The notes under the pieces: model-generated | Told to the model about the DNA's origin: nothing | Seen by the model: the letters and a program-made list of their open reading frames with translations, nothing else | Databases searched by the model: none | NCBI RefSeq assembly: GCF_009914755.1 | Contig: NC_060937.1 | Direction: 5' to 3' (one strand) | From: the human T2T-CHM13v2.0 reference genome, Homo sapiens | Length of the DNA stretch: 64,000 bases | Shown: one piece after another, positions 1 through 64,000 of the stretch | Layout of the letters: each line of letters starts with the position of its first letter | How positions within the stretch are numbered: the stretch's first letter is position 1 | Program-made: the position numbers and the translations under genes

Positions 1-39
1 TTATAAATTCAGCTTTGCAATCTCCTTTGAGTTACAGAC

Positions 40-1015
40 TCTCAGGCACAGGTGCCTATTCAATGTCACTTCTCAGATGCCTACTAGGCATACAAAATGA
101 CAATATGATTCTTCTATTCACCCCTAAAATGTGTGCTTCTTATACTCTTTCTCATTTCAGTTAGTGACACATCCATTCTGTTACTTAGGCCAAACTCTTT
201 GAGTCATCCATAGTGTTTAACATCTTCTCACATTACAATTTAATTCCTAATTCCTCAAAAAAAAAGTGGGTTCTAACAACATATCTGAAATTCGACCAGT
301 TCTCTCTATCTCTGCTGTTTTCATCATGATAAACTCTGTATTGTTCCTTTCCTGAATTATACTAAGTTTCTCCTAATTGATTTTCTTTATCACACTTGAC
401 TCCAAGAACATACTCTCAATTCAAGGGCTAAAGTGTCCTTCAAATTATGTTACATCGTGTTACTACTATGTCCAACACTTCCTGATGACTTCCCAACTCA
501 TCCACAGTGAAATTCAAGATCATCACACTGGCTTACCAGGCCTATGAGATGCACTCTCACCACATCCTCATTATTTATGTCATCACATTTTTTGTTTCTC
601 ATTCATTCACAGACCTAGTTCTTTGAAGCTAATAGTCAACTTGTGATTATTCTGTTGTGTTCTACCTATTGTGTTGCTGAATTAAAATGCTCTTCCTCAC
701 AATATGAATATGGCTCATTCCCTCAACACATTCCATTTTTTAGTCAGCAGCATTTTTATGAAGGTATTTCCTTACCACCCTATTTAAAATTGAAGCCCTT
801 AACACTCCTAATTATCTGTTCCAGTTTTTTGTTCCTCACAAAAAACATGACACATACTTTCAAAATTTCAGTGGTTTCTCTTTCAATGTGAAAAGGTATG
901 TACTATGAGGTTAGGGAAATATTGTTTATTTTGCCATCCCAAGCAAGACATGGTGTTTAATAAGCATTTGTTGAATAAATAAACAAATATTTGTTGAACA
1001 AATAAATGACTGACT
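40..1015 (+). mobile_element. L2 LINE 3' fragment
   Basis: Pyrimidine-rich degenerate L2-like body ending in typical L2 3' motifs 'gcatttgttgaataaataaac' and 'aatatttgttgaacaaataaatga'. Confidence 0.7.
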
Positions 1016-1774
1016 GATTTCACTGTTCCTAATCACTAGGACCATCTCGATCAATGTGAAGATATGAAAAACATCAGAAAGAGAAGAATGTTGTCAGGTG
1101 TTTCCAGAGCACCATAAAAGTCAAACACCACACCACATTCTGCCCCCACGTAGAATTAACACAAAATAATTTTGTAGAAAGGAGAGACACCTTAACTAAC
1201 AAGGTTAAATTTGAAATTGGTGAAAAAGAGAAAAGCACATACATATATGATCCAGAGACAGAACCCATGTTTTACAATGGAGAATAAAAGCAGTTACATT
1301 TATTGTATGCCTTAATTTCATGGTTTCACTGTATCATATTGGCTGTATATGGGACTAATATCTGATTACAAAAAAGTCTTATGCCATTTGCATAGAGATT
1401 TGAAAACACAAGGCTAAAACTAAAGGGTTATCATCCTAAATGCATGTTTGTAAATGTTTTCTAGAATTGTGACCCCTTGGTGATATTGCTGGGCAGAGAA
1501 GTTACTTTCAGAATTTATTGCTTTTTTTATGAAACATAGATTCTGATAACACTAGCTCTAAATGTCTAGTTACTCTAGACTGTTCTAAATTTTATGTCAA
1601 GATAGGTTGCAAAAGGAGACAAAGGAATAGAATACCATTTTAGGAGGGTATTGATGAGCCTAAATTTGAGGCTTAATAGAACATCTATAAACAGAGGCAC
1701 ATTTCTAGTTACTAAAAGGCCAAATTTTGAATTAGGTCTTTTTTTGAATGTGAACTTTTATCCCAAATGAGCAG

Positions 1775-2320
1775 TGTCAAGGCAAATATTTCACTAGACA
1801 AAGTTAAACAGCAGAGAATACTTTATCCAAGGGTATTGCAATTGTGGAGAGAGGCCAGCATTCAATCTGGGCTCTACTCTACACAAAGAACTGAAGCATT
1901 TTTAAGATGTAAGGTAAGAGGATCATAGGCCACATGTGTTTGCTAATTGGCTTTACTGAAAGGAAAAATGGACATTTTAATATTTTTATGACAGGAAGTA
2001 GTTTCACAACTTGGCTCAAGGCACCAGTACTAATGTAGGTTTTACCCTCCCATAGAAACTGGTAGATAGGGGTACTCAACTTGATGATTACATTTGAAAG
2101 GGATGGGGCTCAGGTCCTTGAGAAAAATACCCCTGGGTTGTTAAACTGTTAAGAGACTGCAAAAATATTTACATCTCAAAGGGACAGAGAAAGAATTTAC
2201 AGTTTCAAGAGTTCTAAATCAAATGGTATACAAAAAGGAAGGTCAGTGGCCTAGAGCAGGAACAAGCCTGTATAAAGTTTTTGAAGCTGAGGGGAATAAA
2301 TACTAACATCCTCTTGGTCA
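1775..2320 (-). mobile_element. ERV1 solo LTR, MER31/MER67-like
   Basis: TG...CA bounded ~545 bp segment; minus strand begins TGACCAAGAGG...CCCCTCAGCTT...AAACTTTA.ACAGGC, resembling the recalled MER67/MER31 start. Confidence 0.5.
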
Positions 2321-3429
2321 TGACTACTATGTACATCAGCATCAGCTCATCCCTAAAGGCAGATCAACACTGCCAGCCTAGCAAAACAGCACGACTTTAT
2401 CATCTTGTGGTTTGTAGTTGACTGAGAACCACATGCTATAAATATTTTATTTGTTTTTTCACAGCACTGACTTCTCAAGATGACAACTTTTAGACTCTCA
2501 ACGTTTGTAGATAGTCTTTGTTGATTTTTTTCCCACATGACACACTTTTTAATAACTCTATGGGATATGAAACTAATAACTGAATCGCAATGGTGATGAC
2601 CCCAACCTATTAACTTCAGCCTTCAATAACAGCGGGGATATGCCAGGATATAGAGAAGAAAAATATAATTGTCCTCAGTATTTTTTATTCTCACTAAGCA
2701 TAGTCCTTGTTGGAAAGGACATAGTCAAAATAATCTTTATAATTTAAGAAATTTTCTGTGGTAGTTCTACATTTTATTAGCATGAATCTTTGTTTTAAAA
2801 ATATTATTGTGTATATATATATGATGTAAATAACGATTTCGATACACATATAGATAGTAAAAAGGATTTTTTCTAGATAAAACCCTGAAGACAGTATAAC
2901 ATTATTGAGTTTTCTATGGAATTTTTTTTGTATTTCTGCTTTTTAATTATAGTTTTAGTTGACATGCAATAATTACACACATTTAAGGGGTACATAACAA
3001 TATTTTGATACATGTATACAAGGACCTTAGTATTTTTCATTCTCACTAATTATAATCTTTAATGGGGGGATGTCACTAAGAGTATCTTCATAATTTATTT
3101 CAAGAAATTGTCTGTAGTGGTTCTACATTTTATTAGTTTGAATCTGTTTTATATCTAGACAGCTTTCCTCAGTGTAGGTGGCTCTGTGCCTCATTGTCAG
3201 AGCTGATAGTAATTCCAACCACCATCTAAGTTTGTCATTTGTTTACAGCATTTATTTCTCACAGGAGAATAAAGCCAAAATTTTTTAATCAAGTTAGAAG
3301 ACATCGTTTGATAATTACATTGCTTTTTAATGTGTATGAATCTTAGCACCTTGAATTAGGAAAGATTGTCAATGACTGAATTAAACTGATAATACCTAAA
3401 AAAAAAATCCTGACAATTTTATAGTACTT

Positions 3430-3600
3430 ATTACGTATTATACATTAATTAACTCATTTATTCTTCACAATATTACTAAAGACAATATAAATATTATTGT
3501 TATTTTCAAAATAAGGAAACTGTGGCACAAAATGTTAAGTAATTTGCCTAAAATCATAAATTAGCACTTCACGAGTTTTGATCCCAAGCTGTCTGAATTT
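3430..3600 (-). mobile_element. MIR SINE
   Basis: MIR core 'aaggaaactgtggcacaaaatgttaagtaatttgcctaaaatca'. Confidence 0.75.
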
Positions 3601-4104
3601 AATTTTATAATCAAAAATTCATAAACTGTACTGCATCTCCTAAAACTTCTAAGAGAACCATATATAAAATTTAATTTTAAATATAACTTGAAACATGTCA
3701 TTTTCCTGAGTGTCTGTTTTATCTAATATATAATATCAGAATCAAATGTTGATACTACTTAATAATTTTATTTTATGTAACAAAATATAAAAAAGACTAT
3801 TAGCACAGATTGTGTGCATTTCATCATGCCAATATTATATCATTAACATATTAATTTCACTTATAATGCAGTTAGACATTGTGTAAGTTTTGTCTCAAAT
3901 ACAATTATGCAAAAAATTCTATCTAACACAAATTCATTTTAATTTTACATGTTTTGTCTCAGCTGATTTAATTTTGTGGAGGGGACCAATATTTTACAAA
4001 CAATAAAACAGAAATGCCTAACACCAGTTAATACTCTAAATCGACATTTGAAAATACCAATATTCTATTTTAAAAATATTCTAAGATCTATATCTATATC
4101 TATC

Positions 4105-4219
4105 TATGCTACTTAGCTTGTGATAATCACTTCACAATGTATACCTACATAAATCCTCACATTTTCAGCCTTAAATATGTACAAGTTTTATTTTTCAGTT
4201 CTACCTCAATAAAGCTGAA
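4105..4219 (+). mobile_element. L1M 3' terminal fragment
   Basis: 'gataatcacttcacaatgtatac...ccttaaatatgtacaa...tacctcaataaagctg' is a typical old L1 3' end. Confidence 0.75.
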
Positions 4220-4490
4220 TGTATATAAATTCATTATTTATAGCTATATATAAAATATATATAACATATATATATTTTATAATATATATATTATAAAAAA
4301 GCTAAAATGTATATATATTTGGGGAACCAAAAAGAAAAAGCATACAAAAAGGCATTTGTACAAATATATTTTACTTTAAAAATCAATGAGGAAACCAGAT
4401 TTTAAAAGGTGTATAGTTAATGAAAATAATTTTTCTATTCTTTAATTGAGTTGACATATACCCATGCACCTTTGAAAATATAATTCTACA

Positions 4491-4787
<297 letters not shown>

Positions 4788-5539
4788 CTACATATTGTAA
4801 AACATTTTATTTTAAAAAGCAGCATGTGCTTTGCTTTTTTTTCCCCCTAGTTATTTTGTATCTGATGCGCAATACTAGATGCTCCATTTATTGGCATATC
4901 CTGTGTATGCGTCTGCATGTATAAAGGTGGCACATTTCTTCTTCATTTTAGGACTTCTGGATTAATGGGAAACCAACTAGACTTAAATTGAAGGGTCAGA
5001 GGTTTCTGGTGTCTTTCTTAACATTGCCTAGGGGGATTCTTCTCACTGCAGAAATTTCACATTCAATCACAGTATACCCTGGGGTCATTAGTCATGGTCT
5101 TGGCAGGTTAGATAAATAGTTATTAAAAATAAGGACAAGTCTGAGGTAGCTAAATTAAAAGCAAAATACCAGTTATAGTGTTACTTGAACTAGTTAAGTT
5201 CAAATAGAGCAGAATCACAACTGTCAGATTATAGATTTACAAAAGCATATTTTGACTCTATGGTAATAGGCAATTTAAATCAAAAATCTATTTTTGTACA
5301 AGGTTATTCTCAGGACCTGTGAGAACCTGTTATCTTCCTATCACATATATGATTTGTTGAGCAGGATTGATTAAAAAAATGAATTAAGTCAGAATAGAAA
5401 ACAAAATGAGAAGGAAAATTAGAAGACTGCATGATAAATGAAAACTATGAGTCAATTCAAAGAGACTTTTTATTAATTTATGAGTACAGAAGTTCGTTCC
5501 TTTATTTCTGACTAGAAATTTTTAGCAACAAGTAGAATC

Positions 5540-6000
5540 TAATCATTCATATTGCATTAGTAAATATGTATTAACCACTGTGCTAAGATTATGTCATAGT
5601 TCCTACAGTCACAAAGTATAATCTACTTAATTCATTCATTAATTGGGAAAAAAAATCATTGTTTTCTTATAAAATACTATCATAGAGAAAACTGGGAGAC
5701 CAACTTTTAATAAATACACAAATAAATGAATACATTTATTAATATAGTGTTACATATTTTGAAGAAAATTTAAATATAGAGCTATTACTTACGGGGTCTG
5801 GTGGGATGGGCAGCATTGTATATAGTGCTTAGAGAAGGTCTTTCTGAAGAGCTAATGTTATTTATGAGATTTAAATGGTGAGAAAGAGACAGATGTTAGA
5901 AGACAGGATTTAGACAGAAAGATTATCTAGGGCAGAGGCTCTAAGGCAAGGATGAATGACAAGAATGTTTAAAGGGAAGATCAAAGAGCAATGTGGAAAT
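5540..6000 (-). mobile_element. L2 fragment
   Basis: 'cattcat...aaatatgtattaaccactgtgctaag' and 'agagaaggtctttctgaagagctaatg' are antisense L2 motifs. Confidence 0.5.
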
Positions 6001-6464
6001 GATAGTGTATAAGTTATCAGCGAAGGTGTTAAGCACTCTACAGAGCCTCACTGGCTTGTACCTAAGTAGAAGATAGGTAAAACTTTTCTACTCAAGAACA
6101 CTCGAGTTGATAATTTATGACAAACAGTCAATGACAAAGCAGGGTGCCAACTATTTTGGTAAAATATCAGATAGTAAAAGTTTTAGGCTTCATTGGCCAA
6201 AAGGCAAAATTGAGGATATCATATGTCTGCTTATATATCAAACAAGAAGACACATTTCCATATTTTTGTTGACCAGAATAAAAACATAATAATAATTAGA
6301 CTTATAATATGAATCTACTGATAAAAACAACTGAATTCTTTACTGGGAAATAGCATTTTGCTTAATTGAGATTCAGGGTTTATTTTACCTATCATCAAAA
6401 TTGATTGCAAATGCTCATCTGTTAATACTCATCTATAATGAAATTTTACATATTTTATCTTTGA

Positions 6465-6759
6465 TTTTTTTTTTTTTGACATGGAGTCTCACTCTGTTGC
6501 CCAGGCTGGAATACCGTGGTGTAATTTCGACTCACTACAGCCTCCACCTCCCGGGTTCCAGTAATTCTCCTGCCTCAGCTTCCAGAGCAGCTGAGATTAC
6601 AGGCATGCACAACTACACCCAGGTAATTTTTGTATTTGTAGTAGAGACGGGTCTACACCATGCTGGCCAGGCTGGTCTCAAACTCCTGACCTCAGGTGAT
6701 CCACCTACCTTGGCCTCCCAAAGTGCTAGGATTACAGGAATGAGCCACTGTGCCCGGCC
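6465..6759 (-). mobile_element. AluS SINE
   Basis: Poly-T then antisense Alu dimer ending 'tgcccggcc'. Confidence 0.95.
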
Positions 6760-7687
6760 TGATATTGTTTTTAACACAGAGATACTGCCAAATATTGATA
6801 TCAGTTCATAAGCATATTATTATAATTGAGCACATAAAACATTTGGAAGGTATTCTACTAGATTCTTCTCTTGATATTTGCCTTTTAGCATATCATTATA
6901 TTATTATATTGCAGTTGTCACTTCCAGTTAAAGGTTAGGTAGGAGTTTCTCAATTGTATAATTACATTCATTTTGAAATATTAAATTTTCTTTAATAGCT
7001 ACATCAATTTTCAAATACCAGTCCTGAAACTGTAGTTTGAACTCAGAGAAAATACATTTTACTGCAAATTTGCATGGGAATGAAGAACAACCTTTTTGTT
7101 ATAAGTTATGAAAGCACAGAGAGAATGTACAGCAGATTGGCATTTTGCTAAATGATTTATTGTTTAGTTGTTGAAATTACATTATAGTAGTCAACACTTT
7201 CCATGTAAGCACTATTCTGCTTTGTAATTTTTGAATTAGTTTTGATAAATATCTACAAATGTTTACAATAAAAGCTAATTTCAAAGCGTTTCAATGAAGT
7301 GATTGGGGTGATTCTTCTTTAGAAAAATTTCAATCACGTCGATCTGTCCAAATAATTAGTATAAAATGTTACCACTGCTAAACGACCTAATTATTATGCA
7401 GGTAGGTTAGGATTCTTCAATTTTCCATAAAAATATTTATAGAATTGACAATGGTTACATAGACAAGGATAAATGAAGTTCACATGATAGATTCAAACAT
7501 TTTCTTCAACTAGATGCTGGTAATAGGGAATAACAAAAGATTTTATATACCTTGCATTTTCACATACTATAAATTTTTCCAATTACGTACTTTTTGATGC
7601 ACATACATTTTTACCACCAATATTTGTAAACCATCTTAGCAGATTCCATTTCTGGATGTACGAAATCAGTTTTAACTTGACATATTT

Positions 7688-7727
7688 GAAAAAATTCAAG
7701 TGAGAATATTTTCACTTGAATTTTTTC
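7688..7727. repeat. 40-bp near-perfect palindrome
   Basis: GAAAAAATTCAAGTGA-G-AATATT-T-TCACTTGAATTTTTTC: perfect 16-bp arms with a self-complementary centre and one mismatch. Confidence 0.95.
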
Positions 7728-8075
7728 CTTGTAGACTACAAAGAGAAATTAATTCTTCAAATACTTCAAACTGGTCATTAACCTACTGAAAAATCGATCA
7801 CAGTTGAAGTGTTAATAATACCTCTCAACTCATCAAGTACCATGGACCACCACCCTAAGTCATATCCTTTACTTTTATTTAAAATAATTATATAATATTC
7901 TGCTCTAAATTTCATCTTGAATGAATTCGATAGCTATTCTTGTATACTTGGCATATGTCATGCTCCTTTGTTTTTCAACATTGAAATTTCATTTATATCT
8001 GGAAAATAAGACTTACCTATGAGGTTAAGGGACTTATATATTGTGAGTTAAGAAAGTCATTTTTAGAAAAATTCC

Positions 8076-8368
8076 GCCGGGCTCGGTGGCTCATGCCTGT
8101 AATCCCAGCACTTTGGGACGCAGAGGCGGGTGGATCATGATGTCAGAAGTTCAAGACCAGCATGGACAAAATGGTGAAACCCCATCTCTTCTAAAAAGAC
8201 AAAAATTAGCCAGGCGTGGTGGCAGGCACCTCTAATCCCAGCTACTTGAGAGGCTGAGGCAGAGAATTGTGTCAACCTGGGAGGCAGAGGTTGCAGTGAG
8301 CCAAGACTGTGCCACTGCATTCCAGCCTGGGTGACAAAGTGAGACTCCATCTCAAAAAAAAAAAAAAA
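8076..8368 (+). mobile_element. AluS (Sg-like) SINE
   Basis: Full Alu dimer with A tail. Confidence 0.95.
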
Positions 8369-8481
8369 TCCACATTCTTAAAATCCAGGGCAAGTTCCTC
8401 TGCTTTAAATTTGGCCATTTGATTCTTTCATATGGGACTTTGTAGCTGGGCAAGTGATTCAATGGTTTAGAAATAGTTTGA

Positions 8482-8814
<333 letters not shown>

Positions 8815-9798
8815 TGTATATCAAATTTTTGAAGAAATCTCTATTCTTTTTTAGATCTTTTCGAGAAACAGCCCTTGGTACTAATGTAAGTATCATGGAA
8901 CCCATGTAACCAGAATATTTATTTCTCTCAGTCAGTATGACATTATCTGATCCACAAAGTATAAAGACAGGCATTACTAGTAGCCCTTCATCATCAAGTC
9001 CACTTAGAGAACCCTAACATAGTCTCTTAAAATTGACTATGATTGTTTTAAGAGAAAGAAAAAAAAAGTTCCAGCAGGGCTTCCATTTTATTCTGCAGAG
9101 TGTGTTTATTCCAAAAAGGGATGTTACTAAAGTAGGATAAGAATATAAATGTTTCCCATGGAGAGATTTGGTATAGAACATCTTCACTGTTCACTTTGGT
9201 ATAGAGGAGTAAGTCACAAGGTTAGGACCTATACCAATAAATAAGCAATGGCAAATAAATGCACTGGATTCATGTGACATTCACAGATAATAGCCTAAGT
9301 TGCATTTTTGTCTTCTGTAAATTAACCATAATTATCATAAAGAAAACCATCTTCCAGCTTAAAAAAAAATGTGTCTCTCAGGGCCCATTGTAGCCAATAC
9401 TACTAAGAGACATAGTTATACCAATGAAATATAAACAAAAAGCACTGGATAAGCATTTTTGGAATACTCTTTTAAATATACCTAGTTGACTGGCATGTAC
9501 TATTTTTCCCAGGTCTAGAAAATAGGTGCAATATTTAAGTGGAAGAGCCTTTCTCAGACTATGAAGCAACAAACTGCAGTCAAATGGTGGTTGAATATAA
9601 TTTTATGGAGAGTGTAAGGGTTTTATACTCATGGAACTGTTCTAAATATACTGGCATACTTTCACTTAAAATGTCAAATTTATTTAAACCATGTTTTATT
9701 TAGATTTAATTTTACTTACAGCTCTTGTATCATATGGACAGTAGGATAGATCTAACTAAATATGACACACAGAATAATTTGGATTTATTTTCTTCACC

Positions 9799-10093
9799 TT
9801 TTTTTTTTTTTTTTTGAGACGGAGTCTCACTCTGTCGCCAGGCTGGAGTGCAGTGGCACGATATCGGCTAACTGCAACCTCTGACTCCCTGGTTCAAGTG
9901 ATTCTCCTGCCTCAGCCTCCCAAGTTTCTGGGATTACAGGCACGCGACACCACACCCAGTTAATTTTTCTATTTTTAGAAGAGACAGGGATTCACCATTT
10001 TGGCCAGGATGGTCTCGATCTCCTGACATTGTGATCCACCCACCTCAGCCTCACAAAGTGCTAGGATTACAGGTGTGAGCCACCGCACCCAGC
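9799..10093 (-). mobile_element. AluSc-like SINE
   Basis: Antisense dimer; TSD 'tttcttcacc' on both sides. Confidence 0.95.
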
Positions 10094-10268
10094 TTTCTTC
10101 ACCCTTTTGCTTTCTGCCATGGCATTATGTATCAAGAAGGCCCTTGAAAGTTTTACCAGCCCTTTCACCTTGGACTTCCTGGTCTCTAGAATGGTGAGAA
10201 ATAAATTTATGTGGTTTATAATTTACATAGTCTCAGGTATTCCATAATAGCAGCACAAAATGAATACA
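10094..10268 (+). mobile_element. MaLR LTR 3' half (MLT1A/MSTD-like)
   Basis: 'ccttggacttcctggtctctagaatggtgagaaataaattt...gtctcaggtattcc.taatagcagcacaaaatg'. Confidence 0.75.
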
Positions 10269-11176
10269 TGCATAGACAATGATAAATAATAACAAATGTT
10301 TTGAAAGCTGTTTATTTTTTGGAGGGGGATCAGCTACTCTGTGACATCACAAAAATAATTACAGATTGATTACAAAACAGTTGTGGAATATTACTTCAGA
10401 GGTCATAAACCTTAGAATTGTATGGGTAATTAAAACTAGTCTGGTTTGCCAAATTAGGATATTTTAATGGCTTTTAGTATGTTACATTAACTTTTGAGAA
10501 GGCTACGTTTTAATATTATATAAAAATATTACAATTTGAAAAATGCTAAACAGGATAAAATGCTACCATGTTTTTCAAATAGTTATCTGTTTCTTTCCAG
10601 GGCCATATAGCTTCATCATAGTAATCCCCAGCCCAAAATAAGTAGCCAGTGAGTCACTAAGAAAAACTGGAGTACTAAGGCTGCCTATTGGGAGATGATC
10701 AATCTATCAACAAGAACTTATTATCTTGTTGAAAGTCATTGACATTTAATGAGATATGACATAATGATATTCCACCAAATACAGTAAAATTTGACAGATT
10801 AATCTGGGGAATTTGACATCTTAGTAATGATGATTTTTTTCATCCCATCTGTTATAATTACCATATATTGTGTAATACAAATTTAGACGTACTGCTTTAG
10901 CTGCCTTTCACAAGTTTCAAGAAGTAATATTTACATACTGAGTTCTAAGGAATTTTATTTGTATTATTATTTTTGTATGTGCTCATTAAATTTTTATGTC
11001 CAAAGGGTCTTTTGTTATTTTACTATTGTTACTAATGTCTATAGTGATAACAATATGGCTGAAAAATAAGGCCTACGATACTAATTTTTTAATAAGATAT
11101 GACCAGCACATGATTACTTATCCAAATATATCATGGGTTTTTGAAATAATGTATATGCTTTAGTTTGGAAGGGCTG

Positions 11177-11545
11177 TGATATGGTTTGGTTCTGTGTCCC
11201 CACCCAAATCTCATCTCGAATTGTATCCCCAGGTGTTGAGGGAGGGACCAAGTGGGAGGTGATTGGACCATGGGGGGAGATTTGCCCTTTGCTGTTCTCC
11301 TGATAGTGAGTGAGTTCTCAGGAGATCTGATGGTTTAGAAGTGTGGCACTTCCCCCTTCACTCTTTCTCTTTCTCCTGCCTCTGTGGGAAGATGTGCCTT
11401 GCTTCCCCTTTGCCTTCCACCACGATTGTAGGTTTCCTGAGACCTCCCCAGCCATGCAAAACTGTGAGTCAGTTAAACCTCTTTTCTTCATAAATTACCC
11501 AATCTCAGATAGTTCTTTGTAGTATTGTGAAAACAGACTAATACA
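11177..11545 (+). mobile_element. MaLR solo LTR (THE1D/MSTA-like)
   Basis: TGATATGGTTTGG...GACTAATACA termini; perfect 5-bp TSD GGCTG (11172-11176, 11546-11550). Confidence 0.92.
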
Positions 11546-11905
11546 GGCTGCATTCCATGTATTTTATTCAGCTTAAACATGTTAATTTTGTTGTTAAAAT
11601 TTTTATACATATATTGAACTATATATGCATTTAGTCTGTCATTGACATAGCTATCCTTGTTCTATCATTTTTGCTTTGTATATTTTTAAGCTCTTTTATT
11701 ACTGTAAATTTAAAACAAATATATCTAATATGTACTAAAACTTTTTGAGTCTGTATTGGTCTTGATCTTGAGTTACAGGTTTTGTTTTGGTTTGCACTCA
11801 TAATTGTTTTGCCTTAAACTTATTTTACTTTTGACCATCTTTAAGCATTAGAAAGTTTTTTTTTAAAATAGTGTACATTTGGATTTTTTTTATTTAGTCC
11901 GATAA

Positions 11906-11990
11906 TTTTTTTAATTTAGAGACAGGGTCTTGCTAGATTGTCCAGGTTGGGCATAACCTTCTGGGCTCAGGCAATTCTCTTACCTTAGCC
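11906..11990 (-). mobile_element. Degenerate Alu monomer (FLAM/AluJ)
   Basis: 'tagagacagggtcttgc..gattgtccaggttgg...ctgggctcaggcaattctcttaccttagcc'. Confidence 0.75.
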
Positions 11991-12282
11991 TGTCTCATAG
12001 TCTTCAGCTGTGAAACTGTCTTTAGACATGAAACTCAATTGGCAATGTTTTTTTCTTAGAGGGAATTTTTAAGGCATTTTTACCATTAATATTTTTAAAA
12101 TAGTTAATATTTTCATCTATTTCTATAATTTTATGTTTTGCTTTATTTTACATCAATTTTCATATTGTTTATTTTTTAAATTTTGGCTTATTTTAGAGTG
12201 ATAGTTATAGGTTGGTTTTTAATTTATTTGGCCCCAGCCCCAAATCTGAGGATTGGCGTTTTTAAACAATTCTGAGAAACAA

Positions 12283-12541
12283 TCATTCTGATGTGGGCTT
12301 CGACTTCATTTACATAGAGTGTACACCAAGTAACCAATGGGAAACCACTAGAGGGTTTCCTCAGAAAACTCTGTAATCGGGCTCTTGAGCACCTTTTCTC
12401 AGGCCAGCTCCTACCCTGTAGAGTGTACTTTCATTTTCAGTAAATCTCTGCTTTTGTTGCTTCATTCTTTCCTTGCTTTGTGCATTTTGTCCAGTTCTTT
12501 GTTCAAAACGCCAAGGAGCCGGACACGCTCCACCGGTAACA
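12283..12541 (+). mobile_element. MER41B-like LTR, 3' half only
   Basis: 'gtgtacaccaagtaaccaatgggaaacc...ttctttgttcaaaacgccaag...ctccaccggtaaca' matches the recalled MER41 3' end. Confidence 0.85.
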
Positions 12542-15500
12542 ATTAGATTGTGTCTCTAGAAACTTAGTGGAGACTTTTAGCTTTTATTTTTGATTTCTAC
12601 TCAATATTATTGTCAATATGGGCAAATACATTATCTTTCGTTTTTGTTAACAAGTGGGCATTTTTGTGCACTCAGGAGATCATTCCCTGTGGGGTCTCGT
12701 CTCTAAACAACTAACCTTTCACCCTTTGTAGGTTCCAGGTTTGGTAGTTTATCTCTCAATTTGTGCAAAAAAAAAAAAAAAAAAGAAAAGGAAAAAAATA
12801 TATATATACCCACTAAGATTCAGTTCTAGGCCAAAAGTATTCAACAGATGTTCTCAGTGTTAATACCAGTTACAGTACTATCTTACTTCTCTGCATTTGT
12901 GTTTTTTATTGTTATTATGATTTATGGCCTTTATTTTTATCTATTCAGGTAAGCGTTTTGGTTTTCTTAAGCCATCCTATGTCTCTGTTTAGACTTTAAA
13001 TATGTCGTAACTTTTTGCATATAGAAATTCAAAAACATGACAAGTTCTTTTTTTGTAAGCTAGATATTTACCATGTCTTTTTATATGTTTGTTTTGAATT
13101 TTCATGTTATCCTTCTCCTATGTATGCAATGCCTATATACACAAACATAGGAGGGCCAATATAATAATGCATTGTTAACATTTTACCAAACCTCCCCTAG
13201 AAATTATTTTTCCCATAATACTTATTGAGGTGAAAGCATAAAAACTAGTTTAAGATTAAACAGTTATTAAGTGGCAGAAACTGCATGCTGAACTCTTTGT
13301 ACCTAAACAAATAGTGGACTCATCCAACTACACCATAAAAAGACATGTCAAAATATTATAAAATTATAAAGAGCTATATATTGGGAAATACTCTAAAGAA
13401 GGAGGTAATAAAATGCGAACTGGGTGTATTCAGATCTCATTTATAATTTTGAGAAAATGGCTTCATATTACAGTGAAAAAATTTTGTTAATTACCCAATA
13501 TAAATGTTGTCAAATAAACTGGATATTTGCTTTAAAATGTATCAATTTAGTTATAATTTATAATTATAATTTATCAATTATTATTTTAATTTACAGTTTA
13601 GGAACTAATTGTACTAAAAATAAATTATAAATTGTTTCCAGAATTTCAGGATTCAAAATTATGTTTTTATATTACAACCATTATATTTGTTTTTGGAAGC
13701 CAGTAGTTTGATATACATTTTATATGTACTTCATTTATATCAAGAGGCAATCTTCTTGAAACATTCTATGGATATCAAGCTTTATATATCAAACTATTAA
13801 TCTAAGCATATATTTGAAAAAAGGAGATAACAAATTTTCTCTTATAAAGTAAAATTATTTCATTTATGTATCAAAAATTTCTGTAAATAAAGTGAAATCA
13901 CACATACTAAAAAAAAAGTCTCTTTAGTGTTGAATAAAATCTAAACATTAGATGTTTGATATATAATTTTAAGGAGTTTTCTCTTCTTGTACATCATCCA
14001 TCTTTATAAAGTTGAAATACTGTTTTGACTTGAAAGTTATGGTATTATTTTGTGTTTTTTATATAATCTGATCTCAGATTCAATGTGATAGAGTAAATTT
14101 AATGAGAAAGTTATACCTTGTTTTCAGATTCTGCCACTTAATAGCTTGAAGGCACTGAAATTTAAAATTCACTATATGTTTTTATTAATGATAAAATAAT
14201 GTCACATCTAATTTACATAATTGTATAAAGCTTTGGAATATTTAAACTTATGCAATCACACATTATATGTGGTGGCACAAAGTATTAAATATTATTGCAT
14301 GAATCATTTTAATTATATTTATTAAAACTTTTCATCTCCCAATAATTTTTTATTTTGACACTTCAGTAAAAATATTAAAATGATAAAAGTGACATTTTGA
14401 TGTTATAATTCAAAATTTCCATTGTCTTGAATACATCAGATTGACTAAAAGGAATATTTAGCACATCTACTACAATATAGAATTTACTGATTTTTAAATA
14501 TATCAAAAATACCTAACTATTTGTCATTCATCATGTTTTATTCCTGATTTAAAACTGAAAACATAATGTATGAAAATATATATTTTTAATTTTTGGGTCA
14601 TGTACTAATGAAAGACATACAATCATAAGAAATTTCTTTATCCAACCTGCCTGAAATAATATTCACATGGTCTTGAGTTTCTCAAGGGTTTATTCACTTT
14701 TACATAATCATAAGTTTAATTTTTAATAAGATACTAGCACGTAATTAAAATTTTTAAGTGCATTATCAATTCCAATTAATTTTCAGATCATTTTATACAT
14801 GATTGTGTCATTTTAAAAGACATTGCTTCCAAATGTAAATAAAGTGAGCATTCCAGATATATTGTAAAGATTATATTCATGATTGGATTATCTATCTTCA
14901 AGGATAAGGAAAAAGTTTTAAACACAAACATTAAATATAAGGTGAGGGTGTAATATTGACTTATTTGTAATTAGAAAACTAGATCTAAACATTCTCTTAG
15001 CAAAAATAGGTGAACCATTCTGGAGCAAATTACTAATATAAATTATTTGGAGGTAAACGTCAGTTTTGCACCTAATGCACAGTTATTCATATTTCTTTAT
15101 AATAAATGATTACTAGAAATTCATATACTATGCATAAGTAAGCATTTCCATAGGCTGTCAACCTAAAATAAGCATATGCAAAATATTAGGACTGTATACA
15201 CGTATTGTTTTAAAATAAGAGTTGACTTCCATGAATTTTGAGATTTTATTACAGAAGATAAAAATGCTTTATTGTTTCTGGTTTTATACAAATAACATTT
15301 ATCAGTTCACACCATTTATAACTGATAATCTATCTGTACTTAAAATTTTCAAGCTTCCTTGTTAATTTAAATATTGTTATTCTTCCATGAAGAAAATTAT
15401 CATTATCATTTTAGAGATAATCTTGATAAACTCTCAAAAAGTTTGTACTACAGAAGAATTTTCTTTAGGTTTTCACATCATCCACTGTAATAGGTAATAA

Positions 15501-18497
15501 CTGGTGCCTGAATTTTTTTCTCAAGCATTGGGAAATGAACATAGTTATTGACTCACATAAAATATTTATCCTGTATCTCATATTTTAAGTTGACCGTGTT
15601 GAATATGACAATTAATGTCAATATTTGAGTCTAATGTATTTGCAGAAAATGTGTAAGCTATATAAACACAACACTAAAAGATGATGAAGGAAGTTTCCTG
15701 TTATGTCAAAATTGAAACCTAATTCACTTTCAAGTCCACAATTTTTTTGCACTATATTTATTACTTTTTTAAAAAAAACAAACTCTTTTATTTAAAGGTG
15801 AATATTTAACTTCATTAAGATGTGCAAATGTGATTATCTGAGATAAAAGTTAAACAATTCATTGTCTCAAATCTATTTTACTTTTTTTCCATGTGAGTAT
15901 ATATCTATTTTTTAGCCAGTGTTTCCTTAACCTTAAATACAGTGCATGTCCTCAGAGTAAAACACTCATGCGCAGTATTTCTCCGTATTTATTAAAAAGA
16001 ATCATCTAAACATAAAATTTTACTACTAAATTGGAAAATGCATTTACTTAGGAAAATGTGCCTTACTCTTCCTGTGAAGCTTGACATAATTTTCTTCTTT
16101 ACCTTACCCATTTCTCGTTTCAAAAGATCTCGGAGAGGTCCTTCCGGATAATGCCATCTAAAATATCCCTGTCCCAACTCTACTTCCCTATCCCTAACAC
16201 ACATTATCTTTTACTCTTAGAAATTTGTTGTATACTTATTTGTTTCTAGATAAGTTATTTTTGTGCTGATAAGAATGCCAGCTCTGTAAGGACTCTGTCA
16301 TTTCTGCACCTTATATTCCTACTAAGATAATTATCTGGCACACAAAAAATCAATTAGCATATGTACAGTTGTAATACATGGAGAAACCACAAAAATACTT
16401 CCTCATAAAATTCTCCTAATCCAATATCAGTAGTTTTAACTTTTCTTAGCATTTTTATTACAACTTTCTTAGAAGAAATTTATGAACTGAATTTTGGGCG
16501 TGTTAAATATCAGCGTCCTGTACAACATCTGATTGTCAAGATCTATTATTGTTTGGTTGTGTACGAATAAAAAGATGCCATCTGTGCTAGTAAGGAAGAT
16601 TTAGGAGTTACTATTAATATAATAGTGGGGTCAATTAAATTAAAGTTGATACAATTGCCCAGTGAAGTATAAAATATAGAAGAAAAGAGAATATAGCCAA
16701 ACACTGAAGAATACTATTATTTATGGTGCGGACAGAGGAAAGGAAATGGAAGCAGCTGGTCCAGGCTGTCCAACAGATTTTGTGTAGGGTGGGAGCTCAT
16801 TACACTTTTTTCTACCAGCAATCAAGAAACCAAACAATTCAGGTACTCTGCCTTTTTTTTTTTTTTGGTCTCATCTACTGTCAAATCCAGAGTCTCAACG
16901 GCTCCTTCTGCCAATGAAAAGTAATAACAAAGGAGAAAAACTAGTGGAGATCAGTATTATGGAAATCAAGAAGAGAGCAATTTTCAAGAAGAATAGGTTA
17001 TCAAATATCGAAGAGAAATCAGAAAAGTCAGAAAACGATCTATTAATTTGTTCAATACTAATTTTTTAAAATCTTAAGGCACGGATCAATTTTCATTTAC
17101 TTCAATTTTCCCCGAGTTTTGCTCTACTGAAAAGATTTTATCTGCTGTGTACTTCTTTTTTGCCTATCTTCTCTGAAGGACTCTCCTAACAATGAGCTTC
17201 CCGATATGTGTCCTGCTGATCACAATAAGACATCATGACTCTCTTGTGCTCTAATTTTTATGATAATTTCAGTCACTAAGATTTGAGAGATTTAGATATC
17301 TTACCAAAATTTTGAGGGATGCCAAGAAGTGTTACATTAAGTACAGGCCAGAGTATCTCTATTTTTCTAAGGCAGTTTGACTAAAACTTTTAAATTCATT
17401 CCTTTTTATATTCTCAATGTAACAAAGCCTGCAAGCCTGCCATCATAAGACTTTCTCCTTTGTAGATACAAAGTTCAAATCTCCTTCTGCCCTGGGAGTA
17501 TATTCTTTCTATGAAATTCCAACTGCTTCACTGTTGCATACACTGAACAGATCAACCCCTTTCCCCCACGCCCCTTTAGTTGATCCTGTTGAATAAAGAG
17601 TGTATTTTCATTTGATATTATCTAATGCTTCTTTGAGAGTATAACTTTGTCGGATTCTTGAAGGACATGATGTGGATACAACAGAAATGACTGAGTCTAT
17701 ACCATATTATCTAGAATACAGTGGCATTTAATTAATGTTTGTTGAGTTCTTAAAAACATATTTTTCCATATTTTTCTCTTAACAGTACTGGCACAATTTC
17801 GGTATTTAAAAAGTATGTGTGTATTTTACAGCAGATTTGTCCTGTTCATTCTCTAAATAAAATATATAGTGTCTGTCAACTTCAGCATTTCCATATCTCC
17901 TCTTTTTCTTTCCCCGAGCCACCAGAAATGACTCTAATAGTTTTATACACTTGAGCTTAAATACATCTAGAGCAAGGAGGTCTTTCTAAAATGAGTAACA
18001 TGAAAATACATTATGTGGCAGACTACTGTGTGATGATACAACTCATTAATATATGTAACAGTAACTTCTGCGACACAAGTGAAATCCACAGGAAAAAAAA
18101 GATAAATAATTTTTATTTGGGTATCAATTGTAGAGTATCGTTGAGAAGAACAGAGGATGTTAAATGCTACTTCAGATGTCAGGTAGAATAGAGAGCTACT
18201 AATCATTGCAGTAGTACAAAATGCAAATAGTTGGTGAAAAGAGTGTCCCAATTGTCAGTCCTCAGAACATGTTTAGTCTTCTACGAGGGCCCACCAAAAC
18301 AAACAAACATACATGTGGGGAATGTTCTTTGGGTACTCTTAGTGTTATCAGTGTGGAATTTATGGAAGGCTGAATTTTCATAGTAATAGACTGGAGTCTA
18401 ATAAATACTTTTTTTGTAATTGTTTTTAGTTACCTATATTTACTCCAAGAATGGTGTAGCCTAAAAACAAACAAACAAACAAACAACAACATAAAAC

Positions 18498-18813
18498 GCT
18501 GGGTGCCATGGCTCATGCCTGTAATCCTAGCACTTTGGGAGGCCGAGGCGGGCGGATCACGAGGTCAGGAGATCGAGACCATCCTGGCTAACACGGTGAA
18601 ATCCCGTCTCTACTAAAAATATAAAAAATTAGCCAGGTGTGGTGGCATGTGCCTGTAGTTCCAGCTACTGGGGAGGCTGAGGCAGGAGAATTGCTTGAAC
18701 CCGGGAGGTGGAGGTTCAGTGAGCCGACATCATGCCACAGCACTCCAGCCTGGGTGAAAAACAAAAAACAAAAAACAAAAAACAAAAAGAAGAAAAAAAC
18801 AAACCAAAAAAAA
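18498..18813 (+). mobile_element. Alu SINE (Y-like left arm, S-like right arm) with CAAA-type tail
   Basis: Full dimer, preceded by a (CAAA)n tract at ~18463-18490. Confidence 0.95.
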
Positions 18814-19109
18814 CCTATTTTACGTTTATCTCAACTAATTGCTAGATGAGTTGGGATTAGGACCAGTTTAATTCAAAGGTGAAAACAATCATTTACATGA
18901 GCTGCTTACATACACACACACAGAAATTATCCTCTTTTTAAAGTTTACTGCTGTCACAATATTATGAGTCTTCTGCTTGCCTTGGGAAAAACACTGTAAG
19001 CTGTTTTTGTTTTATTTCTGTTGCCCAAGTTATCATAAAGTCTTGTGTAAATAAAATATTTAGAGGTAAGAAAGAAATACTGTCTACCTACTTAAGTGAA
19101 TATAGATGG

Positions 19110-19290
19110 AAGAATATAAATATATATACATATATACATAATATACATAAATATTCATAAATATATATACACATAATATATAAATATATATACATAAATA
19201 TGTATATAAATATATAAAATATGTACACAAAATCTATACATAAATATAAATATATATACATAAATATAAATATATATACACACATAAATG
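19110..19290. repeat. AT-rich low-complexity minisatellite (~20-bp ATAAATATATATACATAAAT units)
   Basis: Directly visible tandem TA/TACA repeats. Confidence 0.85.
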
Positions 19291-21234
19291 AAAGGTATTA
19301 CCCTGGGGCAAAGGGAAGTAAATTTTGTGAGGTTCCCTGAGAGCATCTGGACATACTGCGTACCTGAAGATAAGTAAGGGGTATATTATTGCATAATTTC
19401 CAGTTCTTAAGCAAGCTACCATGTTCACAACACTTGCAAATGTTAAATCTGAATGCTGAGCCAAACTAAAATATATTCCATTTATAACTGTTGCAGTTAT
19501 ATGTGCTTATTATAGTTGGTATTTTGGCCAATAAAATATTTTCATAGGAACATAAATATTAATTGTATGTTCTGCCAGATGCATGCTTAACTTTGGTCAA
19601 AATATTTAACATTAGAGATGTTAAAATATTTTCCTATATTATAAAAAGTGAAGAATTGAAAAGCTTGTTTATTTTTTCTGATATAGAAAGAGCTAAGAAC
19701 TGTGTTTGGCACCGTGGAAATATGAAAAAATAGTATCTACGATTAAAAGTTTTCCAAAAATATTAATTATTTTATGTGTTTTATTCATTCATATTGAGTA
19801 ATGACCGTATGCAATTTCTCCACTAAGAATAAGCAATAAATTGGTAAATAAAGCTTTTATAGTGCACTTCCAAAGATACATATGTAACAATACAGTTGCA
19901 GGCTGGGAATATATATGCAAAGGAAGAAGTGGGTATTGCTATTACACTGTATAGAAAGGGCACCTAACATGATTTTGGAGCCAAGGGATTTATTCTCAGT
20001 GTAATTAATATCTACTTTGAAATGTGTATCATAATTTGCCAGGTGATGATTGGGTGAAGTTTTGCAGGAACCAACTGCATACAAAAAGAAAAAAAACTGG
20101 CAGCAAAAGAGCATAATTAGTGGCTAGTAGGTGACACCAAAAAAAAAAAAATTCTTAATTTGCTATGGTTTCACAATGGCAATGTGGTAATCATAAAAAC
20201 AAATCCTTCTTCAGAGATGATAAGTGAGCTATTTACAGTATTGCAGCATTGCAGTGATTTATGATGTTCAAAGTAAACATAAAAAACTACAGAGTAAAAT
20301 GAAACACTATTGGCAAAATGTTGAGAACACTGCAAGTAAGGCATAGGCACATGAGTCTTAGTAAACCTCTAACTTGGTGTGTATGAAATATCTCCACAAT
20401 AAAAATTTGAAGGAAAAATTAGAAGTAAAAATTAGAAGAAAAAATCCCACAGAGAATGAAAGAGAATTCATAATCTGGGAAAGTTATTTGAATTCTAAAA
20501 ACAAAAAAAAAACGCAATAATATATAGATAAGTGTTAATTATTCCTAAGAAAACTATAGACAACTTCAAAATTATAGGCAACAGGTTTTCATAGGAAAGT
20601 AATTAGGAATGACTTATATAAATATAATTAGTAATCATGAAAATGTAAATTAGGACCAAAATGAGATGTTTCATATCAAATAGACAACAATTAAGAAGCT
20701 TACTAATAAATATCAAGCATTAGTAAGAATTTTCATCAATAGATAGTTTTATTGCTCTTACTAGGCTTTTAAATTGATACAAGTACATTAACAACGTGAC
20801 AGCCATATAAAGTTAAATACCCATAAACTCCAAAAAGCAGTAATTTCACTGTTAGAGTCATATATCTTTGGGAACTCTTGTACATCACCACCAGTGTTTC
20901 CATAAGAATGGGATTGTAGTTAAGTGGGAGAGAAAAAAACGGTTCAGAAGACTGACTGGCTGTATACAATGTAGTGTATTTGCCAATGAAATACTATAGA
21001 TCAGAGAAAATATGGTTATAGAACACATCTCAGAAATAAAATATATGAATGAAAAAGAATGCTGTAAGACTCTTTATAGCATAATTTTATTGTCAGCAAA
21101 ATTATTAAAAAAACATAAGCACCTAAATATGTACACAAATAAATGCAGATGAATATACCCATATGCATATATATTATGCATTTTAGGAACTTTACATTTG
21201 TGATTAAACATTTTTAAATCTAAAAAATTTCTGC

Positions 21235-21296
<62 letters not shown>
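21235..21296. repeat. (TA)n microsatellite
   Basis: Near-perfect TA run of ~60 bp. Confidence 0.97.
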
Positions 21297-22514
21297 TCAG
21301 GTTATTGGTTAACCTGGTATGGAGGAAAACCTTAGGATACAGTAACAAGAAACAAAAATCCATATAGCAATACAATTGGCCTTCTGCTTGATGGGTTGAG
21401 TAGTTGATTCCTGAAACTAATTTTTTTTAAATTATTGTGCTTTAAGGTTCACATGTGTGTTGCATAGATTTTTTCATGTATACATATTATGTAATAAAAG
21501 TCAAAATGGATTAGTATGAGGGCATTCATATAGAGCAAAGGTTATTAATTACTAAAGCAAGGATGTATTATGTAATTATAAACAGAATAATTCATCCTTA
21601 ATTTATAACAATATAAACTTAACATACCAAAGGATATTGTATTGAATTAACTGAATACTCATAAAATAAGAACTTTAAAAGCATAAATCATATTTAAAAT
21701 ATTTGATGTGTCTACTTTCATATGTGACCGTATAAACAATTTGACAAAGACAAAATATGTCAATTAGCAATGATGTAATGGATTTGAATAAAGTTATCAA
21801 AAGGATTAAAACTATGTATATACACATAAACCTTTGTATACTGCAGATAAATTATATGTTTTTAATACAAATAAAGAGCATTTAATAAAAACAGTTGCAA
21901 GGCATACAATTGTAAAGAATAATAATCCAATAATAAAGTATTGTGAAGTAAAATGTAAGGTGACTATTATTTCTATATACACTTATAAAAATCATGAAAT
22001 ATTAAAAAAAGTAATCAGTATCAAAAAACCTAAAATTAAATTGATCTAGAAATGTATTAATTTAAAAAATAAAATAGCACAAGTAAACCAAAATCATAAA
22101 TATACTAGAAAAAATAAAGTTATCATTTACAATACTAATGAAAGAAAAATCTTTTTCACACAAAATAATGAATGCTCTTATGGTAAAGAAAATGAGGAAG
22201 AATTTTGCTGTTTATTTCGAATAGATTATTGCAAAATAAAGGCTTCATAGCCATAACCTGTATTTTTCATTCATTATCTAGGTATTATTCTAATACAGCA
22301 ACATTTCCACAAATTATAAAATTTTAATACTATCCCATTTTCTCTAAACATTTTTTGATGAATAAGAGTTACATGAATATGTAATCTGAGGATGTTAATC
22401 TTATCATTGCATCTGATAATCTTTTCAATTTTGCTGTACTTTTTACTACAGCTTAGTCTTTGTCAAACTTGTTAACTTCAGGAAAGCTGGATTTGGTACT
22501 TGTTGGTTGGCTTC

Positions 22515-22884
22515 TGATATGGTTTGGCTCTGCATCCCCACCCAAATCTCATGGTGAATTGTAATCCTCTCATGTTGAAGGAGGGGGCTGGTGGAAGGTG
22601 ATTGAATCATGGGGGAGGACTTGCCCTTGCTGTTCTCATGATGGAATTCTCAAGAGATCTGCTTGTTTAAAAGTGGTAGCACTTCCCCCTTCACTCTCTC
22701 TCCTGCTATGCCATGGTAAGATGTGCTTGCTTCCCCTTTGCCTTCCTCCCTGATTGTAAGTTTTCTGAGGTTCCCCAGCCTTCCTGTACAGCCTGTAGAA
22801 GTGTGAGTCAATTAAACCTCTTTTCTTCATAAGTTACTCAGTCTCAGGTAGTTCCTTACAGCAGTGTGATAACAGACTAACATA
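22515..22884 (+). mobile_element. MSTA-like MaLR solo LTR
   Basis: TGATATGGTTTGGCTCTG start and 'aacagactaacata' end; TSD GCTTC/GATTC. Confidence 0.9.
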
Positions 22885-23439
22885 GATTCCCTATGAGTGA
22901 GTGTTCCTAGAAAGTTAGAACATGGAAAGTGCCAGTGGAAGGCCAGATGCCTGATACTGGCAAATGTCATTTTCATTGTATTTCATTCAAAGCAATAAAG
23001 AACTTACCTATGTTTAAAAGCCCTAAAATGAGATACTTGTAAAAACAGGGTTAAACATTATTGACATTTTTTAAAAGAGGTGCATAGTTGCCAGGTTGAT
23101 GAGGCCACTGGAACCCTATTATATACATACACGTACACACACAAGCACACACATATAATAATACATAATACATACATAATACATATTATATAATACATAT
23201 TATATGTAACTTTTATACATAAACCATTATATCTATACATTCTATACATTACACGTATAAAAGTCATACCTCAGAAAACACTCATAATGATGAGAATTCA
23301 GTGCATGAAAGAAAACAGTAACATTTCTAGAAGAAAAAAGAAAAAGATCTACATTCAAAACTCCCATAAAATTCTCTACAGTAGCTGTAGAATACAGAAG
23401 AAAAATTTAACACAACTACATTATAAATTAGAGAAGGTT

Positions 23440-24035
23440 AAGAGATAAAGAGAAGTAAGATTTTGGTATTTCAATTGATCCAGTAAAATGAATAGCAGTA
23501 GATTGTAATAACCTACATAAATATGACTAAAAGGAAAACCTATAGAAATAAATACATACTCTCATAAACACTACAAATAAATCAAAATTAAAATTTAACA
23601 AATGTTGAAATAACCCAGAACTAGATAGGTAAATGAAATCAGAAGAAAACTATGAAACAAACAGCAACACAAACAAAAAGGCAAAAGTAAGCCCTAAAAT
23701 ATTAATAACTAAATGTAAATGTTCTAAATACACCAATTAAAAGTGATTAGCAAAGTCAATTTAAACACATATCCCAACTACATGCCCCTGAGAAAAGCAC
23801 TTCAAATATAGGAAGGTTGAAAGTGAAATGATGAAACATATATCACGCAAATAATAAGTTTTTAAAACAGGAGTGGATACATTCATATCAGAAAAAGTAG
23901 TCTTCATAGCAAATAAAATTACCAGAGGTATTGAGGGATATTATATTAATATAAATGGGACAGTCCTTCAAAAAACATAGCTATCCTAAATGTTTATGCA
24001 CCAAGCAATAGAGCTGCAAAATATGAAACAACTTG
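23440..24035 (+). mobile_element. Old L1 fragment (start of ORF2 endonuclease region)
   Basis: 'aatgtaaatgttctaaatacaccaattaaaag', 'cctaaatgtttatgcaccaagcaatagagctgcaaaatatgaa'. Confidence 0.75.
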
Positions 24036-25009
24036 AAAGAGGGAGAGGTGGGTGGAGGGATTGATAGAGAGGTAGTGTAAACTAGCTGCTGAATATAAAT
24101 ATGTATATGTACATATATGTTATGTATTTTACATATTACTGATTATATCATAAATATTCAAGTACTGACAGTCTTTTTCTGGTGCCTTCGCTACAATAGT
24201 GTTTTTATTTTGTTCTGTATACTTAAATTTTATGGAAAATGAAGTGAAGCAATGTTTTTAAAGCTCTTTACTGTTAAGCTGTCACCTGATGTATAGTAGT
24301 TGCAAAATTCATGGACATTGAGAAAACCTTTTCATTAAAGGTACCAACTTCAAAAAATGATGTAAAAGAAGTGCTTTTGAGAGCTGAAAGCTGTGGCCAC
24401 ATGGAACAAAAGAATAAATGGTAAGAGTTCTGTGTCATGTTCATATTGAAGTTTCATGCTTTTATAGCTCAACAGATCAAATGTGATGAACCACTTGGTC
24501 CATAAAAGGTTATGGGGCTTTCACTTTCACAAAACTAAAGAATCAAATTGCTCTTCTTTTAGAAATACCCTGAGAGATTAGAGATTTGGATTTAAAAAAA
24601 AAACAACGTCCTACCTTCTGCTACCAATTGTGAGTTGTGGGCTATTAGTGTCATGGATAGAATATACTTCTTTTAAAAACACCTAAAAGTGCTATATTAT
24701 GGTAACATCTTATTTTGTCATTAAAAGCTATGAGATGAAGTTCTCTTACATAAAATGTGAATGAGAATACCTGAATTTTTCCATTTTCTTTTGGTTCTGA
24801 ATTTGTCAACTGAACAAGACACACTGCACCTTCCATTATTATTATTGTGAAATTAATTTTTCTTAATTGTAATAATGTATTTTAGATTTGAATTACAAAA
24901 TCTAGAGACTATAGTCTCTACATGATTCTTTGTGAAACATATGACAAACATGATCAAATATGAAATATCTTTGTTAAATATCAATATTTTTCTCTTCTAA
25001 TCTACTCCT

Positions 25010-25470
25010 CTGTTCCTCCCTCACTGCCTTATACCCTCCCGGGCCTTCTTACTGATCCTTGAACATGTCAAATTAGCTGTGTCATGGGGCTTTGCACAGG
25101 TTTTTTTCCTTTGCTTAAATGCCCCTTACCAAGAGAACCATGTGACCAAAATCTTCTTCAATCTCTTAATAAACTATCTTCTTATGGTTAAAATGTCACT
25201 CTACCTCCCAATCCTCTTTATAATTTTAACTTTCCTATTATTTCTAAACTCACTTTCCTTGTTTCATTTCCCCCAAAATACTTAGCATCCTCAGCATAAT
25301 ATGTAATTTATTATATCTATTTGATTATCATTTGTTGCATATTTTCCATTAGCAGGAGTTAAGTTTCATGACGACAGTGATTTTTTATGCTTTGTTCACA
25401 GATACCATCCAAATTCCTTCTATGGTTAAAGACATGTAATGGGTACTCACAATATTTTTTGAATGAATGC
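25010..25470 (+). mobile_element. L2 3' fragment
   Basis: 'ggggctttgcacagg...' through 'gtactcacaatattttttgaatgaatg'. Confidence 0.7.
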
Positions 25471-25525
25471 TGCTGTAAAATGTAATACATTTATTTGTAT
25501 GTATTATAGGAAAAGGTTTCATATA

Positions 25526-26794
25526 TGAGGGGACTTCAAAAACTTCACCAAGAAATTAAACTTAAAAATAAAAATCTAAGTATGAACTTTGTCTCTTACT
25601 ATGAGCTAAGACGCTTTTGTAAGCAATGACAGCAACGATTTAGTTCATCTCTAAATAAATGATGGTCCTAAGAATTTAACCATGTCAAGGTAGTCTTTTT
25701 TACATTATTAATTAAATAAAATTCACGCCCTTTACAGATGTTTTTCAAATTAGGAAAGAAACGAAGTCAGAAGAAGCCAAATCAGAACCCTAAGGGGGAT
25801 GCCTAATGATTTTCCATTAAAACTCTCACAAAATTGCCCTTGTTAATGAGAGTAATGAGCAGAAGCATTGTTATGGCAGAGAGGGACTCTCTGATGAAGT
25901 TTGGCTGGGTGTTTGTGTGTTAAAGCATTGACTAACTTTCTCAAACACTCATAATAAGCAGGATTTATAGTTTTTGAACTTCCAGAGAATAAGCAAAGAG
26001 CCACGAGCATCCCAAAAAATGATGCCATGCCTTTGCTCTTGATCAGTCCACTTTTACTTTGACTGGACCACTTCCAACTCTTGATAGCCATTAGTTTATT
26101 TGTGCTTTGTCTTCAGGATAATATTGGTATAGCTATGTTTTATCTCCTGTTACAATTCTCTTAAGAAAGCCTTCAGGATCTTGATCTCACTTCTTTAAAA
26201 TTTTCACTGAATGTTTTGCTCTTGTCTGCAGCTGACCCAGGAACAAGTTTTGGGATCTATTAAATGGAAAGTTGGCACAACTTTAATTTTTTAGTAGTCA
26301 GAATTGTGTAAGGTTAACCAGTTGAGATGTCTGTGGTGTTGTGCACTGTTTCTGCTGTTAATTGTTGTTTTTCTTCAATTAGGGCATGAACAAGGTATTT
26401 TATTTCTAACAAATTGATGTGGATGGTCTGACGCTGTGGGCTTCAACATTGTCTTGTCCCTTCTTAAAACAAGTTAACCACTTGCACACTGCTCATTTCT
26501 CTAGGTTATTGTCCTCCTAAACTTTTCATAAAGCATCAATGATTCATTATTTTTCTACACAACCTTCACCATAAATTTGATATTGGTTCTTCCTTCATTT
26601 GAATAGAATACATGTTACTTTTCTAGGGGCTCTTTTCAAACTGATACCTTTTTCTTCTTAATGCCTCAAACTAGATACTGTTCAAACATGTTATAAAAAG
26701 TTAGTACAAGTTTATTACTATGCAAAAGTTTTGAAATTCATGAGTATTTTTTCATAGTGTGTATTTTTTCCATTATCATTTTAAAGACCCTTCA
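25526..26794 (-). mobile_element. HSMAR2 mariner transposon, full length, inactive
   Basis: Terminal inverted repeats TGAGGGGACTTCAAAAA / TTTTAAAGACCCTTCA, TA on the left, ~1.27 kb. ORF 25843..26091(-) retains 'KLHQRVPLCHNNASAH', like the mariner HHDNAPAH motif. Confidence 0.9.
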
Positions 26795-29454
26795 CCAAAC
26801 CTCAAATCTTATTTTGCTTAACTTGCATCTGTCAAGTGTATTTTTCTATAAAATAATGTTAGTGTCTTTTCTCCATTTACTTGATTTAAATATTTTGCCA
26901 CTTATCTTACCAGAAGACGATGCAAAGTAACTGAAGGCTAACATAGATTTCTTTAATGTAAGTAATATTAATATATATGACCAAGCCATTTACAATTTCT
27001 ATCATGTCTACTGTAAAATATGTATGCAAATATGGTGATTTTGATTAATGTATTTATTAAAAAATCTTCAACGGAAAGCTGTTTAACCTGTAACATGGAT
27101 GAGTATTTGACAAAAAAATTAATAAGTATGCATCCTTTCAAAAACTCAGCATATGTGTTTTGAGTATGTAAAGAATGCCAAGTATTGGACGACGTTATGA
27201 GAATATATAAGAATACAAGACAATCAAGATGGCTGCTTTTAGGAAACTTATATTTGGAGGGATTAAAATAATCAACATTTAGGAATAAATGGAAGTTTCA
27301 TTACAATTAAATATAAAATAAATAAATAATCACTAGTTACAAAAGTCATTTTTTAAACTAGAAAATAGCTAACATTTTATTTACACATACCCAAGGAAAA
27401 ATGCTATTAATAGATACATTTCTGAAGAATAATATATATGTAAATGCACATTTTATCAGAAAGTGGCACAATATTTTAGATCTTTACAAATAGTCCAGTG
27501 GTTGTTCAATCATTCAGTTTAATATTTGTTCATCCATGGAGGGTTATTCCAGTACCAATTATTCTATCATGGCAATAAGTAGAAGTCTCCATGCTTCTTA
27601 AAATATAACAAAGTTTTATGTGATATTGCCTTTGTAAAATGAATACTTTCACTAGTTTTAAAACAACTGAGTAGATATGAGGAAACCATGTGATTCTGAA
27701 ATACTAAAGTCACATAAAATAGATATTGTTTTCTAGGAAAGTCATCTGACAAAGGACGGATTCCTAGTAATAGAAACCATTTGAGAAATTGTTGAAATTA
27801 GACAAGCAATGATTAGGACATGAAATGGAACAGTAGTTGTAGGAATGAAAATAGAATGTTTAATATTGTAATATGAAAATGTTATACAATTTTTTATTTC
27901 CAGTATATTTAAGCATTTCCAAATATACGAAACTACGGTGATTCTGAGATGCCTAGAGCAGGAACTGTGTTGTCATAAGCCTATTTATTTTAATATAGAC
28001 CGTTGAATTTTTAAACCCAACACATCATAGTGACAGTTCTAAAATGCCCTTGGGCTTCAAAACTGTTAAAAATGTTTCCCCTGTCCTGATTCTATTTCAT
28101 GAATCTATATATTGCAGTTTCTTTTTACAGCCTAATTAGAGAATTAAGATTTACAAAGGCCCGGAAGTCAAATCAATGCAAAGAGAACACTGTAATTTGT
28201 TTCCCTGGGTCATATGAGTGAGTTGTGATCAAGAGTCAAAAAATTATGGTTGAAACTGTTGCCAGTGAGAGATTAACACCCAGAGGATGAAACTTTAGAT
28301 AAGACACTATACTAAAGTAAGCAAGCAAGCAGGTTATTGAACAGTACATAATTAAGGTTGGAGACTACAGGTATTGACAAATGAGAACATAGGCCAAGTA
28401 GTTTCCTAGAAATTACAGATTAAGGCTCATGACATTTATTTTTCTCCAGATAATATTATGATGCTTAATTTGTAGGAGGCATGCAATGTGTTGTTGCTGA
28501 CTATAAAATTAATGCTCTTCCCTCTTCTGCAAAAATCCAAAACGTTCAATGAGGTATGAGAGTCATATTATTTAAAAGTTCCACATTTTCCTAACAGATT
28601 TTTCACTCATCAAATTCTCATGTAACAAGTATTAAGTCAGGTGGATTATATTTGGGATCACTCAAAACTTGTTCCTATCACTGCCTCACACCCATTCTTA
28701 CGTATGTGTACTATAAATGATGGTGTCTGGATAATGATTACTGACCCATATGCAGCTCCCAAACCACAGCAAACTTTGGAAATTCCACTACAAGGTCCAG
28801 ATGCTGTATACTGTATATGTAAACTGTTTCAGGAAGGAAGATTGCATATTAATAACATAGTCTATGTGGGTTATCTCTGCAGGCTAGTGAACATTTTGCA
28901 GAAGTAGTTCTAGGGGAAAGCAAATTGTATGCAGACAACTAGAGTGTTCCAAGTTTATTTCAACCTACGGCTACATTACATGTTTAGTCTTATCATAATT
29001 AGTATTTTTGTTTCAATTATTAAAATCTCTCCATTTTTATAAATTACTTATTTTATTAATATCTTTCAAAGATAAAAATAAATCTGAAGTATCAAGCTGT
29101 GTATTCTAGATACTGCAGAATATTATGTCATTTTTATGTGCTCAAACTGAACTTCCTTCTGATTGTATAGAGTACAGAATAGCAATTGACATTTTTTGGA
29201 AAAGTGTAAAAATCAAAACGTTGGTAAATGAAGACCACCACCAACCAAAATTTATATCTAGTAGTAGATATATACAACTTAAAAAAATACTAGCATTTAT
29301 TAAGTTTTACTGCTTATTATAGTTATTAATTCAATTTAACTATTTACCAATCATGTGTTTTCTAGGCACCTCCTATGAACCAGGATCTGTACTTGGTGTC
29401 CCAGTTATAAAGTAAAACAGCCTGTCCTTCCTGCACTCAAGGAGACAGCTCCAT

Positions 29455-29600
29455 AAGCAGGGAGCTTGTTAAAAATGCAGAATTTGGGGAACTATTCACA
29501 TGGATTTTTACTAAGTTACATTGAAAAAAGCCTGGGACTAGCTACGATCTCCTCTCTGGTGATTTGGATGTGATAGTCTCTTAAGCATATTTTGAAATAT
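29455..29600. mobile_element. MER5-like hAT MITE fragment
   Basis: 'gggagcttgttaaaaatgcagaatttgggg' and 'ctctggtgatttggatg'. Confidence 0.55.
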
Positions 29601-32600
29601 ACTCGCCCAAAGAATGGAGAAAGACCCAGCCGGCCCTCCTCATGTGGCTGCTGAGGGAGCTATATGTATAATTAAAAAACTGCCGAAAACAAAGTCTCCT
29701 GTTCTGTTTTTTTTTCATTTACTTTTTTCTACCACTTCAGTTCACATCTTATTTTCTTCCATTTAATAGTTTTCTGCTGTTAGCCAAGGAAACAGGAAAT
29801 TTGAATGCTCCATTCCACACCAAATGAATCAGGACCTCCAGGTGAAAAAAAAAAAAAGTGGAGATCTGCTTTTTCTTCTTTTTCTTTCTTCTTTTCATTA
29901 ATCTCTATTTGGAGAAACACTGGTCTTGGAAATGAATTGACAAATAACATGACCTTAGACAAATCAATTAAGTTTCTTGACCCCTGACTCTTTTTTCATC
30001 TGTATAATGCTATTTTTACTAAGGATTTATTAATGTTCTTCCAGCTCTGATATTTTCTTATTGATTCTAATTACATTTCAGATTTATTCATTTTCTTTTT
30101 GATACAAATTCCTTTGATGGGAATCTCTTTAAACAAAAGCTTTGAGATTTTAAAAAATTGTAATCTTTGATAACTTCTACATTTATAATCCTCATTTTAA
30201 ATTTTCTCTTGTTTACCACTAGTTAATCTTCAAGTCTTGAAGACAGCTCAGATTGGAAAATATATGAAAGCCCATGAAAGCCCAGTTCTTGTTTCTTTCC
30301 TATTTGCATTTGCTTTTTATAGAAATCTGGAAAAATTAACAAATTTTAAAATGGTTTGTAATAATTATTTCATTTATCTTTTCTAGGGTTTCTAATTGCT
30401 TTTCATTCATTGGAGATGACAGTTCCAAATATATTCACCTTTTTAAATGAAGAGGATAGAATTTTAATCGGAAGAATGAGAAAATAAAAGTGCTATGATT
30501 AGAAAAACTTGAGGATTATTCTAACCAGCAAGAAAAGATCTTAAAAACTTCAGAGGAATTGCAGAATTAAAAAAAATATATGTGGCACGAACTCGATTGG
30601 ATAGATAAATACAGGTAATAGATATCTTTGAGGTAAAATAGGACCTCAATTTAAATAGATTAATGTAAGAATTTAAAAAATGCTGATGTAATATATCAAT
30701 ATTACATCAATATATCATAATTATACATCAATAATACATCAATATATCAATATTACAATAATCCTTTCTGGGCTGAAGGAAATAGAAATAAATAGGAGCA
30801 AGCCACAGTGGAAAAAACATACAATCTGTTTCACTAGGTGAGAGGGTTGTCCTGAAAACATCTGACATCTGGAATGACCTTGTCTCCACGTATGCAAAGT
30901 CCTCCAAATATCCTAAGGTTAATATAATGCCATCAAGTAAATGGACTTTGTTTATATACACGGGAACTTTTTAAGAAATCAAAACAGATTAAAATTCTTG
31001 AAAGCAGTATGATTGATCAATAACTAAATCTATCCATAACTGACAATTTGCACAACCTGGGCAACAAGCATTTTCCAGGAATAAATTGCTATTCATCCAT
31101 AGTGTGTAAATGACTCTTCCAAAATGATTTTAAGCGATATCACCATCTTATTTTTTTCTTCCTGTTCCATCTTCCACTGTCTCAAACTCTCTTTACTTCG
31201 TTCTTCAGTAACAGCTTTCATCTGCTTTATTTCCTTTAAATATGTGATAATCTCTGCTCATTGACTCTATTTTCCTAAGATACGGTTGTTCTAATTGATT
31301 TTACCTCAGCTAACATCAGGAGCATTGTAAAAATTAATAACAATCTTACACAAGAATCTTTCTTAATACTATGAAATATAATCAGGTTTAACATTTTTAT
31401 AAATGTCTTTGTTTAGAGTAAAACAGGTGATGACATGGCTTTATCATCAAGGGGTTCACCTCAATGCTAACCTAAAAAGAGAGGAAATTAGTTCTGATAT
31501 AGGATCCAAACACAATTAAGCATTTTAACTCATCATATAACAATCTCTTTGTCTCAATCAACTGCTAATCTTCTGTTATACAATGAATTTCCTTCTTTCA
31601 ATTATTGTCTAAGAAGCATTCTATTTTTGGCATAAAATATTGATTTCCATAAACAAAAATTCATGAAGGTACAGCGTAAGTGTGAAGACTTTAGATTTAT
31701 ATATGATTTCTGAGCATGGGCTATTAATTTTGGTTGACTTTGAGAGAACATTTGAATTGATTAGTATTAACTATTTTTAAATCAGTAGAGATAGAGTTAT
31801 CATATACATATAGATGTGTATATGCATATGTATGTATGTATTTTTCTTCTTTTTTAAATAATAGGAGTAATGGGACAAGATAAACTCGTGTAGACTAAAG
31901 AAACTTGTATAGACTAAAGAAAATAAGTTGGTACATTTGAATTGTAGTATACAAAGGTAGAACCTATTATAAATGTATGTATGTATTAAGTATGATGAGT
32001 AATAACTATGTCTCTGAAAATCCTTCCTGGAAAATTGTTTTCTCCTAAATATGCTGCTGCAGTTAACTTGTATTTTCCTATTAAAACACTATTGCAATAT
32101 GCTATGTTGCTTGCTTGCTTGAGTACACGTTACTTGAGTTAAACTTTGTGACAGCAGGGAGGGACCACACCTCTCTTTTTCTCATTTTTTTCTCCAACAC
32201 CTTTTCTAATATATGAACAGAGTTTTGGCCTCATAAATACCCATTGCAATAAATGGGAGGCATATTTTAGGCCCTGGTCATTCCTGCAAAGTCATGCTCA
32301 ACCTCAACGCCAGTAATCTGGTATGTTATTTTTTGTTATCTTTTTTTCTAACAGTGGAATAAGTATTGCAGTGATTTTATTTTATTGTATCCTATGTTAT
32401 GGACCTTGACACTTCCATTGGATACCTTAACACCATCTGTTCTATGCATCACTGCAGAGAAAGGTTGATGAAAGATTGATACCTGTCATCTTAGGAAGTC
32501 ATTTGTGCACTAGTTAAAGCAATTATAAGTGGGATGATAGTCTCTGAAAAATGTCCATTTTCCTTTTGTAAAGTAATTCTGTTGTTTATGTCATGTCTCC

Positions 32601-33879
32601 ATTGATGAGCCCACTGTCTCTCAAACTATTCACTTGCCTCTTTCTAATTTTATAATCTCCACACCTTTGGAATTTGCCAACACAACAGAGCATTAGATGA
32701 TTTTCTTGGACTTCATGCTTGATCTGCTTCAATCTATACTATTTGTTATAAACCCTCATGACTGACAGATCAGACCTATCATCTTGGATCCTCTGTAGTA
32801 GCATATTTTGTCTTTGACAGATTATAACTTAAAATGGCTGAGAATACTTTGTCAACTTAAAAATGTATCTGTAATATTTACAAGTATATCATTTTTGTCT
32901 TAAGTACTACAAAATAAAGTTAACTATTTTTAACTAGTTGCATTAAAAAGTGAAAACTGTTTTTCATTTCTAAATATGCTATTCTCTTCTAAGTAAAATA
33001 GGATAAAGTACTTTTTATTGAAAATCAAAATTATAAATCTGTTATCTTCAAACTTACTATGTACTTGTGAGGTTTTTTATGTTAGGGAGTGCTTGAGTAT
33101 AATGGGAGATCAATATAAAACCTCATTTAGGAAACATTTTTGCATCTAAAATCATGCCTAATAGAAAGCTCAGGCAGTAGAAGTGGTGAGCATTCCTGAT
33201 AAAATTCTTCTTTATGAGCAAAAAAAATTCAAGACAAATGTGTTATGAATCTGATTTTTTTCATATTTATACCAAAACAAAGAATGTTACATAATGAAGT
33301 CATGGGTGGTTTTTACTGAGAGTGTTAAATTGTGGAGAACTAGTTATTTTCTCATAAGGCTTTTTGTCTGTGATTACTGTTCAGTTACAATTGATGTCCT
33401 TAAAGGCAGCGGAAACATCCATATCCACCATATCAGTCACGTTCCAAGTAGCTGACTGTTGAATACTTGGTGCATTAAGTAAGAGGCATCAGCCAAGAAT
33501 GTTGAGAAAATTAAAGGGTTGTTAGAATAGAAAGAAAAAAGTTGAAAAAATATGGTGAGAAGTGCTGTACAGTACCATCCTTTAACTTTGACAGAAAAGT
33601 TGATTTCATCGAGAGTAGAAGAGCGGTTACAGTGTCATTTTTAACGTAAGTTGAATATGTACTTAATTTTTAGTAGGAATGGGATATCCTCTGAATTTGT
33701 AGATAAAGTTATTTTTATTTAATCAGTTTCTACAGCATTTCACCTTTCTTATGATCCACTTTATTATGACTATCTATAAATGTTTATCATTTATTATCTT
33801 TATATCTTCTTTTAAATTTTCTTATATGGATCTCTTGGAGTGAAGCGACCAGATGGTAGCCACTTTTTATGAGTAGCTG

Positions 33880-34632
33880 TGACGTGGGAGTGCTGGGAAG
33901 GGAAGGTCGTGGTCCCTTTAAATGATGCAGAAGTGGGGAAGGGAAGTGCTGGGTAAAGGAGGGCATGGTCCCTGGCTAGGGCATCACCTGCCTTCTGCCC
34001 AAATGTTGCATTTCCTAAGACCACCCTCGGCCACTATGCCCCATCCTGTGTCTGTAAAAATCCCTGAGACCCTAGCAGGCAGACACACAAGCAGCTATAC
34101 GTAAAGAGGATGTCAAGAGGAGCACGCAGGTGGAAGATACCAGCAGGTCAGCAGGCCATCGGCCAGCAGAATGATGCAAAATTTGGCCAGAGCAGTTGGA
34201 GAAGCTCCACAGCCCCACATCAGGGAAAAACCGTCTCCCTTCTGGCTACCTCATCTGCTGAGAGAGACTGCCACTAAATAAAACCTTGTACTAATTCTCC
34301 AAGCTCAGGTGTGAGCCAATTCTTCCAGTACATCAAGGCAAGAACCTGGGGTACAGAAAGCCCTCTGTCCTTGCAACATGGTAGGGGGTGTAACTGAGGT
34401 GGTTAACACAAGCCCATAGATGGCAAAACTAAAAGAGCACCCTATATCACTCACCCACTGGGGCTTCAGGAGCTGTAAACATTCACCCCCGGACACTGCC
34501 GTGGGGTCGGAGCCCCACAGCCTGCCCATCTGTATCCTCCCTGAGAGGTCTGAGCAGCAGGGCACTGAAGAAGCAAGCCACTTCCCCTGTCACATGCCCT
34601 GCAAGGTGGACAAGGAAACCTTTCCCCTTTCA
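33880..34632 (+). mobile_element. ERV1 solo LTR, LTR1 family (LTR1B-like)
   Basis: TG...CA termini; 'gtgctgggaagggaagg..gtggtccctttaaatgat', 'cccaaatgttgcatttcc', AATAAA at ~34277; 4-bp TSD GCTG/GGTG. Confidence 0.8.
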
Positions 34633-37600
34633 GGTGCTATCACATTACCTGTATAAGTAGTCATTCCATAAATATTTCTTGAACTAAATTTAATAGATTT
34701 ATTACAGACATTAATTGGAATAAAAAAATGCCTCAAAAGTATGATCATTTCTTTTCATCTTTTATCTGGGACATAACCAAAATTTAGAAGTTTAATATTA
34801 AAAAGATGATTCTCACACAAACCTAGGATAAACATATTTTAAGACTATATAGAACTCATTAACGAAGGAACCGAAAAGAAGGTAAAACTGGTTTAAAATA
34901 CATTTTGTGGAACTGGCATATAATGTGGGAAGAAATGTTAAAATAAGACTGCTAGATAAAATACAGCACTTGTTAATGGCCTATAAAACAATATATTAAT
35001 CTTTCATGTTTTCTTTTCTACAAAGAGACATCTACAAATTGGCATGTAAATTCATACAGTGAAAGTTACATATATATAATTGTTTTGTTGGTGTGTTTGA
35101 AAGCCAATGTTCATGCTTTAACATTCAAGTTTCAATGTTCAATGTTCAGCATTGAAAGTTCCTTCCACACTGTTTTTTTTTTTTTTGATGTTTTTAATGA
35201 TTTTCTTAAACAGAATCAATAAACTCTTAAATAAGGCCTAATAAATATATCTGCTTTTTCCCCAACTGTTTATATGGAAGAAATCTTAACTCCTTTATCC
35301 AAAAGAAAACAACTGCTATCATGTTTGTCTCTCTAGGCTGTGAATGGTATACTTGACTCCCAAAATCTAAGGGCCAACCATAAACTGCAACCAGAATGTA
35401 AGAAGACTTAATGAATTCATTTTCCCAAGAATTTTGCAGAAGAGTCTCGGTAGAGGAATAATAAGAAATTAGTCACTGCAATATACAGACATTGGTGAAT
35501 AAAGAGTAATAGATTAGACCTATATAAGGAGTCTGGAGAACAAAAACAAAAATGTCTTTACCAGAGCCTTGGGGTGGTGGGAGGGGAGAGGGACACAAGG
35601 AGAAGCATATGAATACACAGCCATACTTGGACTGTTTAAATCTCATTCCAGTAGAATTGAATGACTGATTTGCAAGAACATTGCTAAAAATCAAAAGTAT
35701 AGGCTGCTCCAAAGTACCCTCTGAATATCTAAAAGATGCTGTGTAAATCACGCCCTCCAACATGACTGTATTCATAAATATGTTTACATGCATATGCACA
35801 GGCAAAGACATGTCGTCTTATTTGTTAATTACTTCAAGGCGTTAGGTCTTGGGTTCACTAAATTTTAAAACTTGATATTTTTATATGTTACTGAATCTAA
35901 AAGCAAAAAATATGAAAAAGCAAAATCAAATATTTTATAATATAAAGTGAAAAAAGGGCATTATATCAAATTTGATGTATTGTGATACTAACATGGCACA
36001 TCTAGTTTAGTCAGATGTCCTGTTAGGCTTCATTGCCTACATGCTACCATAATTAGATGTGACAGTTTAGAACATTTTATGTGTTAAAAGACATAAATAG
36101 AAGTAAATTCTTTACAATATCAGGCAGGGAATTCTAAGTCAATTGGTCTGGGCTATCAAACACAAGTGAAAAAATTTCTAAGTGCACTAGAAAAAGGAAA
36201 AGCTTAGCTTCGAAAGTTGTGCTAGTGGGGTACTTTAATTATGCTATCAAATCATATTTGAAAGACTGATTATTTCAATGCTGAAACACATGCACACAAG
36301 GGCAAAAGATGATTTTTAAATACAGCAGGCTTCTCTAATTCTTGTTACACTAACTGACTTAAAATGGCAAATGCAGATTTCATTGTGATGTTGATACTCT
36401 CTTCCTTTCCCCGAGGCTTCCTTTGCAACTTTTCTTGCTTGTAAATTTTCATCCTATAGCGTTAAGTAAGCATTTAGAGGATTTCACCTGGCATAATTCA
36501 TTCTTACAGTCAGACTCAGTTATGTGTGCAACAATGGCCTATCTATTCTGACATTATCGGAAATGAAGAAATGATTTTTTTTCTTTCAGCAGAGGATAAG
36601 CCTCATAAAATCTTTGTTTCAAACACCTTAAGAGTCCCTGTACATTTCCTAGCTACTTTTAGCTTAAAGTCTTGCACTGTTTGGTGACGTGTTCAGAGTA
36701 AAAAGTATTTTAGGTCCTACAGATTCAAATCAAAAATTGCTATAAGTCATAGGCAAAAATTAGTGTTTAGATCATCTGTTAGAATATCTGCCAATGACAA
36801 GGTTATTTCAATATCTAGATTGATTTTATATGTTGAAAATAAAATGCTACAACCCCTTTCTCTGCAGGGCAAATTTAAAAATAAATTTAACCTGTTTATG
36901 GGGCATTAATTTAAAAACCAGTTACTTGTTTTACAAATGAGATGTGGAAGAACTACAGAATGTTAGAATTTAAGTTTTTTTCTTAAAGTATTGAGTCTAC
37001 TACATCATTTTATTTGTGTATTTTATATTGGGATGAATATACATTTAAACAGGAACAAGTAATTTTTCTAAAACATAAATTGAAAAGATAGAAGTGATAA
37101 TCTCCAATAGGTAGACATAATTTGAGCACACTGATATCACAAGTTTTAATACCTAGCCTTGTAATTTCTAAAGAATATATTATTAAATGAAAGAAAATTA
37201 TTATTTAAAAAATAGAGTAAACTTTGCTCCCCTAGACTGACTTCCGATGTCCTTGATTTTTTTATACTTCCGATTTTAGATAATTTCATCTTCTTCTTTT
37301 CTGTTCACAATGTCTTATGCTTCTATGTTGCTAGCCATATTTCATCTGTTAATATGTATCTAAAGATATCCAGTGTCCTTTAGATTACATCATTTTCATT
37401 GATAACATCCTAATTCCCAGCCCCAAGTTCTTCCTTCAGACAATATTGGGTCTAATTTTAAGAATTTGAGGGAGTAGAAGAACCAGAAAAAGACTTCGTG
37501 TTCAGGACAAGGGATACATGTTGTAGTGACACGGTTGAGAGTATCAGAAAGTGTATAGAACTAAATTGGCCCCACAATAGTGGAGGGCCCTAATGTTTAA

Positions 37601-38299
37601 CAGCAATGACCCCTACATAGTAGAATTTCAGGAGACAATTTTATTTTCAGATTAATTGATTAGTTGGCTTGCTTTTATTGGATAATTTTACTATTCTGGA
37701 CTTGTATTACCTATAAAATATTGGCAAATTCATTTTTAAAAAAGACACTAAGAGATGACTGGGATTCCATATGATATTTGGAGTAGCAGAAAAATCCCCA
37801 ATTAAACAATGACTACAAACTGTTGGAAGCAAATCTAATGAAGTTCATTGTATCTACCTGGAATATATGGATTTGGGAAGAAAAGCTTAATCGAGCCATA
37901 TAGACCTAAAATAAACAAAAATAAAGGCATTTGCAACTTTTCCTTCGGGAAGTTTTTTCTACTACTTTTTCATGTGTCCCCAGCTTCAGCTCATTACTTG
38001 CCACTCTAGTTTTCTCTTTTTTCATTATTCAAACTTAGTCAATCACATGTTTCTGTCTGATCAACTATTTATTGATCTCCTAAAGAAGACATTCTTCCTA
38101 CATTAGAACCATGTTCTACTGTTTTCATCCTAGATTGACAGTACCTCCCACTTATTTTCATGTTCTAGGCAATGGGTAGCTTTGTTCTGCAGCTAAAATA
38201 TTCTATGACACTATGATCGAAAGTGCCATGAACAAAAGTGAATGGACTTTTAATGATGAGAATGTGGGGTTCACTAGGAGTGCTGCATTCTATATGTAA

Positions 38300-38600
38300 A
38301 ATGCAAGTTTTGGAGTCAAGATTGGAATACAGATTTTAACACGTTACAATCTACCGTTACAAGTAAAAGTAATCTGCCATTGCTTTTAGTGGCAAAACCG
38401 CAATTGCTTTTGCACCATGCTAATACTTTCCATACGTGATCTTAAATAGGAAGATATAACTAGAGACTTAATTATATTTAAAATGGAGATAAATAATATC
38501 AATGATAAAGTTGTATTATTTTATCTAATGAGATAATATGTAAAAGTTTTTAGCAGAGTGTTTGAAATATAGTAAATTTTCAATAAACATTCTCATTACT
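38300..38600 (+). mobile_element. MIR SINE, interrupted by MADE1
   Basis: 'tttggagtcaaga' ... 'taaaatggagataaataata...aatgagataatatgtaaaagtttttagcagagtg'. Confidence 0.7.
38363..38425. mobile_element. MADE1 (Hsmar1 MITE), left TIR damaged
   Basis: 'aaaagtaat..tgccattgcttttagtggcaaaaccgcaattgcttttgcaccatgctaata'. Confidence 0.85.
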
Positions 38601-38952
38601 AGTTAGTATTTTATACTGTAGGTATATATTTTTGGAAAGAGTATGCAATAAATGTTTAGCAATTCTTTTCGCCAGTTTTCTTTGATGGAATAATGTTTTC
38701 AAGTTTGAATCAACGAGGTTTAGGTGCACCTAGTAAATCTGTAAATTCTAGAATTTGTCCATGACCCAGTTCTGACCAGGGGATTCCAACTGGATGGTTG
38801 TAATTGATTTGTCCAGATATGAACATGTGACCCAATCTAGACATAAAATTAAATCTTAGCTGTTCCCTAGATAAGAGAAATAAAATTCTGACCACATCAT
38901 TTTATTTCCTGACTCTAAAATTAACTATAATTCTAGACTTTTTAGTTATACA

Positions 38953-40128
38953 CAATTGTGTTTGAGAGCTATCTCATATCAACTTGTGAGATCCAACTAT
39001 TAAATTTTTAGAAATTTTTTGAGGTCATTTTTAGACACAGAAATTATTAAAATAAACATGTTAATTTATAATTAAATTATATTAAAAATAAGGAAAATAA
39101 ATTACTTAAATTCATCACTTCCTAAGTATTTTGCTATATTTTGCTGTGATTTATGCTACCAAAAATACTTACATAGATGACGTTTGTATCATGGCAACAT
39201 TATATAATGGCAAGCTAATGTGTATCTCTCCAGCTCCCTATTAGTGGCCTTAGGTTGTACCTTGTAATTCCGTCATGAAGAGAATATTTACAGCATGAAA
39301 ATTAACACCGCATATCAGGGTTAGATTTAATATTTTGATTGTGTAGAATTAATAAAAGTAATTAATAAAAGTAAAAATGAAGAATGAATAAAAGTATTCT
39401 AATAATGCAAATTATTTTTTAAATTGTGTCTGTAACCATTACATTGCGAACAGCCCCAACATACAAGGACATATCCTTGTATTAAATATTCATGATTCTC
39501 AGAAAAGTGATTCTATCATTGGTGAACAAGTAAAGGTTTTAATTAATTTTACTTCTATCTTACCACTAATGTACATAAAAATAGTAACCAATGTTCATAT
39601 TGAAACTCTATTCATTTGCTGATTGCAGTCAGTTATCTATGGATTTAAGAGTTTGGCAAAAATTAACAAAAACTCCCCCTGAAAAGGGAACTAATATTTT
39701 ATTACTTGTGTGTTATATGCTCTGCGTCCTTATATTAGTAAAACATTTAAAAAGTTGCATATAAAACTTTTTTGAGAGATAATTCTTTTTTTTTTTTTTT
39801 TTTTTCTGAGATGGAGTCTCGCTCTGTCGCCCAGGCTGGAGTGCAGTGGCGCAGTCTCGGCTCATTGCAAGCTCCGCCTCCCGTGTTCACGCCATTCTCC
39901 TGCCCCAGCCTCCTGAGTAGCCGGGATTGCAGGCACCCGCCACCATGCCCGACTAATTTTTTGTGTGTGTTTTTAGTAGAGATGGGGTTTCACCGTGTTA
40001 GCCAGGATGGTCTCGATCTCCTGACCTCGTTATCCACCCGCCTCAGCCTCCCAAAGTGCTGGGATTGCAGGTGTGAGCCACGGCGCCCGGTGGAGAGATG
40101 ATTCTCAAATATTTACTTGCTCACACTG
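38953..40128 (+). mobile_element. Arthur1-like hAT-Tip100 DNA transposon with an AluY inserted near its right end
   Basis: 'ttcatcacttcctaagtattttgctatattttgct', 'aatatttacagcatgaaaatt'; end 'aaatatttacttgctcacactg'; 8-bp TSD-like GTTATACA/GTTATAAG. Confidence 0.8.
39786..40092 (-). mobile_element. AluY SINE
   Basis: Antisense AluY dimer; TSD GAGAGAT(A/G)ATTCT. Confidence 0.95.
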
Positions 40129-40966
40129 GTTATAAGCTAATTATTAAGAGAGTTAAGTAGTATTTTTACCATATGTTCCTGAGTCAGTTGTACTTGTTAA
40201 AGGAGTGTTGCAAGTAATAAACCTTAGCATGCACAATTAGATTTATTAATTGAGATGAGATATGTAGCAGAAAAGTGTTTAATTTCCAAGTAGGAAGTGG
40301 ATAATACCTGTTGAATGATATACATTAAATATTAAAGAGTTAACTGCTAAAGCTCAGATATCAGATCATCTGCCTATCCATAAAGATATTTTAATGTGTC
40401 TTTTTATAAAATGCCAGACTATTTGTAAAAGAAAAAAATCAATATGCTTGCCAAGAGAAGTTGTATCAAATAAAGACAAATGTGTTTATTATAGGATCAA
40501 GAAAGCTGAATTCTCCATTTTAAATGGAAAATTGTATGAGGAAATTCAAAGAGGAGTGAGATATAGCAGAAAACAAAATTGGCATCTGGGGAAATCTTAT
40601 ATTAATGCTCCTTACTAGTTCTTTCTGGAAACTTTATAACCATGCCTGACAAAGTGACAGTTACTCAAACTTTAAAGAGCCAGCTTCTGTGACCAGCATG
40701 GGGTGCATGGGAAAAGATTATTTATATCTCTCTTTCTGGCCTAATACTTCACACATTGCTCTTGGACAGAGAAGAATGAAGATCATTTAAATGACGTCTA
40801 GCAACATGCACTGAGTTTTAACTTCTTTTATGAAGAGACGGAAACCTCCAGATTGTGGTTTTGATTCAGGAACCATAGCTCAATAAAATATCTACCCCTT
40901 TTGTTATTAATTTATGATGCATATCGAAATAAATTGACTAGAAGAAAGTAAATTTTTAGGTGTTGA

Positions 40967-41266
40967 TTTTTTTTTTTCTTTTTGAGACGGAGTCTCACTC
41001 TATCACCCAGGCTGGAGTGCAGTGGCACAATCTTGGCTCACTGCAAGCTCCACCTCCCAAGTTCATGCCATTCTCCTGCCTCAGCCTCCTGAGTAGCTGG
41101 GACTACAGGTGCCCACCACCAAGCCCGGCTAATTTGTTGTATTTTTTTAGTAGAAACGAGGTTTCACTGTGTTAGCCAGGATGGTCTTAATCTCTTGACC
41201 TTATGATCCACCTGCCTCAGCCTCCCAAAATGCAGGGATTACAGGTGTGAGCCACCGCGCCCGGCC
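40967..41266 (-). mobile_element. AluY-like SINE
   Basis: Antisense dimer with 'ctgcaagctcc' and 'gccattctcc' Y diagnostics. Confidence 0.95.
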
Positions 41267-41347
41267 CCTAAAATGGCTTTTAAGTATTTTCTTGAATGAA
41301 AACACCAGATATATTCAACAGCAATACTAACATTAAAAAGACTTGGC

Positions 41348-41644
41348 AGCTGGGCGCAGTGGCATACACCTGTAATCCCAGCGCTTTGGGAGGCTGAGGC
41401 AGATGGATTCATTGAGGTCAGGAGTTCAAGACTAGCCTGACCAACATAGTGAAACACCATCTCTACTAAAAATACAAAATTAGCTGGGCATGATGGCGGT
41501 TGCCTGTAATCCCAGCTACTCAGGAGGCTGAGGCTGGAGAATTGCTTGAACCCAGGAGGTGGACGTTACAGTGAGCCGAGATCACGCCACTGCACTCAAG
41601 TCAGGGTGACAGATTCCGTCTCAAAAAACAAAACACAACAAAAC
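41348..41644 (+). mobile_element. AluS SINE
   Basis: Dimer with TSD AAAAAGACTTGGC. Confidence 0.95.
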
Positions 41645-42978
41645 AAAAAGACTTGGCAAACAAACCATTGTCATTCTTTGGATAACAATTTTTTAACCAT
41701 TTCCAATTTAAGGTCCAAGTGTCCAGACCCCCACGTCTGTAAGAGATCACTACAAGTCACAAACGTTCAGGAAAACAATAATCCTAGCTTGTACTTCCCA
41801 ATAATTAATTAGAAGTGTCTCTTCTGCAATTTGATTGAATCATCTCCAAGGAAAAACACTGCTGTAAAACATAAATATATATATATATCATTATGTATAT
41901 ATGGGTACAATTTTAAATACATTTCATTACGTTGATGTACTCTCAAAAATAAAAAACATGCAAACTAAACTCCTGTTGCTTAGACAATACTATAGATACA
42001 TGTAGTCAATAACTTTTCTCCTGAACTGTTATCTCAATGAAATAGACTGATCTTTAACCAAAAGAAATGTGAAGATAATCAGTATGGGATTACATTTCCT
42101 TTATAATGGCTTTAATCAAGTGTAACTATATTACTGAGTATAACTACAATTGCATTAAATTGCAATTTACTTAAGAATATTCAAGAATCCTTAAATTTTC
42201 AAAATATAAATAAAACCAAACAATATTAAAACTGATTTTCAACAGAAAATGTTTTTACCTTGTATTAAAATTATTAGACACACTACAATTACCCAACTTA
42301 AATCTGTTCCAGTTATTTTTCTGAATCCAGAAGCTAGTAACATATAATATCTCTGTAACATCTTTACAAGATAGTTTTATATATGACATATTTACAATCA
42401 CTTAAATGTCGTTTTTGCTACCAATTGACTTGCGAAAATTCATACAATATCCTCATTTTTCAAGTAATAAGCTATTTTATGTAGTTAACATTGAGATTGC
42501 TCCAACAATCCATTTTCCTCAAACTGTATTTTCTTCCTCTGAAATCCAAATTAATCATAGATGGTAATAGCTTTTGTGGAAGTAGAACTAAGGAGGAGAT
42601 TTAATGAGTGATTAGTGGACAATTATCTTAGTTCTTTTTACAAAATTAGAAGACTTTTTAAAACAAATTCACAATCTTTTTTATATTTTAATATCTTATC
42701 CACAGCTTGGATATGAAAACTTGTATTTTTTATGTTTATACACTCTAGTTTTGAGTTACTTTGTACCATAATCTATTATGGACAAAAAATAAAAATGCTT
42801 ATAGAGCACAGAATTTCACAAAGTATGAAACATAATCCTTACCCCTTCACCCTTTCTGAAAAAGATTATAATAGAAAGAATGATTATAAAAAATGCATAT
42901 GTAGCATAAGAACTATTTTCAAATCCTGATTCTATTGCTGATAATAAGGATATGGCATCTCTTTAAAAAGAACATAAC

Positions 42979-43515
42979 TGTGGCTTTTTTAAAATATAGC
43001 CACGAATACTTTGAATGTCCTCACATCAAAGGGTAGACATCATGTTTCTTCCCCCTGAAGTCAGACAGGCTGTGATTGCTTAAACCAACTCAGCATTAAA
43101 GTAATTCTATGTGACTTCTGAGGCAAGATTATTAAAGGCAATACATTGACCCATTAACTGCAACACTCAGGCAAGCTACCTGTATGATTCCATGTTGTGA
43201 GGAAGCTCAAGTTACATGAAGAAGCAATATTCAGACACTCTGGTTAAGAGATTATTTTGAGCGCAGCCTTTAAGTCATACCAATGCAGGAGCCAAACGTA
43301 AAGAAGCTTTCAGAAAACTTCATTGTCCAACGTTTAATTCATTCCTAGATATCTAGGAATTCTCAGAGGCCCCAATTACTGTAGACCACAGAGATGTCAC
43401 CCCACTTTGCATTTTTGACCCCCTGACCCCAGAATATATGAGGATGACAAAATGGTTATTGCATCACACCACTGAATTTGAGTAGTTTGTTTTGCAGAAG
43501 TAACTAGCAGAAGCA
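42979..43515 (+). mobile_element. MLT1G/H-like MaLR LTR
   Basis: 'tatgtgacttctgaggcaag', 'ccatgttgtgaggaagctcaag', 'cctgaccccagaat', 'tttgagtagtttgttttgcag'. Confidence 0.75.
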
Positions 43516-46500
43516 ATCACAAATAGAATGTTTTCTTTCTCCACAATTTGGAACACCATCACAAAAAGGAAAGAAGAGAAAACGTGGCATAGCATAAACC
43601 TGAGTCTTCCATTTGATAGCTGTAAATTTTGGTAATTGGTATTTAAATCTTGGATGATATTCTCATATTCTGGGCATTTATGAAAGGTTAAATTAGATAG
43701 TGTAATTAAAGTATCAGACACAATTGTGCTTTCAACAAAAAAATGCATAGTTATTTTATTCCTCCCCTTATTATTAAATAAATTTTAATAGGTCTTTTTA
43801 TAGGTGAAACATTATTGCCAGAAAAGAATTTCAAACTATATAAATGAGAAAAAAACAATGTTTGGCTTTTTTGAAATTAAGGAAAATTTCATAGTGCAAG
43901 AGGTATTGGTAATGCAGTCTATAGACATAAAAATTTCTTTCATTTTAATAAATACATGACTATCTCACAGGAGGAATACAATGTTTGAGATACACAGGTA
44001 AATAAAGGGTTGCATTTCCAGTCCTCATGGAATTTAGAATCTAGCAGGTAAATAAATGGGAATCACAAACAATTTTTAGCCCGATGAGTTTTTAATAAAG
44101 AGAAGACTACAATACTATGGGAATATAGAGCAGCAAAATTTGCCCTTGTCTCCTCGAAAATAAACCATTAAACTGATTCAAAATAATAGACAGTAGCTAG
44201 CAAATACTAGAGAATATGCCTTGAAGAAGCAGCAATAGACATAAAAGCTGTGAGAAGAAAGAATGCAGAACATCTTAGCGAAATTGAGACACAACTAGTG
44301 TGTTTGGGTCATAGACACCAGTAAGGGCACGTGACTGGAGAAAGAAGTCAGGGTTATATGAAAAGGACCTTTAGTAGATTACTGAATTTCTCTTAAGGGC
44401 AATAGTATATTATTCAAAGGGGTTAAGCAAGTGATTTCAGATATTTGCTTTAAAATGTTAGCTAAAGAACGCACAATCTACATGACTCTCCAGAGTAAAA
44501 CTCTTAGGGATTTTCATACTTTTTTTTCCCTTTTGATGCTCATGACACACCCTCATTCAAAAAAGGTTTGGCATTATTCTTCTATAATTGTACAATGGAC
44601 ATAAGAATAATTGATTTATGATTCGTACTGTCATGCCCTGATTTAGGAATCAGAAATATAAAGCCTTTTTATCACATACATGATTCAACTGGCAAACTTA
44701 TTTAAATTTATCGCTATTCTTTCATGATTCTTTAAAAAAAAATCCTACAAAATGAGTTCACACTGTAAACTGTTTCCCAAGTATAGCAGGAGATTTCATA
44801 GAAATATATTTAAAGAGGATTAGTTAAGTTTTGAAAAACTAGTATGTACCTTTATATAATTACCAAACAGGAGAACAAAATATTATATTATATTATGATA
44901 AACCTTTCATTATTATTTTTTGTCATAGTATCAAATGTCTATATATTTGCTTCACATTTAACTATTGACACTGGTAGTTTGAAAGCCTCTTAGTCTTTCT
45001 TGCTGTCTAATGGATGCTTGCTTAACGGACCTTGATAATATTGTAGGCTTGAATTTATATAAATCTTACCTCCAGAACACACAATACAATAACTACCTAT
45101 CCTATACAGATGGTCCAGATATTCTACCTATGTCTTTCTGGTCTCATTCATAGAAGTTATTTCTACTACTAGTACACTCTTCTCATGAGAAAACAAATAA
45201 AAAACAAAAACAAAAAAAAAGTCTACTTCCTCTTCACTCTCTTGCTTCTGCTCCATCTCATGAATTCTATTTGCTGGTTCTTTGTTCATGGAAACATTGC
45301 TTGGATCCAGAATGTGACTTTGCTTTCTGTGGTGCTGGCTCTTCTGCTAGCTTCTTTCCTTTAATCTTTTTATTAAAAATCATTCTAACATATTTTATTT
45401 TCAGCGTATTTTCTAGCAACATTCATCAGAATTAATAAGGAATCTCTGCTTAAAGTTAAGCATTATGGCTATGTAAGTTAAATGAAAGCATATTCAACAT
45501 GTATAAATATTGGCATACAGCATAGCATCCAAGGACATAGTCTTAAAAGATAATTAAAACACTTAACTTTTATATGTGAGAGCTTGTTTTGAAAATGAAA
45601 CTCTACACCCATACACAAACATAACATTTAGCAGAAAATTTTCAAGTTTTTTCAAAGGAATGTCACCTACTATGATCACAAAAGTTGGATGTCAGGAGTA
45701 ATTAATTATCTCATACTTTTAGCCACAATGCTTAGACAGTAGGAATTAAAGTTTTAAATTGGGACATAAATCTGGAATAAAAAGTTAAATTGGCTCTGTG
45801 GGATCTTATGTATAACTAAGAATGCTTATATTTTTCACCAAACTATTCTCTTTTAAAGGTTTGCTTTATAGCCAATTAATTTTGCTGTATTGCGAGTCAT
45901 GTATTTAATAATGAGAAAAAAACATGTTTTCTATATGTTGTTTTAGAAGAGATGGAAAAGCACTTCAGAATTTTGTCAGAAAAAAAGAAATATGTATCAA
46001 AGTAATTTTTCACTTTGTTACAAATTTGAGTGTGTCAACATCTACTCTATATATTAAAGTCTATTCGACACATGCATAAATAATGGAATTAATAATATAA
46101 AATATAAATGACTGTGCAAGTAAGTTGACAAATTGTTGGAAGTTATTTGCTAGAACATGAAAGTCAAATAATAAAAGTTGGGGAATACCAAAATATCATG
46201 TGCTTTTTTATCTGTCTAGGGAGATTGATTACTTAATCCACTTCTTTTTAAAGCTTCATGAGCACTCAAATATATTGTAACTCTTTCTGAATGAAAACAT
46301 AATATTCATACAATGAGCGTGAGGATTTCATGTTGATCTTCCTATTGTCTTTTAACAACAAAACAACCTTTCAAACATAACAATGTAAAACAAAAATTAT
46401 TTGAGTATCTAACAGACTTCTCTTGGAGAAAGAAATATACTGAGACCCAATTTGCTGTAGAGAGTGAGATTCGAAAGCATATTTTAGAAGAAGGGAGAGA

Positions 46501-46544
46501 AATTAAAGAAAACCTTAATTTCCTTAAATAAGAAATGCTGAAGT

Positions 46545-49500
46545 TCCACCTCTAGAATGGCTATGTGAAGAGCTCCATGAATCTTTTATAAAATTGTTGA
46601 AAATTATACAACAACCATCACCTATGTCACTTGAAAAGTCTTAATGGTACATAGAAAATGATGAAGTATTTATTCAAGAAAATCTACTGAAACTAAGAAC
46701 AGTAAGAGTTTTTTTGCATTTTATCCACAACCCATTCTTACCTCTCTTTCTCACAGACTATCTTGATATAAATTCTACTCAAGGCAATGTAGCCAAGAAC
46801 ACAGAACTTTTACTAGACCCCACTGGGGGGCTATAGCATCTTTCTGGGAGTAATAGTACATCAGAATTTTTCATTTCAACCCCCACCTACTGCCACTACC
46901 TGTTCTTGAGATTAAGCTTTTTTGGAATGTGGCCAAGAAGTAGGATGTCACTTCTTCCTACCAGCTCTAATTCATGGAATGAGGACTGTTTGGGTGCAAC
47001 ACACTGAGAACATTGAGCCCTGATTGCCTTCTTTCTGGTTTGTCTGTAAGGCAAAGTTCTCATTCCAGGAGTGGCAAGCTGAGATTACCAATGGCTACTT
47101 CTCATCCCAGTGACCCAGTCTCCAGGAAGGGCTGTCACTCCGAGAGGAGAATGCTGCTCTCTTTGCTGCAATCACCAGAGCCAAAGCTCAGAAGCTTTGC
47201 CCAAAGGAAGGGGCAGAACATAGAGCAGAGAGTGTAAAGCTTTTCCCAAAAGAAGAGTTTGGGGAAATTCAACCATAAGGGTACTTTGAAAAACAATGAA
47301 GTGATGGTAAAAAGCAAATAAGAGAGACTGGCACTTTATTAGAGACATATGCTTTGAAACAAATATCAGCTAGTTTACCAGGAATAACCCAGGAAAAAGA
47401 CAGCTAAGAAGAGCCCCTCTGGTGTCAGGAAGAAGTTTCAAATGCTGAACAAATGAAAAGACCTGAAATAATAAATAAGACTGTTAATATAACAAAAGCT
47501 GTAAATACATAGTACGTTTCTTTTTATCTCTTTTTTTAAGACATAAAATTACGTCAAGTGTGTTAGTCTGTTCATGCTGATACATATATATACCAGAGAC
47601 TGAGAAATTTTTAAAGAAGAAATTTATTTCTCATAGTTCTGCAGGCTGGAAGTTTAAGATCAATTTGTTGGCAGGTTTGGTGTCTGCTGAGGTGCCTTGA
47701 ACACTGCATCTTCCAGAGGGGATGAATGCTGTATTTTCATATGGTGGAAAGAATGAAAAGGCAAAGGGTCCTAATTCCCTCCAGCCCTTCTATAACACAC
47801 TCATACCATCCATGAGGACAGAGCCCTAATAGCCTAATCATACCCTCAAGGTTCCAGCTCTTAATGCTGTCACATTGAAATTAAGTTTCAACATGAATTT
47901 TGGAGAGGACAAAACAACAAACCATATCATCAAGTAACATAAACAATAAATTATTGGGTATATAGCAAATATAGATGTAATGTGTACAGCAACAATAGCA
48001 CAAAAAGGAGAGCCAAAGTACACAAAAGTGAACAAAAGTAAAATTTATATATACATATGGCACTAGAATTGTTATGCATCTACAATTGATTGTGATAAGA
48101 TGTCTACAGTAAACCCTAAAGTAGCAATTCAGGGAAACATTGAAAAAACATAGATAAAATATTATTAAATTCAATGTTTTATAAAAAATACCTAATTCAA
48201 AAGAAAGCAGTAAAGGAGGAATAGAGGAATGAAAAGACATAAGGTATACAGAAAACTGAAGTAAAATGATGGATGTAAATCTAACTGTACTAGTAACTTC
48301 ATGTGAAAATGAATTTAAATATTCAAATAAAAGATTGTCAGACTGGAGGAAAAACAAATTAAATAAAGAAGATCCATCCACATGTTGTCTGCAGGAGACA
48401 CACTTTAGATCCAAAGATGAAAATTCATAGAAAAAAAGGATGGAAAAGTTATATGATGCAGGCAGTAACCGCAAGAAAGCTGGAATTGTTATATTAACAT
48501 CAGAAAAAAATAGACTTTAAAACAAAAGGGGTTACAGAGGTAAAGGGAGATATTTCATAAAAATAAAGGTCCAATATCTCAAAAATAAATAATAATTATA
48601 AGCATATATATGTGTGATGAAAAGCCTTCAAAATCCATTGACGTAGAAACCTCCAAAAATGGAGATTAATTAGACAATTTAACATACTTCTTGCAGCCTT
48701 TAATACTCACTTTCAAAAGTGGATAAAATGACTATGCAGAAGATCGATAAAGAAATAGAACACTTGAACAATACTATAAAATAACTAGACTGATTAGATA
48801 TTTAAAGAACACTGTAACAACAGTAGATTCTCAAGTGCACACGCAACATTACCCAGGAATACCATATCCCAGGCCATAAAATAGACCTCAATGAATTTAA
48901 ACATTGGAATAATACAAAGTATATTTTCAGACATTAATTGAGTAAAATAATAAATCAGCAATAGGAAAATTTGGGAAACTCAGAATTATGTGGAAATTAA
49001 ACAACATGCTATTAAATAAACAATGGGCCCAAGAAGAAGTAGTAAGATAAATTAGAAAATACTTTAAAAAAGATAAAATACTTTAAGAATGCATAATATC
49101 TCTTATGTGATGCAATCAATGTAGTTCTCATACTCAAAAATAACATTCTCTAACCTGCCACCATAAGGCATTGAAAAAAGAGCAGCAAATTAAAACTACA
49201 GCAACCACAAGAAAGTATTAGGGATATACAAATTAGTGAAATAGAAAATACAGAAACAATTGAGATCCTCAACAAAGCCAAAAACTGTTTCTTTGAACAC
49301 ATCAGCAGTGGCCACAATTTAGATAGACCGATCAACAAGAAAGAGAAACTATTCAAGTATTAATGAAATTTTTAAAAGGACACTAAACTTAAAGAAATAA
49401 AAAATTATTATAAAAGTACCTATGAAAAAATATATCTAAAATTTAGATATTTTTTAAGAACTGGACAAATTCTAAGAAAGATTCAAATTAGCAAAAATGA

Positions 49501-49890
49501 GTCAAGGAGAAATATAAAATCTTATCAAGTAAAGAGATTTAGTAATCAAAACTACCACCTCAGGAAACAATGACAACAGCAACAAAATCTTCTAGCCAAG
49601 AATGCTTCTACCAAACCTTCAAAGTTGAATTAATACAATTATTTACAAACTTGCAAAAAAAAAAAAAGAGAATACACTTCCCAGTTTATTCTATGAAGCT
49701 AGTATTACCCTAATAACAAAACCAGACAATAGCATCAAAAAAAAAAAGAAAACAAAAACACAGAACAATATCTTTAACAAAAATAGATGGAAAAAATCCT
49801 CAGCAAAATGCTAATGATCAAAATCCAGCAAAACATAAAACATATAATATACTATAACCAGGCAGGACTTATCTCAGGAATGCAAGAAAA
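46545..49890 (+). mobile_element. Old L1 (5' region plus ORF2 N-terminal part), interrupted by an MST LTR
   Basis: ORF2 endonuclease-region motifs: 'tgttgtctgcaggagacacactttagat', 'ccaggccataaaatagacctcaatgaatttaa', 'aaaaaatcctcagcaaaatgcta'. The 5' part (46545-47450) is less certain. Confidence 0.75.
47559..47929 (-). mobile_element. MSTB/MSTC-like MaLR solo LTR
   Basis: TGTGTTAGTC...AAACCATATCA termini; perfect 5-bp TSD TCAAG (47554-47558, 47930-47934). Confidence 0.9.
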
Positions 49891-52800
49891 ATGTAAAATA
49901 AATGCATCATTACATTACCTAGAGTCAATTATATTGAGTTTCATTTTCCCTATTGATTACCTATTAAGTTGCTTCCAGTTTTACAGTATTTCCTACTGCC
50001 ATTCCTAGACTCATATCTGGACTGTTTCACAGTATCGACTTTAGAGAACATAGAGGGATAATCTTCGAAATAAAGAAATAATACTGTTCATTGATTTTAA
50101 AATCATATATATACACACACAAATAGTCAAAAAGTCATTTTAGCCAAAATGAATTCCATCTCAAAGAAAATAAAATAACGAAATGATACCATCAAAAAGA
50201 GATGAGAAAATGGAGGAAATGAATATTGGAAAATAGAGTCACTGACTTAATTGTTGGATTTCTAGTGAAGCAGGTAAACAAATTAAATTCTCTTCTGTAG
50301 AGTTATCCTATCTAGGGCCACATGTCTTTAACCTGGCACCAACAAAGTACTAAAACCATATAACAAAGCATTCTTTTATTAATTCCATATTCATCAAATG
50401 ATTTTCTGGTATACATTTGGGTCCTCATGTAACTTTGTCTATCTAGAAAGAACACTTTTGTTAATTTAAAAGGAATATTTCAGTTCCTACAGCATTTCTT
50501 TACATTAACTGGTTTAAGTACCGATCTCCGTTAGTTAATGTTAGTATACCCCTAACGAAAACTGGATTAATAATCAGGTATCTGGGCAGGAAATGCTGTG
50601 CCTCAGGGTCTACTAGCAGTGAGTGAGTAAGGAAATGATTCTTTGTGTCTTTCTGTAGTAAGGCATTCATAGCTTGTTTTACAAAGCATAATTATAGCTA
50701 CCAATATTTTGGAGCCATAGATCATCAGTAAAAGGCTATATTTGTGTGCAGAACGTTTGATATAAAAAGTTAAGACTTCTAATCTTATTTTGTTATAACT
50801 TTTCTAATTATATGCTATTGTATTTTCAGATATGAATACACACAATGAAAACAACTAAAAAGACAAAATTACCATTCACAGTTTGCCTTCTTTCCATCAA
50901 AAATTGGTCTCATGTCACATAAATGTAGTTTATTTTAGAGATGCAGTGTTCCTTTGTATTCATAGCATCATCACTCAAGATGGTAATTATTATGGTGAAC
51001 ATCTGGGTCATTACACTGGCTTATCCTTTTACAGATTGGTATGAAATTGGATCTTATCCTTAAGCTCCAATGTCTCTATGGCCCTGATAATGTTGAAAAT
51101 GCAGTCCTCACTGTACCTAACCTTAGGAAATGAATAAATGGCTATTTGGAGTCCTGGCTCCCTTTGTGCTTTTATATTCCTGAGGGCATGGCTTTATAAT
51201 ACTTCACAGAATAAGACTAATTGTGAAACATTTGGATGTAAGTTGATTTGGATGTCCTTGATTACACAACATCTGCATGTAAGACAATACATTATTTTCA
51301 ATTATGATTTTGTCAAGTTCTCAAAATATAGGATTGACTTTTAACTGCAAGTATTTCTGTGTGCTGGCATAATACCATTTGTGCTATTTTCTTATATTTA
51401 TTCTATGTATTAAAAGAGGATATTAAAAGGATTTTTGTGCTTACTTTAGACAATAATTTATTATGAAAGTTTACTCATAAATATGCTGGACAGTCATTTC
51501 ATAATAAAGTATGACATTCTTTCCTTTATGTCTCCCCAAGGGTAAAGATCATTCAAGCACAACTATCTCCTGTATCGGTATTTATTCACCTAAATAGACT
51601 GTTTTGGTTAAAATTTTAATGAAAAGTCATGCTTATATTACTGTATAATTTTGTATATGCATGAATATTTATCTGTTCAAAGTAGAAATGTAGTTGACAT
51701 GAAGGGATGTCTGCCTAGTTCACAAAAGTATGACCATGGAAATATCATTTCTATGATACTCCCTCATTAGGGAGCTATTCCTTTGTCACTCCAACCTTGA
51801 AACTGTCCCTGTGCAGTACTTTTTGATCCAAGTAATAGACCCATGATCTGAGAATAGTCAAAGTGCATCTCAGATTTTTAAGAGTTGGAGACAGTGAAGG
51901 TTTCACTTCTGATGGTATATGTTGTAAGAATGAGTCTGTATCTGTCAGTGCCAAATTAAGTAAGATGGAATAAGAATAAAGCTGATGCTCAGAGAAGGGG
52001 GAGTGAGAGTTAGAGGTAGTATTGACTATTGAAAATCCGTCCTGAGGTCAGACCCACAAATGCATTTTGTTATTTTATTTCAATACTGATAAAACCTTTT
52101 TATGGTTATAGTTCAAATTAGTTTTTTTCAATTTCAACTGAAATAACAGGTGTAAAAAACCACAAAAGTACCCCATTTCCCCTTGCAAATGTATTGCTCT
52201 GAAGCTAGAATGATGTTGAAATACTGGAGGTCAACCTAAAATGATACTATTTTACTGATGCCTTCATTTTTAGTATATTTTCCTTAGATTTTACAAGAGG
52301 TAAAAGCATCTACTATAGATGTGTTACCTTTTGAGGTTGCTTGTAGTCTTCATATCTGGTGTGTAGCTGCGACAGTGGAACACGATGGAAAGACTGGAAA
52401 TGATACAATTCCAAAAAGCTGTTTTTACAGTGTGAAGCCTAGCCTCAGAATAAAATTCCAATACTATCACGCAAAAAATTACTAGGTTTGCACCAAGTAT
52501 GAATAGGTTGGAAAACTAAAAAGGCCTATGAGGCCCTATAAGAACCACCTTATTAGTGTTTAATAAAGGTAAAGTACGACAGAAATAAAATGCAGGAAAT
52601 CATTGAAAGTCTGTCTTTCGGGAACAGAGCCTTTCTCCCTAAAGATCCTTTCTCAGTCTCACAGACACATTTTATCTGTATATTATAAACCTTCAAGATT
52701 TGAGCTTACTATAATAATTTAAGGGAAGTGCAGAAAAGTCTTTATAGCAGGCTCCCTCATACATTGTTGGTCATATACTTAAGCCAAGTTGTGTAAACCA

Positions 52801-53660
52801 TCAAACTAAACATTCTCAACGATGTAGACCAGTTGGCACTAAACTTAAAGCAATATATTATGAATCACTAACTAGCACATGCCATTTTCATCTTGCTCAC
52901 GGGTCAGTGTTATGCTTCCAATGCATTTCTAGATATAAATATTAAGCTATTCCAGTCCAACTGTAAGAGAGCCCTCCCTTATGTAGCCATACATTAACAT
53001 ATATGAGAATGTAAGATGTGTTGAAGAAAAAATATCAAAGGATTGAGAAACCTACATAAATTTTAAAAACAATTAAGAGAAGACCAGGCTATATTTAATG
53101 TCATCAAAGATAATTCTAGTGCATTTTCATTATTTTTTCACGTGGCTTTTCTTTCTTTTCCCCTTGACTGATTCTCTAACTAGTTTTAATCAATTTTATA
53201 GAATAATCTGCGTATAAGGCACACATTTTAGTCCAGTTCAGTTTTACAAATTTATGAAGCTAGTTAACCACCTACACAATCAAATATAGAATATTCCCTT
53301 CATCTACACATTTATTGTACGACCTTTACCAATGAATTCCCCACCTCAACCCCAGAAAGGTTTAATGCATTCTGTCTTTATATAATTTCAAATTTTATTT
53401 ACATGAAAGCATACAATATTTATTATTTAGTATCTGCCTTCTTTCCTCTAGTATATGACAAAAATTCACTTTTTTTTTTTTTGTACAAAGGAATGACAAT
53501 CCTTCAATTGTAAAAACTAAACATGCCACCCAACTAATCACATGCCTTAGGGTATATTTCTGAAAAATAAGATTCATATTTTAAAATCAACTTTATTAAA
53601 ACTCAGGGCTATTAAAGTATATATACAAATACAACACTAAAAAATAAAGTTACGTTTCCA

Positions 53661-54440
<780 letters not shown>

Positions 54441-54444
54441 ATAC

Positions 54445-55665
54445 CCCAAACCTTTGTCCCCCACCATTATTTCCCTACCTTCTTTTCCTGGCGGCCTTTG
54501 GCCCCCTCCCTCTCACCACTCTTTTTCTTTCACCATCTGCCCCCAAACTACTTCATCATTTTTTGCCCACCCTCATTTCACAAAGCTGCCTCTACTCTCC
54601 TGCTCAACACCCTTTTCCCCATGCATCTACCCAAACCCTTTCCCCAGTTTCTTCCCACTGTCTTTTCCCCTTATCCCTGGCCAGCCTCTTTTTCCCCATC
54701 CCGCTCTCATCCATCTCTTTTGCTCTCTCAACCATCTCTTTTGCTCCTTTATCTAAGCAAAAACATTTTCCCCCGTCTTTTCCCAAAACCTTCTCTCCAC
54801 TCCTGCTGCTCACTACCCTCTTTCCCCGCTTCATCCAACCAAAAACTGTTTTCTTCATCGTCTTTCCCCCCGTTCCTCCTTGCCATTCTCTTTCCCTTCT
54901 CCATCTACCCAAAAACATTTCCCCCGTCTTTTCACAAAGCCTTCTCCCCACGCCTATTCACCTCTCTTTCCCCCTCCATCTACACACCAAAACTTTCCCC
55001 ACCACCTTTTCAAAGTCTCCCCCCTTACCACTAGTGCTGTTTTTTCCCCTACCCTGCTTGCCACCCTCTTTTTTCCCCTCCATCTACCCCAAACTATTTT
55101 TCTGTTGTTTTCCCAACCGCCATCCCTGCTACCTCTCGCCACCCTCTTTCCTCCCTCCATCTATCGAAACACTTTTCACCCACTGTCTTTTTCTTTCTTC
55201 ACTGTCTTTCTTTTCTGCCACTGTCTTTTCACAAAACCTTGTCTTCCTCCTGCTGGCTACCCTCTTTTTCCTTCTCCCACTTGCTACCCTCTTTTGCTCA
55301 ACCCAAAAACTTTTCTCCCCCACTGCATTTTCTCCACACTGTCTTTTCACAAAACCTTCTCTCCCTACTGCTCCCCCCGTTTTCCCCCATCACCTCCCTC
55401 TCTTTCCTCCGCCCACTTGCCACCCTCTTTTCCCCCTCCATGTACCCTTAAACTTTTTACCCACCGTCTTTCTGCAAAACCTTCCTTCCCTCCCACTCCC
55501 CACCCTGTTATTACACCTCCATCTACGCAAAAACCTTTTTCCCCACCATCTTTTCACCACCATCTTTTTTCAATTCCTTCTCTGGCTAAGCTATCCTTTT
55601 TTCCCTTTGGCCCTAACTACCCTCTTTGCTCCCCTCTATCTATCCCAAAACTGTTTTCCTTCTCC
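54445..55665. repeat. Degenerate pyrimidine-rich tandem repeat, ~70-80 bp monomer
   Basis: Marker 'ccatctacccaaaaac.tttcccc..cgtcttttc.caaa.cc' recurs at ~54832, 54901, 54976, 55080, 55157, 55297, 55438, 55519 and 55635. Confidence 0.85.
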
Positions 55666-55831
55666 TGCCTCTCCAGCCGCGATGCTATCTCTCCGTCACT
55701 GCCAACAACTGCAATGAGGCGAGCCGCGCTCCCGCGGCTCCAGCCTCCAGCATATAGCCACCGAATCCTGATTCCTAGTCCTCTACGTTGGGCAATGAGC
55801 AACTCGACATGAAGATACAGGAACCTGAAAA

Positions 55832-56126
55832 AAAGTGATCGCACTTCAGCATCATTTATGTACTGCGGTAGTGCCCATGGAGGTTCCTGGACTGCATGTC
55901 TTGATTGGATGAGAAAAAAACCTCCAGGCTTACTCTGATTGGACTTTATGATCATGTTCTGATTGGATGAGAGCAAGTCTTAACACAACCAATCACAGCA
56001 TGAAAATAAAGTCCAATCAGAGTAGGCCTAGAGGTTTTTTTCTCATCCAATCAAGACATGCAGTCCAGGAACTGCATTTGCATAACCTCATATATAAAGG
56101 ATGCTGAGGTGGCGTCAGGTCATTTC
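55832..56126. promoter_or_regulatory. Putative bidirectional Pol II promoter: 6 CCAAT boxes, octamer, TATA, Inr
   Basis: ATTGG at 55904, 55938, 55962; CCAAT at 55989, 56013, 56047; ATTTGCAT 56076-56083; TATATAAA 56091-56098; Inr TCATTTC 56120-56126; minus-strand TACATAAA 55862-55855 and Inr TCACTTT 55838-55832. Confidence 0.7.
55883..56072. repeat. Inverted repeat: arms 55883-55966 and 55989-56072, 22-nt spacer
   Basis: Manual alignment: outer 42 bp perfectly complementary, inner 42 bp with 6 mismatches. Confidence 0.97.
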
Positions 56127-56451
56127 AGACTCTTCTGTGTCGAGTGGAGGAGCAACTCTGTGCCCAGCTTAGAGGACTGGAAGAGGCCGCAATCTTCCGC
56201 CTGCTGGAGGGTGGAGGATGGATGGAGCCTGGAACCTGGGTCACTACCTCGCTGCAGTTGGTGGTGGCGATAGAGCAGTAGGAGAGCATTCGGCAGCAGG
56301 AGCTTCTCCTGCTGGGCTGGAGGACTAGAAGGAAGAGGCACTGCCACATGCTGGAGGCTGGAACCTGTGCCACCATGGCTCGCCTCGCTGTGGTTGGTGG
56401 TGACATCGGAGACTGCAGCTCAGCCACAGTGGTAGAAATGTGATGGTGTAG
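56122..56451 (+). ncRNA. Putative first exon of a spliced lncRNA (BAGE-5'UTR-like)
   Basis: Inr 31 nt from the first T of the TATA box; consensus donor TAG|GTGAGT at 56451/56452; resemblance to recalled BAGE exon 1. No expression evidence. Confidence 0.45.
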
Positions 56452-56469
56452 GTGAGTTTTTCCGGGCCT

Positions 56470-57050
56470 GCCCTGTATGCCTCTGGGGGCAAGGGTTGGG
56501 TGTCCTATTGGGGTTCACTGCTAGAGGCTACCATGCCTGTGGCAGTGGTCTGGTTGGGGACACTCTCCGGGGTTGCGTTGCTGGTGGTGGGGCAGGTTGC
56601 CTGGCTATCTGGGGCTATACTGCCTGTGGTGGCAGGGGTGGTGGGGGGAGGCAGATTGTGTACAATAGCTTGTATTGCTGGTGGCTGGGGAAGGATTAGG
56701 GGCGCTATTTTCTGCTGCACTGCCCGCAGCAGGGAGTGGGTTGGGTGGAGTTATCCAGGGCTACAATGCTGGCGGGGGGGTGGTTTAGGGGCGTTGTTGG
56801 GTGCTACACTGTGACTGGAGGGGTGCACCATTAGGAGCTGAACTGCCTGTGGCTGGGTCAGATTGTGGGCACTATTGGGTGGTATGCTCCCTGAGGTGTG
56901 GGGGGAGTGTTTTTGTCAGGGGGTATTGGGGTTACATTGCCTGAAACTGTAGGGTGTGTTGGATGTGTTATCCAGGAGCTACACTGCTAGTGGCAGGGGG
57001 CAGATTAGGGGTGCCATGGGGGCTACACTGCCAGTGGCATTGGCGAGCTG
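56470..57050. repeat. Degenerate G/T-rich repeat (GGGGCTACACTGCC.GTGGCAGGGG motif)
   Basis: Motif variants at ~56524, 56611, 56758, 56799, 56928, 56976 and 57018. Confidence 0.7.
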
Positions 57051-57628
57051 GTGAGGTGGCAGCAGCAGTGACAGCAGTGGCTTCCTTCTTCTCGTAGCTT
57101 CCAAGTAAGGTATCGTTTTCTTCTTCTCAGACTCCAGACTCTAGAAGGCGATTTTCTTCTGCTCGAGCTGGATTGCATGGTAGGGCCTCCACACCCACTG
57201 TGGTTTCCCAGCCTGCCCTCATGCTTTGTGTTGCGAAGATCACGTGGGACTACCGGGCAGGGAGTAGTAGGCACCATGGGGGAAGTGGGAAACAGGGCAC
57301 TGTTGGTGGAGGTGTCAGGAATGGGAACCAGCCCTTTGGTGGGGAGGGCTGGCTGGGTCTTAGTTTCTCCTATGCAGGCTCCCGGAGGAGGACAGCCTTG
57401 GTGGGCCCAGCAATTCCTGGCCAGGTGTACTTGGCCAAGGGCCTGTTTCAGTGAAGGCACTCACTCCCACCCCAGGCCCCAGTTCCTGGCCAGCTTTTGC
57501 CAGAAGGAGAGGTTGGACTTTGGAAGGTGGGTGTGAGTGCCTTCAATGAAACTGATCCCTGACACCCAGTCACCAGCCTAACGAGGTGAGGCTCTAATGG
57601 TTCCAATCCCTGAGTCCTGTTTTGGGCT

Positions 57629-57781
57629 TTTCTGGCTTTGCCTGCCCAGCTGCTCCAAGCCACTCTGAATAAGGAGAAGGAGGAGTCGCCTGTGGTATGG
57701 TTGAGCAGATGCCGTGGCTCTGCAGCTTGCCTCATGCAGTTGGTGGTGGAGATGGAGACCATAGCTAGAATGGAGCGGTAG
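57629..57781 (+). pseudogene. BAGE-like reading-frame remnant without start codon
   Basis: Translates [24 protein letters not shown]...; recalled BAGE peptide is [29 protein letters not shown]. In-frame TGA at 57611-57613 and no ATG before the homologous part. Confidence 0.6.
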
Positions 57782-58521
57782 GAGGGCACCCACGGGGGCT
57801 TGGTGGTAGGAGCCTGGTAGAGTGGGCTGGTACATTGAGGGTGACTGGTTGTATTGGCATTGGTGCTAGTGGTGGTAGCAGTAGGAAGTCTGGGGGCCGG
57901 GAAGGGGGAGTAGGAGCACTGCAGGGCCCATCCCGTTCTGGGGTGGGGAGGAACCTGTGGGTGCTGTAACGAAGGTCTCGGTGGCAGTGGTGGTGGTACA
58001 CCTAGGGCAAAGAGGAGTCCTCCCCCTTCTCCTGCAATCTCTGGAGTGTGCCCTCCTCCTGCCGGTGCCTGAGCTAGGCATGAGTGGCAGCATTATCTCA
58101 TTCTTAACAAAATTTAGTGACTATTTGTGTATCCTTTTGCTTGTTTTTTGTTGTGATACTCTTGGAGTTACTCAAATTTTATGAATCGAGGAGGGGATAA
58201 AAAGTATTATATGATAGGCCTTCTAATTCCCACACCTGTTCTTTTTCCTTTCTTCCATTGTGTTTTCTTCTCATTTTCTTGTTCCTCTTCATTTTCTTTT
58301 GCTACTGCTTCTATTTCATGTTTCTATTCTTGTTTCTCCTCCTGTTTTTGTATTCTTATGCCAAGCAATGGCCTTAACCACCAAAACTGAGTTAAAAATA
58401 AAATACTTGTCACTGTTGTGTTTTTTAAATAACTGATCCCTTACTATGTTTTAGAGATGAGGAAAAAAAATGAGTTGTATAATTAGTTACTTGAATAGTT
58501 ATGCTTTCATAATTGTGTTAA

Positions 58522-58652
58522 CCCATTTATGCCTAGTGTTCCATGCTAAGCATGTGGAAATTACTTATATCCTACTGTTAAATGTCATCGAAAAGGTCTG
58601 ATTTTTCACTTATGCAAAAATTCAAAAAATTGCAACCTCTGGCATAAATGGA
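58522..58652 (+). mobile_element. MER85 piggyBac MITE
   Basis: TTAA|CCCATTTATGCCTAGTGTTCCAT...TTGCAACCTCTGGCATAAATGGA|CTAA; TIRs and TTAA target visible. Confidence 0.93.
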
Positions 58653-59699
58653 CTAATGTGTTGTGTTATTCAAGGAATCAAAAAATGAAGCATCACATAA
58701 AATATTGGTAGCAAACAGCCATTTCATCTCTCTCACACTTTTTTCTGGAGCTATGCAAGAGTCACAGGGGTAATAAGTTCTAATTTATGAGATGATTAAG
58801 TGAACCATATTCCCTTAATTTTTTTTCTGCCACCATTTTCAAGAGTATTATCATCTGCATGAACAAAGGGTTCATCAACACATCTTTGCAAGAGGAAAAA
58901 GAAGAGGGGAGAATCATGTGTATAATGTTGTAAGGCAAACATTCACAACCAAAAACAAGGTTTTATTAACTTTCACCTTTAAGAACCTGCAGTGTTTAGC
59001 CCTCTTTGATTCCTAGTATTATTACCTTTGGTATGAACTCTTTTATTAAACTGATCACTCTAGAAGTTTATGCATTTTTTATCATTTTTCAAGCCAACAG
59101 AAATGTGTAATGCCTATAATTCTGACACTTCAGTTATTTTTAAGGCTATGAGCATGTAAGATACTGTTGGTATATGGAAGAATATGTATAAATACCACTA
59201 GGTAGCTTATTTTGAAGAGTTAGTATCTAAGTTTTTGTCCAGAGTAGATTGGTTGCAGTTTCTTAGGTGTGTTTCTTAATATGTTGCCTCAAAGTTTTAA
59301 AGCATGTAGAAATTTGAATACAGTTTAACTTCATATAGTCCTTTGTTGATAGATTTAATATTTCTAAAAACTAAAGACATCACAGCTCCCTTTAAGATTC
59401 AGTAATATTAATAAAATTTTAGAAATATAGGGTTAGAATCCAACAAATTCAGAGGAAAATTGTTAAATTATATAGCTGTAGAGCAAGAATGAAACCCAGG
59501 TTCTAAGCTCTAAGGGGGCCATGAGGTACCGTACAAGTACTTCAGTGACTGGGCATAGATTCAGCAAAATTACAGGATGGTTAAGAGAGTGAGCTGTGGA
59601 GCCCAACTCTATGTAACATGAATTTTTAAACTGCATGGTGCCTCAGTTTATCCATCTTTACAGTGGGGACTGCAGTAAGTTTTTCTTTTTCTGCTCAGT

Positions 59700-60375
59700 T
59701 GTCTGTCATGTTGCGACTGTTCCCTAGTCTGTCTTGTTGCCACTCAGTGCCCACATGACAAGACCTAAGGTAATTTCTGACAGCCTGGGACTCCTTAAAG
59801 AAAAACAGAAGGTGCTACAAAACCCATTTTAGGAGAAACCTCTGTTGTCCTCATGGAACCCCAAGAACTTCAGGCAGACGGGTCTCTCTCAAAATCTAAA
59901 GCTCTCCTCTGTTTTGCTTTGTGTTATCTGACCTTTTAGGTTTGGGTGGGCATCAGAAATCAGTCAGGGAGAGAGATCTAAAGAAAGTTGTGGATATGAA
60001 GATGTATTTATGGTAAGAAAAGTTGTGAAGGAAAGAAATGTTATATGAGAGGATCTTGTATGGCAAATTTTTGTCCTAAAGTAGAATGACTAATTATGAA
60101 AGAGGGAAGTACAGGAAAAGTCAGAAAGTTCATGTCATAGATAGTCTGTGGAAGTTGTGTTAGGGTTCATAAAATGAGAAAGAAAAACTTAACAACTGCT
60201 AGATCTTTTCCTGTCTAGAAGTGTTGTGTATATGATGGATATATAAAGGAGCCCTAACTACTTGGCTTAGAAGAAAAGGAAGTCTCTTAAATATTTTGTC
60301 AGAAAAATAGAATCTCTAATGCCTTTTATTTAACATGACTTCAGTGATCTTTGGGAAATAAAGACAGTGTTAAAA
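59700..60375 (+). mobile_element. ERV1 (MER4-group) internal fragment
   Basis: 'gggactcctt..agaaaaacagaaggtgc...aaacctctgttgtcctcatggaaccccaag...ctctcaaaatctaa'. Confidence 0.65.
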
Positions 60376-60377
60376 TC

Positions 60378-60504
60378 ATTTTTTAGTAGAGACAGCGTTT
60401 CTCCGTATTGGTCAGGCTAATCTCGAACTCCTGTCCTCAGGTGATCCTCCCGCCTTGGCCTCCCAGAGTGCTGGGATTACAAGCATGAGCCACTGCACCT
60501 GGCC
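60378..60504 (-). mobile_element. Alu left arm only (AluSp-like)
   Basis: 'tttctccgtattggtcaggct..tctcgaactcctg.cctcaggtgatc'. Confidence 0.9.
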
Positions 60505-60641
60505 TACAAATAGGTTAAATTATTTTATAAATTAGCTGTTGTTTGTTTTGCCTACTTTCAGACTTCTGGATTTTTTTTAAGTATGAAGGATTTCAATTGT
60601 TATATTAATATAAATGCTTAGATAAATAGCACAAACATGAA

Positions 60642-60926
60642 TTTTTTTTTGACAGAGTCTCACTCTGTTGCCCAGGCTGGAGTGCAGTGGCAGAATCTCA
60701 GCTCACTGCAACCTCCACTTCCCAGGTTCAAGCAATTCTCGTGCTCAGCCTCCCAAGTAGCTGGGATTACAGGCATATGCCACCATGCCTGGATAATTTT
60801 TGTATTTTTAGAGACGGAGTTTCGTCATGTTGTCCAGGCTGATCTCGAGCTCCTGGCCTCAAGTGATCTGCCCGCCTTGGTCTCCCAAAGTGTTGGGATT
60901 ACAGGTGTGAGCCATCACACTTGGCC
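60642..60926 (-). mobile_element. AluS SINE
   Basis: Antisense dimer. Confidence 0.95.
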
Positions 60927-61024
60927 AACTGTATTCTTTATGAATTTTTTTACATCAAAAAGCTCATTTGTAATATTTTCTGTATGTATACATGCTATAA
61001 AATTTATTTTGTTTTATTTTAACT

Positions 61025-61150
61025 TTTTAAAAATAGAGATGGGGTCTGATTGTTTTGCCCAGCCTGGTCTTGAATTCTGGGCTCAAGTAATCCTCCCACC
61101 ATGACCTCCCAAAGTGCTGGGATTACAGGCATGAGCCACCATGCCCAGCC
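61025..61150 (-). mobile_element. Alu monomer (FLAM/AluJ)
   Basis: 'agagatggggtct...ctgggctcaagtaatcctcccacc...gggattacaggcatgagccaccatgcccagcc'. Confidence 0.85.
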
Positions 61151-61754
61151 TGTAAAATTTATTGTAAAGGAAAAGGCATATTTTCATTAAGCTGATAATC
61201 TTTACATAAATACTGAAGCATGGCATATTTCTTTATTCTACTTGGGCTATTTTGTGTTGCATTAAGAAGAATTTTTTATTTGTTTTTTCTTCTTACTATG
61301 CTTGTTTCTGGAATACTCCTTTCCTCCCTTATCTTCCAAACTCTACTACATCTAAATTTATCCTATTTTTCAAGGGTTTGATCACATATTACGTCATCCA
61401 GGAAGTGTCTCTCCTATTCCCTCTTCTCCAAAATGTATATTTTCTTTTTCTGGAAACTCTTGATCCTTTGCCTCTAGACCATAAGCCCTTTGTAGGCGTG
61501 TCTGTATCTGAGTTTTTAAATTTTTTTTTCCTCTTTTCTCACTCCCAGAATAACACCCTGTGCCAAGGAGTAGTAGATACTTGTTGAATGCATAAAAGAG
61601 CTTAGCAGCTAGAGTTAGTGTGGATGCTGTAGAAGATGTCTGATACACATATGGCAGTTTGATGCTGAATAGTTTTTGGAAATTAAAAAACAGGTAGAAA
61701 TTTCACCAATGTCAGTGACTAACATAGCTGTAATTAGTAAATTATCAAAATGTT

Positions 61755-62040
61755 TCTTTTTTTTTCTTTTTTACAGAGAGGGTCTCTCTCTGTTGCCCGG
61801 GCTGGAGTGTGGCGGTGTGATCATGGTTCAGTGCAGCCTCCGAGTCCTGGGCTCACACGGTCCTCCTGAGTAGCTGGGACTACAGGTGTGTGCCACCACA
61901 CCTGGTCAATTTCTTTTATTTTGTAGAAACAGAGTCTCATTATGTTACCCAGGCTGACCTCAGATTGCTGGGCTCAAGAGATCCTCCCACCTTGGCCTCC
62001 TGAAGTGCTGGGATTATAGGTGCAGGCCACTGAGCCCAGT
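61755..62040 (-). mobile_element. AluJ SINE
   Basis: 'gtgatcatggttcagtgcagcctc', 'ctgggctcaagagatcctcccacc' J-type diagnostics. Confidence 0.9.
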
Positions 62041-62251
62041 TAAAAGCATTTCTTTAAAAAAGAAAAAAAAGTTCTGTTTATTGGGATTTGGGGGAGGAAG
62101 AGAAAGTAAATATGGGATTGGTTCATCCTAGACAGCACTCATAGTTCTAGATAATATTAGAAAGCAATAATGTTTTAATTTATATATGCAGGGAATTTCG
62201 GAGTAATTTCAATCCTAGGAAAAAACTGGGAGTTAGAAATATGGGACGATT

Positions 62252-62624
<373 letters not shown>

Positions 62625-62832
62625 TCAACTAGTTTTATATTAAAAAAATTAAATTCTTAAGTAGATTCGTCAGGAGTAAAGGAAAAGTCAAGATTCCCAA
62701 CTTATTTGGATTTCTTTCCCCCATTACAGTGTACTCGAGGAACAAAATTTGGGCTGTTTGGCTGTCTTTTTTATTTGTTATACATAAATAAACTGATAAT
62801 CAAAACCAAATATATTGAGGTTACATTTTTCT

Positions 62833-63142
<310 letters not shown>

Positions 63143-63899
63143 AAGGTTACATTTTTCTAGCAAAATTTGATTCAGATTTATGATGAGAGTCACCTTTATG
63201 CTTATAGATTGCCCCTTTACCCCATACTTGGTTGAACTGACAGACATTCTTCTTGCCATTATCACTGTCATACACTGTTCACATTCAGAGTAATTTGTTT
63301 TAGGCAATTCATTTCCCTTGGCAATAACATGGAGATTAATGTAATTTTGAAAATGTTTAAGTAGTCATCATCAGGACTTCGAGTTTCTGTTCAAAGATGT
63401 TTAACTTTGCATTACTTTTAATATTTTTAAATTCATTTTTAACTACAATAACTTTTATGTATTTGGAGGTATTTGGAATGAAATCAAAACGTGCTATCTA
63501 GGAGTTATAACCTAAAATATGCAGAACATAAATATACCTGATGTAGGAGTATATACATTCTGTTGAGGGGGGAGAAAGAAGTTACTTTATATTCACACAA
63601 AATCATTTTAATGCATGAAGGAGGATATGCTATTTTAAAATTTGGTCTTTCACTAATTGTAAGTAATACATTATTTTTTATATATACTGAAATTCCTGGA
63701 TGTAATCTACTGAGTTTGCTGCATATTCTTCCAGTTTTTTTTTTCTGTGTTTGTATAATTTTCTAAATTATGGGATCATAATATACTATTCTTTTATATA
63801 CTACTGTTGCAAGTTTGTCTATTTATTTCAGAGTTACCTCTATCAATCATTAACAGCAACTTAAATACCCCATTTCTAGTACATGAAAATACCATAATT

Positions 63900-64000
63900 T
63901 GCCAGTCACGATGACTCACACCTGTTGTCCCAGTACTTTGGGAGGCCGAGCTGGCTGGATCACCGGAGGTCAGGAGTTCAAGACCAGCCTGGCCAACATG
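63900..64000 (+). mobile_element. Alu 5' part, cut by the window edge
   Basis: 'tcccagtactttgggaggccgag...gaggtcaggagttcaagaccagcctggccaacatg'. Confidence 0.9.

What the first reader, a model, noticed from the sequence alone, without database searches (positions are those of the whole stretch)
55660..56300. A palindrome that is itself a two-faced promoter: six mirror-symmetric CCAATCA boxes
Seen: 84-bp inverted arms (55883-55966, 55989-56072; 78/84 identical) around a 22-nt spacer. Each arm has three CCAATCA boxes spaced 24 and 34 bp. Weaker inverted homology continues outward through the TATA, Inr and transcribed-leader motifs to about 55660 and 56300. Established: CCAATCA is the NF-Y motif, and REP522-type GC-rich repeats lie at pericentromeric duplication junctions. 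Inference: an inverted duplication of one promoter-plus-first-exon unit made a portable divergent promoter. Copied by segmental duplication, it could seed new spliced lncRNA or chimeric gene pairs wherever it lands.
Basis: partly seen in the sequence, partly recalled or inferred. Interest (0 to 1): 0.82.

Follow-up and report, generated by a model that had tools for sequence, protein, structure and literature searches.

The report
Old mirrored CCAAT promoter in REP522 repeat
The palindrome is real, but it is one of about 60 copies of an old human repeat (most likely REP522) whose mirror-image CCAAT/TATA core starts a non-coding RNA here and sits at the start of the BAGE cancer-testis genes elsewhere.

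Summary
Inverted homology reaches 55690 and 56412.

It did not form at this locus. The same palindrome occurs at 60 loci of the assembly. A tree of 64 half-arms separates all right arms from all left arms with support 1.0. So there was one old inverted duplication.

The family is most likely REP522. A chr15 paralog holds the hsa-miR-5701 string, which a preprint places in "Rep522". A chr21 paralog carries the BAGE start codon and donor 333 nt from its palindrome centre.

The palindrome diverges 2.5-3.3 times more slowly than its flanks at non-CpG sites. The CCAAT positions are the best kept (P=0.00025).

The RefSeq lncRNA starts 19-27 nt after the end of the right-arm TATA box. NF-Y binding and a minus-strand start are untested.

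Verdict: a member of a known repeat family and a likely methylation-silenced divergent promoter cassette. Moderately interesting, not categorically new.

The parts
54400..55650 (.). Left flank of the repeat unit: C/T-rich on the + strand, with degenerate tandem units about 76-125 nt long. It is homologous to other family copies but is not an inverted copy of the right flank.
   Evidence: (D1-D6)
55690..55882 (-). Left outer arm, the mirror of the right leader. TATA-like CATAAAT at 55854-55860 (family consensus TATATAAAT). Inr-like TCACTTT with its A at 55836. The paralogs' GGAGCG|GTAGGA motif reads AGGCAGGA here.
55883..55969 (-). Left palindrome arm with three CCAAT boxes (TGATTGG at 55902, 55936, 55960).
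55970..55985 (.). Its sequence and orientation are conserved across copies.
55986..56072 (+). Right palindrome arm with three CCAAT boxes (CCAATCA at 55989, 56013, 56047). This is the best conserved part of the family (0.938 match to consensus).
56090..56098 (+). TATA box TATATAAAG. TATAWA is present at this position in 23 of 39 non-redundant copies.
56117..56451 (+). First exon of LOC124907023 (RefSeq starts 56117 and 56125; Inr-like TCATTTC at 56120-56126). It ends at the strong donor GTAG|GTGAGT at 56451/56452. GT at that position is kept in 25 of 39 copies. It contains an internal direct duplication, 56194-56266 / 56341-56402.
   Evidence: Hub annotation
56460..57900 (.). Right flank of the repeat unit: G-rich on the + strand and homologous to other family copies.
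   Evidence: (D4, D7-D9)

Best explanation
The window holds one copy of an old, dispersed human repeat unit, at least 3.5 kb long here and most likely the family that RepeatMasker calls REP522.

Its centre is a divergent promoter cassette. A unit of three CCAAT boxes, a TATA box, an initiator and a G-rich leader exon with a splice donor was duplicated in inverted orientation once, before the family spread. Segmental duplication then carried the cassette to about 60 pericentromeric, acrocentric and interstitial sites.

In this copy the right arm is the promoter and first exon of lncRNA LOC124907023. The left arm keeps the boxes and an initiator-like motif but has a weakened TATA box and no annotated transcript.

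Inferred, not shown: the boxes are bound by NF-Y, the loci are silenced by DNA methylation and H3K9me3 in somatic cells, and they fire in germline, early embryo and hypomethylated tumours, as described for BAGE and for REP522 RNA.
For: Family and copy number:
- An 801-nt query gave 114 matches in the assembly (101 candidates, 40 scored).
- A 27-nt arm string with up to 3 mismatches gave 92 hits and 0 for the reversed control. I grouped these by hand into 60 loci, 32 of which have hits on both strands about 87 bp apart.
- All 60 fetched loci match the core in both orientations.

Single origin:
- The half-arm tree used 32 of the 39 non-redundant copies (64 half-arms). Seven copies with a half shorter than 120 nt were dropped.
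- All left arms form one exact clade against all right arms, with support 1.0.
- The asymmetric spacer is conserved in one orientation.

Constraint:
- In 39 non-redundant copies the match to consensus is 0.905 and 0.938 for the arms and 0.917 for the spacer, against 0.75-0.83 for the flanks.
- CCAAT positions score 0.971, against 0.921 +/- 0.017 for randomly placed pentamers (P=0.00025).
- Pairwise divergence at non-CpG sites, palindrome versus outer arms: 0.040 vs 0.106, 0.056 vs 0.185 and 0.119 vs 0.298 in three sets.
- Against the kb-scale duplicated flank: chr17 3/190 vs 5.2% (P=0.01); chr7 6/190 vs 8.1% (P=0.005).

Promoter use:
- The RefSeq starts at 56117/56125 lie just downstream of the TATA box (hub table).
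- A strong donor is conserved in 25/39 copies.
- In the chr21 paralog L061, ATG GCA GCC GGA GCG|GTAAGA lies 333 nt right of the palindrome centre. An exon with an AG acceptor then encodes 34 residues identical to BAGE1 residues 6-39.

Link to REP522:
- The chr15 paralogs L054 and L055 contain the exact 19-nt hsa-miR-5701 sequence inside an arm.
- A preprint states that miR-5701 overlaps the "Rep522 repeat" (passage).
- Ward et al. describe a large REP522 region at the BAGE locus, covered by H3K9me3 in human liver (passage).

Expression context (passages seen):
- REP522 RNA rises at the 8-cell stage.
- REP522 is enriched in lncRNA exons.
- BAGE loci are methylated in normal tissue and hypomethylated in cancers.

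Composition: GC skew flips sign at the palindrome, so transcripts leaving in either direction would be G-rich.
Against: - No binding, CAGE or RNA data could be consulted. LOC124907023 is a predicted model.
- No minus-strand transcript starts at the left arm in the annotation given. The nearest minus-strand lncRNA starts at 52528, outside the repeat unit.
- The TATA-to-TSS segments evolve as fast as the outer arms (0.096 vs 0.106 at non-CpG sites in the young subfamily). The constraint is therefore on the CCAAT array, not on the core promoter, and a role other than transcription initiation is possible.
- Only 16 of 39 non-redundant copies keep all six boxes. TATA boxes are kept in 23/39 (right) and 25/39 (left). 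BAGE-type copies have lost the right TATA box.
- The chr20 comparison was not significant: 10/190 vs about 7.5%, P=0.15.
- The backgrounds include CpG sites and Alus.
- Flank alignments of distant copies are gappy: 1808 columns for sequences of about 820 nt, with occupancy 0.72-0.92.
- Copies share ancestry, so the permutation P-value overstates independence.
- REP522 membership rests on two literature statements about paralogs, not on a library match.
Confidence: 0.68

Rival explanations
1. Inert repeat. The palindrome is a neutrally decaying piece of a satellite-like repeat. The CCAAT/TATA look is incidental. Its slow divergence reflects low mutability (no CpG, AT-rich) or hypermutable G-rich tandem-repeat flanks. 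The lncRNA model reflects transcriptional noise.
For: - The core has 0 CpG while the flanks have 10-22.
- The flanks are skewed tandem repeats that align poorly.
- 23 of 39 copies have lost at least one box.
- The chr20 comparison is not significant.
- No functional data were available.
Against: - The slow-down persists when CpG sites are removed, and within a young subfamily where the alignment is unambiguous (0.040 vs 0.106).
- The CCAAT positions themselves are better kept than the rest of the CpG-free arms (P=0.00025).
- The RefSeq start sits at the canonical distance from the TATA box.
- The BAGE start codon and donor lie in a paralogous right arm.
Confidence: 0.14
2. Same cassette, different reader. 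The conserved array is bound by factors other than NF-Y. Candidates are paired-like homeodomain factors of embryonic genome activation (the outer boxes read TCATCCAATCA, one mismatch from the DUX4 consensus as I recall it) or PBX/TALE factors. It may act mainly as an enhancer or boundary rather than as a start site.
For: - Conservation covers the whole 190 nt, including the spacers between boxes (0.911) and the central spacer (0.917), not only the pentamers.
- The TATA-TSS segments are not constrained.
- REP522 RNA peaks at the 8-cell stage (passage).
Against: - All six boxes carry the full CCAAT pentamer with a CA(G) 3' flank. From recall, this is the NF-Y preference.
- The middle and inner boxes are 2 and 3 mismatches from the recalled DUX4 motif (my reading).
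- No binding data for any factor were available.
Confidence: 0.1
3. Structural element. The palindrome matters as DNA structure: a cruciform or hairpin that stalls replication and promotes breakage. That would explain why such repeats sit at duplication junctions. Promoter features would be secondary.
For: - Very stable hairpin (-85.1 kcal/mol; z = -20).
- Several paralogs lose homology inside or at the centre of the palindrome. The chr15 copies break at the homolog of 55776. L040, L048 and L056 have unrelated left halves.
- A 58-62-nt deletion between the internal direct repeats removed two left boxes in the chr9 copies.
Against: - In this window the duplicated sequence continues on both sides of the palindrome, at least 9.5 kb to the left with chr7 and at least 7.9 kb to the right with chr20.
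- Structure alone does not need CCAAT pentamers to be the best kept positions.
- The arms have kept fixed arm-specific differences, so there has been no arm-to-arm homogenisation.
- This reading can coexist with the promoter reading.
Confidence: 0.05
4. MicroRNA precursor. The palindrome is transcribed and processed like hsa-mir-5701, which is annotated on a chr15 paralog.
For: - Hairpin potential.
- The exact 19-nt miR-5701 string lies in an arm of L054 and L055.
- Papers report effects of miR-5701 mimics (passages).
Against: - The window copy differs at 3 of 19 positions, including the seed.
- Only 2 of the 60 family loci hold the exact string.
- No Rfam family reached its gathering score. 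The sub-threshold hits are plant miRNA and leader models that match any long hairpin.
- The annotated starts point outward from the palindrome, so it is not part of the lncRNA.
- The discovery table lists the candidate with the number 2 in its last column.
- The "mature" string overlaps the inner CCAAT box.
Confidence: 0.03

Closest known systems
REP522 (Repbase/RepeatMasker repeat family, classed as a satellite or unknown repeat)
   Same: - Paralogs of this element are the loci that papers label REP522. These are the hsa-mir-5701 loci at 15q11.2 and the BAGE locus on chr21.
- The distribution is multi-copy, pericentromeric, acrocentric and subtelomeric.
- REP522 is reported as enriched in lncRNA exons and expressed in 8-cell embryos and tumours (passages).
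   Different: - A direct match to the REP522 consensus could not be run.
- REP522 occurs in 14 papers of the library. I read its passages in 5 of them, and none describes a palindromic CCAAT/TATA core. A sixth showed no occurrence in its main text.
- The Repbase entry itself was not available.
BAGE (B melanoma antigen) cancer-testis genes: 5' end
   Same: - A paralogous palindrome with six CCAAT boxes (L061: ATTGG at 2545, 2578, 2602; CCAAT at 2629, 2653, 2686) lies directly upstream of the BAGE start codon and donor (2950-2964).
- Its orientation is the same as exon 1 of LOC124907023.
- The next exon encodes BAGE1 residues 6-39 exactly.
   Different: - The window copy has no BAGE reading frame and uses a different donor (56451/56452).
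- BAGE-type copies are only 72-78% identical to the window core and have lost the right TATA box.
- The BAGE transcription start was not seen in any accessible paper, so "the BAGE promoter is the palindrome" is an inference from position.
NF-Y-dependent bidirectional promoters, such as Mrps12/Sarsm with an array of four CCAAT boxes
   Same: A compact region under 200 bp, with several CCAAT boxes in both orientations between divergent starts (PMC1802594, title and abstract start seen in the listing only).
   Different: - Here the two halves are true mirror copies from a duplication.
- Both sides also carry TATA boxes.
- The unit is a mobile, multi-copy repeat rather than a single-copy housekeeping gene pair.
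- NF-Y binding is untested.
hsa-mir-5701 (miRBase entry at 15q11.2)
   Same: Its 19-nt mature sequence lies in the arm of a paralogous palindrome, over the inner CCAAT box.
   Different: The window arm has 3 mismatches out of 19. The hairpin is most simply the promoter palindrome itself, so the miRNA annotation may be incidental.

Membership tests
REP522 repeat family | Match to the REP522 consensus (RepeatMasker/Dfam) | not testable with these tools
   No repeat library is on hand. Rfam holds no such family.
REP522 repeat family | Homology to loci that the literature labels REP522 | tested here: met
   The chr15 paralogs L054 and L055 hold the exact miR-5701 string, and a preprint says miR-5701 overlaps the Rep522 repeat. 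The chr21 BAGE paralog L061 aligns to window 54500-57472 at 68-74%, and Ward et al. report a large REP522 region at BAGE.
REP522 repeat family | Multi-copy, pericentromeric, acrocentric or subtelomeric distribution | tested here: met
   60 loci on chr2, 5, 7, 9, 10, 13, 14, 15, 17, 18, 20, 21 and 22. Their placement relative to centromeres relies on recalled CHM13 coordinates.
NF-Y (CCAAT-box) divergent promoter | Intact CCAAT pentamers with NF-Y-type flanks | tested here: met
   Six CCAATCA boxes. The family consensus is CCAATCAG or CCAATCAC. The flank preference itself is recalled, not from a call.
NF-Y (CCAAT-box) divergent promoter | Proximal box about 60-100 nt upstream of a transcription start | tested here: met
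   The box at 56047-56051 lies 66-78 nt upstream of the RefSeq starts 56117/56125 (hub table). The position rule is recalled.
NF-Y (CCAAT-box) divergent promoter | NF-Y occupancy | not testable with these tools
   No ChIP data are accessible.
NF-Y (CCAAT-box) divergent promoter | Transcription starts in both directions | tested here: inconclusive
   The plus-strand start is annotated. No minus-strand start is annotated near 55836. Left TATA and Inr-like motifs are present but the TATA is weakened here. The left TATA is kept in 25/39 copies.
mir-5701 microRNA gene | Mature miRNA sequence present | tested here: not met
   3 mismatches out of 19 in the window arm. The exact string is found only in L054 and L055.
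mir-5701 microRNA gene | Precursor-like hairpin | tested here: met
   -85.1 kcal/mol, z = -20. No Rfam family reaches its gathering score.
BAGE gene family | Exon 1 (MAAGA/MAARA plus donor) and exon 2 reading frame | tested here: not met
   No BAGE-type frame in window 54160-57960 (L001). It is present in L033, L038/L061 and L058.

The most novel reading that the evidence does not exclude
The REP522 core is not junk satellite. It is a selectively maintained, methylation-gated divergent promoter module, read by NF-Y or by an embryonic homeodomain factor. It is kept at dozens of duplicated loci, fires at embryonic genome activation, in the germline and in hypomethylated tumours, and has repeatedly supplied a promoter, a first exon and a splice donor to new genes. 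BAGE is the clearest case, alongside many pericentromeric lncRNAs. On this reading the reported "miR-5701" is a by-product of the promoter palindrome.
Probability: 0.35. Interest if true: 0.6.

Novelty: new member of a known kind. Interest (0 to 1): 0.42.

Why it matters
If the reading holds, it gives a named but uncharacterised repeat family a concrete role.

- One old mirrored CCAAT cassette would explain why REP522 is over-represented in lncRNA exons.
- It would explain why REP522 RNA appears in 8-cell embryos and tumours.
- It would show where the BAGE cancer-testis genes got their 5' end.
- It would explain why a "microRNA" is annotated on a promoter palindrome.
- It would be a clear example of segmental duplication spreading a ready-made promoter, first exon and donor.

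The slower evolution of the CCAAT array at many paralogs is unexpected for pericentromeric duplicated DNA. It can be tested with existing NF-Y ChIP, CAGE and long-read data remapped to T2T assemblies.

Tried and rejected
- Rfam scan of 55600-56500 at E<=1. Only sub-threshold hits to plant miRNA and leader models, on both strands. I read these as generic hairpin matches.
- Test for a much larger palindrome. The flanks 54400-55650 and 56460-57700 are not inverted copies (score 22 versus 25.6 +/- 1.9 for shuffles).
- Search for a BAGE reading frame in the window copy. None found.
- Exact search for the BAGE nonamer in all loci. None found, because the first five residues lie in a separate exon.
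- Paper searches for a prior description:
  - REP522: 14 papers, none with a promoter description in the passages read.
  - HSREP522: 0 papers.
  - BAGE with CCAAT / NF-Y / "BAGE promoter": nothing relevant in the 15 rows listed.
  - Bidirectional promoter + palindrome + CCAAT + segmental duplication + pericentromeric: one irrelevant paper.
  - PMC1581429 is not held.
- The ungapped comparison of L001 with L002 and L003 was meaningless because of indels. It was replaced by BLAST.
- Regions of 20 kb were cut to 10 kb, so each paralog's long flank was seen on one side only.
Full report
**1. The observation**

- The tool extends the arms to 87 nt at 92% complementarity.
- Three TGATTGG boxes (55902, 55936, 55960) mirror three CCAATCA boxes (55989, 56013, 56047), with spacings of 34/24 and 24/34.
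- The whole window holds 11 such heptamers on both strands, and 6 are here.
- As single-stranded DNA the segment folds at -85.1 kcal/mol, z = -20 against shuffles.

Two of the three boxes in each arm share a 20-nt direct repeat 58 nt apart (D12). The box array therefore grew by a small internal duplication.

Inverted homology continues outward.
- The window matches itself in reverse over 55772-56182 at 76%.
- 55690-55783 pairs with 56320-56412 at 78% (score 45 versus 25.5 +/- 1.4).
- The register shift comes from a direct duplication within the right arm (D10, D11, D13).

Further out the flanks are no longer inverted copies. The GC skew still flips from about -0.75 to +0.4 at the palindrome.

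The core is AT-rich (41% GC) and has no CpG.

**2. It is a family, not a local event**

- An 801-nt query found 114 matches in the assembly (101 candidates, 40 scored).
- A 27-nt arm string with up to 3 mismatches found 92 sites, against 0 for the reversed control.
- I grouped the 92 sites into 60 loci. In 32 of them both arms were hit about 87 bp apart.
- The loci lie on chr2, 5, 7, 9, 10, 13, 14, 15, 17, 18, 20, 21 and 22. Many are on acrocentric short arms and near centromeres; that placement is recalled, not computed.
- Identity to the window ranges from about 100% (chr21, chr14) to about 70% (chr5).
- All 60 fetched loci match the core in both orientations.
- Family homology in the window runs from about 54400 to 57900. 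The upper limit is partly set by the flank length I fetched.
- The unit sits inside larger duplications. Homology with chr7 runs at least 9.5 kb to the left. Homology with chr17 runs 4.3 kb to the right, and with chr20 to the window end.

**3. One ancient inverted duplication**

I collapsed cores that were at least 97% identical, leaving 39 of 60. I kept the 32 copies in which both halves were at least 120 nt and built a tree of the 64 half-arms. Seven copies were dropped for truncated halves.

All left halves form one exact clade against all right halves, with support 1.0. The subfamily order is broadly mirrored within each side. The central spacer is asymmetric and is conserved in one orientation in all copies.

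So the palindrome arose once, before the family diversified. Its arms have since evolved independently, without arm-to-arm homogenisation.

**4. Evidence for constraint**

In the 39 non-redundant copies:
- Match to consensus is 0.905 (left arm), 0.917 (spacer) and 0.938 (right arm).
- The TATA-TSS segments and outer arms score 0.75-0.83.

The 30 CCAAT positions score 0.971. Randomly placed pentamers within the arms score 0.921 +/- 0.017 (P=0.00025).

Pairwise divergence at non-CpG sites, palindrome versus outer arms:
- Young subfamily (9 copies): 0.040 vs 0.106.
- chr2/14/22 type (6 copies): 0.056 vs 0.185.
- All 39 copies: 0.119 vs 0.298.

Against the kb-scale duplicated flank:
- chr17: 3/190 differences vs 5.2% (P=0.01).
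- chr7: 6/190 vs 8.1% (P=0.005).
- chr20: 10/190 vs about 7.5% (P=0.15, not significant).

Caveats:
- Copies are related, so the tests overstate independence.
- Distant flanks align poorly.
- The long-flank backgrounds include CpG sites and Alus.
- The TATA-TSS segments are not slowed (0.096 vs 0.106).
- Decay is visible. Boxes are intact in 28, 26, 30, 32, 37 and 35 of the 39 copies, and all six in 16/39. TATA boxes remain in 23/39 (right) and 25/39 (left).

**5. Promoter reading**

On the right arm:
- TATATAAAG lies at 56090-56098.
- An Inr-like TCATTTC follows, with its A at 56122.
- The RefSeq starts of LOC124907023 are 56117 and 56125 (hub table).
- Exon 1 ends at a strong donor, GTAG|GTGAGT, at 56451/56452. 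GT at that position is kept in 25/39 copies.

On the left arm, read on the minus strand:
- The mirror motifs are CATAAAT (family consensus TATATAAAT) and TCACTTT with its A at 55836.
- The motif GGAGCG|GTAGGA of most paralogs reads AGGCAGGA here.
- No minus-strand transcript is annotated from this arm. LOC124907022 starts at 52528, outside the repeat unit.

**6. What the paralogs are**

*miR-5701.* The chr15 copies L054 and L055 contain, inside an arm and over the inner CCAAT box, the exact 19-nt string that two papers tabulate as hsa-miR-5701 at 15q11.2. A preprint states that hsa-miR-5701 overlaps the "Rep522 repeat". The window arm differs at 3 of 19 positions.

*BAGE.* In the chr21 copy L061:
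- The six boxes lie at 2545-2690.
- 333 nt to the right of the centre comes ATG GCA GCC GGA GCG followed by GTAAGA.
- About 1.5 kb further on, an exon preceded by an AG acceptor encodes 34 residues.
- These 34 residues are identical to residues 6-39 of BAGE1 as printed in a paper's appendix.

Ward et al. describe a large REP522 region at the BAGE locus that is covered by H3K9me3 in human liver and active in the Tc1 mouse. BAGE loci map to chr9, 13, 18 and 21, are methylated in normal tissue and are hypomethylated in cancers. This fits the positions of the 72-78% identity copies.

REP522 RNA is reported to rise at the 8-cell stage, to be enriched in lncRNA exons and to appear in tumour and ES-cell sets.

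For all these papers I saw only the passages returned by "find".

**7. Interpretation**

The best reading is a REP522-family divergent promoter cassette. It consists of a mirrored array of CCAAT boxes, a TATA box and initiator on each side, and a G-rich first exon with a donor. It was carried around the genome by segmental duplication. It is used here for a lncRNA and elsewhere for BAGE.

What is shown:
- the anatomy;
- the family and its single origin;
- the slower evolution of the array;
- the coincidence with an annotated start;
- the position of the BAGE 5' coding exon.

What is inferred:
- methylation-dependent silencing of this copy;
- activity of the left arm;
- that BAGE transcription starts in the arm.

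The rivals are an inert repeat, another transcription factor, a structural or fragile palindrome, and a miRNA precursor. They are weighed in their own sections. The structural reading can coexist with the promoter reading.

**8. Novelty**

The element belongs to a named repeat family, and divergent CCAAT promoters are a known class (for example PMC1802594, seen in a listing only).

I found no open-library description of the REP522 core as a mirrored CCAAT/TATA promoter, of its single origin, or of its identity with the BAGE 5' end and the mir-5701 hairpin. I could not see Repbase or Dfam notes, the original BAGE papers, the supplements, or the NF-Y papers listed.

Noticed in passing
L002 (chr21:9.095-9.098 Mb) and L003 (chr14:7.267-7.271 Mb) versus window 54160-57960: The copies on the chr13, chr21 and chr14 short arms are 99.63% and 99.66% identical over 3.8 kb. 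This fits recent exchange between acrocentric short arms.
   Followed up: partly
L011, L013 and L066 (chr15:18.6 and 19.98 Mb); homolog of window 55776: In the chr15 copies, homology to the window stops inside the left outer arm at the homolog of 55776. There the palindrome sits at a duplication junction. In this window it does not.
   Followed up: partly
L024, L025, L041-L044 (chr9); homolog of window about 55895-55952: A 58-62-nt deletion removed the two outer left boxes. It lies exactly between the 20-nt direct repeats that flank boxes 1 and 3, which suggests slippage or recombination between those repeats.
   Followed up: no
L040, L048, L056 (chr21:11.86, chr13:18.10, chr18:14.80 Mb): The left halves are unrelated to the family (long branch in the tree). 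The break is at the palindrome centre.
   Followed up: no
window 56357-56434: Exon 1 of the lncRNA holds an ATG in a very good Kozak context (GCCACCATGG) that opens a 22-codon frame (MARLAVVGGDIGDCSSATVVEM). Similar short frames recur in many paralogs. The WRLEP-coding stretch, which is also part of BAGE, recurs in another frame.
   Followed up: partly
window 54450-55650 versus 56400-57000: Strong mirrored GC skew around the palindrome, about -0.75 on the left and +0.4 on the right. RNA leaving in either direction would be G-rich. The left flank consists of degenerate C/T-rich tandem units.
   Followed up: partly
L054: 1825-1843 (chr15:18.857 Mb): The annotated mature hsa-miR-5701 sequence ends on the inner CCAAT box of a promoter-like palindrome. 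The discovery table lists it with the number 2 in its last column. The miRNA annotation may be incidental.
   Followed up: partly
window 53650-54320 and 60380-61160: Alu-like repeats in inverted orientation on either side of the repeat unit. The homology with chr17 ends at 60380.
   Followed up: no
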